From positions 6,144,001 through 6,208,000 of the forward strand of contig OY970194.1 in assembly GCA_963708075.1 (NCBI GenBank): a stretch of 64,000 nt of DNA. The letters run 5' to 3'. The DNA is from Sedimentisphaerales bacterium (GTDB taxonomy: Bacteria; Planctomycetota; Phycisphaerae; Sedimentisphaerales; Anaerobacaceae). The translations under genes were made by a program, and so were the position numbers. This document shows, piece by piece, positions 1 to 64,000 of this stretch (within the stretch, counting starts at the first letter, position 1; each line of letters opens with the position of its first letter). Under the pieces are notes generated by a model. The model saw only the letters and a program-made list of their open reading frames with translations, ran no database searches and was not told the origin of the DNA.

Positions 1-800
1 TCGGGATTGTCGTCCCGGAGCATCTCGGCGAATTGCTCGGGGGAGTCCTTCGTCCACGTGCCCTCGTGCATCTGATGCCACGCGGAGGGTCGGGGAATCG
101 AGTTGCCGGTGGAGATCATGCGATGCGGATCGTGCTTGCGGACCTCGCGTGCGAACTCGCGGAACGCCGTGCGGACCATCTCGTGCGTGAGGATGTCGCG
201 GTCGCTGCGCGTGGCCGGTGTTCCAAGCTGCGGCAAGGTGGGCGGCAGATGCTCCTTTGCGTTCGGCAGGTCTGCGTCCAGGTTGTACTCGTTGCCGAAC
301 TCCCATGCCCAGATCGCGGGCGAATTCAGGTACCGAGTCACAACCTCGCGGGTGTAGGTACGCATGAACTCGTGCGTTTTGCTGTTGGGATTGCCCCATT
401 GATCGCAGGGCTCGTGCACCAGATCGGGGACGGCCGGCAGGTACCAGAACAAGCTGGGGATCAGGCCGGCGCCATGCTTTTCCGCCGAGCGAACGACGCC
501 GTCCAGCAGCTCGAAGTACTTCGCCCTGTCCTTCAGGTACAGACTCATCTCGGCCGGCCAGAAACCTGTGCACATGAACCGGGCGAAGGGAATCCCATTG
601 TCGGCGAGAATTCGAAAGCCGGCATCATACGACGTGTCATTGGGATCGTGGAGTGTGCGGGAGAAGGCGTCGAAGTAGTTGACGCCGATCGCGCGGCAGG
701 GGGCTCCGTTCTTGAGCAATACTCCGTCGCGAACGCTCAGGCCCGGTGCGCCGGCGACGATTGCCGCGATCAAGCTGCACAACCATGGTGAAGCTGCCAT
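1..800 (-). CDS. Glycoside hydrolase, clan GH-A (GH5/cellulase-like), secreted; 3' end runs off the window
   Basis: Not in the ORF track because it is truncated. Manual translation from ATG 800 (AGGAG RBS upstream): MAASPWLCSLIAAIVAGAPGLSVRDGVLLKNG...IGVNYFD...SPAIWAWEFGNE, containing the GH-A NE acid/base motif. Confidence 0.75.
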   Translation of the reverse strand, partial: MAASPWLCSLIAAIVAGAPGLSVRDGVLLKNGAPCRAIGVNYFDAFSRTLHDPNDTSYDAGFRILADNGIPFARFMCTGFWPAEMSLYLKDRAKYFELLDGVVRSAEKHGAGLIPSLFWYLPAVPDLVHEPCDQWGNPNSKTHEFMRTYTREVVTRYLNSPAIWAWEFGNEYNLDADLPNAKEHLPPTLPQLGTPATRSDRDILTHEMVRTAFREFAREVRKHDPHRMISTGNSIPRPSAWHQMHEGTWTKDSPEQFAEMLRDDNP

Positions 801-953
801 GAGTACGAATCTCCTACTAAACTACGCGGACATGATAGCGGGACCAGTCCCATCTTGTCACGGTGGCTGATTCATTCCGTGCAGAAATTCCTGCATTGAC
901 ATCAGGACTCGTTGTTGCTGAAGTACAGGCAGATTGCAGATGGAGTGACCTCT

Positions 954-1853
954 ATGAAGTACAGGCGACTGGGAAAGACCGGGTTGCAGGTGTCCGTGGT
1001 CGGGGTGGGGACATGGCAGCTCGGAGGCGAGTGGGGCAAGGAGTTCGAGCAGAGAGAGGTGAACGCGATCCTCTCGAAAGCGGCCGAGCTTGGGATCAAC
1101 CTGATCGACACGGCTGAGTGCTACGGGGATCATCTGGCGGAAAGACTCATCGGCAGGGCGATCCGGGGCCACCGTGAGAAGTGGATCATCGCCACCAAAT
1201 TCGGCCACAGGTTCAGTGGCCCCTTTCAACGGGACGACGTGTACGAGCCGGCACAGGTGCAGGACCAGTTGGCCCGATCGCTGGAGGCGCTACAGACGGA
1301 CTACATCGATCTGTACCAGTTCCACAGCGGCACGGACCCGATGTTCGACATGCCGGGACTGTGGGAGACATTGCGAGGCTTCGTCGACGCCGGGACCGTT
1401 CGGCACCTCGGTATCTCCGTCAGCAGCAAACGCGCCAGCCTTTACCAGGTGAACACCGCCTCGCAGGTCGGCGCCGAGGCCATCCAAGTCGTCTACAATC
1501 GTGTCAATCGCAGCGCCGAGCATGAGATTCTCCCGTCCTGCCGGCGACAGGACCTCGGCGTGCTGGCGCGGGTGCCGCTGGCCAGCGGATTCCTCAGCGG
1601 CAAGTACACGAAGGCTACCCGATTTCCGGCCACTGATGTCCGGACCGCCTGGCAGAGTGAGGAAGAGAGACGCAAGCTCATCGAGGAGGCTGAACAGATC
1701 AGGAAGATGGAAGTCCCCCAGGGCGCCCCCATGGCCCAGTGGGCCCTCGCCTGGTGCCTGCGAAACCCGGCCGTCTCCTGCGTCATCCCCGGCTGCAAGA
1801 ACGTCGAGCAGGTAGAGTCGAACGCCTTGGCTGCCGACCTGTTGCCCGGTTAA
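954..1853 (+). CDS. Aldo/keto reductase
   Basis: MKYRRLGKTGLQVSVVGVGTW, IDTAECYG, IATKFG, SLEALQTDYIDLYQFH and PLASGFLSGKY motifs; GGAG RBS before ATG 954. Confidence 0.95.
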   Translation: MKYRRLGKTGLQVSVVGVGTWQLGGEWGKEFEQREVNAILSKAAELGINLIDTAECYGDHLAERLIGRAIRGHREKWIIATKFGHRFSGPFQRDDVYEPAQVQDQLARSLEALQTDYIDLYQFHSGTDPMFDMPGLWETLRGFVDAGTVRHLGISVSSKRASLYQVNTASQVGAEAIQVVYNRVNRSAEHEILPSCRRQDLGVLARVPLASGFLSGKYTKATRFPATDVRTAWQSEEERRKLIEEAEQIRKMEVPQGAPMAQWALAWCLRNPAVSCVIPGCKNVEQVESNALAADLLPG

Positions 1854-1895
1854 CAGAGGTCGCAAAAGAGTCCCTCGTGGCGTGTTGTATGTATC

Positions 1896-1979
1896 CGGGT
1901 GGCAGCGGCAAGGGCCGAAGGCTTTGCCGATGGCGGATGGGCAAACCATCGGTAAGCCGGCGCTTGCCGCTGCCACCCG
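1896..1979. repeat. Palindromic REP/MITE-like element, family A (GGGTGGCAGCG(G/T)CAAG...CTTG(C/A)CGCTGCCACCC), copy 1
   Basis: Terminal inverted repeats of about 17 bp with an inner TTGCCGATGG/CCATCGGTAA stem; related copies at 43118, 53697, 60398 and 62043. Confidence 0.85.
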
Positions 1980-2000
1980 TTGAAAGCTGAAATGCACAAT

Positions 2001-4309
2001 CTACTTGGCGGCTTCGATCAGCCTTTTGCACAGGGCAACGTGCTCTTCGAGCGTCTTGGCAAGTTCCTCGTTGCCCTGGCTGTGGGCGAGGGCAAGGGCC
2101 TTTTCCTCGTGCTGCAGGGCCTCGCGGAACTTGCGGCTCTTGAGATAGCTCGTGGCGAACAGATGGTGCAGTGCGGCCGATGTGTCCACCCGGGGATTGA
2201 GGCTGACGGCCTTCTTGTAGAAGGCGAGGGCCTCATCGGTCCGGCCGAGGTCAGCCAGAGTGACGGCCAGCCGATAGTGCACTTCCGGATGGCTGGGGCT
2301 GCGGCGCAGGGCGTCCAACAGCGGGGCCTCCGCCTGCTTGGATTGGCCCGCCGCGATCAACGCTTCCGCAAGGCTGAGCCGCATCCGCACCGGCTCGTAC
2401 TGGTCGTCAAAACCATTTGGTGCTCGCTGGATCGACTCCGACAAAAGGCGAATAGCGTCGCCCAGTTTGCCCTGGTGCATGTACGCCATGCCGAGATCGT
2501 ACTGGATCCGCGGCTCCTGGGCGTCGAGCTTCGACGCTTTGAGCAGGTGGGTCATTCCCTCGTCGAATCTGCCCTTGACCTGGTAGAGGAGGAATCCGAG
2601 CTTATGGTGGGCCGTGACGTTGTCGGGATTCAGCTCCAGCGCCTTGTTGTACTCCGCGATAGCATTGTCCGCGTCCCCCTGATTGAAGAACTCGTTGCCT
2701 GCCCGGACGAAGGAATAGTCGTTGAGAAACTGCTCGTGGATTTTCACAATGGCGGTGGGCTGGGTATTGACGAATTCGGGGATATTCGCGGCCCGGTCGG
2801 CGCGGTCAAATGGGCCAGCAGAACCGCCGGAGAGCTCTCGCCATTTTCGTCGATGTGCGTAAGGCACAGTTGCGTGTAATCCGAGTACGCCTTGGAGCTG
2901 AAGACGAGCCATTTGCCATTTGGCGACCAGCTATGCCAGGAGTTCATCCGGCGGGTATTGGCGTGGAGCCTGCGGGCTTGGCCGCCCTCGGCGGGGATGA
3001 TGTATAGCTCACTGTCCGGCTGGAGCAGCATGTAGCTTCTGGCCTTGCAGAACACGATCCATCGGCCATCCGGCGAGTATCGTGGAAAGAAGTTGCTGAC
3101 GCCATTGTTCGATGCGCCTTTGATCGGCTCGGGCGTCCCTCCCTGGCCATCATTGAACGGGAGCCTGTAGAGGTCGAACAGGAACGGCTTGCCGTCCTCG
3201 ACAAATTCCTTGCATTCTTCGCGAGTCAGCAGGACTTTGCCTTGGCCCTGGGTATCCTTGAGGTCGTACGCCCGGGCCCGGGCAAAGACGATATACTTGC
3301 CGTCGGGGCTCCAGGTGGGATTGCTCTGGACGAACTCGGAGTTATCGGCGCCGGGCAGGGCGCGGAAGTCGCCCGTCTGCCTGTCGTACAGACACAGGAT
3401 GCCCTTGAGTGGGAAGAACAGTTGTGAGAAGGCCAGCGCCGGCTGGGGGACGAAGACGGATTTGTCTTTCACGGTGCTCAGGACGTACCGGCCGTCGGGC
3501 GAAATTTGTGACAACAGGCCGAACGTCTGCTCGCCGTCCTCTTTGCGATAATCGTTCCACGTGATGACGTCGCTGGTGGCGAGCGTCATTTGCGGCCGAA
3601 CCCGCGTGATCACATACGAGCCTTTGCTGTTGGCGTAGTCCACGTCCATCGCGAGGACGCTGCCGTCCCGGTTGAACGAGTGGCAATTGCCGCACACGGG
3701 CAGGTTCTGCAGTACGATCGGCGGCGGCTGCGGCGACGAGATCGCCCCAAATCGCCAGCGGATCAGCGACGGGTCCTTCACCGCGTCGACAAAGGGCAGG
3801 TTCACCTCGCGATAAAACAGCGGGGCGCCCACTTCATCCCTCGATGTCCGGATGGACAGGCGGGCGCCGGTGAGGATCTTCGGGGACGCATCGGCGGCTA
3901 CGCCAAGGATCGCGACACGGGCGTCCTGTTCCAGGGAACCATTTTTGATGGTCTCCCAATCCTGCGGCGAGGGCGTCCATTGTGGCTCGCGCGTCAGGAA
4001 ACTCATCGCCGACGCTCCATTGCCGAGTTCGATCCGGACGAGCCATGCGGAACATTTGGGATTGGCGTCGGTCCACCAGAACGTGGGCGGCACGATCTCC
4101 GGCGGAAACAGCGTCCCGTCGCCGGGATAGCTGATCGTAATGCCGGCGTAGTTCGCGTCCGCCCGATAGCCGGCGAGGACATCCTCAGCACGAATCGTGT
4201 CATGGCGAATAGCAATGAGTGCGATTGCCGCAATGATGACGACTGCGGCTGTGACAACTACACCTGCAAGGGCTTGCTTACTCATGACGGACTTTCTCGA
4301 TCGGGCCAT
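2001..4309 (-). CDS. TolB/PD40-like beta-propeller protein with CxxCH motif and C-terminal TPR repeats (one frameshift at about 2799)
   Basis: ORF 2744-4309 (N-terminal hydrophobic helix, CGNCH, repeated WSPDG/YSPDG) joins ORF 2001-2912 (TPR repeats) as ...AHLTAPDRAANIPEF if one base is restored. Confidence 0.8.
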
Positions 4310-4397
4310 CCATCCCCGAGCTCATGCACGTCAGCATTGCCGTTCAGGCACCGTGGCGTCTTGGATGTTATCGGCCAAGCTCCGAAAAAAGTCCACG

Positions 4398-4436
4398 AAA
4401 AAAAGGAGCCTGTCCATGGGTACGGACAGGCTCCTT
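4398..4436 (-). terminator. Intrinsic terminator downstream of the LamG gene
   Basis: 13-bp stem AAGGAGCCTGTCC/GGACAGGCTCCTT, followed on the minus strand by a T run. Confidence 0.75.
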
Positions 4437-4515
4437 GACTAAAATCTACTATGGTGCGACTGAGCCGATTCTTGGACCAGCCTGATCGCACTTACGGGCG
4501 AATCATTATTCGCCC

Positions 4516-7500
4516 CTACTTACCCGCAAGCGTCATGATCTCGGCCGCGGACAGAACTGTGTCATAGATCCGGACATCATCGAGCGCGCCGTTGAACGCG
4601 TTGCCCCCGTTCGGATCGTCGGAGCCGAAGTGCAGGGCTGCCTCCGTGTCCAGACCGAACGAGAAGCCACCGTTGCCGGTTTCTGCGCCATTGATGTAGA
4701 ACCTTGCGGTCGTCCCGTCGAAGGCCACAGCGACGTGGGTCCACACACCTACCGGTAGTGTGGCGCCGCCGCTGCCCGGGTAGCTGTCGTAGCGGGCGAA
4801 CCCGATCGTACCGCTATCCCGGTTGACCTCGAGATGCCACATCATGTCGTCCAGGGCCCAGCCGTCACGCTTGCCGATCAGACCCTGCCACTGGTCGCTG
4901 GCGCCATCCCACTTTGCCCACAAAGCAACGGTGAGCTTACCTGTTGCGGCCGAGGGGTTGAATGTGCCCAGCTCGACGTTCTGGTGGCCGCCGGTCCCAT
5001 CGAAGAGCATGCCCTGGCCCAGACCCGTCGGGCCGGCTACATACTTGGCTGGGAAGTTCGGGTCGCCGGCCAGCGTGCCGTCATGCCCGTTGCCGGTGCT
5101 GTCCGTCAGATTGCCATCGAGCTTGTAATGTGCGACCAGGCCCACCGGCTTCATGCCGATCCGGATATCGTCGATGAGCAGCATTCCAGCCGCTTTCGAC
5201 ACGGCCGTCCTGCTCCCGACGCCGATGGCCATCTTCGTGACAGCGGCCATATCCACGCCGGTGAAGTCCGCCATCGAGATCGTCCACTCGGTCCACGCCT
5301 CCGTCGTAAAAATGGCGGGATTGTTGTACGCCACAGTAATGGTCTTGCCGGCGCTATCCTCTATCCTGATATACAGGGCGTCGGCCACGTTACCGGCCTT
5401 GCCATAGACGTAGAGGTTCATTGCGTTGAAGCTGTTGACCGTCCAGTTCTGCGGCTGGGCCCACGTGCGCGTGGCCTCGGAGTATCCGGCAGTCTGGTTG
5501 TCGTAGTACAGGGGCATAGCCTGGCTGCCGCTGTGGACCGTCGCGGTCTCTATGATCGTCGGGTGCCCGCTGCCTGGCGTCCAGACATCGTGCCCGACGG
5601 CAGCGTCGCTGCCGTTGCCTTTATTGCCGCCCGGGAAGAACTCGTCTTCCGAGAAGCCGTAGCCGTCGGTCCAGATCTGGAACACACGGTTGGGCGAATC
5701 CTCGCCGTAGCTCTCGAAATCATCCACGACGAGGAAGTTGCCGGTCGTGAAGTCCCAAACCGGCCCGGCCCACGGGCTGTCCGGATTGGCATCGTTGACG
5801 GCGTCTATCCGCCAGAAGTACTGGGTGTTGAACTTCAGGAGATTGGGGTCGAAGCTGGTCCCATCGAGCGAGACGAAAAGCACGGCCGGGTCGCTGTCGC
5901 CTTCGGCGGCCGCCACCGCGGCGCGTGATGTGCCCAGATACAGGCTATGGGATTTCGCCTGCGCGCTGCGCTCCAATTGAGCAGGGTCTCGACGTTGATA
6001 TCCTTGGCCCCGCTTGTCGGCTGCGGATTCAGCGGGATGCCGCCGCCGGACAGCTTCATGTTGTCGATGTAGAACCACACCGTGCCGGCGTAGTCGGCAC
6101 TGTTCGCGTTGACGACCACTTGGAGCTCGAGATAGGTGACCTTGTCGAAGTTGGCGTTGATCTGGCTGATTACCTGGCTGTAGTCCCAGGTAACCGAGTC
6201 CGTCCTGTCGCCGTCGTTCTGCGTCCAGCCCGCCCGGTAGCCCAAGTCCCGATACCCACCGTCAAAGCCGGGCACCGCTGCGGCGTCGGTGTTGACGATG
6301 AAGTGCGTGCCATTCCAGGGGGGAATGTCGTCTACCGACCAATCCGCAACCAGGTGCGTGATATCGGCAGTAATCTTGGTGTTCGCGCGGAAGGCCGCCA
6401 AAATGTCCGCATTGTTCGGATCGAGGAGGTTCATCGTGAGGACGCCGGCCCAGGCACCAGTTTCGACCCAGATGTCGGCGCTGTAGTTGTCGAGGGTCAC
6501 GCCGTTGTGGTCGTTGAAAAGTACGTCGGCGCCGCCGCCCGCAACCCAGCGATCCATGTCCTGCTCCCAGTTGCCGAGGATGAAGTCGGTGCTCTTGCCC
6601 GTGTCAATCACGGGGCTGACGATTTGGATGTTGTCGATGTAGAACCTGGCCACGGAGGCTGGGTCCACGTTCGAGATCAGCAGGAACTCGAACCACCCGA
6701 TGGTGTCGTCCGCTCCGGCGATCTTGGTCGTCGCATCATCAGAAAGCACCCACTCGTATGTATGGGGCAGTCCGTCGCGCAGGATATCCTTACTGCCGAG
6801 GTCGATCCAGCCGACGTTTGCCGTTGAGTTGATGACCATCCCAACCTGCATCCAGGTCGTGGTCATGTCGGCCGAAAATGCCGTCACGTCCGCCGTGACC
6901 TTCACGCCCTTCGTTGCCAGCACTACGAGATGGGGCTTCGCGTCTACCTTGGTGAGTTGTTGCCATCCGCCGGGACCATCGACCTGCATAGCCTGGGTGC
7001 CCGCTGTCGCGCCGGTGGTGCCCACCGCGACTGTGCCGGCGGTCCAGGTATCTGTGTACCAGCCGCCAAGACCGCCTTCAAAGCTGCTTACCAGGATGCT
7101 CGCACTCGGCGCCTCGGAGGACACCTGGATGTTGTCGATGTAGAACTTGGTCACCGAGGCGCTGTCCAGGTTCGTCACCACCACCAGCTCGAAATACGAG
7201 ATGTTGTTGTCCGCTGCGGCTATCTTGGCCGTCAGTGCATCCGAAAGCACCCACGTGTACGTATGGGGCTGCCCGTCGCGTATGACATCCTGAGCGCCGA
7301 GCGAGTTCCAGCCGACGTTGTTGTTGGCGCCGTTGTCATTGTTGCTCTGGGCGTTGATGACCATTTCGACCTGCATCCACGCGGTGGTCATGTCAGCCGC
7401 AACCGCCGTCACATCCGCCGTGATCTTCACGCCCTTGGTTGCCAGTGTTGCGCGATGGGCTTTCGCGTCCAGCAGGGCATCTATGTGCCATTCGCCGGGA

Positions 7501-7694
7501 CCATCGACCTGCAGCGCCTGGGCGCCCACTGTCGCACCGGTTGCGCTGAACGAAAGTGTCATACCATCCCCTGCCCGCCAGTTGTCGAGGTTGCCTTCAA
7601 AGTCGCCCACCACATCACCGTAGCTGGTGGAAACGAGGGCGACCGCCAGGACGGCCATCAGGCCAATCCCATACGTAAATTTTTGTCGCATCAT
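4516..7694 (-). CDS. Secreted multidomain protein: three tandem CBM-like jelly-roll repeats, further CBM-like domain and C-terminal LamG domain (one frameshift at about 5966)
   Basis: Signal peptide; three repeats ending FYIDN(I/M); LVVDDFESY domain; LamG motifs WTHVAVAFDG and FNGALDDVRIY. ORFs 5835-7694 and 4516-6078 join as LLNWSAGAQAKSHSLYLG with one G restored. Confidence 0.8.
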
Positions 7695-8015
7695 GATTTA
7701 CCCTCTCTTAAGACTATCCACTGAAATATCGTGATTACGCACAGAACTGACCTTCTACAACCTCCTTTCCCATGGAGCCCCGTCTACCGCGCAGACTCCT
7801 CACAAGTATATCCCCGCATCGGTTTTTCACCGCTTGCGAAAGAATTCTCAGGCCGCTCACATTAGAAGAAATGCGACCGACGAAATGATTGCGCTACCAA
7901 AGACCGCGTTACAAATCACACACTCCTGTCCACCCTACGAATAGGCCCCAATTCCCTTCGCCTGCATGATCCATCTCTAAATGAAATAGACGTTCATGCG
8001 CTTTTCCTTATTGCA

Positions 8016-8045
8016 ATCATAGCAGATACGGCTTCCCGATGTCAA
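8016..8045 (-). promoter_or_regulatory. Putative sigma70 promoter for the LamG gene
   Basis: Minus strand TTGACA-N18-TATGAT. Confidence 0.5.
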
Positions 8046-8145
8046 GCCTGATTGCACAATCGCCTCAACAAATAGGGCACAAGCTCGTCACGATCGGCGA
8101 GCACGTCCGGCAGGGGGATTCCACAGGCGCAGTTCGCGTGGACAG

Positions 8146-8173
8146 GTAGAGACGCAAGGTTTTGCGTCTCTAC
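8146..8173. repeat. GTAG-type REP hairpin
   Basis: GTAGAGACGCAAGGTTTTGCGTCTCTAC, a perfect 12-bp stem; it contains the stop codon of the adjacent oxidoreductase. Confidence 0.8.
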
Positions 8174-9328
8174 GCGGGTCCTTGCCAGGTCTGGCCGAGG
8201 GAATCCGCCAACGGCCAGAAATTCTCATGACTGCCGATCATCTGGACGCCGCGGAGTGCGCCGTTTTCCAGAAGGATGGAGCGATAGACGCATTTCCCGT
8301 CGTCCGACAGGACTTTCTCCTCAAGCTCGTCACCTACAGGCCGGCCGACGGAGTGGAACTCGATATCGGAGTGCTTGAAGGAAAGGGGCGAGAACCGGCT
8401 CGGGGACATAGTTCAGCGGCCTGTCTTGCAGGAAGGCGAGGGCGTTGTCCGCAGCGCTGCGGCCGTGCTGATGTGCCCGTAGGACCGTGGCCGTCCGCAG
8501 GTGATCACGCTGGGCGATATCGCCGCACGCGAAAATCCCAGGCACGGAAGTGCGCAGGTATTCATCGACCACAATCCCCTTGTCGGTTTTTATCGCGGCT
8601 TGTTGGAATAGTGCCAGTTTTCGTGTGGCTCCTACTGTGGTCAGGACCAGATCGCAAGGCAGCTCGGCGGCATCGTCCAGCATGACGCTCAGCCGGCCGT
8701 TCTTCCTCGACATCGCTACGGCGTACCGCCCGGTCAACAGGCGGATGCCTTTTTCCTGCAACCATCGCCCCAGAACGGCAGTGGCCCTGGGGCTGAATTG
8801 CAGCGCCATGGGGCGGTCCATCTTTTCCACGACCGTGACCTCGACCCCGGCCTCGCGGGCGTACAGGGCCGACTCGATCCCGCTGATGCCGCCGCCGAGG
8901 ATAACGAGGTCGCGGGTGGAGCCCAGACGCTCCCGGATGGCCATACTCGCCCCCGCACTCCAAAGGGGGATGACATCGTTGGGGAATTCCTGGATGAACG
9001 CCAAAAGGACGGGACTGGCCCCGGCCGCGATGATCAGGGCGTCAAACAGCTCTTCCTTTCCGCCGGCCGTGATGGCCTTGGCGTGAACATCGATGTGGAT
9101 CACTGGGGCGTTCAGCCGCAGATCGACGCCGTTTTCGTGGTACCACTTCTGCGGCCGCAATTGTATCCCCTCCATCTCGACCCGCCCGAACGCCAGCGCC
9201 ACCACCCGCGGTCGAAAATACGGATACACCGCCTCCTGCGAAAACAGCACCACCTCGGCCCCCCGGCTCTGCGCATGCCGCGCCACCTCCACCCCCGCAT
9301 GTCCCGCCCCAACAATCCCAATCCGCAT
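8170..9328 (-). CDS. FAD-dependent pyridine nucleotide oxidoreductase (NADH:rubredoxin oxidoreductase/NirB-like; one frameshift at about 8393)
   Basis: GIVGAGHAG, ILGGGISGIE and TSVPGIFACGD motifs; C-terminus continues in ORF 8170-8409 as PEPVSPLSFKHSDIEFHSVG. Confidence 0.85.
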
Positions 9329-9397
9329 CGAAATTCCCTTCGATTCAAGTCAACTGTTCTGAGCCCATCTATCCGGTCGAGCAACAGCCCTCCGTCA

Positions 9398-9562
9398 TGT
9401 CATTCCCGCGAAGGCGGGAATCCAGACACGCACCGAAGGTCCTGGACCCCCGCCTGCGCGGGGGTGACATACTGTGGGCTACTCCAACATCACGTCCGCG
9501 CTCGCGTGGACATGCCCGGTCCAGGGAGAGAACATGCTTACGCGAGCGTAAGAATGGCACCC
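9398..9562. repeat. REP cluster (two families)
   Basis: Inverted pair TGTCATTCCCGCGAAGGCGGGAATCCA / TGGACCCCCGCCTGCGCGGGGGTGACA, plus CATGCTTACGCGAGCGTAAGAATGGCACCC, which recurs almost identically at about 60102-60131. Confidence 0.8.
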
Positions 9563-9683
9563 GTCCATTTTACGCTCTCAAGTACCCAGAAACGATCTGA
9601 AATGCAAGCAGCCAGATGGGATACGCGGGGCGTCGCGCAGTGTGCGTTGCAGTCTCACGCCTGAAGACCCGCTCCGTCACAGG

Positions 9684-11021
9684 CTATCTCTTGGGCAAGG
9701 CGGGAGGTGGTGGGGTCGGAGCGGGGTGGGTGTCCTTCAACCAGTGACTCGCCATGATCGCCCAATCCGCAAAATCCACCCGGCAGTCACCGTTAATGTC
9801 ACCGGGGATCATCGTCTCACAGATTGGCTCGCCGAAGTAAGATTTGCTCGCCTCCGGCGTTCCACCATACACGCCCAAATTGATCCGCCCGCTGTTCGGG
9901 AACGGTTCCACGCCGAGGGGACTGGCTGGATCACCGGCGTCAATGGCGGGACTTGTTACATCGTCCTTGACCCAACTCCTGCTGACCGGGTCCCAGCGTC
10001 CAGCCTGGCTCTTCAAGTGGTAATCACCTTGGACCCAGAAGTCATCGGTTAGGTCATCCGGCGTGCCGTTCGGGTCCCAGTAGTCGGCGCGGGCAAAGAG
10101 CTGATCAAGCGGTGGACACTCAACACCCTTGGGTTTGCATGACGAGGAGGCGATGCCCACGAGACTGTATGCGATCCGGCAGTATATGGACGGGTCCCTT
10201 GCATATTGCGGCTGCGGAGAGCCAATATCAATATTAGCGTTTTCGCACACGATGGAATTGCGCATTGTCAGCAAACCCGAACCAAATATCCCACCAAATG
10301 TCGGCGCGGAGTTCCCTGAGATCGTGCAGTTCACTATGGTGATGGGTCCACACGCCAAGGCCCCGCCGGTCCCGGTTGTACGATTGCCCGTGATCAGGCA
10401 ATTGGTGAGCGTCGCAGGTGACGCCCTGATCAATACTCCCCCTCCCGTTCCCGAGATTCCCTTGGCCGCCATGTCCGGAGAAGGGGCCATGTTGCCGGAA
10501 ATGACACAATTCGCGATAACCACTTCAGAACAGTCCCGGCATGCAATCCCACCACCCATTCGGGCGTTATTGCCGACAATTATGCAATTCACGATGCGTG
10601 GACTGCCACCGTAACAGTATATTCCACCCCCCTCCACGGCGCCATAAGCCCCTGTTATCGTAAAGCCTTCAAGGGTACGTGTGGGACTCTTGGCATCATC
10701 CCCAAAGAGGACGAAGCCCTGGCGACGTTGGGACGGGTTGCCACCGCAGTTGATGATACAGCTTTGAGGACCTCTCTCGCTCTTGATCGTGATGGCCTTT
10801 GCGTAAACACGGATGTCCCGGTTACCGTCGTCGGTGCAGGTGCCGGGGGCGACGAGGACTACGTCGCCGTCGTTGGCGTCATCGATGGCGGCTTGGATGG
10901 TTGGGTAATCCGCCGGGCCGTTGTTGTTCACGGTGATGGTTCTGGCGAATGTGGCTGCGGTGAGGCTCAGGGCCAGGGCGAACACACTTTCCGCAAATCC
11001 CGGGGTCTTGTTTCGCTCCAT
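9684..11021 (-). CDS. Secreted right-handed beta-helix (pectin lyase-like) protein with C-terminal dockerin-like motif
   Basis: ADYPTIQAAID, GGGIYC repeats, GDYHLKSQAGRWDP, SPAIDAGDP and GDINGDCRVDFAD motifs. Confidence 0.8.
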   Translation of the reverse strand: MERNKTPGFAESVFALALSLTAATFARTITVNNNGPADYPTIQAAIDDANDGDVVLVAPGTCTDDGNRDIRVYAKAITIKSERGPQSCIINCGGNPSQRRQGFVLFGDDAKSPTRTLEGFTITGAYGAVEGGGIYCYGGSPRIVNCIIVGNNARMGGGIACRDCSEVVIANCVISGNMAPSPDMAAKGISGTGGGVLIRASPATLTNCLITGNRTTGTGGALACGPITIVNCTISGNSAPTFGGIFGSGLLTMRNSIVCENANIDIGSPQPQYARDPSIYCRIAYSLVGIASSSCKPKGVECPPLDQLFARADYWDPNGTPDDLTDDFWVQGDYHLKSQAGRWDPVSRSWVKDDVTSPAIDAGDPASPLGVEPFPNSGRINLGVYGGTPEASKSYFGEPICETMIPGDINGDCRVDFADWAIMASHWLKDTHPAPTPPPPALPKR

Positions 11022-11326
11022 GTTTCTGCCTCCTTCATGTGAATAGATGATTCCAACGACTCATGATGCCGCACCCCCAGGTACAGACAATCAGCGCGGA
11101 CGGTAATTCGCTGTACGAAGGTGGGCGAATATGAAAGAGGCTACAAAAATATGATGACGACCAGGAATATGATAGTGTTCCCGGCCCGCCTTCGTGTGTC
11201 AGTTGTTACCAGTATCTTACAGCTTCCGCCGCGGGCGTGCAAGGATATTCGCGTGTATGCCGGCCGGTTGATAGAATGAAGCCTAGGTTTTCATTCGGGG
11301 AAAAGGCGACTCGCTTGGGAGTTGTT

Positions 11327-12460
11327 ATGGGGAATCGCGAACCCGTGCAGAGCAGGGGGGTGTCCCGTGCAGGGGGCCTCATTACCCGGCGGCGGGTGGT
11401 TGCGGCGGCGTACCTCCTCACCTTGGTAGCAATAGGCCTGCTGTCTGTGTACCTGTTGCGGCTTGGGCCAAGCGCAAACTCATGGCTTGGAGCGATTGAC
11501 GCCGCCCACGCCGTGCCGGAGGAACAGAACGCTGCCAGGGACTATGCGCTGCTTGCCTCAAACGACACGGGAACCTTCCTCGACCCGCAACTTCTGGCGC
11601 AGAACGTCCGGACGGCGACGCTGGAAAAGCCCTGGCGAAGTGCCGATTTTCCCGAAGCCGCCACGTGGGTCCGGGAACGCCAGGCGATCATCGACACGCT
11701 GCTGCAGGCCGCCCGAAAGCCCAAGTGTTGGTTCCCGCTTGCCGATGGGTACAGGCGGAGTGGGGGACGATTCCATGTGGGCTACTACGGAACGCTTCTT
11801 CTGCTGCGGGCCGTCAATAATGATCTCGCCGAGGGACGCACGGAGGCGGGCATGGAGAAGCTGCTGTGCGTCCTTCAAATGGCGGAACACTTTCGCTCCC
11901 AGATGGATTTACGGGATCGCTACACCGGGATGTCCGTTGCATCGGAAGGGCTGAAGCGATTGAACAGACTGCTCGTCACCGAGGAGGTGCCGCAGGAGTG
12001 GCTGGCGAGGTTCGAAGCGGCCTTGCCGCCGGTAAGGGACGTGCGGGATAAGGAACTCCGGCAGTTGCAGGAGATCGAAGAGCTGCGCGTGCGCACATAC
12101 CTGCCTTTTCGCGAACGGCTCCTGCGCGTATTCACGGCCGGTTCGTCCGCCCGGTACATGCGGCAGACAACTGCCGCCCATCTCGCCGAGTTCCGGGCCG
12201 CACGAATTCTCCTGGCGCTTCGCCGTCACAAGGAGCGGACCGGCGCCTGGCCCGCGACACTTGCCGAGATCGAGGGACAAATCCCGCGTGAGGCGTTGAT
12301 CGATCCTCTCACCAGGAAACCGTTCATCTACCGCCCAACCGGGGACAGCCTGATCCTGTACAACGTCGGGCCGAACAGGATCGCTGAGGGCGGCGAGTCC
12401 GGCGACGATTACCGTTTCTGGCCGCCGTCGGGTCGTTGGGCCGGCAGTGTGAAGTACTAA
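11327..12460 (+). CDS. Membrane-anchored hypothetical protein with GspG/pseudopilin-like C-terminus (planctomycete type)
   Basis: One N-terminal TM helix; C-terminal LALRRHKERTGAWPATL...IDPLTRKPFIY...YNVGPN; GGGAG RBS before ATG 11327. Confidence 0.6.
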   Translation: MGNREPVQSRGVSRAGGLITRRRVVAAAYLLTLVAIGLLSVYLLRLGPSANSWLGAIDAAHAVPEEQNAARDYALLASNDTGTFLDPQLLAQNVRTATLEKPWRSADFPEAATWVRERQAIIDTLLQAARKPKCWFPLADGYRRSGGRFHVGYYGTLLLLRAVNNDLAEGRTEAGMEKLLCVLQMAEHFRSQMDLRDRYTGMSVASEGLKRLNRLLVTEEVPQEWLARFEAALPPVRDVRDKELRQLQEIEELRVRTYLPFRERLLRVFTAGSSARYMRQTTAAHLAEFRAARILLALRRHKERTGAWPATLAEIEGQIPREALIDPLTRKPFIYRPTGDSLILYNVGPNRIAEGGESGDDYRFWPPSGRWAGSVKY

Positions 12461-12467
12461 TGCATCA

Positions 12468-14601
12468 CTAATCAGCGGCAATCGTCGCGTCGGTGATCTC
12501 GAAGGCCCAGGCGTGCTCGCAGGGAGGGGACTTCCGGATGCTCTGCTGGATCGTGATGAACAGGCCGCTATCACCAACCTTCCATTCCACTGCGACCGCG
12601 GAGCCGAGCAGACGGACGGATTTGGCGCTTCGGACCGGCGGAATCTGGATTCGTTCCGGGGGCGCTGTCTGTCCTTCTTCGGCGAGGTAGATCGCATAGG
12701 CGGTATTTGCCTTATGGGTCAGGCACACCTGGCCGACCTTGTACGGTGGCACAGGGCGCGTGCCGTAAATCGCGTTGCCGTTGACCTGCATCCACTTGCC
12801 GATCTCCTTCATGCGCTGCACGGCGGGCTCAGGCAGCTCGCCGTTGGGGTCTGGGCCGACGTTGAGCAGGAAATTGCCGCCCTTGGCCACGATGTTGACG
12901 AGCAGGTGGATGAGCTGTCGCGTGGATTTGTAGTTGTCGTCGGGCTTGTACGACCACTGCGTGGCCATGGTCATGCAGGTCTCCCAGATATAGGGCTGGG
13001 CCTTCTCGGGCACCTCCTGCTCCGGCGTGACATAATTCTCGTACCGGCCGCCGACCGTGCGATCGACGACGATCAGGCCGGGCTGGTGACTCCTGGCCAT
13101 CGTGGCCAGCTTTGGCATGTTGATATCCTGTTGGGGCGGACGGACCTGGCCGCCGTCGAGCCACAGGATGTCCACCGGGCCGTAGTTCGTCATCAGCTCT
13201 TCGACGATGTTGTGCGTAAAACCGACGAAGGTAGCCCACTTCTCCGGGTACTTGCTCGTATCGTAGTTGACGTTGCGGTCAGGGTGCGGCCAGTCGGGCG
13301 ACCAGTAGCCCGGATGGTGCCAGTCGGATTTGGAGTAGTACGCGCCGATGCCGAACCCTTCCGCGCGGAACGTGTCAAAGACGGCCTTGACCACGTCGGC
13401 CTTCGGATTCGTGTGGAACGGGCAGGATGGATCGGTCGTGCGATAGTCCGTCTGCTTCGTGTCGAACATGCAGAAGCCGTCGTGGTGCTTCGTCGTGAAG
13501 ACGACATACTTCATGCCGGCCTCTTTCGCGGCGGTCACCCATTTGCCTGGGTCAAAACGCTGCGGGTTGAAGGTCGTGTTGAGGGCCACATAATCGCGGA
13601 AGAACCATTTGAAGTCCTTGTCCCTTTCGGTCCAGGCCTTGAGGTCGTCCGGCCGGGCCCACTTGTCCGCCTCCACCAGCGGCCACGACTCGATGCAACC
13701 CCACTGGCTGTAGATGCCCCAGTGCATCATGAACCCGAACTTCCAGTCCTGGAAACGATCAAGCTTGTCCAGCACGAGCGGATCGGTTCTCCTGGTCCTG
13801 CGGCGATTGCTTGTCGCGCGGAGGGTAGGAGAGGTAGCTCGCGAGGATGCGGCCGAGGATCTGCTCGCCTCGCTCGTTGGCGTGCACGGGGTCGCGCTTG
13901 AACCAGTCGAGGTCTTTTCCGCATTGCCGGATGTACTGGCCCCAGGCAGCCTCAATGTCGAGGAACGCCGCACCCATTTCCTGGGCCAGATCCTCCAGGC
14001 CCTTGCGATATTCCGTATATTGGTTCGGATCGCTGATCGTCTGCCACGACCGCTCGTTGCGTGGATCGGTCTGCCCGAAAGCGCCCGTCATGAGCAGGAT
14101 GTCGGCCTGCGTGGTGCCACGGATCTGCCGGATCACTTCACGGATGGAGCTGATATCGTTCCGATGGCTAATGCCGCCGATGATGACCAGGTCGGGCCTG
14201 TGGTCGAGCACGTACTCCTTCACCCGGCCGGGCTCCTTGTACCACCAGCAGCCGGTGGACCCGCGCACGGAGGCGACCTTCTCGATCCAGCAGGTGGGAT
14301 GGCGTCGCTCCACCAGGAGATTCCAGCACGAGCGGCTGGTGTCATTGACAATGCTGTCGCCAAGCATGACGACGCGAAGTGTCCCGCCGCCGAGCAACCG
14401 CTCTTTCGTTCTGGGCAGGCGCTCCCAGCGGTCCGTGGGCGGCGTGTACTGCACCGGGGGCATCTCCGCATACGTCTTTTGAATCTCCTCCAGGGTCCGC
14501 TCGTTGCCGCGAATGATGTATGCGTCGCCGGCCGCCGCGACGAGCGATGTCAGGAAAAGGGTAAACGTCACTGCCAATGAAGCACACGATGTCGGAGTCA
14601 C
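12468..14601 (-). CDS. Probable SGNH/GDSL hydrolase - GH29 alpha-L-fucosidase fusion (one frameshift at about 13788)
   Basis: N-terminal part has GDSI and DPVH.N SGNH blocks. C-terminal part has KFGFMMHWG, TTKHHDGF, ILWLDGG and GGNFLLNVGP GH29 motifs. The GH29 frame lacks a convincing start, and removing one A gives QDQETDPLVLDKL. Confidence 0.75.
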
Positions 14602-14780
14602 TTGTTCTCTCCTGCTGACTTGCGATGCAAAGACCGTTCGTACCGATAAAACCCCGCAATATCCATCATCATATGTGCTGACCGGCAAACACGCAATTGC
14701 GATGTTGCCGCCTGTGCGTACAATCAGGCAGGGATGCAGTATCTTGTGTCTCCATCAGGCGCGTTGCTGGGGGGTAGCAT

Positions 14781-15963
14781 ATGAACAGGGCCACGTCTAT
14801 TGGCGTTCTTGTCGTGTGTGTTTGCGCATTGCCGGCGTCGTGCCAGGATCGTCAGGCCGATCGTGCCGTCGATCCGGCGATCCAGGTGCGGGAGGGCTTC
14901 CGATTGAGCATGGCCATGGCGGACATCGAGAGGGCCCGGTTCATGGCGTTCGGCCCGGATGGCACGTTGTTCATCTCTCTGCCCGACGCCGGGCAGATCA
15001 AGGCGTGCCGGGATGAAAACGGCGACGGGTTCTATGAGAAGATGGCGATATTCGTGAAGGACCATCGGACCGTTCAGGGGTTGTTCTGGCACGACGGTTG
15101 GCTGTGGTTCTCGGAGAGCGGTGCCATTTTCAAGGCCCGCGACACAAATGGCGATGGCGTCGCGGACGAACAGCAAGCGGTGATCCCGGAGGGCCAACTC
15201 CCGAAGGGCGGGCACTGGTGGCGCTCGATCCTCATTCACAACGGCCGGCTGTACACCAGTATCGGCGACAGCGGCAATATCACCGACGAAACCGGCACCG
15301 ACAGACAGAAGATCTGGACGTACAGCCTCGACGGCAAGGATAAGAAGCTGTTCATCTCCGGCATCCGCAACACGGAGAAACTCGTGGTCCGGCCGGGCAC
15401 GGACGAGATCTGGGGCATGGACCACGGCAGCGACTGGTTCGGCCGTGAGATCGAGGGCGAGAACAACCCGCACGGCCAGCCCATCACCGACCTGAACCCG
15501 CCGGACGAGATGAACCTTTACATCGAAGGCGGCTTCTACGGTCATCCTTTCGTCGTCGGCAACAAGGTCCCCCGCTACGAGTACATGAAGCGGCCCGACA
15601 TCGTCGAACTGGCCGCAGGAACCATTCCGCCCGCCTGGTCCACCGGCGCCCACTGGGCTCCCAACGCCATGACGTTCTACACGGGCAAGCAGTTCCCGGA
15701 GGAATATCGCGGCGACGCGCTTCGTTGCCTACCACGGCTCATGGAACCGTCAGCGACGCGCGGGCTATTGCGTCACGCGCGTCCTGTTCGACCAGGGCCG
15801 ACCCTACGGCGAGTTGACCTATGTGAACTTCCTGACGAGCCAGGGGAAGGTCCTCGGCCGGCCGGTGGACGTCGTCGTCGCTCCCGACGGCTCGCTGTTG
15901 ATCAGCGACGACGAAAGGGGACGTATCTACCGCCTGAGCTACACGGGGAAACGGACGCCATAG
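14781..15963 (+). CDS. PQQ-dependent sugar/sorbosone dehydrogenase family protein (one frameshift at about 15720)
   Basis: RFMAFGPDG, GGHWWR, GIRN, PPDEMN and YGHP motifs. After the shift the frame reads FVAYHGSWNR...GRPVDVVVAPDGSLLISDD...IYRL to TAG 15963. Confidence 0.85.
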
Positions 15964-16086
15964 GAAAAGGCCGCAGCCACGGGGGCATTGTACTTTTTCC
16001 CAACCTGCTCACCGCGGCTGTGATTAAGACAGAATACGCCCGGACTACAGGTTCCGAAGAGCTGTTCCTGACCGCTACCCTGTTTG

Positions 16087-16815
16087 TCACAGGACTTGGA
16101 CGACGGCGAAGATGAGGAGGAAACCGGCGAGAGTGGACAGGAGCGAGACCAGGGGTGGATTCTTCTCGTGGGCCTCCGGCAGCAGGTCGCTGGCGCCAAG
16201 GTAGAGGAAGCCGCCGGCGAAGAAGGGCAGCAGGTACACGAGATACCACTGTGGAGGGGCGACGAACAGGGTGGTGGTTGCGCCGAGCACCGGCGCGACG
16301 GCGTCGACGATCAGCATCCGCAGGGAGGAGCGCAGGGAGTTGCCGGCATCGAGCATCACCGTCACGGTGTTCATCCCGTCGGAGAAATCGTGCGTGATGA
16401 CGGCCAGGGCGACGAGCAGCCCGGCCTGCACGTCCACCTGGAAACCTAAGCCGATGGCGAAGCCGTCCATGAAGCTGTGGATGGACAACTCCGATGCGCC
16501 GTACCAGCCCGCCTGTGGATGGCGGACATTGCGGCACTGGCCGCCCTCGCAGATCCGGTGCACCGAGATGTAGCGGTCCAGGGTGAGGAGGAACACGAAT
16601 CCCGCCGCCACGACGTACATGACGTGCCGGGGCGGGATATCCGCCTGTATGCCGAGCGTCAACGCCTCGGGCAGCAGGTCGAATAGAGGTACGGCAATCA
16701 GTACGCCTGCCACGAATGCCGCGAGAGCGCCAAACCGGCTCCGCAGTTTTGCCGCCGCCAAGCCGCCTGTCATCGTAGACACAAACGCCACAGCGCTGAA
16801 AATGACCGCATCCAT
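16087..16815 (-). CDS. ZIP family metal transporter
   Basis: Multi-TM protein with HSFMDG, HDFSDG and GGFLYLGASDLLPE motifs. Confidence 0.9.
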   Translation of the reverse strand: MDAVIFSAVAFVSTMTGGLAAAKLRSRFGALAAFVAGVLIAVPLFDLLPEALTLGIQADIPPRHVMYVVAAGFVFLLTLDRYISVHRICEGGQCRNVRHPQAGWYGASELSIHSFMDGFAIGLGFQVDVQAGLLVALAVITHDFSDGMNTVTVMLDAGNSLRSSLRMLIVDAVAPVLGATTTLFVAPPQWYLVYLLPFFAGGFLYLGASDLLPEAHEKNPPLVSLLSTLAGFLLIFAVVQVL

Positions 16816-16843
16816 ACTCTACCCCATCCATACCCGTGCAACT

Positions 16844-16873
16844 GTACGGGCGGGCTTGAAACCCGCCCCCTAC
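16844..16873. repeat. GTAG-type REP hairpin
   Basis: GTACGGGCGGGCTTGAAACCCGCCCCCTAC. Confidence 0.75.
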
Positions 16874-16875
16874 CA

Positions 16876-18996
16876 CTATTCCGTCCGCACCGCCTGGGGA
16901 CGGGGGCCGATCTTATCGAACGGGATCGGATCGAAGCCCAGTTTGAACGCGGGGGAATCGGCCTTGAGGCGGAAGTTGCCATTGGCGGCATCGACAAAGA
17001 GCGGGTCGGTGTCCGTCAGGTTGTCGCGGCTCTCGGCCATCTCGGGCTTGGCGCCCCAGGTGATATTCAGGAGCTTGCTGCCGACGCAGATGTTGCGGGC
17101 GACGAGGACATTGCCGGGCGGCACGCCGTCATCTTTGGCGTAGTATGGTTCCAGAGCCGCCAGCTCCGGGTATCGAGTGCTGTAGGGCGGCTGCTTCCAG
17201 TTCATTTCTTCCAGCCGCTGCTTCATTGTTTTGTAGACCATATCGTGCCAGACGGGGGCGGTGCTCAGGCCTCGACCGTCCAGCTCGACCGCCGGGTCAC
17301 AATCGACGAAGATATTGTTTTCGACGCGGAAGTCCCTTCCGCCGCCGAGGAAGACGGCCCGGTGCAGCTTCCACAGCACGTTGCCGTAGATGAGCGTGCC
17401 GCTGACGCAATCGTCCATGTAGATGCCCATGGAGCCCATGCCGACGCCGCCGGTGTGGTGAATGAAGTTGTGGCGGATGATATTGCCGCGATAGGTGTAG
17501 TCCCGGCCGGTGTAGATCGCGCCCACATCGCCTGTTTCGAGACAGACGTGGTGAATCTCGTTGCGCTCGATCACGTGCTCATTGCCGTTGAAGAGGATCG
17601 CGCAGTGCGGATGGTCGTGAATCAGATTGTTGGAGGCGCGAACGCCGACGCCGGCGATCAGGATGGCCGGGGCGTAGCAGCGCGACCACCGTGCGATGTG
17701 ATGAATGTGATTGTTCTCTACGATGTGCCCGGCAGCGGCCAGGCTCTTGCGGTCGCCGCCGCTGACGGAGACGCCGCCGTCGCCGGTTTCGTAGATGGTG
17801 CAGCCATCGACGACGTGATTTGTGCCTTCATCGATGACGACGCCATAGTTGCCGAGATCGCCGAGGGTGCAGCCCACGACGCGGTCATTGTCTCCGCCGG
17901 CGATTCGAACGCCGGTTCCCCGGGCGCATTCGATAGTCAGGCCCTGGATGGTGACGTGCGAGGCGCCGTTGACATGGATCATGGGACTCTCGACGATGGA
18001 GACCATAGCCCGGCCCTGCTCGATTGCCTGCGGGGGCCAGAAGTAGAGGATGCCGGAAGCACGGTCCAGGTACCACTCGCCCGGCTCGTCCAATTCCTCG
18101 AGGATATTGAGAAAGAAGAATCGTCCGCCGTGGCCGCCGGCGCGGAAGCCGTAGTGGCCGTAGGGCGGACTCGTCTTGATCAGCCGCTTGTCCAGGTCGA
18201 TGGAGGCGATGTGCTCATAGGAGTTCGCCCAGTCGTAGGCCCAGTAGCCGTGAATCCAGATGTCGCTGGTGTCACGCCACCGCGAGGGTCGGTCGCCCTC
18301 GTAGCTGAACCCGCCCTCCAGTTTGCCGAGCTTGCCCCCGTGCTCATCTCCGACGCCGTCCGGGTAGCCAACGATCTTCGTAAAGTCGGCGTTTGGCCAG
18401 CGGGCCAGAGTCATCGGCTTGCCTGCGAAGAACAGCTCCAGTCCGGCCGGTGTCACCGGGCGTCCGAAACCCCGGCTGCTCAACCGGCCGAAGTTCGTGA
18501 CCCCGAGGGCCTTCAAGTCCGCCTGCAGGATGTTGCCGTTGGCGGCCGGGTCGAGCCTGTTCAGAATGGCAGGGTTTTCGACCTTACGCCACATCCTGAT
18601 TTCCCGCCCCCCAATCAGCCGCACATTCTTCGTCTCCGACGCCCGATACACGACCGGCGATTCCGCCGTCCCCGAGTCCTCCGCCGTCAGTTCAAAGCTC
18701 TGCTCAAGGCAGTAGTCCCCCGGGCGAATCCACACGATAATACCGCCGACCGGCAAGCCTGCGGCCTTCTTCATCTCGCGGATCGCCTGCCGAGCCGCCC
18801 CGAGCGTAGCAAAGGGACCATCCGTCCGCCCCTCATTCAGCGAGTCCAACCTACCCGACCAGGAGTCATTTCCCTGCGGCGAAACATACAGGCTGACCGG
18901 TTCCGCCGGCGCGCGGCTGGTGTGCAGAAAGGTCAGAGCAAACAATGCCGCCACCAGCATCTTCATGCGCCGGACGTGCTTTGCGATCATCGCCAT
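16876..18996 (-). CDS. Secreted right-handed beta-helix protein, GH141-like
   Basis: Signal peptide; YVSPQGNDSWSG, GPFATL, LARWPN, ELDEPGEWY, DVGAIY and GIYMDD motifs; GAAGGGG RBS before ATG 18996. Confidence 0.75.
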   Translation of the reverse strand: MAMIAKHVRRMKMLVAALFALTFLHTSRAPAEPVSLYVSPQGNDSWSGRLDSLNEGRTDGPFATLGAARQAIREMKKAAGLPVGGIIVWIRPGDYCLEQSFELTAEDSGTAESPVVYRASETKNVRLIGGREIRMWRKVENPAILNRLDPAANGNILQADLKALGVTNFGRLSSRGFGRPVTPAGLELFFAGKPMTLARWPNADFTKIVGYPDGVGDEHGGKLGKLEGGFSYEGDRPSRWRDTSDIWIHGYWAYDWANSYEHIASIDLDKRLIKTSPPYGHYGFRAGGHGGRFFFLNILEELDEPGEWYLDRASGILYFWPPQAIEQGRAMVSIVESPMIHVNGASHVTIQGLTIECARGTGVRIAGGDNDRVVGCTLGDLGNYGVVIDEGTNHVVDGCTIYETGDGGVSVSGGDRKSLAAAGHIVENNHIHHIARWSRCYAPAILIAGVGVRASNNLIHDHPHCAILFNGNEHVIERNEIHHVCLETGDVGAIYTGRDYTYRGNIIRHNFIHHTGGVGMGSMGIYMDDCVSGTLIYGNVLWKLHRAVFLGGGRDFRVENNIFVDCDPAVELDGRGLSTAPVWHDMVYKTMKQRLEEMNWKQPPYSTRYPELAALEPYYAKDDGVPPGNVLVARNICVGSKLLNITWGAKPEMAESRDNLTDTDPLFVDAANGNFRLKADSPAFKLGFDPIPFDKIGPRPQAVRTE

Positions 18997-19030
18997 ATTC
19001 CCCTTCCGTTCAAAATGAGATGCTGCTCCA

Positions 19031-20464
19031 CTACGTGTTTGCCGCCTGGCCTTTGGCCGGGTTGCCGCAGCACTTCTTGTACTTCTTGCCACTGCCGCAC
19101 GGGCAGGGCTCGTCACGGCCGATCTTCGGGGTGTGCTCCACGATGGGTGTCGTGGGGGTGAATGGGGACTCGTCCTCCTGATCGGGAGCCTCTTGCTCAA
19201 GAGATTCGAGGGATTGCAGGGCCTGCTTGTGCCAAAAACGCTGCAGGGCATCCGCATTCGTAATATCCACGCCGGCTTGTTCCGCCTTCATCGCCGTTCG
19301 TTTGGCCGGTCCCCAGTTGTCGGGATCCATGGCTGTAGCGACAATCTCCTCGGACCAGCCGTGCACCGCTTGTGCAAGGGCCGACGCATCTGCCAGTGCC
19401 CCTTCGGATCCCATCCACTCCAGAAACGCCTCGACTATCGGCGCGACCTTGGCGAAGAAACCCCGCTCTCCAGTGATTTTGCGTGGGAACATGTCCAAGA
19501 GCACGCTGTGCAGTACCTGTTCATCCAACTCATCCGGATCAACTCCCTCATACGTATCGGCGTATTCGAGGAGCCGGCTTGTGATAAATCCCGCTTCGTC
19601 GAAGAGACCTTCCGGCAGGTCTGTGGCCCACGCCGATTTCATAAACCGTCTGACCAGATTGCGAGGCTCCGTCGAATCGAAATTCGCCTCTTCGGCATCG
19701 CGCTCGGCGAACCAGTCCCTCATCATTTCCCAATGGTAATCGAGCCATTCGTGCACCGGTTCCTCCCACGACTCCGGCCACTCATCCCGGTCTGCTGAGC
19801 CGTTCAGCAGTTCCACCGCCTGCTCATAGTCCGCACGGGCGCCAAATGGGTCACTTTTTCTGCTCAGCCGCTTCAGCAACTCCGTGTACTCCGTGCGTCC
19901 GAGCAAACCGAGCGTGTGGGCCGCCTCCATTCCTTCGTCCACCTCGACTTCCCCGCGGTCGGCTCGCTCCAGCAGCCCGACACACGCTTGGACGGCCTGC
20001 TCGCGAAGGCCGGCATCATCCGTCTCGGCCGCCAGAGCAGTCAGATTCCACAGATGAATCCATGCGCCCCAAGGATCCGGCTCTGCGGCTATCATATCGA
20101 GAACGGTCGGCACGATGATTGGGCCCATCGACCCGCTCGCGGCGGCCAGGACTTCCATCATCGGATCGTCATCATCCCTGCCGGCCTCGGCAAGCTTCTT
20201 GACCAGGGATTCGCCGATTCTCCGACGCCGGTCCTCGTCGAGCTTCGGCGCGGCCAGAGCGAAGATCGCCGGCACGTACAAATCGGCGTAGCAGGTCTTG
20301 CCTCGCGAGGTTTCGCGTGCCTGCTCATATGTCTTGAAAAGCTCTTCCGGCAAGTCGGGCTCCGTGGCTACGGCGTCGGCAAAGGTCTCCAGCGCAGACC
20401 ACGGGATTTCTCCCTGTGTGTGCCACAACTCCGCCCACGGCAATTGCGAGAATCTGTCGTCCAC
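19031..20464 (-). CDS. SEC-C motif protein with acidic helical (DUF1186/HEAT-like) N-terminus
   Basis: C-terminal [28 protein letters not shown] before the GTG start. Confidence 0.8.
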
Positions 20465-20639
20465 GAACCCACTCCTTTCCAGTATCTCACCTCAATGGCG
20501 CGTACGAACTGGGCCGCAGGACTGTTCGGCAGGACTGCGGCATGGCTATCTTACCTGTTTCTCTCCCTGTGGCAAACAGCCGACTTTCCTGTATGATAAG
20601 CGTTTTGCATGGACTGTATGGATCTACTGCCCAAGGGGT

Positions 20640-21371
20640 ATGCTGATGCATTTGAAGAGTGTGACATTTCGTCCGGACCAGTATCCGACGCGGGAGCATT
20701 ATCCGTTTACGCTTGATGTCCTCTGCCGCACGAGCGGGCTTGCCTTCAATACGCCCGTGACACTGTTCGTCGGCGAGAACGGGACGGGCAAATCGACCCT
20801 GCTTCAGGCTCTGGCCCTGAAGGCGGGCATCTACATCTGGCAGGAGCGGAGCAGGACGCGGTTCGACGTCAACCCCTACGAGGAAACGCTGCATCGCTAC
20901 ATTTCCGTAGAGTGGACCGACGGCACTGTGCCGGGCTCGTTTTTCGGCTCGTCCGTCTTCCAGGATTTCGCTCGTATCCTCGACGAATGGGCCTCGACGG
21001 ACCCCGGCCTGCTCGACTACTTCGGCGGCAAGTCCCTCCTGACCCAGTCTCATGGCCAGTCGATCATGTCCTTCTTCAGGGCCCGCTACGCCATCAAGGG
21101 CCTCTACCTGCTCGATGAGCCGGAGACCTCGCTATCCCCCAAGAGCCAGATTGCCTTGCTCGATCTGTTGGCGAAGATGACCGCCGCCGGTCACGCGCAG
21201 TTCATCATCGCCACGCACTCGCCCATCCTCTTGTCCTGCCCCGGCGCCACGATCTACAGCTTCGACCAAGCCCTCATCGCCCCGATTGCCTACGAACAAA
21301 CCGACCACTACAGGCTCTACAAGGCCTTTATGGCTGATCCTTATGGTCATAAGCCGCTCCAGGCTTCGTGA
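20640..21371 (+). CDS. ABC-type AAA ATPase (AAA_21-like)
   Basis: Walker A VGENGTGKST, signature QSHGQS, Walker B LYLLDEPE, and IIATHSP. Confidence 0.9.
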   Translation: MLMHLKSVTFRPDQYPTREHYPFTLDVLCRTSGLAFNTPVTLFVGENGTGKSTLLQALALKAGIYIWQERSRTRFDVNPYEETLHRYISVEWTDGTVPGSFFGSSVFQDFARILDEWASTDPGLLDYFGGKSLLTQSHGQSIMSFFRARYAIKGLYLLDEPETSLSPKSQIALLDLLAKMTAAGHAQFIIATHSPILLSCPGATIYSFDQALIAPIAYEQTDHYRLYKAFMADPYGHKPLQAS

Positions 21372-21398
21372 CCGACACGTTGTCTGCTCCGCACAGAG

Positions 21399-22310
21399 CT
21401 ACTTGGGTTTGGCCAGTTCTGCGGCGATGAGGTCGATCTCCGCGTCGGTGATTTTGGATCTTGTGGTCTTGAGCATGTGGACGAAGTGGGGGATTTCGTT
21501 TTTGGGCTCGACGGGAAAGCCGATGTTGCCGAAACCAGGTTTGGTCGAGGTGATGAGAATCCGGCCGTCCCGGTCCAGGAACGCAAACCAGGGAAAGCAG
21601 CCCTCTTCCGTGGGCTTTCGAACTCTCTGCATCACATCCGTCGCCCTTTTCATTCGCTGCAGGTCGATCTTGACGACGACGTAATCCTTCCTCAGGATCG
21701 TCTCGATCCGGGGTTTGGCGAGAAACGCATCCATGCGCTGGGACCAGCCATTCGAGGGGGCGCCGATTCTAATGAAGACTCGCTTGTCGTCCCTCTTCGC
21801 CTGGGCAAGGGCCGAGGCGAACACGTCGTTTGCGTCCAATGGAGCGGCTTTCCACTTCTCCAGGAATGCCTTCACCTTTGCCGGATCGTGTTTGTCCCCT
21901 ATCTCCAATGAACCGGTTTCCTGCTCGGTCACTTTCTTGCCCGCCGAGTCGAGCACGGTCAGGTATGGATAGGCATTCGCCTTGATCTGCCACTTCTCGA
22001 TCGTGGGTTTGTCGGCCCGACTGTCGACCATCACCAATTCGTGTTCATCACGAAGCAACGTCTGGATTGCCTTATCCTTTTGAAAGAGGTCGTGAAGCTT
22101 ATCGCACCACCCGCACCAGTTGCCGCCAATCTTCAGGAGGACACGCTTGTTCTCCCGCTTGGCCGCAACCAGAGCCTGCTCGACTCGCTCCATGCCTTTG
22201 CCATCCTCCTGGTAGATCGGCTCGCGCTTTGGTTTCGCCTGCTCGCCGGCGGCAAAGGCCGGGATACACAGGAGCAACGCACCGAGGGATATCATTACGC
22301 TCCGATACAT
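21399..22310 (-). CDS. Secreted tandem thioredoxin-fold protein
   Basis: Signal peptide; domain 1 GGNWCGWC; domain 2 GAPSNGWS, lacking the cysteines. Confidence 0.85.
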   Translation of the reverse strand: MYRSVMISLGALLLCIPAFAAGEQAKPKREPIYQEDGKGMERVEQALVAAKRENKRVLLKIGGNWCGWCDKLHDLFQKDKAIQTLLRDEHELVMVDSRADKPTIEKWQIKANAYPYLTVLDSAGKKVTEQETGSLEIGDKHDPAKVKAFLEKWKAAPLDANDVFASALAQAKRDDKRVFIRIGAPSNGWSQRMDAFLAKPRIETILRKDYVVVKIDLQRMKRATDVMQRVRKPTEEGCFPWFAFLDRDGRILITSTKPGFGNIGFPVEPKNEIPHFVHMLKTTRSKITDAEIDLIAAELAKPK

Positions 22311-22865
22311 AGGTTCTCTCCTATTCCTCGTGTCTCCGGCATTTCCACGTCTCTTCGCTGGTGCTTTCGAGAATACCCCGGCGCGAGTGGCGAGTCAATT
22401 GCAATAGCAGAGCAATCGGGCCCTGGTCCTGTGGGCGTCTGTCTTTCCTATAGTGTATCTGTTCACAGCGAGAATGTCCTCGTGTAGCTTCGTCGCCCTG
22501 GGTTTCCTGCTACGGTTCTTTGAGGCAAAGGAGAGTCTCTTCGTCAAACGGAGATTTCGGCCGGAGAAACCACCGGCAACAGAATTGCCGACGGAGAAGT
22601 GACGCGTCTTCTTAGAATTCATCTCTGAGCCCGGCCATCCACTGGGGCCAGACCGGCTCAGGGGCCTTGATGTCAAATGAGCGGCGCCACTTGAGTTTCC
22701 AAAGCTGCGTGAGCGCGACTTTCCGGACGGACCGGTCGGCGAAGACACAGTACCGGGCTCCGCCGTGACGGTTGACGCACAAACGCTGCATCTCGTGCTG
22801 ATTGACCGCCATCAGGATGGACATCAGCGGGGCGATCACGCACCGGCGCCCGTGCGCTGAGCCGA

Positions 22866-22911
22866 AGCAGCCGGACCTCTCCGCCGACGCGGGCAGAAAG
22901 GTCCGGCTGCT
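22866..22911 (-). terminator. Hairpin downstream of the PHP hydrolase gene (putative terminator)
   Basis: AGCAGCCGGACCT...AGGTCCGGCTGCT stem; only a weak U tail. Confidence 0.5.
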
Positions 22912-22933
22912 GACTTGAATTGACCAATCATCG

Positions 22934-25900
22934 TCACGGCTTGTTCACCGTGGTAGAAGTCTTCACGTTGGCGGCTGGATCGTATGAGAAGCTGCTGTGC
23001 GTAATATTGGTCACGGTGAAGATCATCGAGGTGCTGGTCTTGCTGTTGCTGCTGGCCAGGGTGATCTTCCCGTCGCTGCCGGTCATGCCTATGCTGACGC
23101 CCATTACGGCTCCACTCCACGTGCCGGTCACGGTCGCTCCGGAGACCGGCGCTCCGGACTGATCAACGACAGTCACCGTGACTGTCGCAGCCCATTGACT
23201 GCTGTTGCCTCGGACAGTCGCGGTCCCGTCGAGGCCACCCACGTGCATGGTCGGGACAGCGCCTTGTACGGTGACTGTGACCGTCGCCGTCACTCCGCCG
23301 GCGAGCGTGTAGGAGAAGGAATCACTTCCAGAGTAGCTCGCAGCCGGCGTGTACGTAATCGTCTCATTGGCATTCAATATGGGCGTGCCGTGGCCCGCAG
23401 CGCTCACGGAGACAACATCCAGGGCGCTGTCTACATCAGAGTCGTTGGCCAATACGTTGATGGTGACAGGGGTGTCCTGCGCCGTCGTTGCGATGTCATT
23501 CCCGGCGACCGGCAGGTCGTCCACCGGGTTGATGGTGACCGTGACGGTTGCCGTGTCTGTGCCGCCCCTGCCGTCGCCGGCCGTATACGTGAAGCTGTCC
23601 CCGCCGTTTGCGTTTGCATTCGGAGTGTACGTCACCGTAGTTCCATTGAAAGTCACCGCGCCCTTGGAAGCTGGCGTGACAGAAATGATCGACAGCGTAT
23701 CGCCATCGATGTCGATGTCGTTGCCCAACACCGAAATCACCACAGGCGCATCTTCATTCGTCGTGGCGCTGTCATCAGAGGCGCTGGGTGCGGTGTTGCT
23801 GCCGGCGGCGGCCCCTGTGATCACGATATCGTCGATCATGGCCATGTCGCTGCCGGCACTGCCATTGGTGCGGAAGCGGATCCTGAATGATGACGGCGCA
23901 GGCGATATGTCGTGGGAGAACTGCGCCCAACCCGTGGCGCCCGTCAACGTGTTCAACTGGTGCCACGTACTGCCATCATGAGACCATTCGACGTAGAGGT
24001 ACTCGCTCCCCGCCTTCAGGCCGGCGGTTCTGGCCCAATATGTAAACGTGGCGTCCGTCGCACCGCCGGTGTTGATAGTGGTCGCTACCGAGGCAGCCCT
24101 CTTCAGGAGGGCACCGTAGGTCCCGCTGTGAGCAGACGTGGTCTCCACCGTGGCCTGTCCGCTGGTGACCCATCCCCCGGCGGTGAATCCGCCGCTCTCA
24201 AAACCTTCGCTGAAGAGCGAGGGGACTTCGACCGTGATGACGACCTCGTCGGTATCGGACAAGCCGCTGCCGTCGGTGACCGTCAGAGTCACACTGTAAA
24301 CGCCCGGAGCGAGGAAGGGCACATCCTGCGCCACTGCCGCGTTCGCGATCTCAACTGTGCCAATGGTCCAGAGGTATGAGACAATCGAGGCGGCGGGGGA
24401 GGAGGCTGAGCCATTGAGCGTGACCAACTCCGTGCCGTCCCCATCATTGTCAACCACCGTCTGATCGACGCCGGCATTAGCTACGGGGGGAACATCGCCG
24501 GTGGGGACGAAAGTGACGATCAACTCCGGGCGATAGGCTGCGGTGCCGTACTCGGCCGACGCGATATGCCACCCGTCGGTGCCGTTGGGCAGCACGGCCC
24601 AACCGTTGTTCACCATCGCACCACTGACCCAGCTTTGCACGGTGCCCGTAACGTTCAGGTCCACGTATCCCACGCTGTTCGTGCCGACGCTCGCATCAGC
24701 GATGGACATCGCTTCCACCCCATCGGCCGTGACGCCGTTGGTCAGCGAGTTCCATGTGGACGTGTCGGACCAGGACTGCAGCATAGCGTGAAAATGACCG
24801 CCGTTTCCGGTGTCCAGCGAGTTCAGACGCAGTGTGGCGGAACTGACACCGGCGCCCGGCGGAATCTGATCCGCGGCCTCGCCGATAATGCTGTCGAAGC
24901 GCAGCAGCACCTGAGAGACCCCGCCCAACGAACTTGCAGTATCGACGTTGAGGCTGGATTCGCTGCTGTAGGGGGTGTCCGCCGTGCCGGAAACGATCAT
25001 GGTGTCGCTCGTGCCGGCATAGCCGCTGAGGCCCTGCTGGAAGTGAAGCGTCTGCGGGGCCACGATAAACGTGTCGATCCGAACGGTCAGGATTGTATCG
25101 GGCATCGGGTTGCCGAGGATATCGCTGATGCCGCGCACCGTGATCGCGTACGTGCCGTTTCCGAAGACGGCGCCTGCCGGTTCGAGCGTGATAATACCGG
25201 CGCTCGCACCGTAGGCAAATGTGTAATCGGTGCCTGAAGTCAGGCTCTCTATCGAAACGGTCTCCGGCCCGAGCGGCGGGTCATTATCAATACCTTCAAA
25301 GTCGGTGAGTTGTATCTGGAAGCTGGGCTGGGTCGTGTTGACGGTGACCTGGTCGTCAGCCGGATTGAGATCGGCCGGACCGTTGTCCAGCGGGACCGCC
25401 AGGTCGGCGCGGGGAGGACCATCGGGGCCATCGCTCGTGATGAAAACCGGAGAGGAAAACGCCTCATCCCCATCCGTCTGAGTGACCTTGCAGTAGAGGT
25501 AGTCGCCTTTTTGTGTAAACAGTTCGCAGGTGACGGTGGGGAAAGTGGCGCCCGACAGGTACTCTGTGTGCACAATGTAGCCATTCCGAATGATCTCAAC
25601 CTGGGTGAAGCCTTCCGCGTCGCGGTCTGCGGCTTTCACTACGACCTGATTCGAACCGCCTGCAGCCCCCGAGCCCATCTCGTGGCCGTCGACCTGGAAG
25701 GACAGTTCGAGGTTCTCGTCGAGCGTCGAGTAGAAACACTGGGTGCTCAGGGCATCGTTGATCGCCTGGCGGTTATTGGAACCGGATATGACGGCCAGCC
25801 GGTAGTTGCCCTCACCCCAGGTGCCGTCATGATTGTCCTCTGAGCCGCCGGCGCCAATGAACCAGCCTTCGAGCAGCGCTTCATCGTAATGCCCGGACCG

Positions 25901-26473
25901 GTCTCTGCTGTCGCTCGTATACCCGCTGTTGTAGTAGAGAACGCCATCCCTGTTCCACAATTCCATCCCGACGATGCGGGCCGAGTACGCGCCGGTGAAA
26001 TGCTCGAACTCAGTTCCGGAATCGTAGCGGCCGGGATGATTCAAGAACGCCACGCCGCCGTACGTATTCAGCCAACTCATGAACTCGCTGAATGTATCCG
26101 TCGTGCTGTTGTTGGCTGAAGTGAACGTGACGGGGTTGATGACGGCGACGTGACCGTACGTGCCGGAGGTCCATTCGAATCCATAGAAGGCGCTGAAGAA
26201 ATCCGGATCATCCGCTGCATCCGCAGCCGCTTTCATCCGTGCAAACTCATCTACGGTCAACTGCTCACCGTGATCGGCCAGGCCAAAGAAATCCAGTCCG
26301 GCCGCCCTGGCATCAATGTAGGCCTGCTCGGGTGTACCGACGGCGCCTGAAAGCTCACTATGGTTGTGCAGGTGGCCGAAGTAGATATTCGGAGTGCCGA
26401 TCAGAGACTCCCCTTGTGACACTCCCGATGCGACCGACAGGCAAAGCGCAAGAACGTGAAGCCGACGTCCCAT
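22934..26473 (-). CDS. Secreted PHP-family (CehA/McbA-like) metallohydrolase with DNRLRE-like, PKD and Ig/cadherin-like domains
   Basis: YFGHLHNHS, LADH, NHPG and SEDNH PHP motifs; QVLLRFD...YRPEL DNRLRE-like region; PVANAG PKD; two AxDD/ND-VLxND.D.D Ig repeats. Confidence 0.85.
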   Translation of the reverse strand: MGRRLHVLALCLSVASGVSQGESLIGTPNIYFGHLHNHSELSGAVGTPEQAYIDARAAGLDFFGLADHGEQLTVDEFARMKAAADAADDPDFFSAFYGFEWTSGTYGHVAVINPVTFTSANNSTTDTFSEFMSWLNTYGGVAFLNHPGRYDSGTEFEHFTGAYSARIVGMELWNRDGVLYYNSGYTSDSRDRSGHYDEALLEGWFIGAGGSEDNHDGTWGEGNYRLAVISGSNNRQAINDALSTQCFYSTLDENLELSFQVDGHEMGSGAAGGSNQVVVKAADRDAEGFTQVEIIRNGYIVHTEYLSGATFPTVTCELFTQKGDYLYCKVTQTDGDEAFSSPVFITSDGPDGPPRADLAVPLDNGPADLNPADDQVTVNTTQPSFQIQLTDFEGIDNDPPLGPETVSIESLTSGTDYTFAYGASAGIITLEPAGAVFGNGTYAITVRGISDILGNPMPDTILTVRIDTFIVAPQTLHFQQGLSGYAGTSDTMIVSGTADTPYSSESSLNVDTASSLGGVSQVLLRFDSIIGEAADQIPPGAGVSSATLRLNSLDTGNGGHFHAMLQSWSDTSTWNSLTNGVTADGVEAMSIADASVGTNSVGYVDLNVTGTVQSWVSGAMVNNGWAVLPNGTDGWHIASAEYGTAAYRPELIVTFVPTGDVPPVANAGVDQTVVDNDGDGTELVTLNGSASSPAASIVSYLWTIGTVEIANAAVAQDVPFLAPGVYSVTLTVTDGSGLSDTDEVVITVEVPSLFSEGFESGGFTAGGWVTSGQATVETTSAHSGTYGALLKRAASVATTINTGGATDATFTYWARTAGLKAGSEYLYVEWSHDGSTWHQLNTLTGATGWAQFSHDISPAPSSFRIRFRTNGSAGSDMAMIDDIVITGAAAGSNTAPSASDDSATTNEDAPVVISVLGNDIDIDGDTLSIISVTPASKGAVTFNGTTVTYTPNANANGGDSFTYTAGDGRGGTDTATVTVTINPVDDLPVAGNDIATTAQDTPVTINVLANDSDVDSALDVVSVSAAGHGTPILNANETITYTPAASYSGSDSFSYTLAGGVTATVTVTVQGAVPTMHVGGLDGTATVRGNSSQWAATVTVTVVDQSGAPVSGATVTGTWSGAVMGVSIGMTGSDGKITLASSNSKTSTSMIFTVTNITHSSFSYDPAANVKTSTTVNKP

Positions 26474-26868
26474 GATGACCCCTTTCACCGTTGTGGTGTA
26501 TGCAAACCGCCCGCCCGGGTGACATTTACCGAAACAACACCTCCTCACCAATGGCTGTGAGTCGTATCACCCAATGTCGCTCCTTCTTCGCGGGTCCTTT
26601 CGAAACCCTTACCCTTACAGGGTATTATACCACGACTCTCCCCGTCAACCAGCAATTTTAATGGGAAATGTCCTTCTCTTCCTGCCAACAGTGCGGGTTG
26701 CGGGCTTCTGCCGGTGTGGGGCCGCCTTCCTGGGATTGCATAATCTTATCTACTTGACACCCGGGACTTCAGACTTGAGACTTCCCTGATACTCTTATAG
26801 ATGCCCTGCGAACGCGAGGTGCGTTGTTGCGGGTGACAGTGACGGATGCATTCTGAAGGGGAACAACG

Positions 26869-27375
26869 ATGCGGATTGGGATTATTTCGGACACACACGA
26901 CAATCGGCGAAACGTCATGCAGGCAATTGAGATTTTCCGCACGACCGGCGTACAGTATATTCTACATGCGGGGGACATCGTGGCGCCGTTCACGACGAAG
27001 GCATTCGGCGAGCTGCGCAGCGCGAAATTCATCGCGGTCTTTGGAAATAACGACGGCGAGAAGCTCCTGCTGAAGCGCACCGTCGAGGACTTCGGAGGCG
27101 AGATTCACGAGTACTGCTACAAAGGCGAGCTGGACGGCCGGAAGATCTGCATGATGCACACGGACCACTTGGCCGAGGACGCGGTCAAGAGCCAGTTGTA
27201 CGATCTGGTCATCTACGGCCACACGCACCACCCGGACATCCGCCGGGAGGGCAGGACCCTGGTCGTCAATCCCGGCGAAGCGACAGACTGGCTCACCGGC
27301 TCCGGTCATCTGGTGATTGTGGACCTGAAAGACATGACCCATAGGGTCGAGCCGCTGGAGTGGTGGGTAGTATAG
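26869..27375 (+). CDS. YfcE/MJ0936-family metallophosphoesterase
   Basis: ISDTHDN, HAGD, GNND, YGHTH and NPG motifs. Confidence 0.92.
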   Translation: MRIGIISDTHDNRRNVMQAIEIFRTTGVQYILHAGDIVAPFTTKAFGELRSAKFIAVFGNNDGEKLLLKRTVEDFGGEIHEYCYKGELDGRKICMMHTDHLAEDAVKSQLYDLVIYGHTHHPDIRREGRTLVVNPGEATDWLTGSGHLVIVDLKDMTHRVEPLEWWVV

Positions 27376-27440
27376 TTGCGGATTGCGGATCGGTGTGTGG
27401 GCACTCAATCCGCAATCCGCAATCGTCAATCCGCAATCGG
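27376..27440. repeat. Inverted heptamer repeat (TTGCGGA)n / (TCCGCAA)n between convergent stop codons
   Basis: TTGCGGATTGCGGAT...ATCCGCAATCCGCAATCGTCAATCCGCAAT fills the whole intergenic gap. Confidence 0.8.
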
Positions 27441-28325
27441 TCAGCGGATCAATTTCTTGAAGTTCTTAAGGGACAGGTCGACAGCGGTCAGAGGGTCAAG
27501 ACCTTCCTTCTCTTCCTCGATGATGTACCACCTGGTGCCGCCTTTGCGGCAGAGTTGCAGGACCTCGGCCCAGGGGATGTCGCCTTCACCGATCAAGGCC
27601 TTCGGGTTCGTCTTGGAGTGTTCCTTGAGGTGGATCGTCGTGGCCCGGCCGGGATAGCGCTTCAGGTACACGAGCGGATCGCCGCCGCCGTCGAGGGCAT
27701 TGCCCGTGTCGAACTGCATGATGACGTCCTTGGTGGTGTTACTGGCAAGGAGGTCCCAGCCCGTTGTGCCATCGACGGGGGCGAAATCGTGAGCATGGTT
27801 GTGATAGCCGACCTGCATGCCGTGCGGCTTGACCTTCACGGCCAGCTCGTTGAATCGTTTGGCGTAGTCGAGCCAGCCCTGCTTGGGATTATCTTCCTTC
27901 GGCTGAAGCCACGGGCAAATCAGGTACTTGTTGCCGATTGTCTTGTTGAAGGCGATGGTGTCGGCGAGCTTGTTGTCGGCGAGGTCTGCCCACTGCGTAT
28001 GCGAGCCGCAGCAGACGATGCCGTTGTCGTCGAGGATCTTGCGGATGTCCTTGGCCGAATGGCCGTACCAGCCGGCGAACTCGACGCCCTCGTAGCCCAT
28101 CTTCGCCACCTTCGCGACCGTGCCGGACAGGTCCTTCTCCGCAGCGACACGGACGGAGTAAAGCTGCAGGCCGACAGGAATGACGCCTCTCTTGGGTGCG
28201 GCGGTTGTCTTGGTTCGCTCCTTCATACAGCCAGACCCCATAATGCCCGCGGCGGCCAGTGACGCTACGGTGGTTGCCAGGAAATCCCGACGTGACACGC
28301 TTGGATGGTTCGTCCCTGCTTTCAT
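27441..28325 (-). CDS. Tat-exported sugar phosphate isomerase/epimerase (AP endonuclease 2 TIM barrel)
   Basis: SRRDFL Tat motif; GLQLYSVR, GYEGVEFAG, YHNHAHDF, DTGN and HLKE motifs. Confidence 0.9.
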   Translation of the reverse strand: MKAGTNHPSVSRRDFLATTVASLAAAGIMGSGCMKERTKTTAAPKRGVIPVGLQLYSVRVAAEKDLSGTVAKVAKMGYEGVEFAGWYGHSAKDIRKILDDNGIVCCGSHTQWADLADNKLADTIAFNKTIGNKYLICPWLQPKEDNPKQGWLDYAKRFNELAVKVKPHGMQVGYHNHAHDFAPVDGTTGWDLLASNTTKDVIMQFDTGNALDGGGDPLVYLKRYPGRATTIHLKEHSKTNPKALIGEGDIPWAEVLQLCRKGGTRWYIIEEEKEGLDPLTAVDLSLKNFKKLIR

Positions 28326-28474
28326 GCTCCTTACCTCATCTCATCTCGTGGATGATCCGGTTTCGGCGGCGGATCCTTCGCCTCAACTGCCAAAGCTGAA
28401 CGGGCGTGATTCTATCCGGCGTGTGTCCCGCGGTCAAGTGGAATCGGCAAGGCCGTGTCCCGGGTGCGGGAGTC

Positions 28475-29305
28475 TCAGTAGTCTTTGAACCTGCGCATCC
28501 AGTCGGGCCAGCGGTCGCCGGTGACGCCACCGGCGCGGGTCCACTGGCCTCGGGCGTTGAAATCAGGACTCCAGTCGAGGGTCCAGAGCTCTTTGATGCC
28601 GACTTTGCGGACGGACCAGTCCATGAAGAGGGTGTTGACGAATCCGCCGTGACGCGGGATGCAGAAAGGCCTGATGCTGTTGCTGTTGCTGATATTGGGA
28701 TTTGTGGCGGCCTCGGTCTCGGTCTGTGGCGGGATGTCGTTATGGGTCGGATAGCCTGCCCACAGGGCGCCATCCAGCATGATCGGCACGTGGTTGCCGC
28801 CTCTCTTGTAGATGCTCGACCATCGCTTCTGCTTCGGTGGAGGCGTTGCCCCGTGGCCTTCGCCGCCATCGTAAGCGGGAGTAAAACCGTTGACCGCATA
28901 GCTGCCGGCGCGGTACGGGTGTTTCGGGCAGTACCAAGCCAGGTACGTGCCGCCGGCCCCCGTTCGGCTTGTCTTCCGCGTGGCCACCGGGCAGAACTCC
29001 TCGAAAGTGAAATTGTCAAGGTAATAGGCAAACTGCTGTGTCCGGCAGTAGTCCAAGGCATCGCGGTCGCGGAGGCGGCCCTCGTTGCTCTCGCCCAGCG
29101 TCGCGAACAGCATGCCCCACTGGTGCAGGTTCGCCGCGCAGACCGTTGCCTTTGCCTGTTTGCGCACGTTCTGCAGGACGGGCATGAGGATCGCCATCAG
29201 CAGCGCGATGACGGCAATGACGACGAGCAACTCGATGAGTGTGAACGCGCGGCGGCGGGCCCCGCCCCGCAAATGAGAAGTCCGACCCGTTCGACTCTCT
29301 GTCAT
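28475..29305 (-). CDS. Prepilin-type N-terminal cleavage/methylation protein (DUF1559 / H-X9-DG-like)
   Basis: RAFTLIELLVVIAVIALLMAILMP...CAANLHQWG; C-terminal RHGGFVNTLFMDWSV. Confidence 0.9.
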   Translation of the reverse strand: MTESRTGRTSHLRGGARRRAFTLIELLVVIAVIALLMAILMPVLQNVRKQAKATVCAANLHQWGMLFATLGESNEGRLRDRDALDYCRTQQFAYYLDNFTFEEFCPVATRKTSRTGAGGTYLAWYCPKHPYRAGSYAVNGFTPAYDGGEGHGATPPPKQKRWSSIYKRGGNHVPIMLDGALWAGYPTHNDIPPQTETEAATNPNISNSNSIRPFCIPRHGGFVNTLFMDWSVRKVGIKELWTLDWSPDFNARGQWTRAGGVTGDRWPDWMRRFKDY

Positions 29306-29442
29306 ATCTGTCCCTGTCAAGGTAGATCCATTATACCGCACAGGTTCTCGCCTGTGCAATCAAAACACTCCGCGTACACAAGCCGCGATTTCCTTTTCAT
29401 CTCGTACTTGGTAGACTACCGTGAGATAGATGGGGGTTCTGG

Positions 29443-30135
29443 ATGGCGTTTGCATACGAACGGGAAATGGCGGCACCGGCGAGCGCGTGGCTAGCTGCAC
29501 AGGAGCTGATGGTCAAGCGGGAGTTCCCGACGCCGTGGGGCGTCTGTGATCTTGTCGGCTGCTCGCTGAACGAGCTCAAGGTGCGAAAAAGATTGCTCCT
29601 GGGCCAGCGCAAAGCGCTGCGCTCGCAACTGCGGGTGCATGTGCTCTCGCTGATTCCCGACCGCAGCGAGGGACGGTCCATTAGCCTTGATGACCTGCAT
29701 CGCTGCTTCGGCGGCCACCTGGATCGCGGCCGGATCGAGGAGGAAATTGAGAAGCTTATCGAGGATCGCTTCGTGGAGCAGGTCGATGGGCAAACCTACT
29801 CCAGGCATAATCGCTGGGTACCTCTGCACAAGAGACTAATCGCGGTCGAGCTCAAGCTCACCCGCACGGACGATGTCTTCGTCCAGGCCGTCAACAATCT
29901 TGGGTTCGCGGATGAATCGTACGTGGCGCTGCCGGCCGACCGGGCCCGGCGGCTGGCAAAAAGTCAATCGAGAGCGGCATTCACCGCAAAAGGGATTGGC
30001 CTGCTGGCGGTCGGCCCCGATAGCTGCCGGGCGATTCTCAAAGCCAGGCCGATGCGCCGGCACGCGAACAGTCCCATCCAGCACTACTGCGTCGAGCGGT
30101 TCTGGCAACCGTACCTCAGGGGCGGCCGCCCCTGA
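29443..30135 (+). CDS. Predicted PD-(D/E)xK nuclease with inserted winged-helix domain
   Basis: E(7)...REFPTPWGVCDLVG [helical insert] LIAVELKL...QA...FADESYVALP...GIGLL restriction-endonuclease-like pattern. Confidence 0.65.
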   Translation: MAFAYEREMAAPASAWLAAQELMVKREFPTPWGVCDLVGCSLNELKVRKRLLLGQRKALRSQLRVHVLSLIPDRSEGRSISLDDLHRCFGGHLDRGRIEEEIEKLIEDRFVEQVDGQTYSRHNRWVPLHKRLIAVELKLTRTDDVFVQAVNNLGFADESYVALPADRARRLAKSQSRAAFTAKGIGLLAVGPDSCRAILKARPMRRHANSPIQHYCVERFWQPYLRGGRP

Positions 30136-30615
30136 CGAATGCGGAATTCGGAATGCGGAGTGCGGAATAGGACTACTTGCGCCCGTGGGTTCGTGCCGTC
30201 TTGATCGACGTGACGACCATGGCGAGAATCTCGTCGGCCTCACTCATCAGGCTCGACATGCGACTGGCCTTCATGATGCCGGCCTCAACAAGCAGCTCCA
30301 TCCAATAGGCGGACTCATCGCATTCCTCTTCGACAATGCCCATCTTCGCGACGAAATCGGCAGGCGACTTTGGGCGGCAAGCGGCGCGATAGTTCGCACC
30401 AACCGACGTACCGCAACGAAGCAACTGCCCGCCAATGACATCCGCCGCTCGCGATCGAGGTAATGCCTCGACAAGCCGGATGGTTCGTAGAGCAAACGCC
30501 TTTGTACGCTTTCTGAGTTCATTATTGTCCATGCACGGCATGGTGTGCAGGATTCGTCCCTTCCGCAAGTGTTCCCGTATTCCGCACTCCGTATTCCGAG
30601 TTCCGCATTCGTCAG
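30132..30615. mobile_element. Putative mobile four-helix-bundle cassette with 38-bp heptamer-built terminal inverted repeats
   Basis: 30132-30169 and the reverse complement of 30578-30615 match at 36/38 positions: CTGAC(GAATGCG-like)x4 GAATA. Confidence 0.65.
30173..30532 (-). CDS. Four helix bundle protein (23S rRNA IVP / bAvd-like family)
   Basis: LRKRTKAFAL...QLLRCGTSVGANYRAACR.KS.ADF..K..IVEEE.DES.YW.ELL, the family-typical sequence. Confidence 0.92.
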   Translation of the reverse strand: MDNNELRKRTKAFALRTIRLVEALPRSRAADVIGGQLLRCGTSVGANYRAACRPKSPADFVAKMGIVEEECDESAYWMELLVEAGIMKASRMSSLMSEADEILAMVVTSIKTARTHGRK

Positions 30616-31901
30616 AGGCTCATGAGCATGAGTTGCTCGGCAACTTTGCCGGGCTCGCGGACGCTGACGGAGCCGTTGGCCGACAAGACTCCCTTAGGCA
30701 TCTGAGGCAGGCGTCGGCCGAGGACGTATGCCTGCGAGAGGTCCTCGTACAGCCGCAAGGCCCGCTCCGTTGGCAGCGTCATGGCAAGCGTGTCGAGCCA
30801 CTCCTTGTAGAAGGCGGCAAGCTGGTCTTTGGCGACATCCTTGTTGGCCAGCACGGGAAGCTGGTCGAGCAGTTGCCGCAGACTCGGGTACATGCTGTCC
30901 GTGGGGGGCAGGTCGGCCAGGGCCTGTTCGAGCCACTCCCTCATCTCCGGGCTGGCAACGGCCATTCTCCTCAGCGGTGGGATCGCCAGTTTCGGGCGGC
31001 CCTTCTGGATAGGGCTCATTGGCGTGTAATACGTGTAGCTTGTTCCGATGCCCAGCGCAGGATGCTGGCACAGGCCGCGAACCCACAGCACGATGTTCAT
31101 GCCCCAGTACGGCCCCGCAATTACGGGCGCGTCCCTGGGGAGCTGCTCCCTGAGACCTTCGTGAAACGCGAGCAGGGCGGAGTACCGTTCGGTGAAGTTC
31201 TCGCTGAGGTTGTGGTCTGAGAGCGTGATGTCCACGACCCACATGCCATCGGCGCGGGCCAACTGGCAGTCGTGCATGGCCGCCTGTAGCTTGTCGTCAC
31301 GCTGAGGTTTACGGCGGAGAATGGTCGAGCTCGTGAAGACCACCGGAAGAATCAGTTTGACGTCGGGCTTCATCCTGTCCTTCCAGAGCCCCGCGGCCTC
31401 GGCGAGCATGCGGTTGATCTTGTTTCTGCTGCCGCCCGGCGGAATCGGCAACTGCGGCACCGAAATCCAGAGGGGCTTGTGCTCCATGCACGCATCGAGG
31501 TTCTCCGCGACGAACGCATTCAACTCATCCGCGTGCTGTTTGACCCAGTACTTCGGGTCCGTCAAGACTCGATACCCGGTGAATCGGCCGAACTGTCCGT
31601 ACCATCGCTTCCAGAGCTCGTATTTCCAGTCATCCTGCTTTGCCCCTTGCTCATCCAGCGGCCACCGGGCTTCAACGGTTTCCGGCGGCTCCGTGCCGAT
31701 ATCCATGGGCCAGGTGGTCCCGAGGATACAGTCGTAGGCGTCCACCGTCGCGTCCACCCACAGGGGAGTCCCCGGCTCGAGCAGCGGCACTGTCGCGGCG
31801 ATGGTTTCCAGCGGGACCCGCATGCAATGTGCGTCGGCGAAGTACTTCCTGGCGATCGCGCTGTCGCCCTCATTATTGATGAAAGGTATGTAATCCGCCA
31901 T
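30612..31901 (-). CDS. Hypothetical protein, probable TIM-barrel (TGT-like / beta-protein-like)
   Basis: Long ORF with alternating beta/alpha pattern (YIPFI, LWVDA, WISVP, LILPVVF, ADGMWVV, PVIAGPY, ALGIG); the fold assignment is inference. Confidence 0.55.
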   Translation of the reverse strand: MADYIPFINNEGDSAIARKYFADAHCMRVPLETIAATVPLLEPGTPLWVDATVDAYDCILGTTWPMDIGTEPPETVEARWPLDEQGAKQDDWKYELWKRWYGQFGRFTGYRVLTDPKYWVKQHADELNAFVAENLDACMEHKPLWISVPQLPIPPGGSRNKINRMLAEAAGLWKDRMKPDVKLILPVVFTSSTILRRKPQRDDKLQAAMHDCQLARADGMWVVDITLSDHNLSENFTERYSALLAFHEGLREQLPRDAPVIAGPYWGMNIVLWVRGLCQHPALGIGTSYTYYTPMSPIQKGRPKLAIPPLRRMAVASPEMREWLEQALADLPPTDSMYPSLRQLLDQLPVLANKDVAKDQLAAFYKEWLDTLAMTLPTERALRLYEDLSQAYVLGRRLPQMPKGVLSANGSVSVREPGKVAEQLMLMSL

Positions 31902-32018
31902 CGCCGCACCCCCCATTGGACTGTGTCGAGTCTATTCACCCCATACAGGCGTTTCCTCGTCTACGCTCTTATGTACGCAGCATTCCGGGGAGGTGTGCAG
32001 CTTTTCACACCCCGGGTG

Positions 32019-32723
32019 CTACGCGCCGCTCGCCTGTGCGTCGATGCACGACGGACGACCGGTTGACAACCCGACGGCCAGACTGACGCCGAACATCAGA
32101 AGATCCCAGGCCAAGGAGTCATTGCTCAACATGGAATGCCAGGTCGGACCGTAGTTTGGCGCCAGGAACCATGCCAGAAAGCTCAATGCCGACAGGAGGA
32201 TCAGTGGCACGGATCCGGTACGTCGCCAATGCGGCTTGGCCAGCGCGCCGATCAGCACGACCACCCACAGAATGACGCAGATTTGAAGAACGCCTCTGCG
32301 AACGAATTCGCTGAGCAGAAACTCGCGGGATTCCGGCTCGACGGGGATCTCTGTGCTATCAAGACCGTTGAATCCTGTAAGGATGTCATCACTAAACGTG
32401 AGGGCGAACGCGTACCCGCTGGCCGGATGGACATAGCGATACGTTCTTGTCGATGGCTGTGTATCCGAGGTGCTGTCAATCTCAGACAGGCTGCCGAATT
32501 GCCTTCTAAACTCATCGATGGAGACTCTCTGGAACAACGCGATCCGGACAAGGTCATCCGCCTCTCGGCCAAGCGCATCAGTGGCCTTGATCCGTGCGTC
32601 TCGCTCTCGGAATCGGCTATGTCTCAATTCGTTCAGGCGGGTCTTATAGGCGCCGACCATGACCGGGAGTGTTGCTGTCGCTACTACCAGGATTGTCAGC
32701 ACAAATGTATTTTGATTTCGCAT
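32019..32723 (-). CDS. Hypothetical membrane protein (1 N-terminal and 3 C-terminal TM helices)
   Basis: Hydrophobic segments; AAGGAGAG RBS upstream. Confidence 0.65.
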   Translation of the reverse strand: MRNQNTFVLTILVVATATLPVMVGAYKTRLNELRHSRFRERDARIKATDALGREADDLVRIALFQRVSIDEFRRQFGSLSEIDSTSDTQPSTRTYRYVHPASGYAFALTFSDDILTGFNGLDSTEIPVEPESREFLLSEFVRRGVLQICVILWVVVLIGALAKPHWRRTGSVPLILLSALSFLAWFLAPNYGPTWHSMLSNDSLAWDLLMFGVSLAVGLSTGRPSCIDAQASGA

Positions 32724-32986
32724 CCCAGTCTCTCCTTATATGCAACGCAGACGCCTGTGAATGCCCGATGCCGCAGCCGCAGTTTCCCGTTTGTAATACT
32801 CCACAAGTAACATTGTACCACCTTGGGGACCGGGCCACAAGTTCTCTGAACGCCTGTGTTCTGGGTGGTATCATGGGCCGGACCTGCAGGAAACGCACTG
32901 TCGCGGAAGTGAGGAGGAAGCTTTGCAAAGTCTCGATGGCGGGTTTAGAATATGGGCGATCTGAGCCGATTGAGTAATAGGACGCC

Positions 32987-34120
32987 ATGGAAGGCATGAA
33001 TACGTTTACGTACGAGTTTGAGCAGGGCCCGAACGGGCAGGCCCGGCTGGTCCTCAAGGGCAGGCTGGATAAGGATACCGCCGCATCGATCTGGCGGCAG
33101 AGCACGCAGAGCCTGCGCCAAGCCGAATCCGCCTTTCTGGTCGTTCAGGCCGGCGACGTGGAATACTGCGATGGCGCCGGCATCGCTCTGCTCGTAGAGT
33201 ACAAACGGATCCAGGAGCAGAACAAGGGGCGGATCGACATCCAGGGTCTGCGGCCTCAATTTCAGCAGTTGCTGGCCGTGTTCGAGATCGACCGCGTCAT
33301 ACCCCGGCCCTCCGCACCGGGATTTCTGCCGGGTTTCGTTCATTCGCTCGGCGTGCTGGCGGTTCGAATGGGCCGCGACTTCAAGGCCCAGGTGAATTTC
33401 ACGGGGGAGATCTCCGTCAAGCTCGTCAGGACGGTGCAACGTCCGGGCTCTCTTCGCTGGAAGGATATGTTCCTGATGGCCGAAAAGGCGGGAGCGAACG
33501 CGGTGGGCATCACTGCGCTGCTGGGCTTCCTGGTCGGCCTGATCATCGCCTTCCAATCGGCGGCGGCGCTGGAGGCTTTCGGCGCGGAGATCTTCGTGGC
33601 CGACCTGGTGGTCCTCATTCTTCTTCGCGAGCTGGGGCCGTTGATCACGGGCTTCATCCTGGCCAGCCGCAGCGGCTCGGCCTTTGCCGCCGAGATCGGA
33701 ACGATGAAGGTGAACGAGGAAATCGACGCCCTGACCACCATGGCCCTGGACCCGGTGCAGTACCTGGTCCTGCCCCGGATGATTGCGGCAATTCTCGTGA
33801 TGCCGCTCCTGACCGTGTTCAACGAGCTCTTCGGGCTCATCGGCTGCGGAGTGGTCATGGCCTCCTGGAACGTGCCGGTCGGGACGTACCTCGACAGAAT
33901 CAGGGAGGCGGCCACCCTGACGGACCTGTTCGGCGGCCTGGTCAAGACGCTCGTGTTCGGCACGCTGATCGCCGGCCTGGGCTGTCTTCGCGGCCTGCAA
34001 ACGGACACGGGCCCCAGTGCCGTGGGCGATTCCGCGACGCGGGCCGTCGTCAGCGGCATCATCGCAATCATTGTCGCCGACGGCGTCTTTGCCGTGGCAT
34101 ATTACTTCCTGGGGATATAG
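32987..34120 (+). CDS. mlaE: MlaE-family ABC permease with N-terminal STAS domain
   Basis: YCDGAGIALL STAS motif; RELGPLIT...RSGSAFAAEIGTMKVNEEIDAL. Confidence 0.92.
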   Translation: MEGMNTFTYEFEQGPNGQARLVLKGRLDKDTAASIWRQSTQSLRQAESAFLVVQAGDVEYCDGAGIALLVEYKRIQEQNKGRIDIQGLRPQFQQLLAVFEIDRVIPRPSAPGFLPGFVHSLGVLAVRMGRDFKAQVNFTGEISVKLVRTVQRPGSLRWKDMFLMAEKAGANAVGITALLGFLVGLIIAFQSAAALEAFGAEIFVADLVVLILLRELGPLITGFILASRSGSAFAAEIGTMKVNEEIDALTTMALDPVQYLVLPRMIAAILVMPLLTVFNELFGLIGCGVVMASWNVPVGTYLDRIREAATLTDLFGGLVKTLVFGTLIAGLGCLRGLQTDTGPSAVGDSATRAVVSGIIAIIVADGVFAVAYYFLGI

Positions 34121-34126
34121 CCGGCG

Positions 34127-34897
34127 ATGGTAGCCAACCGTGAACCCATCATTAAGGTAAAAGACCTGACCGCCGGGTACGGCGACACGGTCCTTCTCAA
34201 GGACATCAACTTTGAGGTCTATACCGGCGAGATCTTCGGCATTCTCGGCGGCTCCGGCAGCGGCAAGAGCACCGTGCTCAAGCACATGATCGGCTTGAAG
34301 CCGCCGCTGGGGGGAAGCGTGCTCATCGATGGGACGGATATCGTCACAGCCCAGGGGCAGGAGCAGGTCGATGTGCTCAAGAAGATCGGCGTTTCCTATC
34401 AGAGCGGCGCCCTCTTCGGTTCCCTGAACGCGCTTGAAAACGTCATGATCGTGCTGGAGGAATTCACGGACCTGCCCCACGACGCCATCGAGCTGATCGC
34501 CGAGATGAAGCTGAAGGCCGTCGGGCTGCAGGACGCCGCGTACAAGATGCCCGCGGAGCTGAGCGGCGGCATGAAGAAGCGGGCGGCCATCGCGCGGGCC
34601 CTGGCCATCGATCCGAAGGTCCTGTTTCTCGATGAGCCGTCGGCCGGCCTGGACCCGGTTACCTCGGCCCAGCTCGACCAGCTCATCCTGGACCTGTCGG
34701 AGAGCCTGCACATCACGTTTGTGATCGTCACGCACGAGCTGCCGAGCATTTTCGCCGTCACGGATCGGGTGATCATGCTGGACAAGGAGAGGAAGACGGC
34801 CATTGCCATTGGGGCGCCTGAAGAGCTTCGCGAGAGCGACGACCCGACGGTCTGGCGGTTCTTCAATCGGCAGCCTGCCGAGGTGAAGCGGACCTGA
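34127..34897 (+). CDS. mlaF: MlaF-family ABC ATP-binding protein
   Basis: GGSGSGKS, QSGALF, ELSGGMKKRAAIARA and FLDEPSAGLDP motifs. Confidence 0.92.
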   Translation: MVANREPIIKVKDLTAGYGDTVLLKDINFEVYTGEIFGILGGSGSGKSTVLKHMIGLKPPLGGSVLIDGTDIVTAQGQEQVDVLKKIGVSYQSGALFGSLNALENVMIVLEEFTDLPHDAIELIAEMKLKAVGLQDAAYKMPAELSGGMKKRAAIARALAIDPKVLFLDEPSAGLDPVTSAQLDQLILDLSESLHITFVIVTHELPSIFAVTDRVIMLDKERKTAIAIGAPEELRESDDPTVWRFFNRQPAEVKRT

Positions 34898-34936
34898 GTT
34901 TCTGTATGAACTGTGTTTCCTGTTGGATGGATGCAG

Positions 34937-36161
34937 ATGAGCACAAAACCGCATTATTTCCGGATCGGCATTTTTGTGATCTTCGCCGCGGCGCTGATCG
35001 TGATCGCGGTGATCCTGTTCGGGGCCGGGCTGCTCGCCCACGATGAGATGCACTTCGAGAACCTACTTCTCCGAGTCCATCACGGGCCTGACGATCGGCT
35101 CGGTAGTGGAGTTCCGGGGCGTGCGCATCGGGCAGATCGAGAGCATCGGATTCGTGGGCAATACCTACACCCTGTCGAAAGAGAAGGGGGGCATTTCCCA
35201 CTATGCTTCGTACGTTCGAGTGGTCAGTGGGGTGCCCCGGTCGAACCTGCCGGCTTTTGCCGCCGGACAAGTAGAAACCGTCCTGGGCCAAATGGTTGAC
35301 CGCGGCCTTCGCGCCCGCGTCGCGTCAAACCTCCTTACCGGGCAGGCTTATCTTGAGCTGAATTACCTCGATCCGAACCGATTCCCCGTCGAGCCGCTGC
35401 CGTGGGTGCCCAAGTATCTTCGCGTCCCCTCGGCGCCGAGCGAGTTCACCACGATGAAGGATTCCATCGACAGCATCCTGACCGAGCTGCAGGCGATCAA
35501 TGTGGAGGGACTGGCCAGATCGCTCGATGACGTGCTCACCTCGCTCAACAAGGTGATTACGGAGGCCAACGTGGCGGAGCTCAGCCGATACGCTCAGGCG
35601 TTTCTGATCGAGATCCGCGACAAGGCGGCGGCCCTGGAAATGGACAGGATCAACGAGGGAACACAGCAATTCATTGCATCCTTGAACTCGGCGGTCGCCG
35701 ACGCCAACATCCCGCAGTTGAGCCGGCAGGCCCGTGACGTGCTGAGCCACGCGGACCAGCAAATCACAGCGCTGGACCTGGAACGGATCAGGGGAGACAT
35801 CGAGCACCTGCTGGCCTCGCTGGAAGGGGCGGTGGCCGATGCCAATGTCCCTGCGCTGAGCCGGGAGACGCAGGGCCTGATGACGGACCTGCGCGAGACG
35901 AACAAGTACCTCAAGGACTTGCTGGCGCCGCGCGAGGGGGTCACAAGCCCGTCTAATGTTCCGGAGGTCGTGGCCCGGCTGAACCAGACCATAACGCAGT
36001 TGAACAGGATGCTCTCGACCGAGCGGCCGCAGATCGACGCCTTGCTGAACGAATTCCGGCAGATCGCCGAGAACCTGAGGGAATTAGTGGCGGCTCTGCG
36101 GGAGCAGCCGTCAAGCCTGCTCTTCGGCAAGCCGCCGCAGAAATCGGAGGTGTTAAAGTGA
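34937..36161 (+). CDS. mlaD: MCE/MlaD-family protein with long helical tail (one frameshift at about 35060)
   Basis: MSTKPHYFRIGIFV TM helix, then F-E-T-Y-F-S-E-S-I-T-G-L...GSVVEFRGVRIGQI after removing one A; C-terminal QPSSLLFG. Confidence 0.85.
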
Positions 36162-36784
36162 ATCGTCGAATGAATGTGCTTGTGTATCTCGCGACAATCC
36201 TTTTGGGCATAGTTGTTGGCGGGTGCGGCCAGAGCACGACAACACAGGAGTATTTCATCCTGGAGGCGTCCCGGAAAGCCGCGCCGATTGCGGCTCCCGT
36301 GGACGCGACGCTCGAAATCCGCCGGCTCACCATCAATTCGGCCTTTGCCACGAAGAAGCTGATCTACCGTACCGGCGAGTTTCAGTATGAGCCCGACTTC
36401 TACCGCGAATTCCTGATCTCCCCGGGCCCGATGATCGCGGAGCACACGCGCCGGTGGCTGGCCGACTCGGGGTTATTCACACAGGTCCTGCCGTCAACCA
36501 GCCAGATCACGGCCACGTACACCCTCGAAGGGACCATTTCTGCCCTGTACGGCGATTTCCGCGATGAATCCGCCCCGGTAGCCGTCCTGGAGATTCGCTA
36601 TTTTCTCATCGATCGCAGGACCCCCGACGGCGCGGTCGTCTTCTCGAAGTCTTACCGCGCCACGAGCCCGATCCTGGTCAGAACGGTGCAGGCCCTCATG
36701 GACGCCCTGAGCAAGGACCTCGCCGACATCTTGACCCGCTTGGAAGCCGACCTGCAGAAGGCGCTTGCCGGGGAACTGAAATGA
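36158..36784 (+). CDS. ABC-transport auxiliary lipoprotein (PqiC-like)
   Basis: Lipobox VGGC; last gene of the mla operon; LADSGLF and YTLEG motifs. Confidence 0.8.
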   Translation: MNRRMNVLVYLATILLGIVVGGCGQSTTTQEYFILEASRKAAPIAAPVDATLEIRRLTINSAFATKKLIYRTGEFQYEPDFYREFLISPGPMIAEHTRRWLADSGLFTQVLPSTSQITATYTLEGTISALYGDFRDESAPVAVLEIRYFLIDRRTPDGAVVFSKSYRATSPILVRTVQALMDALSKDLADILTRLEADLQKALAGELK

Positions 36785-37245
36785 CAGGGGAGTGAGCCCT
36801 CTTGCCATGTCTCTTGCCTGGCTGGCTGCGCTCGACGTCACAGAGCCTCTGCTCGGATCGCCGGCAGACACAATAGCGCCCCATCCCATCCCCAGTCCTG
36901 AATGCTGAAGATTTCTATTGGCGTCGTTGCGAGCACCTTTGTAGGATACCGTCCGACGAGGTTGACTACGAACGCTTACAGAGAGGCATGCAATCTTGAT
37001 GCACATCATGATGGTTTCGCTGTAGGTTCGCGACGGTCGGGCCAGGCCCGACCCCGGATCGGTCCACTATCTGAAAGAGGCGTGTTGTGGATGGCGACGG
37101 AGGCTCGAACGCTATCAGACTGACGGTGCTCTCGCCTGAGCCACCGAGCCGATCGTCGCCGGATGCGGGCGACATCGACCCGGGCGTGCTTACTCCCTGT
37201 CAGCCGGAGAGTCTCCGGTCGCTTGGAGGTCTGTTCAGAGAAGCA

Positions 37246-40200
37246 ATGATGAAGACTCAACGCATGTCTTCTGTTCTCATCGCTATCTGGCTTGGCGTGT
37301 CCGCTATCGCCCAGGGAACGCCCAGCGTGAGTTCCGTTGCCCCCAGCTCCGGCGTGCAGGGGAAAGGCTATACGGTCGTGCTCACCGGGTCCGGGTTTAC
37401 GGGCACCACCATCGTGAGCTTCGGGCCGGGTATCGCAGTCGATGACTTCACCGTGGACAGCGACACGCGGATCACGGCGCAGATGACCATAGCTCAGTCG
37501 GCAGCGACGGGATGGCGGACCGTGACGGTGACGACTGGGGCGGGCCCTGGCAAGCGGTCGAACGGCTTCCGGGTGGACTCCGCGGCACCTCAGATAAGCT
37601 CTGTAATGCCCTCCTCCGGCGTGCAGGCCGAAAGCTGTACGGTCGTACTCACCGGGTCCAATTTCACCGGTGCCACGACGGTCAGCTTCGGGGACGGGAT
37701 CACCGTCAACGACTCTACGGTGGACAACGATACGCAAATCACGCTACAGATAACCATAGGACAGGCGGCGGAGACGGGCTGGCGGACTGTGACAGTAGCG
37801 ACCCCGTCGTTTACCGGCAAGCGGTCGAATGGCTTCCGGGTGGACTCCGGGGCGCCTTTGATAAGCTCCATCGAACCCTCCTTTGGCGAGCAGGCGGAAA
37901 ACTACACAGTGTTGCTCACTGGGTCCAAGTTCACAGGCGCTACAAGCGTGAGCTTCGGGGCGGGAATCACGGTCGATGACTTCACGGTGGACAACGATAC
38001 ACAGATCACGGTACAGGTGACTGTAGGGCAGGCGGCGGCGACAGGCTGGCGAACTGTGACGGTGACGACCTCGCTGTTTACCGGCACGCGGTCGAATGGC
38101 TTTCGCGTGGACTCCGCGGCGCCTTTGATAAGCTCTGTCGATCCCTCCTTTGGCGAGCAGGCGGAAAACTACACAGTGTTGCTCACTGGGTCCAAGTTCA
38201 CAGGTGCTACAAGCGTGAGCTTTGGGGCGGGAATCACGGTCGACGACTTCACGGTGGACAGCGATACACAGATCACGGTACAGGTGACTGTAGGGCAGGC
38301 GGCGGCGACAGGCTGGCGAACTGTGACGGTGACGACCCCGCTGTTTACCGGCACGCGGTCGAACGGCTTTCGCGTGGACTCCGGGGCGCCTCTGATAAGC
38401 TCGGTCGAGCCCTCCTTTGGCGAGCAGGGGGAAAGTTATACGATCTTGCTTGCGGGGTCCAATTTCACAGACGCTGTGAGCGTGACCTTTGGAACCGGCA
38501 TCGACGTCAGCAGCGTCACAGTGAATAGCGATGCGCAGATCACGGTGCAGATAGTCGTAGGGCAGGTGGCGGCGACGGGCTGGCGAACTGTGACGGTGAT
38601 GACTCCCTTGTTCAGCGGCGCGCGATCCAACGGCTTTCGGGTGGACCCCGGCAGTGTCCCTGTTTCTCCTCCGACCGTGTCGACCAGTCCTGCCACCGGC
38701 GTTGAGGACGCCGGTGCGACGCTAAATGGCCAACTCAATGCCGATGGCGGCCAGGCCTGTGAGTACCGGTTCAGGTACAGAAAGTCCGGCGGCGCCTATA
38801 GTTACACCTCGTGGGCGGGATCGGTCACGAGCGGGCAATCCTTCAGCGAAACGCTCAACAGTCTGGAGGCCGGGGCTGCGTACTTCTTTGCCGCCCAGGC
38901 GAGGAATTCGGCCGGAGAGGGCGACTGGGGCGCCGAACTGAGCTTCACTACCGCTGCTCCACCTGTCAAGGCTCCCACTGTGACCACAACAGAGGCCGTG
39001 AATGTCGATTCGACCTCGGCGACGCTATCCGGTTGTGTTGATAGCGACGGTGGTGAGGCCTGCGGGTATCGATTCTCCTACTATCCCCTGCACCTTGGCC
39101 CTGGCGCACAGATGGAAACGGACTGGGAATGCTGTGCCGGCACGGGCCAGGCCTTCACCTGCACAGTCACCGGCTTGACTCCCGCCACACAGTACTGCTT
39201 CGTCGCTGAAGCCAGGAACTCCGCCGGTGCTGCAACGGGCGGACGAGTGAGTTTCACCACGATCAGGGCGCCGGCACTGACCATTTCCTCCACAGCGGGC
39301 GGGGCAGTCGTCGAACCCGGCGAAGGGGTATTCTCATATGCGGGGATAGCTGTGGTCGAGGTGGAAGCGGTGCCGGGCCCTCACTGCAGATTTCAGGGCT
39401 GGACCGGATCGGCTGTGGAGGCAGGCAAGACAGACAACCCGGATGCGGCGACGAACATGGTGACGGTGGATGACTCCTACGCGATCAGGGCGCATTTCGT
39501 CAGCCTGCTCGATGTGATCCACGTGGATGAAGATGCCCGAGACGATCCGGGGCCGAGCGATCCGACTATCAGCGATCCGAACGAGGACGGCACCGAGCAG
39601 CACCCGTTCGATTCAGTCCAGGAGGCAATCGAGGTGGCACGTGACACGGTGCGGGTCCTGGTGCACGAGGGGGTCTATCGGGAAAACGTGGACCTGCTGG
39701 GCAGGAGGATTACGGTCGAGGGCTTATGGCTGACGGACCCGAATGTGCTCACAATGCCGGTGATCGAAGGTGTGGGCGGCGGGCCTGTGCTTCGATTTGC
39801 CAAGGGTGAGAACCTCAACTGTCAATTGGCAGGTCTGGTCATCACGAGTGCCCCGCACATCCGGACTGCGGCGATCGAATGCAAGGGGACCAGTCCCATG
39901 ATCGCACACTGCATTGTCGCCGGCCACCGGGCCGCCGCCGACGGCGGAGCCGCGATGGTGTTTGAGGGCTGTAGCGGCGTCCTGGTCAATTGCACGATCA
40001 CAGGAAATGGGGCTGACGCGGGCGGGGCGGTGATCCGCTGTACCGGGAGCTCCGGCCTGACATTGATCAACTCCATTCTATGGGGCAACACCGGGCCAGT
40101 CCTGCAGGCAAGGGACGGCAAGATGCCCCTCATATCTTACTGCGATCTGCAGGAGGCGGTGGCCGGGATCGGGAACATCAGCGTCAATCCGCTTTTCGCC

Positions 40201-40461
40201 GATGCCGGCGGTTGGGACAGCAAGGGCACTCCTGCCAACGCCGATGACGACGTGTGGATTATGGGCGACTACCATCTGATGACCAGGCGGGGCCGGTTCC
40301 GGCCGGAGTACGGGGTCTGGATCCTCGATGAGGCGGGCAGCCCGTGCATTGATGCGGGCGATCCGAGCTACCCCTGGCTCGCGGAGCCTTGGCCCAACGG
40401 CGAACGAGTCAATATGGGCGCTTATGGCGGGACCTGGCAGGCGAGTTCCTCCAGCCAGTAA
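37246..40461 (+). CDS. Large secreted protein: 5x IPT/TIG-like repeats, 2x FN3-like, B-repeat-like and beta-helix domains
   Basis: Signal peptide; 89-aa repeats ending RSNGFRVD; Y(F/C)FxAxARNSAG FN3-like motifs; HPFDSVQEAI; GDYHL...SPCIDAGDP...NMGAYGGT. Confidence 0.85.
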   Translation: MMKTQRMSSVLIAIWLGVSAIAQGTPSVSSVAPSSGVQGKGYTVVLTGSGFTGTTIVSFGPGIAVDDFTVDSDTRITAQMTIAQSAATGWRTVTVTTGAGPGKRSNGFRVDSAAPQISSVMPSSGVQAESCTVVLTGSNFTGATTVSFGDGITVNDSTVDNDTQITLQITIGQAAETGWRTVTVATPSFTGKRSNGFRVDSGAPLISSIEPSFGEQAENYTVLLTGSKFTGATSVSFGAGITVDDFTVDNDTQITVQVTVGQAAATGWRTVTVTTSLFTGTRSNGFRVDSAAPLISSVDPSFGEQAENYTVLLTGSKFTGATSVSFGAGITVDDFTVDSDTQITVQVTVGQAAATGWRTVTVTTPLFTGTRSNGFRVDSGAPLISSVEPSFGEQGESYTILLAGSNFTDAVSVTFGTGIDVSSVTVNSDAQITVQIVVGQVAATGWRTVTVMTPLFSGARSNGFRVDPGSVPVSPPTVSTSPATGVEDAGATLNGQLNADGGQACEYRFRYRKSGGAYSYTSWAGSVTSGQSFSETLNSLEAGAAYFFAAQARNSAGEGDWGAELSFTTAAPPVKAPTVTTTEAVNVDSTSATLSGCVDSDGGEACGYRFSYYPLHLGPGAQMETDWECCAGTGQAFTCTVTGLTPATQYCFVAEARNSAGAATGGRVSFTTIRAPALTISSTAGGAVVEPGEGVFSYAGIAVVEVEAVPGPHCRFQGWTGSAVEAGKTDNPDAATNMVTVDDSYAIRAHFVSLLDVIHVDEDARDDPGPSDPTISDPNEDGTEQHPFDSVQEAIEVARDTVRVLVHEGVYRENVDLLGRRITVEGLWLTDPNVLTMPVIEGVGGGPVLRFAKGENLNCQLAGLVITSAPHIRTAAIECKGTSPMIAHCIVAGHRAAADGGAAMVFEGCSGVLVNCTITGNGADAGGAVIRCTGSSGLTLINSILWGNTGPVLQARDGKMPLISYCDLQEAVAGIGNISVNPLFADAGGWDSKGTPANADDDVWIMGDYHLMTRRGRFRPEYGVWILDEAGSPCIDAGDPSYPWLAEPWPNGERVNMGAYGGTWQASSSSQ
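37321..38650 (+). repeat. Five intragenic tandem repeats of about 267 bp
   Basis: Units 3 and 4 (about 37853-38119 and 38120-38386) are nearly identical at DNA level. Confidence 0.9.
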
Positions 40462-40566
40462 TCCCGGCCGGCCCGGTTGCACGCTCGTGAGGAAAGGTGG
40501 GCAATGCTGTGCCCTCGCAGCGCCTTGCGGCTTCTATCTCCAGATAACGTGGGAGAAGGAACTGGC

Positions 40567-41067
40567 TCAGAATACGCCCTCGACGTAATCGTCCTGGTGG
40601 AACATCTCCGCGTTCTCCAGGAAGGTCTCCGGACGGGCCACGAAGCTGCGGATATTGTCCACGATGATCCAATGCTTGTGCTCCTCGGCAGCCAGCTTCC
40701 TGAAAACCTCCTTCTGGGCCGGGTCTTCCACCTCTTCGGCCCTGTCCAGGTAGAACCGCTCGCTCTCCTCTTCGATGTCGCAGGCCTTTCGGTACAGGTC
40801 CGCTTCAGTGATGTTGAAATCGAATTTCCTGCTGGAGCCGCGCATTTTCTCAAAGATCTCTCTGGCATGTGTGAGGATCGGGGTCTCGGAGATCGCGTGG
40901 GGCGCCTCGGCTTCCATATGCTGCACGACGTGATAGTGCTTCACCTCCTCATCGGCCAGCATGGTGAAGATGTTCCTGAGGCCTGCGTAGTTCGTTCTAT
41001 TCGCCAGATCGCGGTAGAACTGCTCGCTGTACTTCTCTTTTTCCAAGGCGAACTGAAAGATATCCAT
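40567..41067 (-). CDS. Ferritin-like / rubrerythrin family protein
   Basis: Two E...FY...LAxEExKH repeats (LADEEVKH, LAAEEHKH). Confidence 0.9.
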   Translation of the reverse strand: MDIFQFALEKEKYSEQFYRDLANRTNYAGLRNIFTMLADEEVKHYHVVQHMEAEAPHAISETPILTHAREIFEKMRGSSRKFDFNITEADLYRKACDIEEESERFYLDRAEEVEDPAQKEVFRKLAAEEHKHWIIVDNIRSFVARPETFLENAEMFHQDDYVEGVF

Positions 41068-41258
41068 GAGTCGTCCTTTCTATCGTAGACAGGCTGCTGC
41101 TGGTCGTCCCGGCCGGTCCACGGTCGATCAACGGGGGCCCGCCGGTTGTTTCTACTGCCCCGCGGCCCTCGGGTTCTATGAAAGCGGCCCGTTTCGCGGA
41201 GGAGCACCAGGTCCTATAATAGAGAAAACAGAACGTCTGCATTGCCGGGGGTGCAAAC

Positions 41259-41738
41259 ATGGGCATCAGAAGTATCATCCGACTCATCGTCGCGTGTGCG
41301 GTCAGTCTATCGGCGGGCCTGATTGGCTCACTGGTCGTGGCCGACAGCTTCACGACGTGGTACTCCGCCATTGAAAAACCGGCGTTCATGCCGCCGAACT
41401 GGGTTTTTGGCCCGGTTTGGACGGTCCTGTACCTGCTTATGGGGATCGCCGCATTTCTGGTCTGGCGGAAAGGGCTCCGGGTGCCCGCAGTCCGAGTTGC
41501 CCTGGCGTGGTTCCTTGTCCAACTCGTGCTCAACGCATCGTGGACGCCGGTGTTCTTCGGTCTGCACCGCATAGATATTGCCCTGATCGTGATTGTGCTG
41601 CTCTGGGCGGCCATCGTGACCACCATGGCCTACTGTCTGAGGGTCTCCAGGCCTGCAGCCGTTCTCCTTGTCCCGTACCTCCTCTGGGTGTCCTTTGCGG
41701 CGGTCTTGAATGCCTCGATCTGGTATCTGAATCGCTGA
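41259..41738 (+). CDS. tspO: TspO/MBR tryptophan-rich sensory protein
   Basis: WY..IEKP.F.PPNWVFGPVWTVLY...LNASWTPVFFG...PYLLWVSFA. Confidence 0.95.
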   Translation: MGIRSIIRLIVACAVSLSAGLIGSLVVADSFTTWYSAIEKPAFMPPNWVFGPVWTVLYLLMGIAAFLVWRKGLRVPAVRVALAWFLVQLVLNASWTPVFFGLHRIDIALIVIVLLWAAIVTTMAYCLRVSRPAAVLLVPYLLWVSFAAVLNASIWYLNR

Positions 41739-41789
41739 GAGATGACAGTGTCCTCTGCGAAAAAATTTTTCTTTGCGAGAAATTGTGCT

Positions 41790-41816
41790 TGACACTCTGC
41801 GAGGCAACTGTATGCT
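41790..41816 (+). promoter_or_regulatory. Putative sigma70 promoter upstream of the cyclase leader
   Basis: TTGACA at 41790 followed by TGTATGCT (extended -10-like); spacing is shorter than canonical. Confidence 0.4.
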
Positions 41817-41950
41817 TTAAGAGGTCTGCTGAAGAGCAGATGGCATCAGCCGATGGTTCGGTGGATGCAACTTTTGCGAACCGGAATCCAGTGAAGGACG
41901 TAAGAGTTTCGACGGGCGCCAATGGGGTGCCCGGAAATTGAGAACACCAC

Positions 41951-42005
41951 AAGCCCCTGCGTAGTCTCGCTTCCTCTCCCTCCGCACCGCAGGGGCTTTG
42001 CTTTT
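41951..42005 (+). terminator. Terminator-like hairpin directly upstream of the diadenylate cyclase start
   Basis: AAGCCCCTGCG...CGCAGGGGCTT stem followed by TGCTTTT. Confidence 0.6.
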
Positions 42006-42016
42006 GGTGCCGGAAT

Positions 42017-43033
42017 ATGGCTAATGAACCGGCAAATCGGGCAAGAACGCCGGGATCCCGCAAGGATTCCGAGCGAGCGGACAGCTCGGCCAGAGCGATC
42101 ACTGAGAGCCTGCTCAAGCACGTCCCTGATCTCGTGGAGTCCTGCCAGGCGGCGGCCCTTTTCGTTTACGTGGATGCTCTGGAGGACCCGTCCGAGCTGA
42201 GTTTCCCCTCGATGCACGCCAAGGTCTTCTATGTGACCAAGACCCCCGCAAAAGAGATAACGCCCCATCATGAGGAAATCCAGTACCTTCGCGTTCCGGA
42301 TGTGCCCCTGACTCGCCTGGGTCAAGTCAAGCTCGCTATCTTTCTCGCCTTATCGAGAGGTCTGATCCAGTATGGCGACCGGATCGTGTCTCTCTCGGGC
42401 CTGGCGGCCGACAAGACACTCGATACCATCCTCGTGACGGAGGTGGGACGCGAGTATGAGATTTTCGCATCAGGAACGGACCTGATGACCTCGCCGAAGG
42501 TCCTTCCGGAAGTCATTGAGAAGGTGGTGGATATCGCCTCGGAGCTGGGCAGTGAAGGCCGGGAGGGCAGGCCGGTGGGCACCATGTTCGTCATCGGAGA
42601 CACGGAGCGGGTGATTCCACTGACTCGCCAGCTTGTGCTCAATCCTTTCAAAGGGTATCCGCCGAGCGAGCGGAACATCCTCGATTATTCCCTGGAGGAA
42701 ACGATCAAAGAGCTGTCGACGCTCGACGGTGCGTTCATCATCCAGGGCGAGGGCGTCATTGAGACCTGTGGCGCATACATACGGACGGCCAGTCAGGAGG
42801 AATTTGAATTGCCGCGTGGTCTGGGCGCCCGGCACCATGCCGCGGCGGCAATCACCGCCGTAACCGACTCCATCGCGGTAACGGTGAGCGAATCCACCGG
42901 TTCCGTGACGATCTTCCGGGGCGGCCACATCATCACGGAGATCCAGAAACCCCGCAGCACCGGCGGAAAACCCAGAACGTTCCATTCCCACCCCCACAAC
43001 AAGGCCAGGAAGCGAACCGACGACGCCGAGTAA
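42017..43033 (+). CDS. Diadenylate cyclase (DisA_N/DAC domain) with N-terminal pyruvate-kinase-C-like domain (DacZ-like)
   Basis: EGREGRPVGT; catalytic DGA motif (LSTLDGAFII); GLGARHHAAA; VSESTG. Confidence 0.88.
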   Translation: MANEPANRARTPGSRKDSERADSSARAITESLLKHVPDLVESCQAAALFVYVDALEDPSELSFPSMHAKVFYVTKTPAKEITPHHEEIQYLRVPDVPLTRLGQVKLAIFLALSRGLIQYGDRIVSLSGLAADKTLDTILVTEVGREYEIFASGTDLMTSPKVLPEVIEKVVDIASELGSEGREGRPVGTMFVIGDTERVIPLTRQLVLNPFKGYPPSERNILDYSLEETIKELSTLDGAFIIQGEGVIETCGAYIRTASQEEFELPRGLGARHHAAAAITAVTDSIAVTVSESTGSVTIFRGGHIITEIQKPRSTGGKPRTFHSHPHNKARKRTDDAE

Positions 43034-43117
43034 TCTCCCGCGTGCGATGTGCAGCAGGAGCCCACGGAGGCGTTCTCATACCGATTGCGGTTGAGGTCCT
43101 CGTATCACACTAAGCCT

Positions 43118-43213
43118 CGGGTGGCAGCGGCAAGCGGAGTCTTAGGAGCTTGCCGATGGCTCTCACGTATACAGACAGGACCATCGGCAAACTGCGTTTG
43201 CCGCTGCCACCCG
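43118..43213. repeat. Family A palindromic element, copy 2
   Basis: CGGGTGGCAGCGGCAAG...TTTGCCGCTGCCACCCG, between convergent genes. Confidence 0.85.
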
Positions 43214-43243
43214 GAGATATGAAATCCTCAGTCGTGATTGGTG

Positions 43244-45047
43244 TCAATCCGGGGTAATCGCAAACAGCCGAAACGAGGCGAGCTCGTCCGGCAGTTGGAC
43301 CGGGCGGCACCATGGCGCGAGCTCACCGTCACAAAGCCGGTTGTAGAGTGTGGAGGTTCGCTCCGGATCTGCAAACAGCGACGAATCGCTCGCTTCCGGC
43401 GACAGGAGAATCAGGTCAATCCCGCGGCTGCGAAGGCGGCTTTGTGCCTCCTCATCCGTCTGGGCCCCCATGATCGCGCAGGCATCCGCAATACCCTGCC
43501 AGTTGCGATGGTATATGGTAGCTATGACCTCATGCGGAGTCCGGTAGAGAATCTCCGCGCCGTAGTTGATCTCCGCCAGGATGCGAAGCTTCCGCCCTTG
43601 CCATTGCGCATCAGTGGTCAAATAGCGACACACAGCTCTCACGGAAGACTGGGGACGAGTGGCAAGTGGTTCTGCTTTCTGGGTGAAATGGGCGATCAGG
43701 AACCCGGATGGCGCCAGTAGGAGAAACAGGGTAGTGATCCCGATATTGGTCAACAGGCGGCACAGACCCTGTTGCGAGCCGCTCAGGCGGGTCCGCAGGC
43801 GCGTGATCAGGGCGACCGCCGGCAGCAGAAGAAGGACCTGGCCGTACATTGCCCATCGCACCTGGTAAAACGAGAGCCCTGTAAACACCACGGCAGCGAC
43901 GAAGACCAGCGTCCAGCGGGGGTCTCTCAGGTCGATCATGCGGCAGAAAATCAGCCCGAGAAAGACAATTCCATATCCGATCAGCGGCGGGCCAAAGGCC
44001 AAAAACACATCACCGGACAGAAGCGGCTGAAGCTCTCCTATGCGAGCCATTGCCCGGATCATCCCGGGACTCATTTCCGCGTGCACCCCACCGAAGAACC
44101 GTGGGAAAACCGCTCCTATCGCCAAGGCCAGAACGGCCCCCGCCGCCAGGCCGACGCCAAGGCGGACCTGCCAGCGTTGCAGCGACTTTGCGCGCTGCCA
44201 GGAGGTGGAGCACCAGGAGCAACGCGGTCATCCATCCGAAAATCGCGATGTGCATGATCGAGAGTCTGTCGAATTCCAGCGTCGCCAAATCAGACCATGG
44301 CCTTTCGGCCACCAGCGCCGCGCAGGTGAACAGAAACAGGCTGGCACTGTAGCACAGCACCTTCTTCATGGAGTCGCCGCCATAGCGTATCCACAGCCCG
44401 CTCAGAACGCACAGGAACACAGCCACCATCACCAGCGACTCAAAGCTGGTCCACATCGAAAGGGCGCTGAGCGCGCCGGCAGCAGCGCATAGACCGAAGT
44501 TGAAGGGAAGCTCGACCAGACGAAGCACGAATCCCAGCGACAGAACAAACAGCAGCAACAGCAGCCCATGATGGTCTGGTCGGGCGGCCTGCAGGTAGGT
44601 CAGGACGCCGACCTGGACCGCAAGAAGAAAACCGATGAGGGAGGCCCCATCCTCGCCCAGCAGAGGGCGCGAAGCCCAGCGCAGCCCCAGGAAGATGGCC
44701 ACCAGGATTATCGGGCTGATGACGACCCCCCACCAGAATAGCGACGACGCAAAGCTCGTCAGCAGCGACCCGGGGACCGCACCGGCCAGCAGCAGGAGGT
44801 CAAACGCCCGGGTCCAGTGAAGCCGGTGGCCGTAGGGCGCATTGCCCCTCTCGATGACCGGATCGTACCATCGGCCTCTCTCGTAGAGGTCCGAGGCACG
44901 AATCAGGTGCATATAACAGTCCGAATCCCCCATATCGCCGGCCGCAATCGGCGCCTTTCCCATGAGGTACCACGCCACCAGTGCCAGCGCGAAGCAAGTC
45001 GAGAACGCCAGATAGCAGAAAAAGTCGCCCCTGCTCTTGTTTCTCAT
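43244..45047 (-). CDS. STT3/PglB-like GT-C membrane glycosyltransferase (one frameshift at about 44193)
   Basis: GDSDCYMH, APYG..LHWTRAFD and RPDHH motifs; many TM helices; periplasmic C-terminus EINYG...YHRN. ORFs 44010-45047 and 43244-44125 join. Confidence 0.65.
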
Positions 45048-45184
45048 CCACCAGATCCCTTATCATTGACGTATCCCTCGATGAGGATTCTACTGTATGA
45101 ATCGAGATTTCTCCAGGACCTTCTGGCTCCGCGAAGCGACGAAGAAAGGTCCCGAGTGTGTGGCTGTGTGCTGAAGGTTTTGGG

Positions 45185-46114
45185 ATGGTTTCACAAGGTG
45201 GTACTAAGATCGCTGTTTTGATTCCGTGCCGTGATGAAGAACTCACGGTTGGAAAAGTGGTCAAGGATTTCGCGAGAGAGCTCCCTGACGCCGACATCTA
45301 CGTGTTCGACAACAATTCGACTGACGCGAGCCGTCGGATTGCCCGCGAGTGTGGGGCTATTCTTCGCCACGAGGCTCGCCAGGGAAAGGGATTCGTCGTG
45401 GCGAGCATGTTCCAGGAGGTCGAGGCGGATATCTATGTGTTGGTGGATGCCGATGACACCTATCCTGCCGAGGATATTCACCGCCTCCTGCAACCTATTC
45501 TGGCGGGAGAAGCCGACATGGCAGTGGGGACACGTGTGTCCGAATGCAACAAGGGATCATTTCGTCAATTTCATCTTCTGGGCAACCGCCTGATTTGTGG
45601 GGCGGCGAACCTGGTCTTCGGCACCCGTCTCACGGACATCTTCAGTGGCTATCGGGTCTTCAATGCTCGCATCGTCACCCAGATTCCGGTGGTTTCAAGG
45701 GGGTTTGAACTGGAAACCGAGATGACGATCCATTGCCTTTATTACGGAATGAAAGTCATCGAGGTGGAGATTCCGTATCGCGAACGGCCACAGGGCAGTT
45801 ACAGCAAACTAAGCACCTTTCGCGATGGAGGGCGAGTGGTCTGGCAGCTGTTTCGCTTGTTCCGCTCCTGTAAGCCGCTGACTTTCTTCGGAGGTCTGGG
45901 TCTGGTTCTGTTTCTTCTCGGCGCGTTGGCGGGAGCTTTTCCCATTCATGACTATATCAGCCGGCCCGATCACTACGTCGTTCACGTCCCGTTGGCCATC
46001 CTGGCGACGGGTCTGATGATCCTGGCGGCAGGGTGCACCTTTCTCGGCATCCTGCTGCATGCTCTCAACTGGAGATTCCTGGAACTCCACAACGTTATGA
46101 CGAGACGACGTTAG
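45185..46114 (+). CDS. GT2 polyprenyl-phosphate glycosyltransferase (DPM1/GtrB-like)
   Basis: LIPCRDEE, DNNSTD, QGKG, VDADDTY, DIFSGYR and SKL.TFRDG motifs; two C-terminal TM helices. Confidence 0.9.
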   Translation: MVSQGGTKIAVLIPCRDEELTVGKVVKDFARELPDADIYVFDNNSTDASRRIARECGAILRHEARQGKGFVVASMFQEVEADIYVLVDADDTYPAEDIHRLLQPILAGEADMAVGTRVSECNKGSFRQFHLLGNRLICGAANLVFGTRLTDIFSGYRVFNARIVTQIPVVSRGFELETEMTIHCLYYGMKVIEVEIPYRERPQGSYSKLSTFRDGGRVVWQLFRLFRSCKPLTFFGGLGLVLFLLGALAGAFPIHDYISRPDHYVVHVPLAILATGLMILAAGCTFLGILLHALNWRFLELHNVMTRRR

Positions 46115-46140
46115 CACGCAGGGGGAATCAGAGGTGACGG

Positions 46141-46854
46141 GTGGATCGTGAACATTTTCACCGGCATAAGAAGCAGTTCATCAAGGGCATCAGAGCGATT
46201 CTATTGGAACATGGCGCTACCCCGGCATTGACGGAAGCCGGCTTTTGTGCCTACGCGGACCCGAACCCGCTGATTCGTTTCCTCTTCTGGCGTCGCATGT
46301 GGCTCACGGCCAGACTGATCGAGAAGGGTGGTCCATACGGCACGATCCTGGATTTTGGCTGCGGCACCGGGGTCGGGGCGTCGCTGCTAGCTCCTTTCTG
46401 CAACCGGTTGATAGGACTTGATCGCGATCTCGGACCGTATCAGCTTCTAAGGCCCTATGTTTCCTGCCCTCCAAACGTGGAATTCTATGAAACCCGGGAA
46501 CGCCCTCTGTTCAGCTTTGAGGACAGCACGTTTGATGCTGTCGTGGCATTGGATGTCCTCGAACACGTTGAGGATTTGAAGGACGTTATGACGAACATCT
46601 GCCGTGTTGTGAAGCCCGGTGCCCCAGTAGTCTTCTGCGGTCCTACGGAGAGTGTCGCTTATCGGATTGGACGCAGGATTGCCGGCAAAGAGTACACTGG
46701 CGACTATCACGTCAGGAACATCTACGACATTCACCGGGTCGCGGCTTCATTGATGCACGTGGAGACGATCGCGACTCTTTACTACCCGTTCCCCCTGTTC
46801 AAGGTATTTGTGGGCCGGTCGAGAAAAGATCGAGAAACCCGCCGTATGGCTTAG
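46141..46854 (+). CDS. Class I SAM-dependent methyltransferase
   Basis: ILDFGCGTG, FDAVVALDVLEHV and VKPG motifs. Confidence 0.9.
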   Translation: MDREHFHRHKKQFIKGIRAILLEHGATPALTEAGFCAYADPNPLIRFLFWRRMWLTARLIEKGGPYGTILDFGCGTGVGASLLAPFCNRLIGLDRDLGPYQLLRPYVSCPPNVEFYETRERPLFSFEDSTFDAVVALDVLEHVEDLKDVMTNICRVVKPGAPVVFCGPTESVAYRIGRRIAGKEYTGDYHVRNIYDIHRVAASLMHVETIATLYYPFPLFKVFVGRSRKDRETRRMA

Positions 46855-46988
46855 AAATCCAGGTTTCGCCACATTTGTCGGCCAAAATCACAGAAGCGGG
46901 ATAACGAATCGTCCCAGGCTCCTGCCTGTGTCCGCATACGCCGCATCTACTCTATAGTCCTCACATCTCAGCAATCTACTGCATAAAA

Positions 46989-47043
46989 ATGTGAAAAAAA
47001 GTACAACAACGCGATTGACTTGCCGGTCCCGAACGGAGATAAT
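46989..47043 (+). promoter_or_regulatory. Putative Rex operator-like site plus sigma70 promoter of the rex-hydrogenase operon
   Basis: ATGTGAAAAAAAGTACAA (46989-47006) resembles TTGTGAA-N4-TTCACAA; TTGACT-N17-GATAAT at 47015-47043. Confidence 0.55.
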
Positions 47044-47134
47044 TCCGTATATCAAACGAGAATCGACCTGTCGGGCAGTTGAGCTTTCCCAATTAATGGG
47101 ATGAGAGTCACAAAACGAGCAAGGTATATTGGTT

Positions 47135-47758
47135 ATGGCGAATAGAAGTTGTATCATACGACTATCGCGGTACAAAAACGCGTTAAACAGGTTGAAGATT
47201 CTGAACTTCGTGCGGGTCTTCTCTGATAACCTGGCCGATGCCGCCGGAGTAACGGCCGCCCAGGTGCGAAAGGACTTTTCCCTGTTCGGCATCACCGGGA
47301 ACCGCCGCGGCGGATACAAGGTGGACGAGCTCAGCGAGCAGCTCCATCGGATCCTTGGCAAGGACCAGCTCCAGGAGTTTGTGGTCGTTGGAGTGGGCAA
47401 CATCGGCAGGGCGCTGCTGCACTACCGGGGTTTAGAGAAGAGCGGCATCCGAATTGCCGCCGGCTTCGATATCGACCCGGTGAAGTACGACGCGGAAGCC
47501 AGCTCGCCTGTACTGCCCCTGGAGAACCTGGTGGATTTCGTCAAGACGCGAGGCATCAAGCTCGGCGTCATTGCGGTGCCTGATTATGCCGCCCAGCAGG
47601 TGCTGGAACTGATGCTCTCGGCAGGCATCAAAGGGGTGCTGAACTTCGCCCCGATCTGCCTGAAGGCCCCCGGCGGCTGCACGATCAACAACATCAATCT
47701 TGAAACCGAACTCGAGAACCTCATTTATTTCGTCAACGCATCCGATGGCGACAAATGA
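47135..47758 (+). CDS. rex: Redox-sensing transcriptional repressor Rex
   Basis: RLSRY...SDNLA..AGVTAAQVRKDFSLFGITG.RRGGY, VVGVGNIGRAL and GVLNFAP motifs. Confidence 0.95.
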   Translation: MANRSCIIRLSRYKNALNRLKILNFVRVFSDNLADAAGVTAAQVRKDFSLFGITGNRRGGYKVDELSEQLHRILGKDQLQEFVVVGVGNIGRALLHYRGLEKSGIRIAAGFDIDPVKYDAEASSPVLPLENLVDFVKTRGIKLGVIAVPDYAAQQVLELMLSAGIKGVLNFAPICLKAPGGCTINNINLETELENLIYFVNASDGDK

Positions 47759-49607
47759 CCGGACATCCCTGGCGGTTTCCATAAAGACGAGGATCCTGCT
47801 TTCGTTCCTTACGCTGATCCTGGTGCTGTCGGTCCCGATTGCGGTGCTGGGCTACCGGGTGATCAAGAAGGACATCATCGAGACCGCCGAGCGTAAGGTG
47901 CTCAGCGATCTGATGGTCGCGGAAATGGTCTACACCGGCGAGATCGAGCGTATCGGTCAGGCCTTGCGGCTGGCGCCGCCGGACGAGGACGCCCGCGTCC
48001 TGAGGGACAGACTGAATCTGCACTACCTGTGGCGCGTGGACAGGCCCCAGTTCGATTCGCTTGTCAGCGAGATTGCCAGGGCGGCCGTGAAAGAAGCCAA
48101 GCCCGTAGGGGGGACCCGGATTGTCTCGCCGCAGGAGCTGCAGGCGATGGAAGGTGACGTTCCGGGCACAGCCCCCATCGAGATCAAACGGACCCCGAAG
48201 GCGCGGCCGACCGACAGGCTGATGGTCAACTCGGGTATGGCCAAGGAGTACGCGGTCCCGGTCTTTGACAACGCAGGAGAGGTCCAGGCCGTCCTGTATG
48301 GCGGCCGCATGATCAATCGTGACTACACCCTCGTGGATCGCGTTCGCGACATGGTCTTCGGCAAGGGCACGTACGGGTCCAAGCCCGTGGGCACGGTGAC
48401 GATTTTCCAGGATGACGTGAGAATCTCGACGAACGTTCAGGACGAAGCGGGACAGCGTGCCATCGGAACCCGCGTATCCGACGAGGTATACGAGGCGGTG
48501 ATCAGGCAGGGACGCACCTGGCATGAACGGGCGTTCGTGGTCACCGATTGGTACAAGACCGCCTACGAGCCGATTCGGAGCATTCAAGGCGACATCATCG
48601 GCATCCTGTACGTGGGCATCCTCGAGCAGCCGTTCAACGATATGGCCCGGCGGATCTTCCTATGGTTCCTGCTGGTTGTCGGCGGCGTTACCGTCATTGC
48701 CGTGCTCCTGTCGTTCATCCTCGCCGGGGCGGTGTCCAGGCCGCTGACCCAGGTGGTCCACGCCAGCGAATGCCTGGCCTCCGGCGACTGGGGCTGCCGG
48801 ATCACCGCGAACACCTCCATCAAGGAGATCGACAGCATGGCCGAGGCCTTCAACGCCATGGCCCTCGGCCTCAGGGACAGGGAGGAGAGCCTGCGGATCT
48901 CCAACGAGAAGCTGGCCGCCTCCAACAAGAGCTACATCGACCTGATCGGCTTCGTCGCGCACGAACTCAAGGGGATCCTCGCGTCCGCCGTGATGAACGC
49001 GTACGCCGTACGTGATGGATACTTGGGCATGGTCAACTTCAAGCAGAGAAAGGCTTTGGATTCGGTCGCGAGAAACCTGGATTACCTCGATGCGACCGTG
49101 AAGAAGTTCCTGAGCCTGGGCCGGGTGGAGCGCGGCGAGTTGGCCGTGAACAAGACCGCGCTGAACCTCAAGAAGGATGTCTTCGATACATCGATCAGCG
49201 CGCTGGCCCCGATGGCGAACAAAAAAGGCCTGCGGATCTTCAACGAGATCGATCCCGGCCTGGTCGTCCAAGCCGATTCGGACCTGATGCAGATCGTCGC
49301 CAACAATCTGGTCAGCAACGCGATCAAGTACAGCCCCGACGCCGGCCAGATCCGCCTCACGGCCACGCAGACCGACGGCAGGGTCGAGGTGGACGTCTAT
49401 AATGACTCCACGCCGATGACGGAGGAGCAGATGGGCAAGCTGTTCCACAAGTTCTCCCGGCTGGACAACCCCGAGACGAAGAAAGTCAAAGGCACCGGGC
49501 TCGGACTGTACATCACGAAACAGATCATCGAGCGGCACGGTGGCACCATCGTCGTCAAGCCGCGAGAGAACGGCAACTCGTTCGTATTCCAGATAGAAAG
49601 GAACTGA
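47745..49607 (+). CDS. Sensor histidine kinase (Cache-HAMP-HisKA-HATPase)
   Basis: Two TM helices; TIFQDDVRISTNV...RAIGT Cache domain; HAMP; VAHELK, NLVSNAIKYS and GTGLGL motifs. Start uncertain (47745, or 47755 with an indel). Confidence 0.9.
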   Translation: MATNDRTSLAVSIKTRILLSFLTLILVLSVPIAVLGYRVIKKDIIETAERKVLSDLMVAEMVYTGEIERIGQALRLAPPDEDARVLRDRLNLHYLWRVDRPQFDSLVSEIARAAVKEAKPVGGTRIVSPQELQAMEGDVPGTAPIEIKRTPKARPTDRLMVNSGMAKEYAVPVFDNAGEVQAVLYGGRMINRDYTLVDRVRDMVFGKGTYGSKPVGTVTIFQDDVRISTNVQDEAGQRAIGTRVSDEVYEAVIRQGRTWHERAFVVTDWYKTAYEPIRSIQGDIIGILYVGILEQPFNDMARRIFLWFLLVVGGVTVIAVLLSFILAGAVSRPLTQVVHASECLASGDWGCRITANTSIKEIDSMAEAFNAMALGLRDREESLRISNEKLAASNKSYIDLIGFVAHELKGILASAVMNAYAVRDGYLGMVNFKQRKALDSVARNLDYLDATVKKFLSLGRVERGELAVNKTALNLKKDVFDTSISALAPMANKKGLRIFNEIDPGLVVQADSDLMQIVANNLVSNAIKYSPDAGQIRLTATQTDGRVEVDVYNDSTPMTEEQMGKLFHKFSRLDNPETKKVKGTGLGLYITKQIIERHGGTIVVKPRENGNSFVFQIERN

Positions 49608-49611
49608 AAAG

Positions 49612-49968
49612 ATGCCAACCCCGTTGGAACTGATCAAGAAGAAGCGGGCCGAGGCCGTCAGCCGGATCATCGGCAAGGGCTACCTGTCGACGAAGCGCGT
49701 CTACGTGGGCATGGCCACGTGCGAGATCGCCGCCGGCTCGAAAGACGTGATGGAGGTGTTCCAGAAGGCGGTCAGCCGCGGCCTGACGGACGTGTACCTG
49801 AGTCAGAAAGGCTGCGCGGGCCGCTGCAACCTGGAGCCCACCGTCGAAGTGATCGAAGCGGGCAAGAGCCCTGTCAAGTACGGCAGGGTCGATAAGGACC
49901 GGGCCCAGCAGATCATCGAGCGGCACCTCAAGAACGGCGAAATCATCAAAGAGTGGGTGATCGATTAG
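49612..49968 (+). CDS. Thioredoxin-like [2Fe-2S] ferredoxin subunit (HndB/HydD-like)
   Basis: VGMATCEIAAG and GCAGRCNLEPTVEV motifs. Confidence 0.88.
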   Translation: MPTPLELIKKKRAEAVSRIIGKGYLSTKRVYVGMATCEIAAGSKDVMEVFQKAVSRGLTDVYLSQKGCAGRCNLEPTVEVIEAGKSPVKYGRVDKDRAQQIIERHLKNGEIIKEWVID

Positions 49969-49986
49969 AAAGGAAGGAAACTCGCT

Positions 49987-51780
49987 GTGAACGAGACATC
50001 ATATAGAATCATTCTTTGCGACGGGACCTCCTGCATCAACAAGGGGTCTCGCAAGCTGGCCGCGGTGCTGCGCGAGCAGTTGGACAAGCACGGTCTGACC
50101 GACCGGGTGGCCATCGGCCTGTCCGGCTGCCTCGGCATGTGCGAAAAGGGCCCGATCATGGTTGTCAACCCGGGCTACACCATCTACGGCAGTGTGACCG
50201 AAAGCGATATTCCGCAGATTGTTGAAGAGCATCTGGTCAACGGCGACCCCATCGCCCGGCTCGTGATCCAGGAAGACCATCTGTACAACCGCTTCTTCCG
50301 CGTGTTCGGCGATGCGAAATTCTTCGGCAAGCAGATGCGGATCACGCTTCGCAACTGCGGCATCATCGATCCCGAGAGCATCGACGATTATTTGTCCCTT
50401 CGCGGCTACGAGGCCCTGGCCAAGACGATCACGGACATGACGCCGGAGCAGGTCATCGCCGAGGTGGAGAAATCCGGCCTTCGCGGGCGAGGCGGCGCGG
50501 GGTTCCCAACCGGCCGCAAGTGGAAACTGACTGCGGCGGAGAAGGCCACGCCCAAGTATGTCATCTGCAACGCCGATGAGGGCGATCCCGGCGCGTTCAT
50601 GGACCGCAGCGCCATCGAGGGCGACCCCCATACGGTCGTCGAGGGCATGGCTATCGGCGGCTACGCCATCGGCGCCGACAAGGGCATCGTCTACATCCGT
50701 GCGGAGTACCCGCTCGCGATTAAGCGAATTCGCAGGGCCATTGAAGACGCCCGGGCCCACGGCTTGCTCGGAAAGAACATCCTGGGCTCGAACTTCTCAT
50801 TCGATATCGAGATCCGGCTCGGCGCAGGCGCCTTCGTCTGCGGCGAGGAGACGGCGTTGATTCACTCCATCGAGGGCGCGCGAGGCATGCCCCGGCCCCG
50901 GCCGCCCTATCCGGCGGCGGTGGGGCTCTTCGGACAGCCGACGCTCATCAACAACGTCGAGACCTGGGCCAACATCCCCGTCATCATCCTCGACGGCGCC
51001 AACTGGTTCCGCACCATCGGCACGGAGACGAGCAAGGGGACCAAAGTCTTCGCTCTGGCGGGCAAGGTCGTCAATACGGGCCTGATCGAGGTCCCGATGG
51101 GCACGACGCTTCGCGAGATCATCTACGACGTCGGCGGCGGCATCCCGTTCGGCAAGCGGTTCAAATCCGTGCAGACGGGCGGTCCCTCCGGCGGCTGCTT
51201 GCCTGAGCAATATCTCGATACGCGCATCGACTACGAGTCGCTGGCGAAAGCCGGCTCGATCATGGGCTCCGGCGGCATGATCGTCATCGATGAGGATTCG
51301 TGCATGGTCGATGTTGCCCGGTTCTTCCTCGAATTCACGCAGGACGAGTCGTGCGGCAAGTGCACACCGTGCCGGGAAGGGACCAAGCGCATGCTGGAAA
51401 TCCTGACCCGCATCACCGAGGGCAAGGGCCGGCCCGGCGACATCGAGAATCTCGAACGCCTGGGCGGCATGATCAAGAAGGCCTCGCTCTGCGGCCTCGG
51501 CCAGTCGGCGCCCAACCCCGTCCTGAGCACGATCAAGAATTTCCGCGAAGAGTACGAGGAGCACATCCACGAGAAGAAGTGCCGCGCCAAGGCCTGCAAG
51601 GGCCTGGTTTGCTACGAGATCATCGAGAAGTGCGTCGGCTGCGGCGCCTGCCGCCGGGTCTGCCCCGTCAGCGCCATCTCCGGCAGTCCCAAGAGCAGGC
51701 ACGTGCTCGATCAGAACAAATGCGTTCGATGCGGCATGTGCTTCAATACCTGCAAGTTTGAGGCCATTGCCAAGGTATGA
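49987..51780 (+). CDS. hydB: NADH-binding flavoprotein subunit of multimeric [FeFe]-hydrogenase (NuoF/HydB/HndC)
   Basis: SGLRGRGGAGFPTG, NADEGDPGAFMDR, GAGAFVCGEET, GGPSGG, ESCGKCTPCREG and a C-terminal 2x[4Fe-4S] domain. Confidence 0.93.
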   Translation: MNETSYRIILCDGTSCINKGSRKLAAVLREQLDKHGLTDRVAIGLSGCLGMCEKGPIMVVNPGYTIYGSVTESDIPQIVEEHLVNGDPIARLVIQEDHLYNRFFRVFGDAKFFGKQMRITLRNCGIIDPESIDDYLSLRGYEALAKTITDMTPEQVIAEVEKSGLRGRGGAGFPTGRKWKLTAAEKATPKYVICNADEGDPGAFMDRSAIEGDPHTVVEGMAIGGYAIGADKGIVYIRAEYPLAIKRIRRAIEDARAHGLLGKNILGSNFSFDIEIRLGAGAFVCGEETALIHSIEGARGMPRPRPPYPAAVGLFGQPTLINNVETWANIPVIILDGANWFRTIGTETSKGTKVFALAGKVVNTGLIEVPMGTTLREIIYDVGGGIPFGKRFKSVQTGGPSGGCLPEQYLDTRIDYESLAKAGSIMGSGGMIVIDEDSCMVDVARFFLEFTQDESCGKCTPCREGTKRMLEILTRITEGKGRPGDIENLERLGGMIKKASLCGLGQSAPNPVLSTIKNFREEYEEHIHEKKCRAKACKGLVCYEIIEKCVGCGACRRVCPVSAISGSPKSRHVLDQNKCVRCGMCFNTCKFEAIAKV

Positions 51781-51872
51781 ATGACAAGTTGTCAGTTGAC
51801 AGTTGGCAGTTGTCAGCAACTGCGGACTGTGAACTGCGGACTGTAAACTGTGAACTGCGAACTGAGAACTGA
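51781..51872. repeat. Inverted heptamer repeats (CAGTTGN)n / (RACTGNR)n between hydB and hydA
   Basis: GTCAGTTGACAGTTGGCAGTTGTCAG followed by AACTGCGGACTGTGAACTGCGGACTGTAAACTGTGAACTGCGAACTGAGAACTGA. Confidence 0.85.
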
Positions 51873-51873
51873 A

Positions 51874-53655
51874 ATGGATGCCAAGAAGATCACGATTACA
51901 ATAAACGATAAGCAATACAAGGTCGATCCCGGCCAGACGATCATGCAGGCGGCCGACAAGTGCGGCTACCGCATCCCCCGGCTGTGCTACCACCCGAAGC
52001 TCTCCATCGAGGGGGCGTGCAGGGTCTGCATCGTGCAGGTGGAAGGGATGAAGAATTTCGTCGCCTCGTGCTGCTATCCGGTGGCCGACGGCATGAAGGT
52101 GTACACGAACACCAGGGAGGTCCGGCAGGCCCGGCGGGACATCGTCGAGCTGCTCGTGGACAACCACCCGCAGGACTGCCACGTCTGTGAGCGCGACGGC
52201 AACTGCGAGCTCCAGCGGCTGGTCTATGCGATGGGCATTCGCCACCGCCATTTCGAGGGCGAACGCAAGCACTATGAGAAGGATTTGTCCGGCGCCGGCG
52301 TCATCCGCGACCCGGACAAGTGCATCCTCTGCGGCCGGTGTGTTCGCATGTGCTCGGAGATTCAGGGCGTGCACTGCCTCGGCCAGGCGTATCGCGGCTT
52401 CAACACGGTCGTCATGCCGGCGTACAATATGCCGTTCGCCGAGAGCGTCTGCTCCACCTGCGGCCAGTGCATCAACGTCTGCCCGACTGCCGCTTTCGTT
52501 GAGAAGAACCATACCCAGGAGCTGTTCGAGAAGCTCAATGACAAGAGCCTGGTCAAGGTCGCACAGTTCGCACCGTCCGTGCGAGCAGCTATCGGCGAGG
52601 CATTCGGCCTGCCGCCGGGACGCAACATGGAAGGCCAGCTCATCGCCGCGCTGCGGCACCTGGGATTCGACTACGTCTTCGATACCCAGTTCGCTGCCGA
52701 CCTGACCGTCATGGAAGAGGGCAGCGAATTCCTCGAAAGACTGCAATCCGGCAACCTGCTGCCGCTGATTAGCTCCTGCTCCAGCGCCTGGATGAAGTAT
52801 ATGGAGCAGTTCTATCCGGATATGATCCCGAACATCTCGACGTGCAAGTCGCCGATGTCGATGGCCTCGGCCCTGTTCAAGACGCACTGGGCCGGCAAGA
52901 TGAAGCTGGACCCGAAGCGGATTTTCAGCGTAGCGGTGATGTGCTGCACGGCCAAGAAGTACGAAGCGGCGCGGCCGGAGCTGCAGGTCAACGGCGTGCC
53001 CGCCACGGACATTGTCGTCACGACACGCGAGATCGCGTGGATGATCAAGTCGGCCGGCGTTGACTTCATCAACATCCATCCCGAGAAGCCCGACGCCCCT
53101 CTGGGTCTGTCCTCCGGGGCCGGCACGATCTTCGGCGTCACCGGCGGCGTCATGGAGGCGGCGATCCGCACGGCGTACGAGCTCTACACGGGCGAAACCC
53201 TCATCGACATCGAGGTGGCGGACATTCGCGGCTTCAAAGGCGTCAAAGAGGCCAAAATCACCATGGATGGCAAGGAGCTGCGGGTGGCCGTCGCACACGG
53301 ATTGGGCAACGCGCATCAACTTATGGAGATGGTCCGCAAGGACCCCGGCCGGTTCCAGTTCGTCGAGGTCATGGGCTGTCCCGGCGGCTGCATCGGCGGC
53401 GGCGGCCAGCCCTACGCCGCGGCCAACTCCATTCCTCTCGATGAGGAATGTCTCAGGCTGCGGGCCCAGGCCCTCTACGACCTGGACCGGGCCAAGACGA
53501 TCCGCCGAAGTCATGACAATCCGGATGTCCAGAGACTCTACCGGGAGTTCCTGGGCCGGCCGCTCAGCGAGAAATCGCACGAGCTGCTCCATACTCATTA
53601 CAAGGCCCACACGCCCAAGGGCATTGTCTCGCCTGAATTGAAAGTCGTCGTCTAA
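51874..53655 (+). CDS. hydA: [FeFe]-hydrogenase catalytic subunit, group A, M3 architecture (HydA/HndD)
   Basis: [2Fe-2S], HxxxCxxCxxxxxC and 2x[4Fe-4S] domains; APSVR, TCKSP, EVMGCPGGCIGGGGQP and SHELLHTHY motifs. Confidence 0.95.
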   Translation: MDAKKITITINDKQYKVDPGQTIMQAADKCGYRIPRLCYHPKLSIEGACRVCIVQVEGMKNFVASCCYPVADGMKVYTNTREVRQARRDIVELLVDNHPQDCHVCERDGNCELQRLVYAMGIRHRHFEGERKHYEKDLSGAGVIRDPDKCILCGRCVRMCSEIQGVHCLGQAYRGFNTVVMPAYNMPFAESVCSTCGQCINVCPTAAFVEKNHTQELFEKLNDKSLVKVAQFAPSVRAAIGEAFGLPPGRNMEGQLIAALRHLGFDYVFDTQFAADLTVMEEGSEFLERLQSGNLLPLISSCSSAWMKYMEQFYPDMIPNISTCKSPMSMASALFKTHWAGKMKLDPKRIFSVAVMCCTAKKYEAARPELQVNGVPATDIVVTTREIAWMIKSAGVDFINIHPEKPDAPLGLSSGAGTIFGVTGGVMEAAIRTAYELYTGETLIDIEVADIRGFKGVKEAKITMDGKELRVAVAHGLGNAHQLMEMVRKDPGRFQFVEVMGCPGGCIGGGGQPYAAANSIPLDEECLRLRAQALYDLDRAKTIRRSHDNPDVQRLYREFLGRPLSEKSHELLHTHYKAHTPKGIVSPELKVVV

Positions 53656-53696
53656 GGAGTGGCCAGATGACTGTTTCGCAATGTGCCATATTCAAT

Positions 53697-53787
53697 CGGG
53701 TGGCAGCGTCAAGGCCGAAGGCCTTGGCGATGGTGCTGTGCAAATACAGTGGAGCCATCGCCAAGCTGCGCTTGACGCTGCCACCCG
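53697..53787. repeat. Family A palindromic element, copy 3
   Basis: CGGGTGGCAGCGTCAAGGCCGAAGGCCTTGGCGATGG...CCATCGCCAAGCTGCGCTTGACGCTGCCACCCG; arms identical to the copy at 60398. Confidence 0.88.
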
Positions 53788-53815
53788 TCGACAGCTTTGT
53801 AGAGAGGCAATATAC

Positions 53816-55333
53816 GTGACGATAACCGTTAGAAACACCAGGCCGGCCACCGGATATGGAGGCTGGATGGAGAACAGGATCAAGCCCGAGCAGATCGAGA
53901 AGTATCTCGATAACGGGCGGGACTTCCTCGACGAGGCCGCGATCGAGCGGGCCTTGGCTGCAAATGTGAATCCGGATCCGAAGCGGGTGCGGGAGATCCT
54001 GGCCAAGTCTCTTGCCATCGAGACCCTGACGCTCGATGAGACGGCGTGCCTGCTCCACGTCGAAGACCCGGAGCTGCTGGCCGAGATGCGGCAGACCGCC
54101 GCGGCGGTTAAGACAAAAGTGTACGACAACCGCATCGTGACCTTCGCGCCGCTGTACCTGAGCAATCTGTGCGTCAACGACTGCGTGTACTGCGGCTTTC
54201 GGAGCAGCAATCACGCGGAGAGCCGGCGGATTCTGTCGCAGGACGAGGTCCGCCGCGAGGTCGAGGTGCTGGCCGGCCAGATCGGCCACAAGCGTCTGAT
54301 CGTGGTCTACGGCGAGCACCCGAAGTCCGGCGTCGAGTACATCGCCGAGACGTTGCGAACCATCGGCGACGTGAAGGTCAAGACCCGGCGCGGCTGGGGT
54401 CAGATCCGCCGGTGCAACGTCAACGCGGCACCGCTCAGGATCGAGGAGCTTCGCGTCCTGAAAGACGCGGGCATCGGCACGTTCCAGGTGTTCCAGGAGA
54501 CATACCACAAGAAGACCTACGAGCGGCTGCACCCGAGCCACACGATCAAGGGCAACTACCGCTGGCGGCTCTACTGCATGCACCGTGCGATGGAAGCCGG
54601 CGTCGATGACGTGGGGATCGGACCGCTGATCGGCCTGTATGACTGGAAATTCGAGGTCATGGCGCTTCTGTGTCACTCGATCGATTTGGAGAAGAAGTTC
54701 GGGATCGGGCCGCATACCATTTCGTTCCCGCGAATCGAACCGGCGCACAACACGCCATTCGTGCAGAATCTTCAGTATGGAGTCAGCGACGCGGACTTCA
54801 AGCGGTTGGTGACGGTGATCCGGCTGGCCGTGCCGTATACGGGCATGATTGTGACCGCCCGCGAAAGCGCCCGGCTTCGGCGGGAAACCCTGCCCCTGGG
54901 CTGCACGCAATTGGATGCATCGAGCCGGATCGGGATCGGTGGCTACGCGGACCGGCCTGACGACCGGCAGCAGGATGACCGGCAGCAGTTCATCCTCGGT
55001 GACACTCGCTCGCTGGACGACGTGGTCCGCGAGCTTGCCCAGGCCGGGTCCATCACGTCGTTCTGCACGGCCGGCTATCGCTGCGGGCGGACCGGGCAGA
55101 AGATCATGGGACTACTGCGGAGCGGCAAGGAAGGGCAGTTCTGCAAGCTAAACGCCGTAATTACCTTCCGTGAGTGGCTCGATGATTTTGCCAGTCCCGA
55201 GACGATCGCGGCGGGCGAAAAAGTCATCGCAAAAGAAATCGAGCAGATCAAACACAAAATGCCGGAGGTCTTCGAGACATTCATGAGCTACTACGAGAAG
55301 ACCGGAGCCGGCCAGAGAGATCTGTACTTCTAG
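53816..55333 (+). CDS. hydG: [FeFe]-hydrogenase H-cluster maturase HydG
   Basis: FAPLYLSNLCVNDCVYCGF, FQETYH, GPHTISFPRIEPA, C-terminal CX5CX19C and GQRDLYF motifs. GTG start with GAGAGG RBS (alternative ATG 53867). Confidence 0.93.
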   Translation: MTITVRNTRPATGYGGWMENRIKPEQIEKYLDNGRDFLDEAAIERALAANVNPDPKRVREILAKSLAIETLTLDETACLLHVEDPELLAEMRQTAAAVKTKVYDNRIVTFAPLYLSNLCVNDCVYCGFRSSNHAESRRILSQDEVRREVEVLAGQIGHKRLIVVYGEHPKSGVEYIAETLRTIGDVKVKTRRGWGQIRRCNVNAAPLRIEELRVLKDAGIGTFQVFQETYHKKTYERLHPSHTIKGNYRWRLYCMHRAMEAGVDDVGIGPLIGLYDWKFEVMALLCHSIDLEKKFGIGPHTISFPRIEPAHNTPFVQNLQYGVSDADFKRLVTVIRLAVPYTGMIVTARESARLRRETLPLGCTQLDASSRIGIGGYADRPDDRQQDDRQQFILGDTRSLDDVVRELAQAGSITSFCTAGYRCGRTGQKIMGLLRSGKEGQFCKLNAVITFREWLDDFASPETIAAGEKVIAKEIEQIKHKMPEVFETFMSYYEKTGAGQRDLYF

Positions 55334-55354
55334 TGATACACAGGAACCCTGCAC

Positions 55355-55888
55355 ATGACAAAACTCCAGACAAAAGAGAAGACGACACCCACAACGAATG
55401 AAGACAAGCTGACCGAGCTTCGCCAGCTCATCGCCGAGGTGAAGATGCAGGAGAATCCGCACTCGCATCTGATCACGGTGCTGCACCGGACCCAGGATAT
55501 GTACGGGTATCTGCCGGTTGAGGCCATGGACGAGATCGCGCAGGCGATGGAGATTCCCACGGCCCATATCTGGGGCGTGGCGACGTTCTACCATTATTTC
55601 AAGCTGACGCCGCCGGGCAAGCACGTGATCTCCGTCTGCCTGGGCACCGCCTGCTACGTGAAGGGCGCCACCCAGATCCTGCAGACGATCAAGGATGAAT
55701 TGAAGATCGACTTCGGTCAGATGACACAGGACGGGCTGTTCTCGCTCGGTCCGGCTCGATGCCTGGGCGCCTGCGGCCTGGCCCCCGTAGTCATGATCGA
55801 CGACAAGATCCACGGCGAGCTGACCCCCAAGAAAATCATCCAGATCCTCAAAGAGTACAGGAAGCAGGCAGGGAAAGCGGACGCGTAG
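55355..55888 (+). CDS. hydC: NuoE-like [2Fe-2S] subunit (HydC/HndA)
   Basis: GVATFYHYF, CLGTACYVKG and CLGACGLAPV motifs. Confidence 0.92.
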   Translation: MTKLQTKEKTTPTTNEDKLTELRQLIAEVKMQENPHSHLITVLHRTQDMYGYLPVEAMDEIAQAMEIPTAHIWGVATFYHYFKLTPPGKHVISVCLGTACYVKGATQILQTIKDELKIDFGQMTQDGLFSLGPARCLGACGLAPVVMIDDKIHGELTPKKIIQILKEYRKQAGKADA

Positions 55889-57133
55889 ATGAATCCCCGG
55901 GAAGAAAAGCTGGTGGATTGCGGACTGCGGATTGCGGATTGCGGATTGGAGGAGGCTCGTGCCGCCAATCCGAAATCTGAAATCCGAAATCCGCAATTCG
56001 CGGCTGTTCTGGAGCGGATCTACGCTGCCGAGATGCCGGAGCCGGCGGATATCGAGGAGGTTCTGCTCGCTACGGACCATGATGAGGTCGGCCTGCTGTT
56101 CGCTTTCGCGGATCAGGTCAGGCGGGAACACGTCGGGGACGGGGTATTGTTGCGCGGGATCATTGAGTTCTCGAATGTCTGCCGCAACACGTGCATGTAC
56201 TGCGGGCTCCACAGGGACAACCACCGGCTGCAACGCTACCGGTTGACCCGGGAACAGATCCTGGCGGCGGCGGGGAATATCCGGCACGCGGGGATAAAAA
56301 CGGTTGTGCTCCAGAGTGGCGAAGAAGATAATCTCGACGGTGGCTGGCTGCAGCAGGTGATCGAAGAGATCAAGAGCCGTTTCGACGTGGCCGTGACGCT
56401 TTCTGTCGGAGAGCGCCGCCGTGAAGAGTACGAACAGTGGAAACAGGCGGGGGCCGACAGGTACTTGTTGAAGATCGAAACATCCGATCCGAGCCTCTAC
56501 CGAGAGCTGCATCCCGGGATGAGCTTCGAGAACAGAATCAGGTGCTTGCAGGATCTGGCCGAGCTGGGCTACCAGACGGGCTCGGGCAACCTCGTCGGCC
56601 TCAAGGGGCAGAGCCTTCGGAGCCTCGTCGGCGACGTCCGGTTCTTCAAGCAGGGCAACTTCGATATGATCAGCGTCAGTCCTTTCATCCCGCACCCGCA
56701 TACGCCGCTGGCCGCTGAGCCCGCCGGCGACCTGACGATGACCCTGAAGATGACGGCCCTGGCCCGCATCGTCAGCAGGAATGCTCATATTCCTGCCACC
56801 ACGGCGATTGGCTCGCTGCACGGACGGGATGAGCGTCCGAAGGCGTTGGCCGCCGGCGCCAACGTGCTCATGCCGAACTTCACACCGGCGCCGTATCGCC
56901 GGTACTACGAGATTTATCCGAACAAGCGATGCGTAGGCGAAGAGGTTGGCACCTGCGCAGGCTGCATGGAACAAATGGTTGCTGCGATGGGCCGACGGGT
57001 GAACTATGGCCGAGGCGACAGCCTGAAGGGGAGTCTGAAGAATGTAGGGTGTGCATCGCACACCTTCTCCAGCGATGACAGAGGTTCACAATCGGCGATA
57101 GAAAAGGTGTGCGGTGCACACCCTGCTGAATGA
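55889..57133 (+). CDS. hydE: [FeFe]-hydrogenase maturase HydE (radical SAM)
   Basis: RGIIEFSNVCRNTCMYCG, VLQSGE, PFIPHPHTPL, PATTA, GANVLMPN and YEIYPNK motifs. Confidence 0.92.
   Translation: MNPREEKLVDCGLRIADCGLEEARAANPKSEIRNPQFAAVLERIYAAEMPEPADIEEVLLATDHDEVGLLFAFADQVRREHVGDGVLLRGIIEFSNVCRNTCMYCGLHRDNHRLQRYRLTREQILAAAGNIRHAGIKTVVLQSGEEDNLDGGWLQQVIEEIKSRFDVAVTLSVGERRREEYEQWKQAGADRYLLKIETSDPSLYRELHPGMSFENRIRCLQDLAELGYQTGSGNLVGLKGQSLRSLVGDVRFFKQGNFDMISVSPFIPHPHTPLAAEPAGDLTMTLKMTALARIVSRNAHIPATTAIGSLHGRDERPKALAAGANVLMPNFTPAPYRRYYEIYPNKRCVGEEVGTCAGCMEQMVAAMGRRVNYGRGDSLKGSLKNVGCASHTFSSDDRGSQSAIEKVCGAHPAE
57044..57126. repeat. Inverted GTAG-type REP pair inside the hydE 3' end
   Basis: GTAGGGTGTGCATCGCACACC ... 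GGTGTGCGGTGCACACCCTGC; same family at 63520-63540. Confidence 0.8.
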
Positions 57134-57149
57134 AAAGGAGAAACACGCG

Positions 57150-57539
57150 ATGGCAAACAAGGTATTGATGATTGATGATGATCCGGAGTTCGTGGAAGCG
57201 ATCTCGAATCTGCTCGATGCGAAGGGCTACGACGTGCACACCGCGTCAAACGGCAGGGACGGGGTTGCGAAGGCCAAGGCCGAGAACCCGGACCTCATCC
57301 TGCTCGATGTTATGATGACCACGAAGAACGAGGGTTTCAACGTGGCCCGGGAGCTGCACGAGGATCAGAAGCTGCGGGAAACGCCGATCATCATCATGAC
57401 GGGAATTCGGCGGGAGATGAACCTGCCGTTCGGCTTCGAGCCGGATGAGACGTGGCTGCCCGTCAAACGCGTGCTGGAAAAGCCTGTGAAGCCCGAGGTC
57501 CTGCTCAACGCCATCTCCGAGCACATCAAGAAGGCGTGA
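57150..57539 (+). CDS. Single-domain response regulator
   Basis: LMIDDD, PDLILLDVMM and EKP motifs; AAGGAG RBS. Confidence 0.92.
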   Translation: MANKVLMIDDDPEFVEAISNLLDAKGYDVHTASNGRDGVAKAKAENPDLILLDVMMTTKNEGFNVARELHEDQKLRETPIIIMTGIRREMNLPFGFEPDETWLPVKRVLEKPVKPEVLLNAISEHIKKA

Positions 57540-57549
57540 CTTACCGCGT

Positions 57550-58233
57550 ATGGCCAAAGAAGTGATACTCGTCGTTGATGACGAAGAGGATATTCGCGAG
57601 CTGGTGGCGCTGAACCTCAGTCGCGAGGAGTACCAGATCCTGTCTTGTGATACGGGCGAGCGTGCACTGGAGCTTGTGCGATCCAAGAAGCCGGACCTGG
57701 TTGTGCTGGACCTCATGCTGCCCGGCGTGGACGGTCTGGAGGTCTGCAGGCGGCTCAAGGCCGATCCGAACACGCGACCAATCCCGGTCATCATGCTCAC
57801 GGCTAAAGGGGAGGAGACCGACATCGTGACCGGTCTCGAACTGGGAGCCGACGATTACGTGACCAAGCCATTCAGCGGCAAGGTCCTGACCGCACGAGTC
57901 CGACGGCTCCTGCGGAGACACGTGGAGGGGGTCCAGGAAAAGAGCACCGTCCGGGTGGAAGGGGTGGAGATCGATCCCGTCCGCCGGGAAGTGCGGATCG
58001 ACGGCGAGCCTGTGACCATGACTCTGACGGAATTCAACATTCTCCACACCCTCGCCAGGCGGCGGGGTGCAGTGTTCACACGGTATCAGATCGTTGATAC
58101 AATCCATGGCGACGACTATCTCGTTACGGACCGGGCGGTGGACGTCCAGATCGTTGCCCTGAGACGCAAGCTCGGCCCGTACGGCAAGCTCATTGAAACG
58201 GTCCGCGGGGTCGGCTACAGGCTCAAGGGCTGA
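57550..58233 (+). CDS. OmpR/PhoB-family response regulator
   Basis: LVVDDE, LDLMLPG, GADDYVTKPF, RAVDVQI..LRRKL and ETVRGVGY motifs. Confidence 0.93.
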   Translation: MAKEVILVVDDEEDIRELVALNLSREEYQILSCDTGERALELVRSKKPDLVVLDLMLPGVDGLEVCRRLKADPNTRPIPVIMLTAKGEETDIVTGLELGADDYVTKPFSGKVLTARVRRLLRRHVEGVQEKSTVRVEGVEIDPVRREVRIDGEPVTMTLTEFNILHTLARRRGAVFTRYQIVDTIHGDDYLVTDRAVDVQIVALRRKLGPYGKLIETVRGVGYRLKG

Positions 58234-58257
58234 TGCGGCCGGGTCCTGTACCTGAAA

Positions 58258-60035
58258 ATGCTGAGAAGAAAACTAATCTGGCAATTATACCCGTCTTTCC
58301 TGGCGGTTACGCTGCTGGCGCTGGCGGCCGCAGCCGCGTATGCCTCCTACAGGTTCCATGGATTCCACCTCGATCAGGTTCAACAGGAGTTGTTGACTCT
58401 GACCCGGGTGGTCGTCCCTGAGGTCGAACAGGCTCTTGTTTCTGCCGACCCGTGCGATGTGGATGCACTGGCGGATCGCCTTGGTGAGGCCACCGGCGGA
58501 CGGGTGCGGTTCACGATCATCACGCCGACTGGCACGGTCATCGGCGATTCGCAGGAGGATCCGGCCGGGATGCAAAGTCATGCGGACCGGCTGGAAGTCA
58601 TCGGAGCTCTTCGCGACGGATTTGGACGCTCGGTACACCTGAGCCCGACGCTCGGCACGAGGATGATGTACGTTGCCATCCCCGTTCAGCAGGACGGGCA
58701 GCCCGTCGCAGTCATCCGCGCCGCCATGGCGATTACGGCGATTGACCGGCCCATGAAGGGTTTCTACATCAGCGTCGCCTGGGCGGCAGCAATCATCGCC
58801 CTGGTCGCCGCCTTCCTCAGCCTTCTGATTTCACGGGGCATCAGCCGGCCGATCGTGCGGATGCAGCGGGTCGCCCAGCTCTTCGCGCGGGGACAGCTCA
58901 ATGCGCAGGTGCCCGGTACCGGGGCCGCCGAGCTGGACGGTCTGGCGAAAGCCCTCAACGAGATGGCCACGCAACTCCAGGACCGGATCGCGACGATCAC
59001 GAAACAGCGCAATGAGCTGGAGGCCGTCCTGTCGAGCATGACGGAGGGGGTCTTTGCGGTGGATTCGCAGGGCCGCTTTGCCAGCATCAATAAGGCAGCG
59101 GCGCAGTTGCTGACTATCGATCCGGCGCAGCGCAGGGCCGCAGCGTGGAAGAGGCCATTCATGACGTCGAGCTCCGGCAGTTCGTCCGCGATACGCTCGG
59201 TAGCGACGAACCCACGGACGCGGATATCTCGTTCCCTGGGGAGAAGGAGCGTCTCTTTCACGTGTGCGGAGCCGGCCTGTCGGACCCGAGGGGGGAGCGG
59301 TCCGGCGCGGTGATCGTATTGAGCGATATGACTCAAATCCACCGGCTTGAGAACCTTCGCCGCGATTTCGTCGCGAATGTCTCGCATGAGCTCAAGACGC
59401 CCGTAACGTCCATTCAAGGCTTCGCCGAGGCCCTTCAGGAAGGGGGGCTGGCCGATCCCGAGCAGACCCGGCGCTACGTGGACATTATTGCCAAGCAAGC
59501 CCAGCGGCTCAACGCGATCATCGACGATCTGCTGAGCCTGTCGCGTCTGGAGGACGGCGCCCAGCAGCGGGCCATCTCCTTCGAGACCGCCCGTCTCAAG
59601 CCGATCCTGGAGACCGCCGTCGATCTGTCCCGCGTCAAGGCCGACGCCAGGCAAATCACAATTGACCTGATTTGCGACGAGGGCGTCGAGGGAAGGCTGA
59701 ACGGCCCCTTGCTGGAACAGGCGGTGCTCAACCTCGTCGATAATGCCATCAAGTACAGCGAGCCCGGCAGTGTCGTCGAGGTGTGTGCCGGGGCAACGGG
59801 GAACGAGAACACGATCTCAGTTAAGGACAGCGGCTGCGGAATTCCGCCGCAGCATCTTTCAAGGCTCTTCGAGAGATTCTACGTGGTCGATAAGAGCCGC
59901 AGCCGAAAGCTGGGCGGCACCGGCCTGGGCCTGGCCATCGTCAAGCACATCGCCCAAGTCCACGGCGGCTACGTAACCGTCGAGAGCACGCCCGGAAAAG
60001 GCAGTACCTTCACCATCCACCTGCCCCGCTCCTAA
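58258..60035 (+). CDS. PhoR-like sensor histidine kinase (HAMP-PAS-HisKA-HATPase; one frameshift at about 59130)
   Basis: ORF 58258-59313 (TM, HAMP, start of PAS) joins ORF 59145-60035 (RRDFVANVSHELKTP, NLVDNAIKYS, GGTGLGL) as DPAQAQGRSVEEAI. Confidence 0.88.
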
Positions 60036-60051
60036 GGAATTGACTCCAACA

Positions 60052-60601
60052 AGGGCGCCATGTCTACGCTTGCGTAGACATGTTCGACTCGATGGACAAA
60101 GCATGCTTACGCGAGCATAAGCATGGCACCCAAGTTTCATCCTTTCGCATCCTGTTTCTTCCCGACACCAGCCACCCGGCAGCGCAGCGATTCGCAATGA
60201 CATTCTCAAACGCCCCAGTCGCAGGGCGAGTGTCTCCGCTCGCACCTGTTTAGCCTGGAAAGGCTCAATCTTGGGTGGCACGGGCAAACTCGTTTGCCCG
60301 TGGGGCTTCGAATGGACGGGCTCCATCGAATGAGCACCGTCAAACGAGTTGGCTTCGTCCCAAATCCTTGAGATCAAGCCTGTGCAAGCTGCGCAGTCGG
60401 GTGGCAGCGTCAAGGCCGAAGGCCTTGGCGATGGCGAATGGGCAAGACCATCGCCAAGCTGCGCTTGACGCTGCCACCCAAAACTCAACAACTTGGAACG
60501 AACCCAACGAGTCTGGCGGTGCCACCCGGCGAGTGGGAGGCTCCAGGCTGGACATGTACCCACGCTCGCCCGAGGGTGTCGTGCGAGGACGCACGACCTG
60601 C
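60052..60601. repeat. Mixed REP cluster, including family A copy 4 (60398-60479)
   Basis: CATGTCTACGCTTGCGTAGACATG / CATGCTTACGCGAGCATAAGCATGGCACCC; TGGGTGGCACGGGCAAACTCGTTTGCCCGTGG (identical at 61919-61950); GTCGTGCGAGGACGCACGACC. Confidence 0.85.
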
Positions 60602-60602
60602 G

Positions 60603-61169
60603 TCAGACGCTCCAGTATTGCAGGAGAGGACCGTCGGGACCGTAGATAGGGTCGGATTTGGGCAGCGGCACGCGGGCGATGTTCTCGTCGGCCCTGGGTC
60701 GCTCACCCTCCTCGCCGTAGCACATGTCGTAGCCTTGCCCCTGTGGATAGGCTCCAACGACGACAAACGCGCCGCCGGCCGTGAGCCGCTTATGTGCGAT
60801 GCCCGCCGGGATGAGGACCACGTCGCCTGCCGAGATGGTCCGCGTGATTCCGTAATCGCCGCCGAAGCGGACCTCCGCCTGCCCGCCGCAGATTGCGAGC
60901 ACCTCATGAGCGGTGCTGTGGTAGTGATGGAAGTCGTACATGCCGTTGATCCAGGAGCCGTCCCACAGATTCTCCTCGAATAGTTTCTGCACCTGCGCGA
61001 TCAGGTCCGGCGCCTCGACGTCCAATGCTTGCCTGTAGATCAGCAGCGGCAGTGCCCCATTGTTGGGAAATACGCCTGTGTCGGCCAGTGTATGCATCTC
61101 GACGTTGGGAGAGCGAACGATCTCCTCGACCGCCGGTCTGCCGGTCTTCTCTGTTCTCTCATGGTTCAT
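60603..61169 (-). CDS. Cupin-domain protein (YjlB-like)
   Basis: FPNN, YDFHHYHSTAHEVL, GDVVLIPAGIAH, VVGAYP and DPIYG motifs. Confidence 0.9.
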   Translation of the reverse strand: MNHERTEKTGRPAVEEIVRSPNVEMHTLADTGVFPNNGALPLLIYRQALDVEAPDLIAQVQKLFEENLWDGSWINGMYDFHHYHSTAHEVLAICGGQAEVRFGGDYGITRTISAGDVVLIPAGIAHKRLTAGGAFVVVGAYPQGQGYDMCYGEEGERPRADENIARVPLPKSDPIYGPDGPLLQYWSV

Positions 61170-61746
61170 CTGTGTTACCCCGCACTTTTCTGAAAAATGA
61201 CGTCAGGTCAATCACTTGCACGAGTTGCCACTTCTGATCGCCGCAGAGGAAGTCATGAAGGACGCGCACGGAGGGCAGCCGGCAGTCGTCCACGCCCACG
61301 ATGCCGCCCACGCGCAGCCGGCCTTGCGTGTAATGCCAGTCCAGGCAGGGGAATGGGAAGCGATGCGCCCCGTCGATAAAGATGAAATCCAGGGAATCGG
61401 GAAGCAGCGAGATTCTCGGAAGCGCCGCATCGGAGCTTTCAAAAACGAACGTGAGATCACCCTGCACGCTCAACTCATCGCAGTAGTCGCGGATTCTGTC
61501 GGCCTGTTCCCTTTGCGGCGTGATGCAGATGTGGTGTGTCCCGGCGATGGCGAAAGCGACCGTGGTCTGGCCCGCCCCCGTTTCCAGCGTGTTCATTCCG
61601 GGCAGGAGCTGATCGTGAATGAACATCAGCGCGTCCGGGGCCACCGAGCAATTGGCGGGCGAGTCGTCCGGCCAAGTGTGAAAACTCGGGTTGTCCCGGA
61701 TCAATCGCTCCAGCGGATGTACGGCTGTGTGCGGCAATGTCCTCAT
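61159..61746 (-). CDS. Class I SAM-dependent methyltransferase (Methyltransf_24-like)
   Basis: TLETGAGQTT, LDFIFIDGAH and GGIVGVDD motifs. Confidence 0.85.
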   Translation of the reverse strand: MRTLPHTAVHPLERLIRDNPSFHTWPDDSPANCSVAPDALMFIHDQLLPGMNTLETGAGQTTVAFAIAGTHHICITPQREQADRIRDYCDELSVQGDLTFVFESSDAALPRISLLPDSLDFIFIDGAHRFPFPCLDWHYTQGRLRVGGIVGVDDCRLPSVRVLHDFLCGDQKWQLVQVIDLTSFFRKVRGNTDEP

Positions 61747-61918
61747 CGCGCGCCATCTCCCATGGACGTTAAAACCACATCCTCTCGGTAGAGTGTACAT
61801 CGCCGCCGCCGCTCGAATCTATGGGGGGATGCCTTACAGGCACATAGGCACTTGCTGATTATGCCGGCCCGCTGTCGCCATCCTGACGCGCCTGTCCAAT
61901 TCGGAAATACCCAGGGCG

Positions 61919-62359
61919 TGGGTGGCACGGGCAAACTCGTTTGCCCGTGGACTCTCGATCGGGCAGCTCGCAGGGTAGGTCCTTGACCCGCGCAGTTATC
62001 CAATCAGAGCGCTTCTTGACGCTATGCTCATGTGGTGGGTTCCGGGTGGCAGCGGCAAGCAGAGCCATTCACGGGTCTTCGGCGCACCCGCAGAGGATGA
62101 AAATGCCATGCTCTTCGTAGGTCGTGCGTCCTCGCACGACCTTGGGCGAGCGGGGACGCTCGCCCTACGCGGAGATCTGTCCGGCGTATTTTCAGAGGAG
62201 TCTTCGGAGCTTGCCGATGGCGTGCAGACGTAGACTTGAGCCATCAGCAAGCCGGCGCTTGCTGCTGCCACCCATCGTAAGCTCGTAGGGTGGGTCCTTG
62301 ACCCACGCGGTTATCCAATCGAAGTGTTCCTTGACGCGTGGGTTGAGAACCCACCCTAC
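61919..62359. repeat. Mixed and nested REP cluster, including interrupted family A copy 5 (62043-62273)
   Basis: Several GTAG-type and GGGTGGCA-type palindromes; imperfect direct repeat at about 61966-62022 vs 62281-62337. Confidence 0.85.
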
Positions 62360-62362
62360 ATA

Positions 62363-63100
62363 TTAACGTCTGGGTGTTTTCCGGCCGCGCGTCGCTTTCT
62401 TGGACGATTGCTTTGCACGGACCCTCCGTATCCTCCGCGCCGGCCATTCCTCGGGGAAATTCAGCCGGGCAGACTCCCCGAACAGCTCGACCGCCTTGCG
62501 GTCATACGCCCTGGCCGCCTCGACCTCATCGGTGAAATAGCCGAGATGAATGGTTCTGCCGTCGAGCCCGATTCTGGCAAACCATTTGGCGCAGCTTTTG
62601 TTGTAACTGACACCCCTGAACCTGGAAGCTGTACCACGCCGCTTGCTCCTGTTGCGCAGGTTCTCCTGCTGCGTGCAGACGTTCAGATTATCCCGAGTGT
62701 TGTCCAGCTTGTTACGATTCTTGTGATCGACAACCCTCCCTCTGGGCGCCTGGGTGATCTCGCGGTGCATGAAGATCAGTCTTCTCTTCTCCAATCGGAC
62801 GGCGTATCCACCACATTGGTGCCATGTCCACTGGCTGAGCCACTCATAATCGGCCGCGTCCACATAGGCGTAGTACCCCTCACCCAGCGGGATCTGTTTG
62901 ACCTCGCCTTTTGGCGTGGCGGCTTTGGCCCGGAAGTTCCGGCAGACCCCGCCCCGTGGCACCGGCCGCATCCGGCCAATCGAATCCGGATGATTCGCAC
63001 ACACCGGCCGGCTCGGCCATCCCATCCCCACGGTCATCATCCACTGGCACCGGTCGAAATACGCGTACGCACAGTCGTGACAGGTAGGTATCTGAGCCAT
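62363..63100 (-). CDS. HNH endonuclease - AP2 domain protein with Cys/His-rich N-terminus
   Basis: VVDHKNRNKLDNTRDNL...QEN (HNH_3); SRFRGV...WFARI...HLGYF..EVEAARAYDRKAVELFGESARLNF (AP2); N-terminal CHDC...CANH...CRNF; GGAG RBS. Confidence 0.92.
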   Translation of the reverse strand: MAQIPTCHDCAYAYFDRCQWMMTVGMGWPSRPVCANHPDSIGRMRPVPRGGVCRNFRAKAATPKGEVKQIPLGEGYYAYVDAADYEWLSQWTWHQCGGYAVRLEKRRLIFMHREITQAPRGRVVDHKNRNKLDNTRDNLNVCTQQENLRNRSKRRGTASRFRGVSYNKSCAKWFARIGLDGRTIHLGYFTDEVEAARAYDRKAVELFGESARLNFPEEWPARRIRRVRAKQSSKKATRGRKTPRR

Positions 63101-63238
63101 GGCTTCTCCCTTCCTTATGAGTTGTCGGTTGCCGGTCCCCAGTCGTCACCCGGCCGATCATCGCGTCACACGATATCACGCATATGATATATCAACCATG
63201 CCCACCTGTCAACGGTAACATCCCAAAAATGTGAAGTG

Positions 63239-63421
63239 TTGCATGTTTCATAAACCCTTATCCCCCAAGGAATAGAGACGCCCGGCGAAAAAATGTAGCA
63301 CAGCCGCCCTCGGCTGTGGACTCACTCCCCGCCCGTCAAGTGTCAAGAGTTGACCCCAGCCCCCCATTGTTGCATGCGTCATAAACCCTTGTCTCCCAAG
63401 GACTAAAGAAGCCCGGCGAAA
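63239..63421. repeat. Two imperfect direct repeats of about 52 bp upstream of the HNH-AP2 gene
   Basis: TTGCATGTTTCATAAACCCTTATCCCCCAAGGAATAGAGACGCCCGGCGAAA and TTGCATGCGTCATAAACCCTTGTCTCCCAAGGACTAAAGAAGCCCGGCGAAA. Confidence 0.8.
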
Positions 63422-63435
63422 CAAAAGCAGTATTC

Positions 63436-63466
63436 GTAGGGTGGGTTCTCAACCCACGCGTCAAGG
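63436..63466. repeat. GTAG REP, exact inverted copy of 62329-62359
   Basis: GTAGGGTGGGTTCTCAACCCACGCGTCAAGG, 31/31 reverse-complement match. Confidence 0.9.
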
Positions 63467-64000
63467 CTGAAAACTGGCCAACGACAACCAACAATCAACC
63501 GCGGATGAACGCCGATTGTGTAGGGTGTGCACCGCACACCTTCTTCTGAAATCCCTCTCACGCAGGGACGCCAAGACGCAAAGCATTGATCGAAAGGCCC
63601 CCCAGACATGCTCAGTTCTGTCTCCCAATTGACCATCGCGTCCCCGGAACTCTCCAGAGAAAAGTAATGTGAGACTATGTAGCAAGCGTCAAGGCTTGGC
63701 TGTGGAGAGGTCGAAATGAGTCGAATGGGCGTAAGAGTTGAAGAGCCGAGGACAAAAACCCGGACGCAGGATACCTGCAATAGGTAGCCAGCCTCAGTCC
63801 CCCCCGCCCCCCAGGTGCTGTCGTGCCAATAATTCCTAATTCAAGACGTGACCCTCTCTGTGCTCTCTGTGCCCCCCTCTCTGTGCCCCCTTGGTCGCAA
63901 TGGCCCCCCAGGCACACTCAGTTCTATCCCCCAAGTGGATATGGCCTCCCCGGAATTCGGGGCTTTGTCCACCACGGAGATCGCGGAGGCGGAGAGAAGA

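Follow-up and report, generated by a model that had tools for sequence, protein, structure and literature searches.

The closest described systems are the gop-beta-cII locus of P4 and the group built around its Beta protein. The gop-beta-cII locus gives protection from lambda and P1, and gop shows toxicity when beta is missing (PMC9122126); a phage accessory gene triggers this toxicity (bioRxiv 10.1101/2023.04.06.535777). Beta, under the name "TIM-B," has been unified with the deazaguanine transglycosylase fold in section 33 of a preprint, which describes a layout of co-directional effector and TIM-B genes with a convergent, overlapping REase gene, and proposes TIM-B as a negative regulator of varied effectors, including a RES-family ART (bioRxiv 10.64898/2026.10.19.760177). 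Frg has been presented as an antiviral effector of the ART superfamily that may be an NADase (PMC9503650). Among enzymes with the transglycosylase fold, DpdA uses Asp95 as acid/base and Asp256 as nucleophile (PMC10164549), and Cap10 uses D248 as nucleophile and has no zinc site (bioRxiv 10.1101/2025.04.06.647259). The BRC system, which contains a tRNA-guanine transglycosylase (TGT), is different from the present module as far as its description in PMC12839542 goes. No description of a module combining FRG, a TGT-fold protein and an REase was found in the full-text literature searched, a body of text outside which most subscription papers lie.

The window (the whole 64,000-nt stretch of DNA that was analysed) contained two genuine open reading frames, of 230 and 429 amino acids, that run head-on from opposite strands (Table 1), as a previous sequence-only reading had reported. 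The start of the longer gene at 31901 agreed with the family consensus M1. The two genes are not adjacent in the window, because a four-helix-bundle gene with 42-nt inverted repeats, left unmentioned in that reading, sits between them. Their surroundings had been described as sugar-metabolism genes unrelated to the pair, which is accurate only in part: next to a sugar-phosphate-isomerase-like gene the flanks contained mlaE/ABC genes (assignments that we presume from sequence motifs), a prepilin N-methyl gene and an orphan membrane gene. Word-indexed searches returned 311 homologues of the nuclease and 145 of the barrel, and 319 cluster representatives fell within E 0.001 in a barrel profile search. 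Scans of both proteins against Pfam, NCBIfam and PADLOC gave no credible family. Member-wise Pfam and NCBIfam scans were blank for both alignments, as was PADLOC for the nuclease alignment, the one scanned with it. Of the 110 nuclease members, 17 gave a weak match to PDC-M05A, with E 7.5e-4 at best. PDB sequence searches with both proteins gave no match, and their Atlas neighbours were all unnamed.

Table 1. Features of the locus, in window coordinates.
Feature	Position	Strand	Basis or remark
Predicted PD-(D/E)xK nuclease, MmcB/SPO1766-like core with inserted winged helix	29443..30135	+	Fold match 3dnx, conserved motif
Candidate catalytic residues of the nuclease	E6 (29458), D36 (29548), E136 (29848), K138 (29854), Q148 (29884)	+	Conservation
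Short palindrome at nuclease 3' end	30116..30135	.	Duplicates insertion target; empty site in relatives
Left arm of 42-nt inverted repeat of heptamers (GCGGAAT-like)	30128..30169	.	Holds nuclease stop codon
Four-helix-bundle protein gene (TIGR02436 / PF05635), secondary insertion outside the conserved module	30173..30532	-	TIGR02436 E 1e-24
Right arm of 42-nt inverted repeat	30578..30619	.	Holds barrel stop codon
Predicted (beta/alpha)8 barrel of TGT fold, with hairpin and helical C-terminal extension	30612..31901	-	Structure model, fold search
Orphan membrane protein, at least three hydrophobic segments, GC3 0.66	32019..32723	-	Sits in usual FRG slot; module link uncertain

The nuclease was modelled with a pLDDT of 91.6. 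Its best fold match was SPO1766 (3dnx; Z 13.4, rmsd 3.7, 131 aligned), which we take to be an MmcB/DUF1052 protein; in the Atlas, MmcB-like was only a weak neighbour of the nuclease. The motif comprised E6, E27, D36, E136-L-K138, Q148-A149 and F155-A-D-E-S-Y-V. Across 110 aligned sequences D36, E136, K138 and Q148 were invariant and E6 was at least 90% conserved, so both the restriction-endonuclease-like motif claimed earlier and the conservation of its D/E/K residues, a test named at the time, hold. The helical insert said to split this motif is present and was identified as a winged helix: residues 58-123, approximately, matched winged-helix domains in the fold search, in agreement with the initial PD-(D/E)xK-wHTH call. 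With an E, D and (D/E)xK set on a modelled REase fold, the protein is assigned to the PD-(D/E)xK class. It shares the core fold and the E..D..ExK..Q motif with SPO1766 but differs from it in the winged-helix insertion, the lack of a Pfam match and the coupling to a barrel. The MmcB-like top match would suit a DNA-repair or damage-tolerance pair formed by a base-lesion binder and an MmcB-like nuclease. MmcB has an SOS role, and the age of the pair at the window site, as its level of amelioration indicates, would also suit such a pair. This reading is extremely improbable in our judgement, given the patchy distribution, FRG coupling and P4-like layout described below, and the neighbours included no consistent repair genes.

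The model of the 429-aa protein (pLDDT 94.6) was a (beta/alpha)8 barrel, matching the regular beta/alpha alternation read from its sequence. All 50 of the 50 Foldseek matches listed were TGTs. In a wide fold search the highest scores were those of archaeosine TGT (1iq8; Z 18.5, rmsd 3.6, 280 aligned), bacterial TGT (18.2) and, third, the non-catalytic QTRT2 (16.2); DpdA reached 14.4 and Cap10 12.7. The model thus has a TGT fold, a possibility that had been raised from the letters of the DNA. That the large protein might instead be a known metabolic enzyme was rejected, TGT-family scores of Z 16-18.5 lying above those of aldolase-type and generic barrels (up to 14.3), with which DpdA was tied.

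Active-site positions were assigned by strand order in the model rather than by residue superposition. Invariant or near-invariant positions were R28, W48, D50, D54, P149-Q150, N163, D224/D229, R239, G263-P-Y-W266, R312 and R380. D50 lies at the end of strand 3 (strand E47-50), was kept in 233 of 234 homologues and, on this mapping, probably corresponds to the TGT acid/base Asp. At the end of strand 8 the same strand-order mapping located no nucleophile Asp: a D or E was found at positions 281-292 in 0 of 234 homologues and at position 280 in 2%. In controls, the TGT motif was recovered from 27 of 29 TGTs and a GD[YHF]-type motif from 11 of 14 Beta proteins. Because the nucleophile Asp was not found, the suggestion of a "modifier" in the DpdA sense is doubtful and, on strand-order mapping, does not stand as it was put. 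The barrel could still perform a different chemistry, because D54, D224, D229, R28, Q150, N163, R239 and H247 are strongly conserved. Overall, the barrel shares fold, strand order and the Asp ending strand 3 with TGTs, DpdA (Dpd system) and Cap10 (type IV CBASS), but has approximately 10% identity to them and neither DSGG nor the FDCV nucleophile. It also differs from TGTs and DpdA in having no CxCxxC zinc motif (0/234 homologues). Profile comparisons of the barrel and nuclease with TGT, Beta and sce7726 were not significant; this method is blind to such links, because Beta against TGT was likewise not significant. A viral fold search with the barrel gave weak TGT-like matches and no row named Beta, a result compatible with a Beta link.

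Among 50 genome loci found via the barrel, the nuclease lay tail-to-tail with it in 49, and the 50th is truncated at the end of its contig; the barrel was present in both viral loci (2/2) to which the nuclease had led. The inspection of homologue neighbourhoods proposed earlier therefore found conserved pairing. The barrel and nuclease 3' ends overlapped by 14 nt in 27 of 58 rows and by 20 nt in 16 of 58. Seen from the nuclease side, pairing is not absolute. Four close nuclease matches were found in 401 phylum genomes: the window's genome (G000) and G409 carry the barrel (in G409 with a gap of approximately 1 kb and no FRG match), G411 carries the nuclease alone in a prophage-like region (locus L165), and the match in G282 is cut by a contig end. 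The distribution was patchy, with nuclease profile matches in 2 of 24 genus genomes. Record labels of the loci comprised Planctomycetota, Acidobacteriota, Binatota, Pseudomonadota, Thermodesulfobacteriota, Myxococcota, Ignavibacteriota and Verrucomicrobiae, giving an unnamed candidate defence module with labels from some eight phyla, two of whose three genes are invisible to Pfam, NCBIfam and PADLOC.

The third gene, brought out by neighbour clustering, encodes an FRG-domain (ADP-ribosyltransferase-fold) protein and is the immediate upstream neighbour of the barrel in 43 of the 50 loci. Pfam FRG matched all 20 of the third-gene proteins tested. The gap between FRG and barrel was -4 to +17 nt (39 rows measured), and FRG was the most conserved of the three genes (mean identity 50% vs 43%). 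Beyond the 43 loci, L008 had an FRG fragment at a contig edge and L046 was not assessable for FRG. Four of the five other loci without FRG had a truncated or frameshifted core gene, and a transposase occupied the FRG position in L037, together with a weak FRG remnant. In complete form the module reads FRG > TGT-fold barrel >< REase-wHTH. The description as a two-gene system is thus unsupported as it was given, the family usually having three genes with an FRG effector; FRG went unseen in the sequence-only reading because the window's lineage has lost it. The family's FRG gene matched PDC-S15, a single-gene FRG candidate in PADLOC (E to 1e-49), from which the present case differs in that FRG shares an operon with the barrel gene and is absent from the window. 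FRG, a predicted and little-characterised NAD-using effector, is thereby placed in a testable operon.

The tight coupling of FRG to the barrel gene, together with the high conservation of FRG, would be expected if FRG ADP-ribosylated a DNA or RNA base, the barrel hydrolysed or excised the marked base via D50/D54/D224/D229, and the nuclease cut the marked or abasic DNA. DarTG is a parallel for such mark-and-erase chemistry. The four near-invariant carboxylates with R28, R239 and H247 resemble an active site, their positions being taken from sequence rather than three-dimensional superposition. We nevertheless consider this scheme distinctly unlikely: the barrel was maintained after FRG loss, and no FRG activity on nucleic acid was found in the literature searched.

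In 11 of 52 loci the nearest neighbours included genes for R-M, BREX, Avs2, Hma or HEPN, and in seven more they included TA genes, a count without background control (133 nearest-neighbour proteins, 45 selected for PADLOC). The surroundings of the majority of loci are housekeeping genes, and the window lies outside any defence island. Integrases or transposases were near several loci. These mobile genes, the scattered insertion sites of a pair that occurs sporadically in different phyla, and its persistence would suit a selfish addiction pair that plays no part against phages, the nuclease being a stable toxin and its antidote either the barrel or antisense RNA from the overlap. Such a pair is very unlikely here, one chromosomal site having been held for long (shared mlaE side; clade dS up to 0.69) and the barrel occurring on none of 72,556 plasmids.

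The window contained no FRG near the pair. Three FRG genes elsewhere in G000 were considered as a displaced partner and rejected, since they are unlinked and only distantly similar (E 1e-31 to 1e-18). FRG was also missing from close metagenomic relatives (79-97% identity), L097 having just 188 nt upstream. The relatives formed an eight-row clade with support of 100 in a quick tree, in which L008 was entered as FRG-less despite its fragment. FRG was lost in the window's lineage, because this clade is nested among FRG-bearing loci. Within the clade, dN/dS against the window was 0.08-0.20 for the barrel (six comparisons, dS 0.38-0.69) and 0.20-0.31 for the nuclease (three comparisons, with the out-of-frame row of L097 left out), and two flanking control genes gave 0.17 and 0.19. 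These ratios point to continued purifying selection on the pair after FRG loss. Deviations at conserved barrel columns numbered seven to eight in the FRG-less clade and seven to nine in FRG-bearing sisters. Six barrel positions changed in the FRG-less clade were examined as a lost FRG interface and set aside, since they fell within the range of those sisters. The flanking interval varied in length across the genus, and the mlaE side was common to the window, L092, L093, L094 and L096. In the window, L093 and L100 the place of FRG was taken by the orphan membrane gene, which was missing from this place in L092, L094 and L096 and had no match in 60 related genomes. By analogy with Gop, a predicted membrane effector, it could conceivably be a replacement membrane effector.

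That the retained unit is the barrel-nuclease pair and not FRG also fits modification-dependent restriction, in which a nucleophile-less TGT fold would read modified guanines (e.g., phage 7-deazaguanines) and recruit or activate the REase-wHTH, with FRG as a losable backup effector. The acid/base-equivalent Asp was kept in nearly every homologue and the nucleophile absent from 234 of 234, and catalytically dead TGT folds are known, QTRT2 among them. Unlike in the Dpd and Que systems, partner genes of the Que or Dpd kind were missing from the nearest neighbours: dpdB/dpdC and queuosine-pathway genes were not recurrent in the neighbour clustering, and none was among the 133 nearest-neighbour proteins, so the module would not make its own mark. 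We regard this explanation as possible but unlikely. A stoichiometric reader-cutter complex would not usually be encoded by convergent genes that are not co-transcribed, P149-Q150 appears to stand in place of the second base-reading Asp (strand 4), and a search for longer, fused nuclease forms found no barrel-nuclease fusion (weak evidence). A complex prediction for barrel and nuclease scored 0.04 and speaks neither for nor against binding.

The four-helix-bundle gene is a secondary element that does not belong to the module. In run X1 one contig joined position 30115 to 30612, skipping 496 nt, and the empty, overlapping junction was found in L093, L094, L097 and L098. The gene was present in the same orientation as the window in L095 and inverted in L092, and L109 had one arm only. 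Its insertion abolished the 3' overlap of barrel and nuclease with no visible decay of either gene. The two arms of the inverted repeat can pair as a long stem (z -5.6), and the element is a candidate site of RNA processing for either strand; G000 contained 46 similar heptamer arrays. A literature search on the insert found no description.

The P4 genome and plasmid beta/sce7726 loci showed the layout effector > barrel >< nuclease, so that the analogy drawn earlier with beta/sce7726 pairs is supported. The present family likewise has an effector, a TGT-related barrel and a 3'-overlapping PD-(D/E)xK nuclease in the order of P4 gop-beta-cII/TIM-B (Beta_protein PF14350 with cII/sce7726 NF033832); in the window itself FRG is lost and the overlap interrupted. 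Further shared points are that effector-less pairs occurred among beta/sce7726 loci too (L128, L130) and that TIM-B effectors include an ART, of the RES family; PD-lambda-2 was counted in the TIM-B group by its PADLOC match of Beta. The module differs from gop-beta-cII in that the nuclease has an internal winged helix in place of the C-terminal HeH of cII/sce7726, and the barrel is without the strand-8 Asp of the motif that Beta keeps. Its effector, FRG, also sets it apart from TIM-B effectors, FRG having no occurrence in the main text of the TIM-B preprint (bioRxiv 10.64898/2026.10.19.760177).

By sequence, both proteins fell outside the gop-beta-cII families. Pfam Beta (PF14350) matched 0 of 109 barrel members at E 0.05, and G000 had no PF14350 match. 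PADLOC (beta, PD-Lambda-2_C) recovered P4 beta (control) and not the window barrel, for which hhalign against Beta gave a probability of 0.3%. NF033832 matched 0 of 110 nuclease members, the window nuclease included (control G147, 181 bits), and hhalign of the window nuclease against cII/sce7726 gave 0.5% with and without the winged helix. The NF033831 (sce7725) HMM gave no match in a search that returned no positive control. The module resembles the gop-beta-cII class by layout and fold and fails sequence membership for both proteins; the likeness of layout could be convergent, because neither protein could be linked to Beta or cII/sce7726 by sequence. The opinion that the locus matches no named system was right for PADLOC, Pfam and NCBIfam and wrong for the layout, which was known from P4 gop-beta-cII/TIM-B and recurs here with unrelated-looking protein families.

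From the folds, the intact nuclease site, the three-gene layout and the loss of FRG with the pair kept, we infer how the module may act. Our best explanation, offered tentatively and by analogy, is that barrel and nuclease make up the core of an abortive-infection or toxin-antitoxin module of the gop-beta-cII-like (TIM-B) type, in which the barrel would bind a nucleobase ligand and gate effectors. FRG would be an NAD+-consuming effector. In its retained pocket, without a transglycosylation nucleophile, the barrel would bind a modified base or a ligand of purine or ADP-ribose type, and it would hold the effector or effectors off until infection disturbs the barrel. The convergent nuclease may be a second effector or a regulator, with overlapping antisense transcription as a switch. 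After FRG loss, barrel and nuclease would form a self-sufficient two-gene core, like the gop-less beta/sce7726 pairs. Pairing, tail overlap, FRG coupling, P4-like layout, patchiness, defence neighbours and purifying selection were counted in favour of this explanation. Counted against it were the missing sequence link to Beta or cII/sce7726 (hhalign <1%), the housekeeping surroundings of most loci and, for the window, the position outside a defence island and the host-like GC and GC3 of the cassette. The removal of the overlap by an insertion that left both genes apparently intact, and the solitary close nuclease homologue in L165, were also counted against it. A further point against it is that the barrel is equally conserved without FRG, contrary to the expectation for a pure anti-FRG antitoxin. 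The FRG-less lineage and the missing nucleophile bear on whether TGT-fold proteins are antitoxin enzymes, as in the TIM-B proposal, or ligand readers working with a nuclease.

Weak nuclease matches led to sister modules at 11 loci, in which the nuclease was found with a Ser/Thr kinase and a 380-450-aa protein. A kinase fusion was convergent to the nuclease in L122, and L163 had the order kinase > barrel-like gene >< nuclease. The third protein of these modules aligned co-linearly, motif by motif, with the window barrel (score 26.3, E 0.012, 322 columns), and 1 of 25 block shuffles scored as high; a relationship between the two barrels is a lead only. A broader class can be imagined, in which a nucleophile-less TGT-fold "reader" and an MmcB-like nuclease are joined by a swapped third part (FRG, or a Ser/Thr kinase in L122-L124, L151-L159 and L163), and the barrel, on sensing that a guanine of phage DNA is modified (7-deazaguanine or ADP-ribosyl-guanine), would license the nuclease, as modification-dependent restriction. 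We consider this rather unlikely; if true, the fold with which phages install those modifications would here serve a restriction system. Three further loci, L160-L162, contained the nuclease and a barrel-like gene with no kinase.

MmcB-like nuclease genes were also found in sister modules, together with a Ser/Thr kinase and a probable TGT-like barrel of ~400 aa carrying the motif ILSP..FDPQ.Y.P. Hosts of these modules comprised planctomycetes, Bacillus, Kocuria, and one haloarchaeal plasmid. PADLOC returned zero matches for those barrel-like and nuclease genes of the sister modules that were tested, and the modules possibly constitute another unnamed defence system. A close nuclease homologue, with the barrel absent, was located in a prophage-like region (L165), flanked by genes that, judged by their motifs, probably encode a DNA methylase and an SNF2-like helicase.

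Downstream of the nuclease, three planctomycete loci (L001, L003, and L021) shared a multi-gene block in which one gene encoded a laminin-G domain and the majority were unnamed; in L021 a D5-type primase adjoined it. This block is probably a single mobile element family.

The state of the four-helix-bundle element varied among relatives: some carried it as an insertion, L092 had it in the opposite orientation, L109 retained a single repeat arm, and others lacked it. Genome-wide, 46 heptamer arrays of the insert's kind were present in G000 (the genome holding the window), and its further four-helix-bundle genes had short flanking repeats that differed from these heptamers. The orphan membrane protein in the FRG slot was seen solely at this site, in the window, L093, and L100. 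G000 contained three stand-alone FRG-domain genes.

Features of the sister modules, the window and its genome
Feature	Location	Strand	Remark
Sister modules	L123, L124, L151-L159		Co-directional genes
Sister module	L122:3911-6880		
Sister module	L163:3469-6361		
Sister modules	L160:3493-5276; also L161, L162		
Nuclease homologue	L165:4066-4773		E 1e-63
Secreted multi-repeat protein, large	window 22934-26551	-	~1200 aa; Ig-like repeats by eye
Four-helix-bundle gene	window 30128-30619		Heptamer inverted repeats either side, included in the span
Orphan membrane protein	window 32019-32723	-	Low GC3
Secreted multi-repeat protein, large	window 37087-40461	+	~1120 aa; Ig-like repeats by eye
FRG-domain gene	G000:C1 4461909-4462847		Stand-alone
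FRG-domain gene	G000:C1 4483869-4484762		Stand-alone
FRG-domain gene	G000:C1 5850820-5851794		Stand-alone

Follow-up and report, generated by a model that had tools for sequence, protein, structure and literature searches.

How does a gene come to stand between two convergent genes in such a way that the repeats enclosing it also hold the stop codons of both neighbours? This question is raised by a short cassette in a stretch of 64,000 nucleotides from a Sedimentisphaerales bacterium (hereafter the window, to which the plain coordinates below refer). The initial annotation interpreted the cassette as a transposase-less mobile unit that inserts at stop-codon junctions without damaging genes. 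The locus bears on the movement of the S23p genes of rRNA intervening sequences (IVS), on the role of their protein and on the origin of intergenic heptamer repeats. Close relatives offer, at a single site, an allele without the insert, one with flipped cargo and a relic, next to a junction resolved to the base; with all four allele states and the resolved junction in one place, the mechanism is testable with one 500-bp construct.

The cassette and its host genes

The 36/38 inverted repeat, the heptamer arms and the four-helix-bundle gene described initially were confirmed by a repeat scan and by profile cut-offs. The repeat pairs 30132-30169 with 30578-30615 (36 of 38 positions) and is interrupted by T30147:G30600 and G30155:T30592, both G.T on the plus strand; a longer version (30128-30169 with 30578-30619) pairs at 39 of 42 positions, the extra mismatch, C30131:A30616, being a wobble on the minus strand. 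The ungapped arm score was 33, compared with a maximum of 12 among 300 random pairs from the genome. The enclosed ORF (30173-30532, minus strand) passed the cut-offs of both TIGR02436 (86.7 bits vs 24) and PF05635 (62.1 vs 33.8), and a profile search found 2RLD (E 1e-17) and 2GSC as structure relatives; by analogy with these solved relatives, the protein is likely a pentamer. The outermost CTGA of each arm had been assigned to the TGA codons of the flanking convergent genes, and this holds: CTGA at 30132-30135 contains the TGA of ORF 29443-30135 (plus strand), and TCAG at 30612-30615 that of ORF 30612-31916 (minus strand). The features of the locus (with A and B denoting the host genes, and L017, L018 and L019 related loci) are:

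29443..30135, plus strand: host gene A, 230 aa, ending within the insert, which contributes the final three codons and the stop (GRP*)
30116..30611, no strand: whole insert, 496 bp, from the joint 30115 to 30612 in a contig of run X1; the register slides along the 8-bp duplication
30116..30123, plus strand: left direct copy of the 8-bp target, TCAGGGGC, matching the right copy at 7/8 positions (8/8 in L019, TCAGAGGC)
30124..30135, plus strand: 12 inserted bases, GGCC and GCCCCTGA, the latter being the target copied inverted; source of A's new TGA
30137..30169, plus strand: left heptamer arm, GAATGCG-type, from the repeat scan
30173..30532, minus strand: four-helix-bundle gene, 119 aa, TIGR02436/PF05635 by profile matches; inverted in L017
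30533..30577, minus strand: 5' leader of the four-helix-bundle gene, flipped jointly with it in L017
30578..30610, plus strand: right heptamer arm, the sole arm remaining in the relic L018
30612..30625, plus strand: ancestral 14-nt A/B overlap, TCAGAGGCTCATGA; the right direct copy makes up its first 8 bases
30612..30614 and 30623..30625: B's stop and A's former stop, respectively, both within the ancestral overlap
30612..31916, minus strand: host gene B, about 430 aa, conserved partner of A

No long direct repeats were detected by the repeat scan within 28000-33000, Rfam gave no match in 29900-30900, and a terminator scan found none. The promoter scan yielded a single weak site, overlapping the start codon. 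The genome holds 53 look-alikes of the left arm at up to 5 mismatches (both arms of this cassette counted), with mostly unrelated flanks. In contigs matching the arm alone, the match mostly ends at 30136-30137 and only few continue to 30128-30134, which indicates that CTGA is no fixed part of the repeat. Elsewhere in the window, a gene-less GATTGCG hairpin (27376-27440) spans the interval from the TAG of its left gene (27373-27375) to the stop of the convergent right gene (TCA, 27441-27443).

Neither A nor B matched a Pfam or NCBIfam family. Gene A is predicted to comprise a PD-(D/E)XK-like fold and a winged-helix part; its structure model (pLDDT 91) best matched 3DNX and winged-helix proteins, and B matched unnamed ESM clusters only. 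As a guess, A and B may be a candidate two-gene nuclease module, perhaps of defence. A supposed identity of the host genes with sce7725/sce7726 was dropped, as there was no NCBIfam match.

Allele states and the insertion junction

A survey of the A/B pair comprised 95 loci (L002-L096), of which 83 distinct ones were kept after removal of one locus without A, three cut loci and eight duplicates. The cassette gene is not fixed among relatives: 78 of the 83 are empty, with overlapping 3' ends of A and B (72 recognized by the pattern, with B's end directly after A's, and 6 with other kinds of overlap), and the remaining five either lack B (2) or contain a cassette or relic (3). Among the 72 distinct junctions with both ends placed (window counted), the overlap is 14 nt long in 34 and 20 nt in 25. 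The right side of the insert in the window retains a 14-nt overlap (30612-30625), and fusing both direct copies in silico restores it and turns the end of A into YLRGS*.

The contig from run X1, which skips the 496 bases of the insert, differs from the window at 31 of about 180 bases left of the joint and at 4 of 74 right of it, and therefore represents the empty allele of a relative and not an excision product. L055 (87% identical DNA) is empty at the same base, and L020 and L022 are empty as well. The empty allele foreseen by the initial annotation thus exists in relatives, but its two stops do not abut, because the genes overlap. The empty alleles also bear out an inserted unit with no transposase gene inside, and both neighbours are intact, in keeping with the proposed insertion without gene damage. 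Precise excision in L055 was considered and found unsupported: flank trees placed this empty locus neither inside nor outside the filled group, and fit a loss as well as a never-filled state.

Besides the window, the cassette gene lies on B's strand in L019 (whose right end is beyond its contig). In L017 the leader and the gene are inverted between the same outer junctions, and the encoded protein is 90% identical to that of the window. The relic, L018, retains the left copy and the right arm, with about 200 unrelated bases in between. The window and L017 genes are sisters (SH support 99) and differ over 115 codons by 24 synonymous and 9 non-synonymous changes. Since the longest perfect arm matches are short (15 nt in the window, 20 nt in L017), the flip is unlikely to be an artefact of assembly. 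In the contigs of 8 runs there was no strand-change joint, the single skipping joint being that of X1, and they gave no sign of the excision or circles envisaged earlier. As to expression, run X14 yielded no more than short pieces. The cassette is inserted and invertible, with both orientations found between the same inverted repeats, in different lineages only. We infer that all filled alleles go back to a single insertion in their common ancestor.

The left junction reads TCAGGGGC (30116-30123), GGCC, GCCCCTGA (30128-30135) and arm, and the right one arm and then TCAGAGGC (30612-30619). The insert is therefore bounded by an 8-bp direct copy, TCAGRGGC, matching at 7/8 positions in the window and at 8/8 with the left copy of L019. 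The 12 inserted bases give A a new stop, which is an inverted copy of B's; consequently only B's stop is ancestral. A direct match of 7/8 at the same offset occurred at 112 of 200,000 random places, and an exact inverted copy within 12 nt at 136 of 200,000. Positions 30116-30135 form a perfect palindrome of 20 bp; the 7.5 Mb contain 31 of these. L019 has GGCCGGCCTTAA in place of the 12 bases, which leaves the peptide unchanged and makes the palindrome imperfect; as its inverted copy is degenerate (GGCCTTAA), the perfect palindrome of the window may be secondary. Three features were absent from the initial annotation: the 8-bp direct duplication, the palindrome at the end of A and the inverted cargo of a relative.

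Two further observations concern this site. A perfect 10-bp palindrome, GCTCATGAGC, lies in the target overlap (30618-30627) and is also present in the empty L020 and L022; it is a possible fold-back seed. In L021 (3150-3200), A terminates in AGCCTCTAA, followed by CAGAATGCAGG, which resembles an inverted copy of B's end with the trace of an arm, and B is absent within the 382 bases covered.

Heptamer arrays and family members elsewhere

The genome holds 735 period-7 arrays, which form 112 inverted pairs (at a threshold also passed by 44 of 600 random array pairs). Most are gene-less, giving about 100 gene-less hairpins, and 10 have spacers longer than 300 nt. An edge of the pair lies within 15 nt of a called stop in 51 of the 112, compared with 192 of 5000 random non-coding points, the gene calls coming from a crude codon model with a coding fraction of 0.79. 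A start is close by in 32 pairs, and 22 are flanked by divergent genes. The residual gaps of the pairs are short (median 35 nt vs 184), and the heptamer unit favours tight junctions. Placement within their own gaps would put 40.4 of 72 pairs near a stop and 50 were observed; the closeness to stops is explained largely by short gaps, and stop-codon targeting as such was abandoned as inseparable from this preference. A general duplication or inverted flank at the pairs was likewise dropped: direct flank duplications of at least 7 nt were found at 4 of the 112 (null 2.6%) and inverted ones at 5 (null 3.8%), which is no enrichment in a low-power, exact-match test that misses even the direct copy of the window site. 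About 14 of the 112 pairs lie wholly within called ORFs (e.g. C1:3058370-3058444 of this genome); some of these may be in-frame insertions and some false gene calls.

The gene family was present in all 24 genomes of the genus that were searched (121 matches), and 94 loci were analysed, with weaker, mostly partial matches left out. The inverted repeat score is at least 12 in 66 of the 94. Arm units are 7 or 8 nt long and site-specific, with no common terminus. The presence of inverted arrays at other family genes, expected from the initial annotation, was seen at 5 of the 6 family genes of this genome, each with its own unit, while enclosure of both neighbours' stops is particular to the window copy. 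Eight rows (SH 97) make up the window's clade; they are spread over six sites, at each of which the arms are GA(T/A)TGCG-like, and this indicates that gene and arms moved together. Many copies are old residents, a point against our main reading (below); the 21 ffs|dnaX loci in the 24 genomes represent one old insertion and, as kin, are not independent.

Several junctions exist in more than one state. At leuC|leuD, where 19 of 22 given junctions were read, 4 are filled and 6 contain hairpins of the same unit but no gene; one is empty, and the other 8 have different contents. These states are a decay series. The L118 site has 21 distinct junctions: 14 are empty, 2 are filled, 3 have arms without a gene, each from a different unit, and 2 are of other kinds; the last bases of the upstream gene are often repeated on the far side, too diverged to be counted. 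At the junction of L217-L238 (C1:189590 in this genome), arms of three different units are found in different genomes, a sequence pattern which suggests repeated occupation.

Both orientations of the gene also occur after ileS (G001 vs G020, 2 of the 23 genomes having the site) and after thiC (G007 vs G021 and G023, with a partial G005 copy; 21 read). Both are found at 3 of 4 convergent-type sites and at 0 of 11 co-directional sites (60 loci), with Fisher p 0.009, or 0.033 without the window's site; the comparison was framed post hoc after inspection of the data and leaves out a site that was ambiguous and a cluster of 5 that has no arms. The downstream neighbour of G007 differs, and the ileS pair could be two insertions.

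In two places (C1:4880536-4880610 of this genome and L134:1553-1600), the downstream arm apparently encodes the N-terminal end of the following gene product; we take the genes that start in this way to be ddl and a gamma-glutamylcyclotransferase-like gene.

Routes of insertion and known systems

A unit resembling an rRNA IVS has made its way into junctions of ordinary genes; the probable route is DNA fold-back copying and not a targeting of stop codons. Our main reading, to which we give a probability of about 55%, is that fold-back (template-switch) copying of DNA at the arms made both the junction and the flip. The cassette would have been inserted at B's stop codon inside the tail-to-tail overlap, with 8-bp direct and 8-bp inverted copies of the target, and the same process would later flip or delete the cargo. 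Thanks to the direct copy, neither of the overlapping genes would lose its end, and the inverted copy would provide A with a new in-frame stop, so that the insertion could survive. The cassette gene would have no promoter of its own and would depend on read-through from the neighbour directed at it, and either orientation could therefore persist between convergent genes; against such a rule, L007, L134 and L136, of the window's own clade, are antisense within co-directional operons. The protein might, as a guess, bind the arms as single-stranded nucleic acid and aid the spread of the unit.

We favour fold-back copying because template switching yields inverted copies of the flank as well as inverted spacers. 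In yeast, template switching between inverted repeats has been reported to homogenise the arms and to invert spacers of 2-5 bp (PMC8604942), which leaves a gap in scale to the approximately 400 bp inverted here. Homologous recombination between the 40-bp arms could equally produce the flip.

In a stronger form, which we regard as unlikely, the protein and the arms would make up a new class of autonomous mobile element that lacks a transposase, a recombinase and a reverse transcriptase (RT) of its own. The protein ring would grip its own arms at the replication fork and force template switches, by which the unit would be pasted into tight junctions with a few target bases copied both ways, letting overlapping genes survive. 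The same step would flip the unit, which could work as an on/off switch of operons; gene-less heptamer hairpins of many bacterial genomes would be what is left behind, and rRNA intervening sequences a special case.

Three other explanations were weighed against fold-back copying. MITEs and mobile insertion cassettes are short, have terminal inverted repeats and a short duplication, and contain no transposase gene. The cassette is like them in all of these respects, and a non-autonomous transposon moved in trans by a DDE transposase making 8-bp duplications, with the arms as its terminal repeats, would account for the direct copy (perfect in L019), the roughly 100 gene-less hairpins and the far-side remnants of the upstream gene's terminus at the L118 site. 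It is nevertheless rather improbable: unlike terminal repeats of a MITE, the arms are periodic and site-specific, with units of 7 or 8 nt and unshared termini, 12 extra bases with an inverted target copy are no DDE product, and the duplication does not appear constant, being 8 bp here, absent at L134 (where about 55 nt are replaced relative to an empty relative) and without a genome-wide excess in the low-power test. Empty sites of L134 and L136 were also sought in viral contigs, with no loci found.

An RNA-borne element, in which RNase III would cut the stem, an Avd-like protein would hold the RNA and a host RT would copy it into a gene end, has a comparably low probability. The stem is stable on the B strand (z -5.9), and in 30 of 38 loci no more than 20 nt separate the upstream stop from the start of the arms; in Coxiella, an IVS with terminal repeats and heptamers is excised by RNase III (PMC4990558), and PF05635 is reportedly homologous to Avd (PMC10053308). 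On the other hand, the arm ends are intact, with no RNase III-type trimming, and Avd is not matched by the family profile. The only RVT_1 match in the genome (C1:1191244-1192818, a 524-aa frame) is about 5 Mb from the cassette, which lies at 6.17 Mb, and by eye looks like a defence-type RT. The G.T mismatches of the arms are as described initially; their value as a clue to RNA-level selection did not hold up, since no G.U bias was detected on the transcribed strand across the cassettes (43 vs 31, p 0.20; 74 vs 62, p 0.35) and transversions dominate the arm mismatches. Moreover, every transition between inverted arms reads as G.T on one strand or the other, and the plus strand is antisense to the enclosed gene, so that the wobbles carry no weight.

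Finally, a passive passenger (a fragment from horizontal transfer joined at short chance homologies, with arms made by slippage and a protein irrelevant to spread) would fit the long vertical residence at several sites, the replacement-type junction of L134 and the abundance of gene-free heptamer arrays (735), but is quite unlikely given two independent 8-bp target matches that are improbable by chance, an arm type that tracks the protein clade over six sites, an inverted repeat scoring at least 12 at 66 of the 94 loci and some junctions occupied by different clades or units.

Among known systems, the closest is the 23S rRNA IVS of Coxiella burnetii, which has an S23p ORF, terminal inverted repeats and heptamers and is excised by RNase III; the cassette shares the protein family, a size of about 430-500 nt, the terminal stem and tandem heptamers before the ORF (PMC4990558). 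Unlike the IVS, it lies between two protein genes, is known from an empty allele, shows the target duplicated over 8 bp and also copied inverted, and carries its cargo in both orientations; its ORF is under purifying selection, whereas that of the Coxiella IVS was reported as decaying (PMC4990558). The cassette is thus built like an ORF-bearing IVS, yet is no member of this class, being outside rRNA. Insertions in rRNA have been described (10.1101/2024.02.27.582315).

An invertible DNA segment is one that occurs in two orientations between inverted repeats, and the cassette is like it in this respect, here between lineages only.

The GGGAATC heptamers of Xanthomonas and Nostoc also form intergenic arrays, often as inverted pairs near stops and rarely between divergent genes (PMC4692102), and the cassette arms are like them in being intergenic arrays in inverted pairs close to stops. 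Those repeats were read as G-quadruplex elements, in a main text free of the word 'helix' and hence of any link to this gene (PMC4692102); unlike them, the cassette arms bound a gene, and the gene-less hairpins are a decay series. The structure of PF05635 (2GSC) is reported to be homologous to Avd (4DWL), the accessory protein of diversity-generating retroelements (DGR) (PMC10053308), and the profile of the cassette protein matches 2GSC and 2RLD only. In contrast to a DGR, there is no RT beside the cassette gene and Avd is unmatched by the sequence profile; the cassette is not a DGR.

In the literature searched (subscription journals, supplements and spelling variants excepted), a repeat-armed cassette outside rRNA, its empty sites and its inversion are undescribed, and the available parts of PMC5524665 and PMC4679880 do not treat the cassette. 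What appears to be new is therefore a variant of the known rRNA-type unit in an ordinary gene junction, with the junction resolved to the base. Genes of the PF05635 family have also been reported inside cas loci, with repeats unmentioned in the accessible text (PMC3936711). In L120, L156, L159, L164 and L167, in which arms are absent, the family domain is apparently fused behind another domain.
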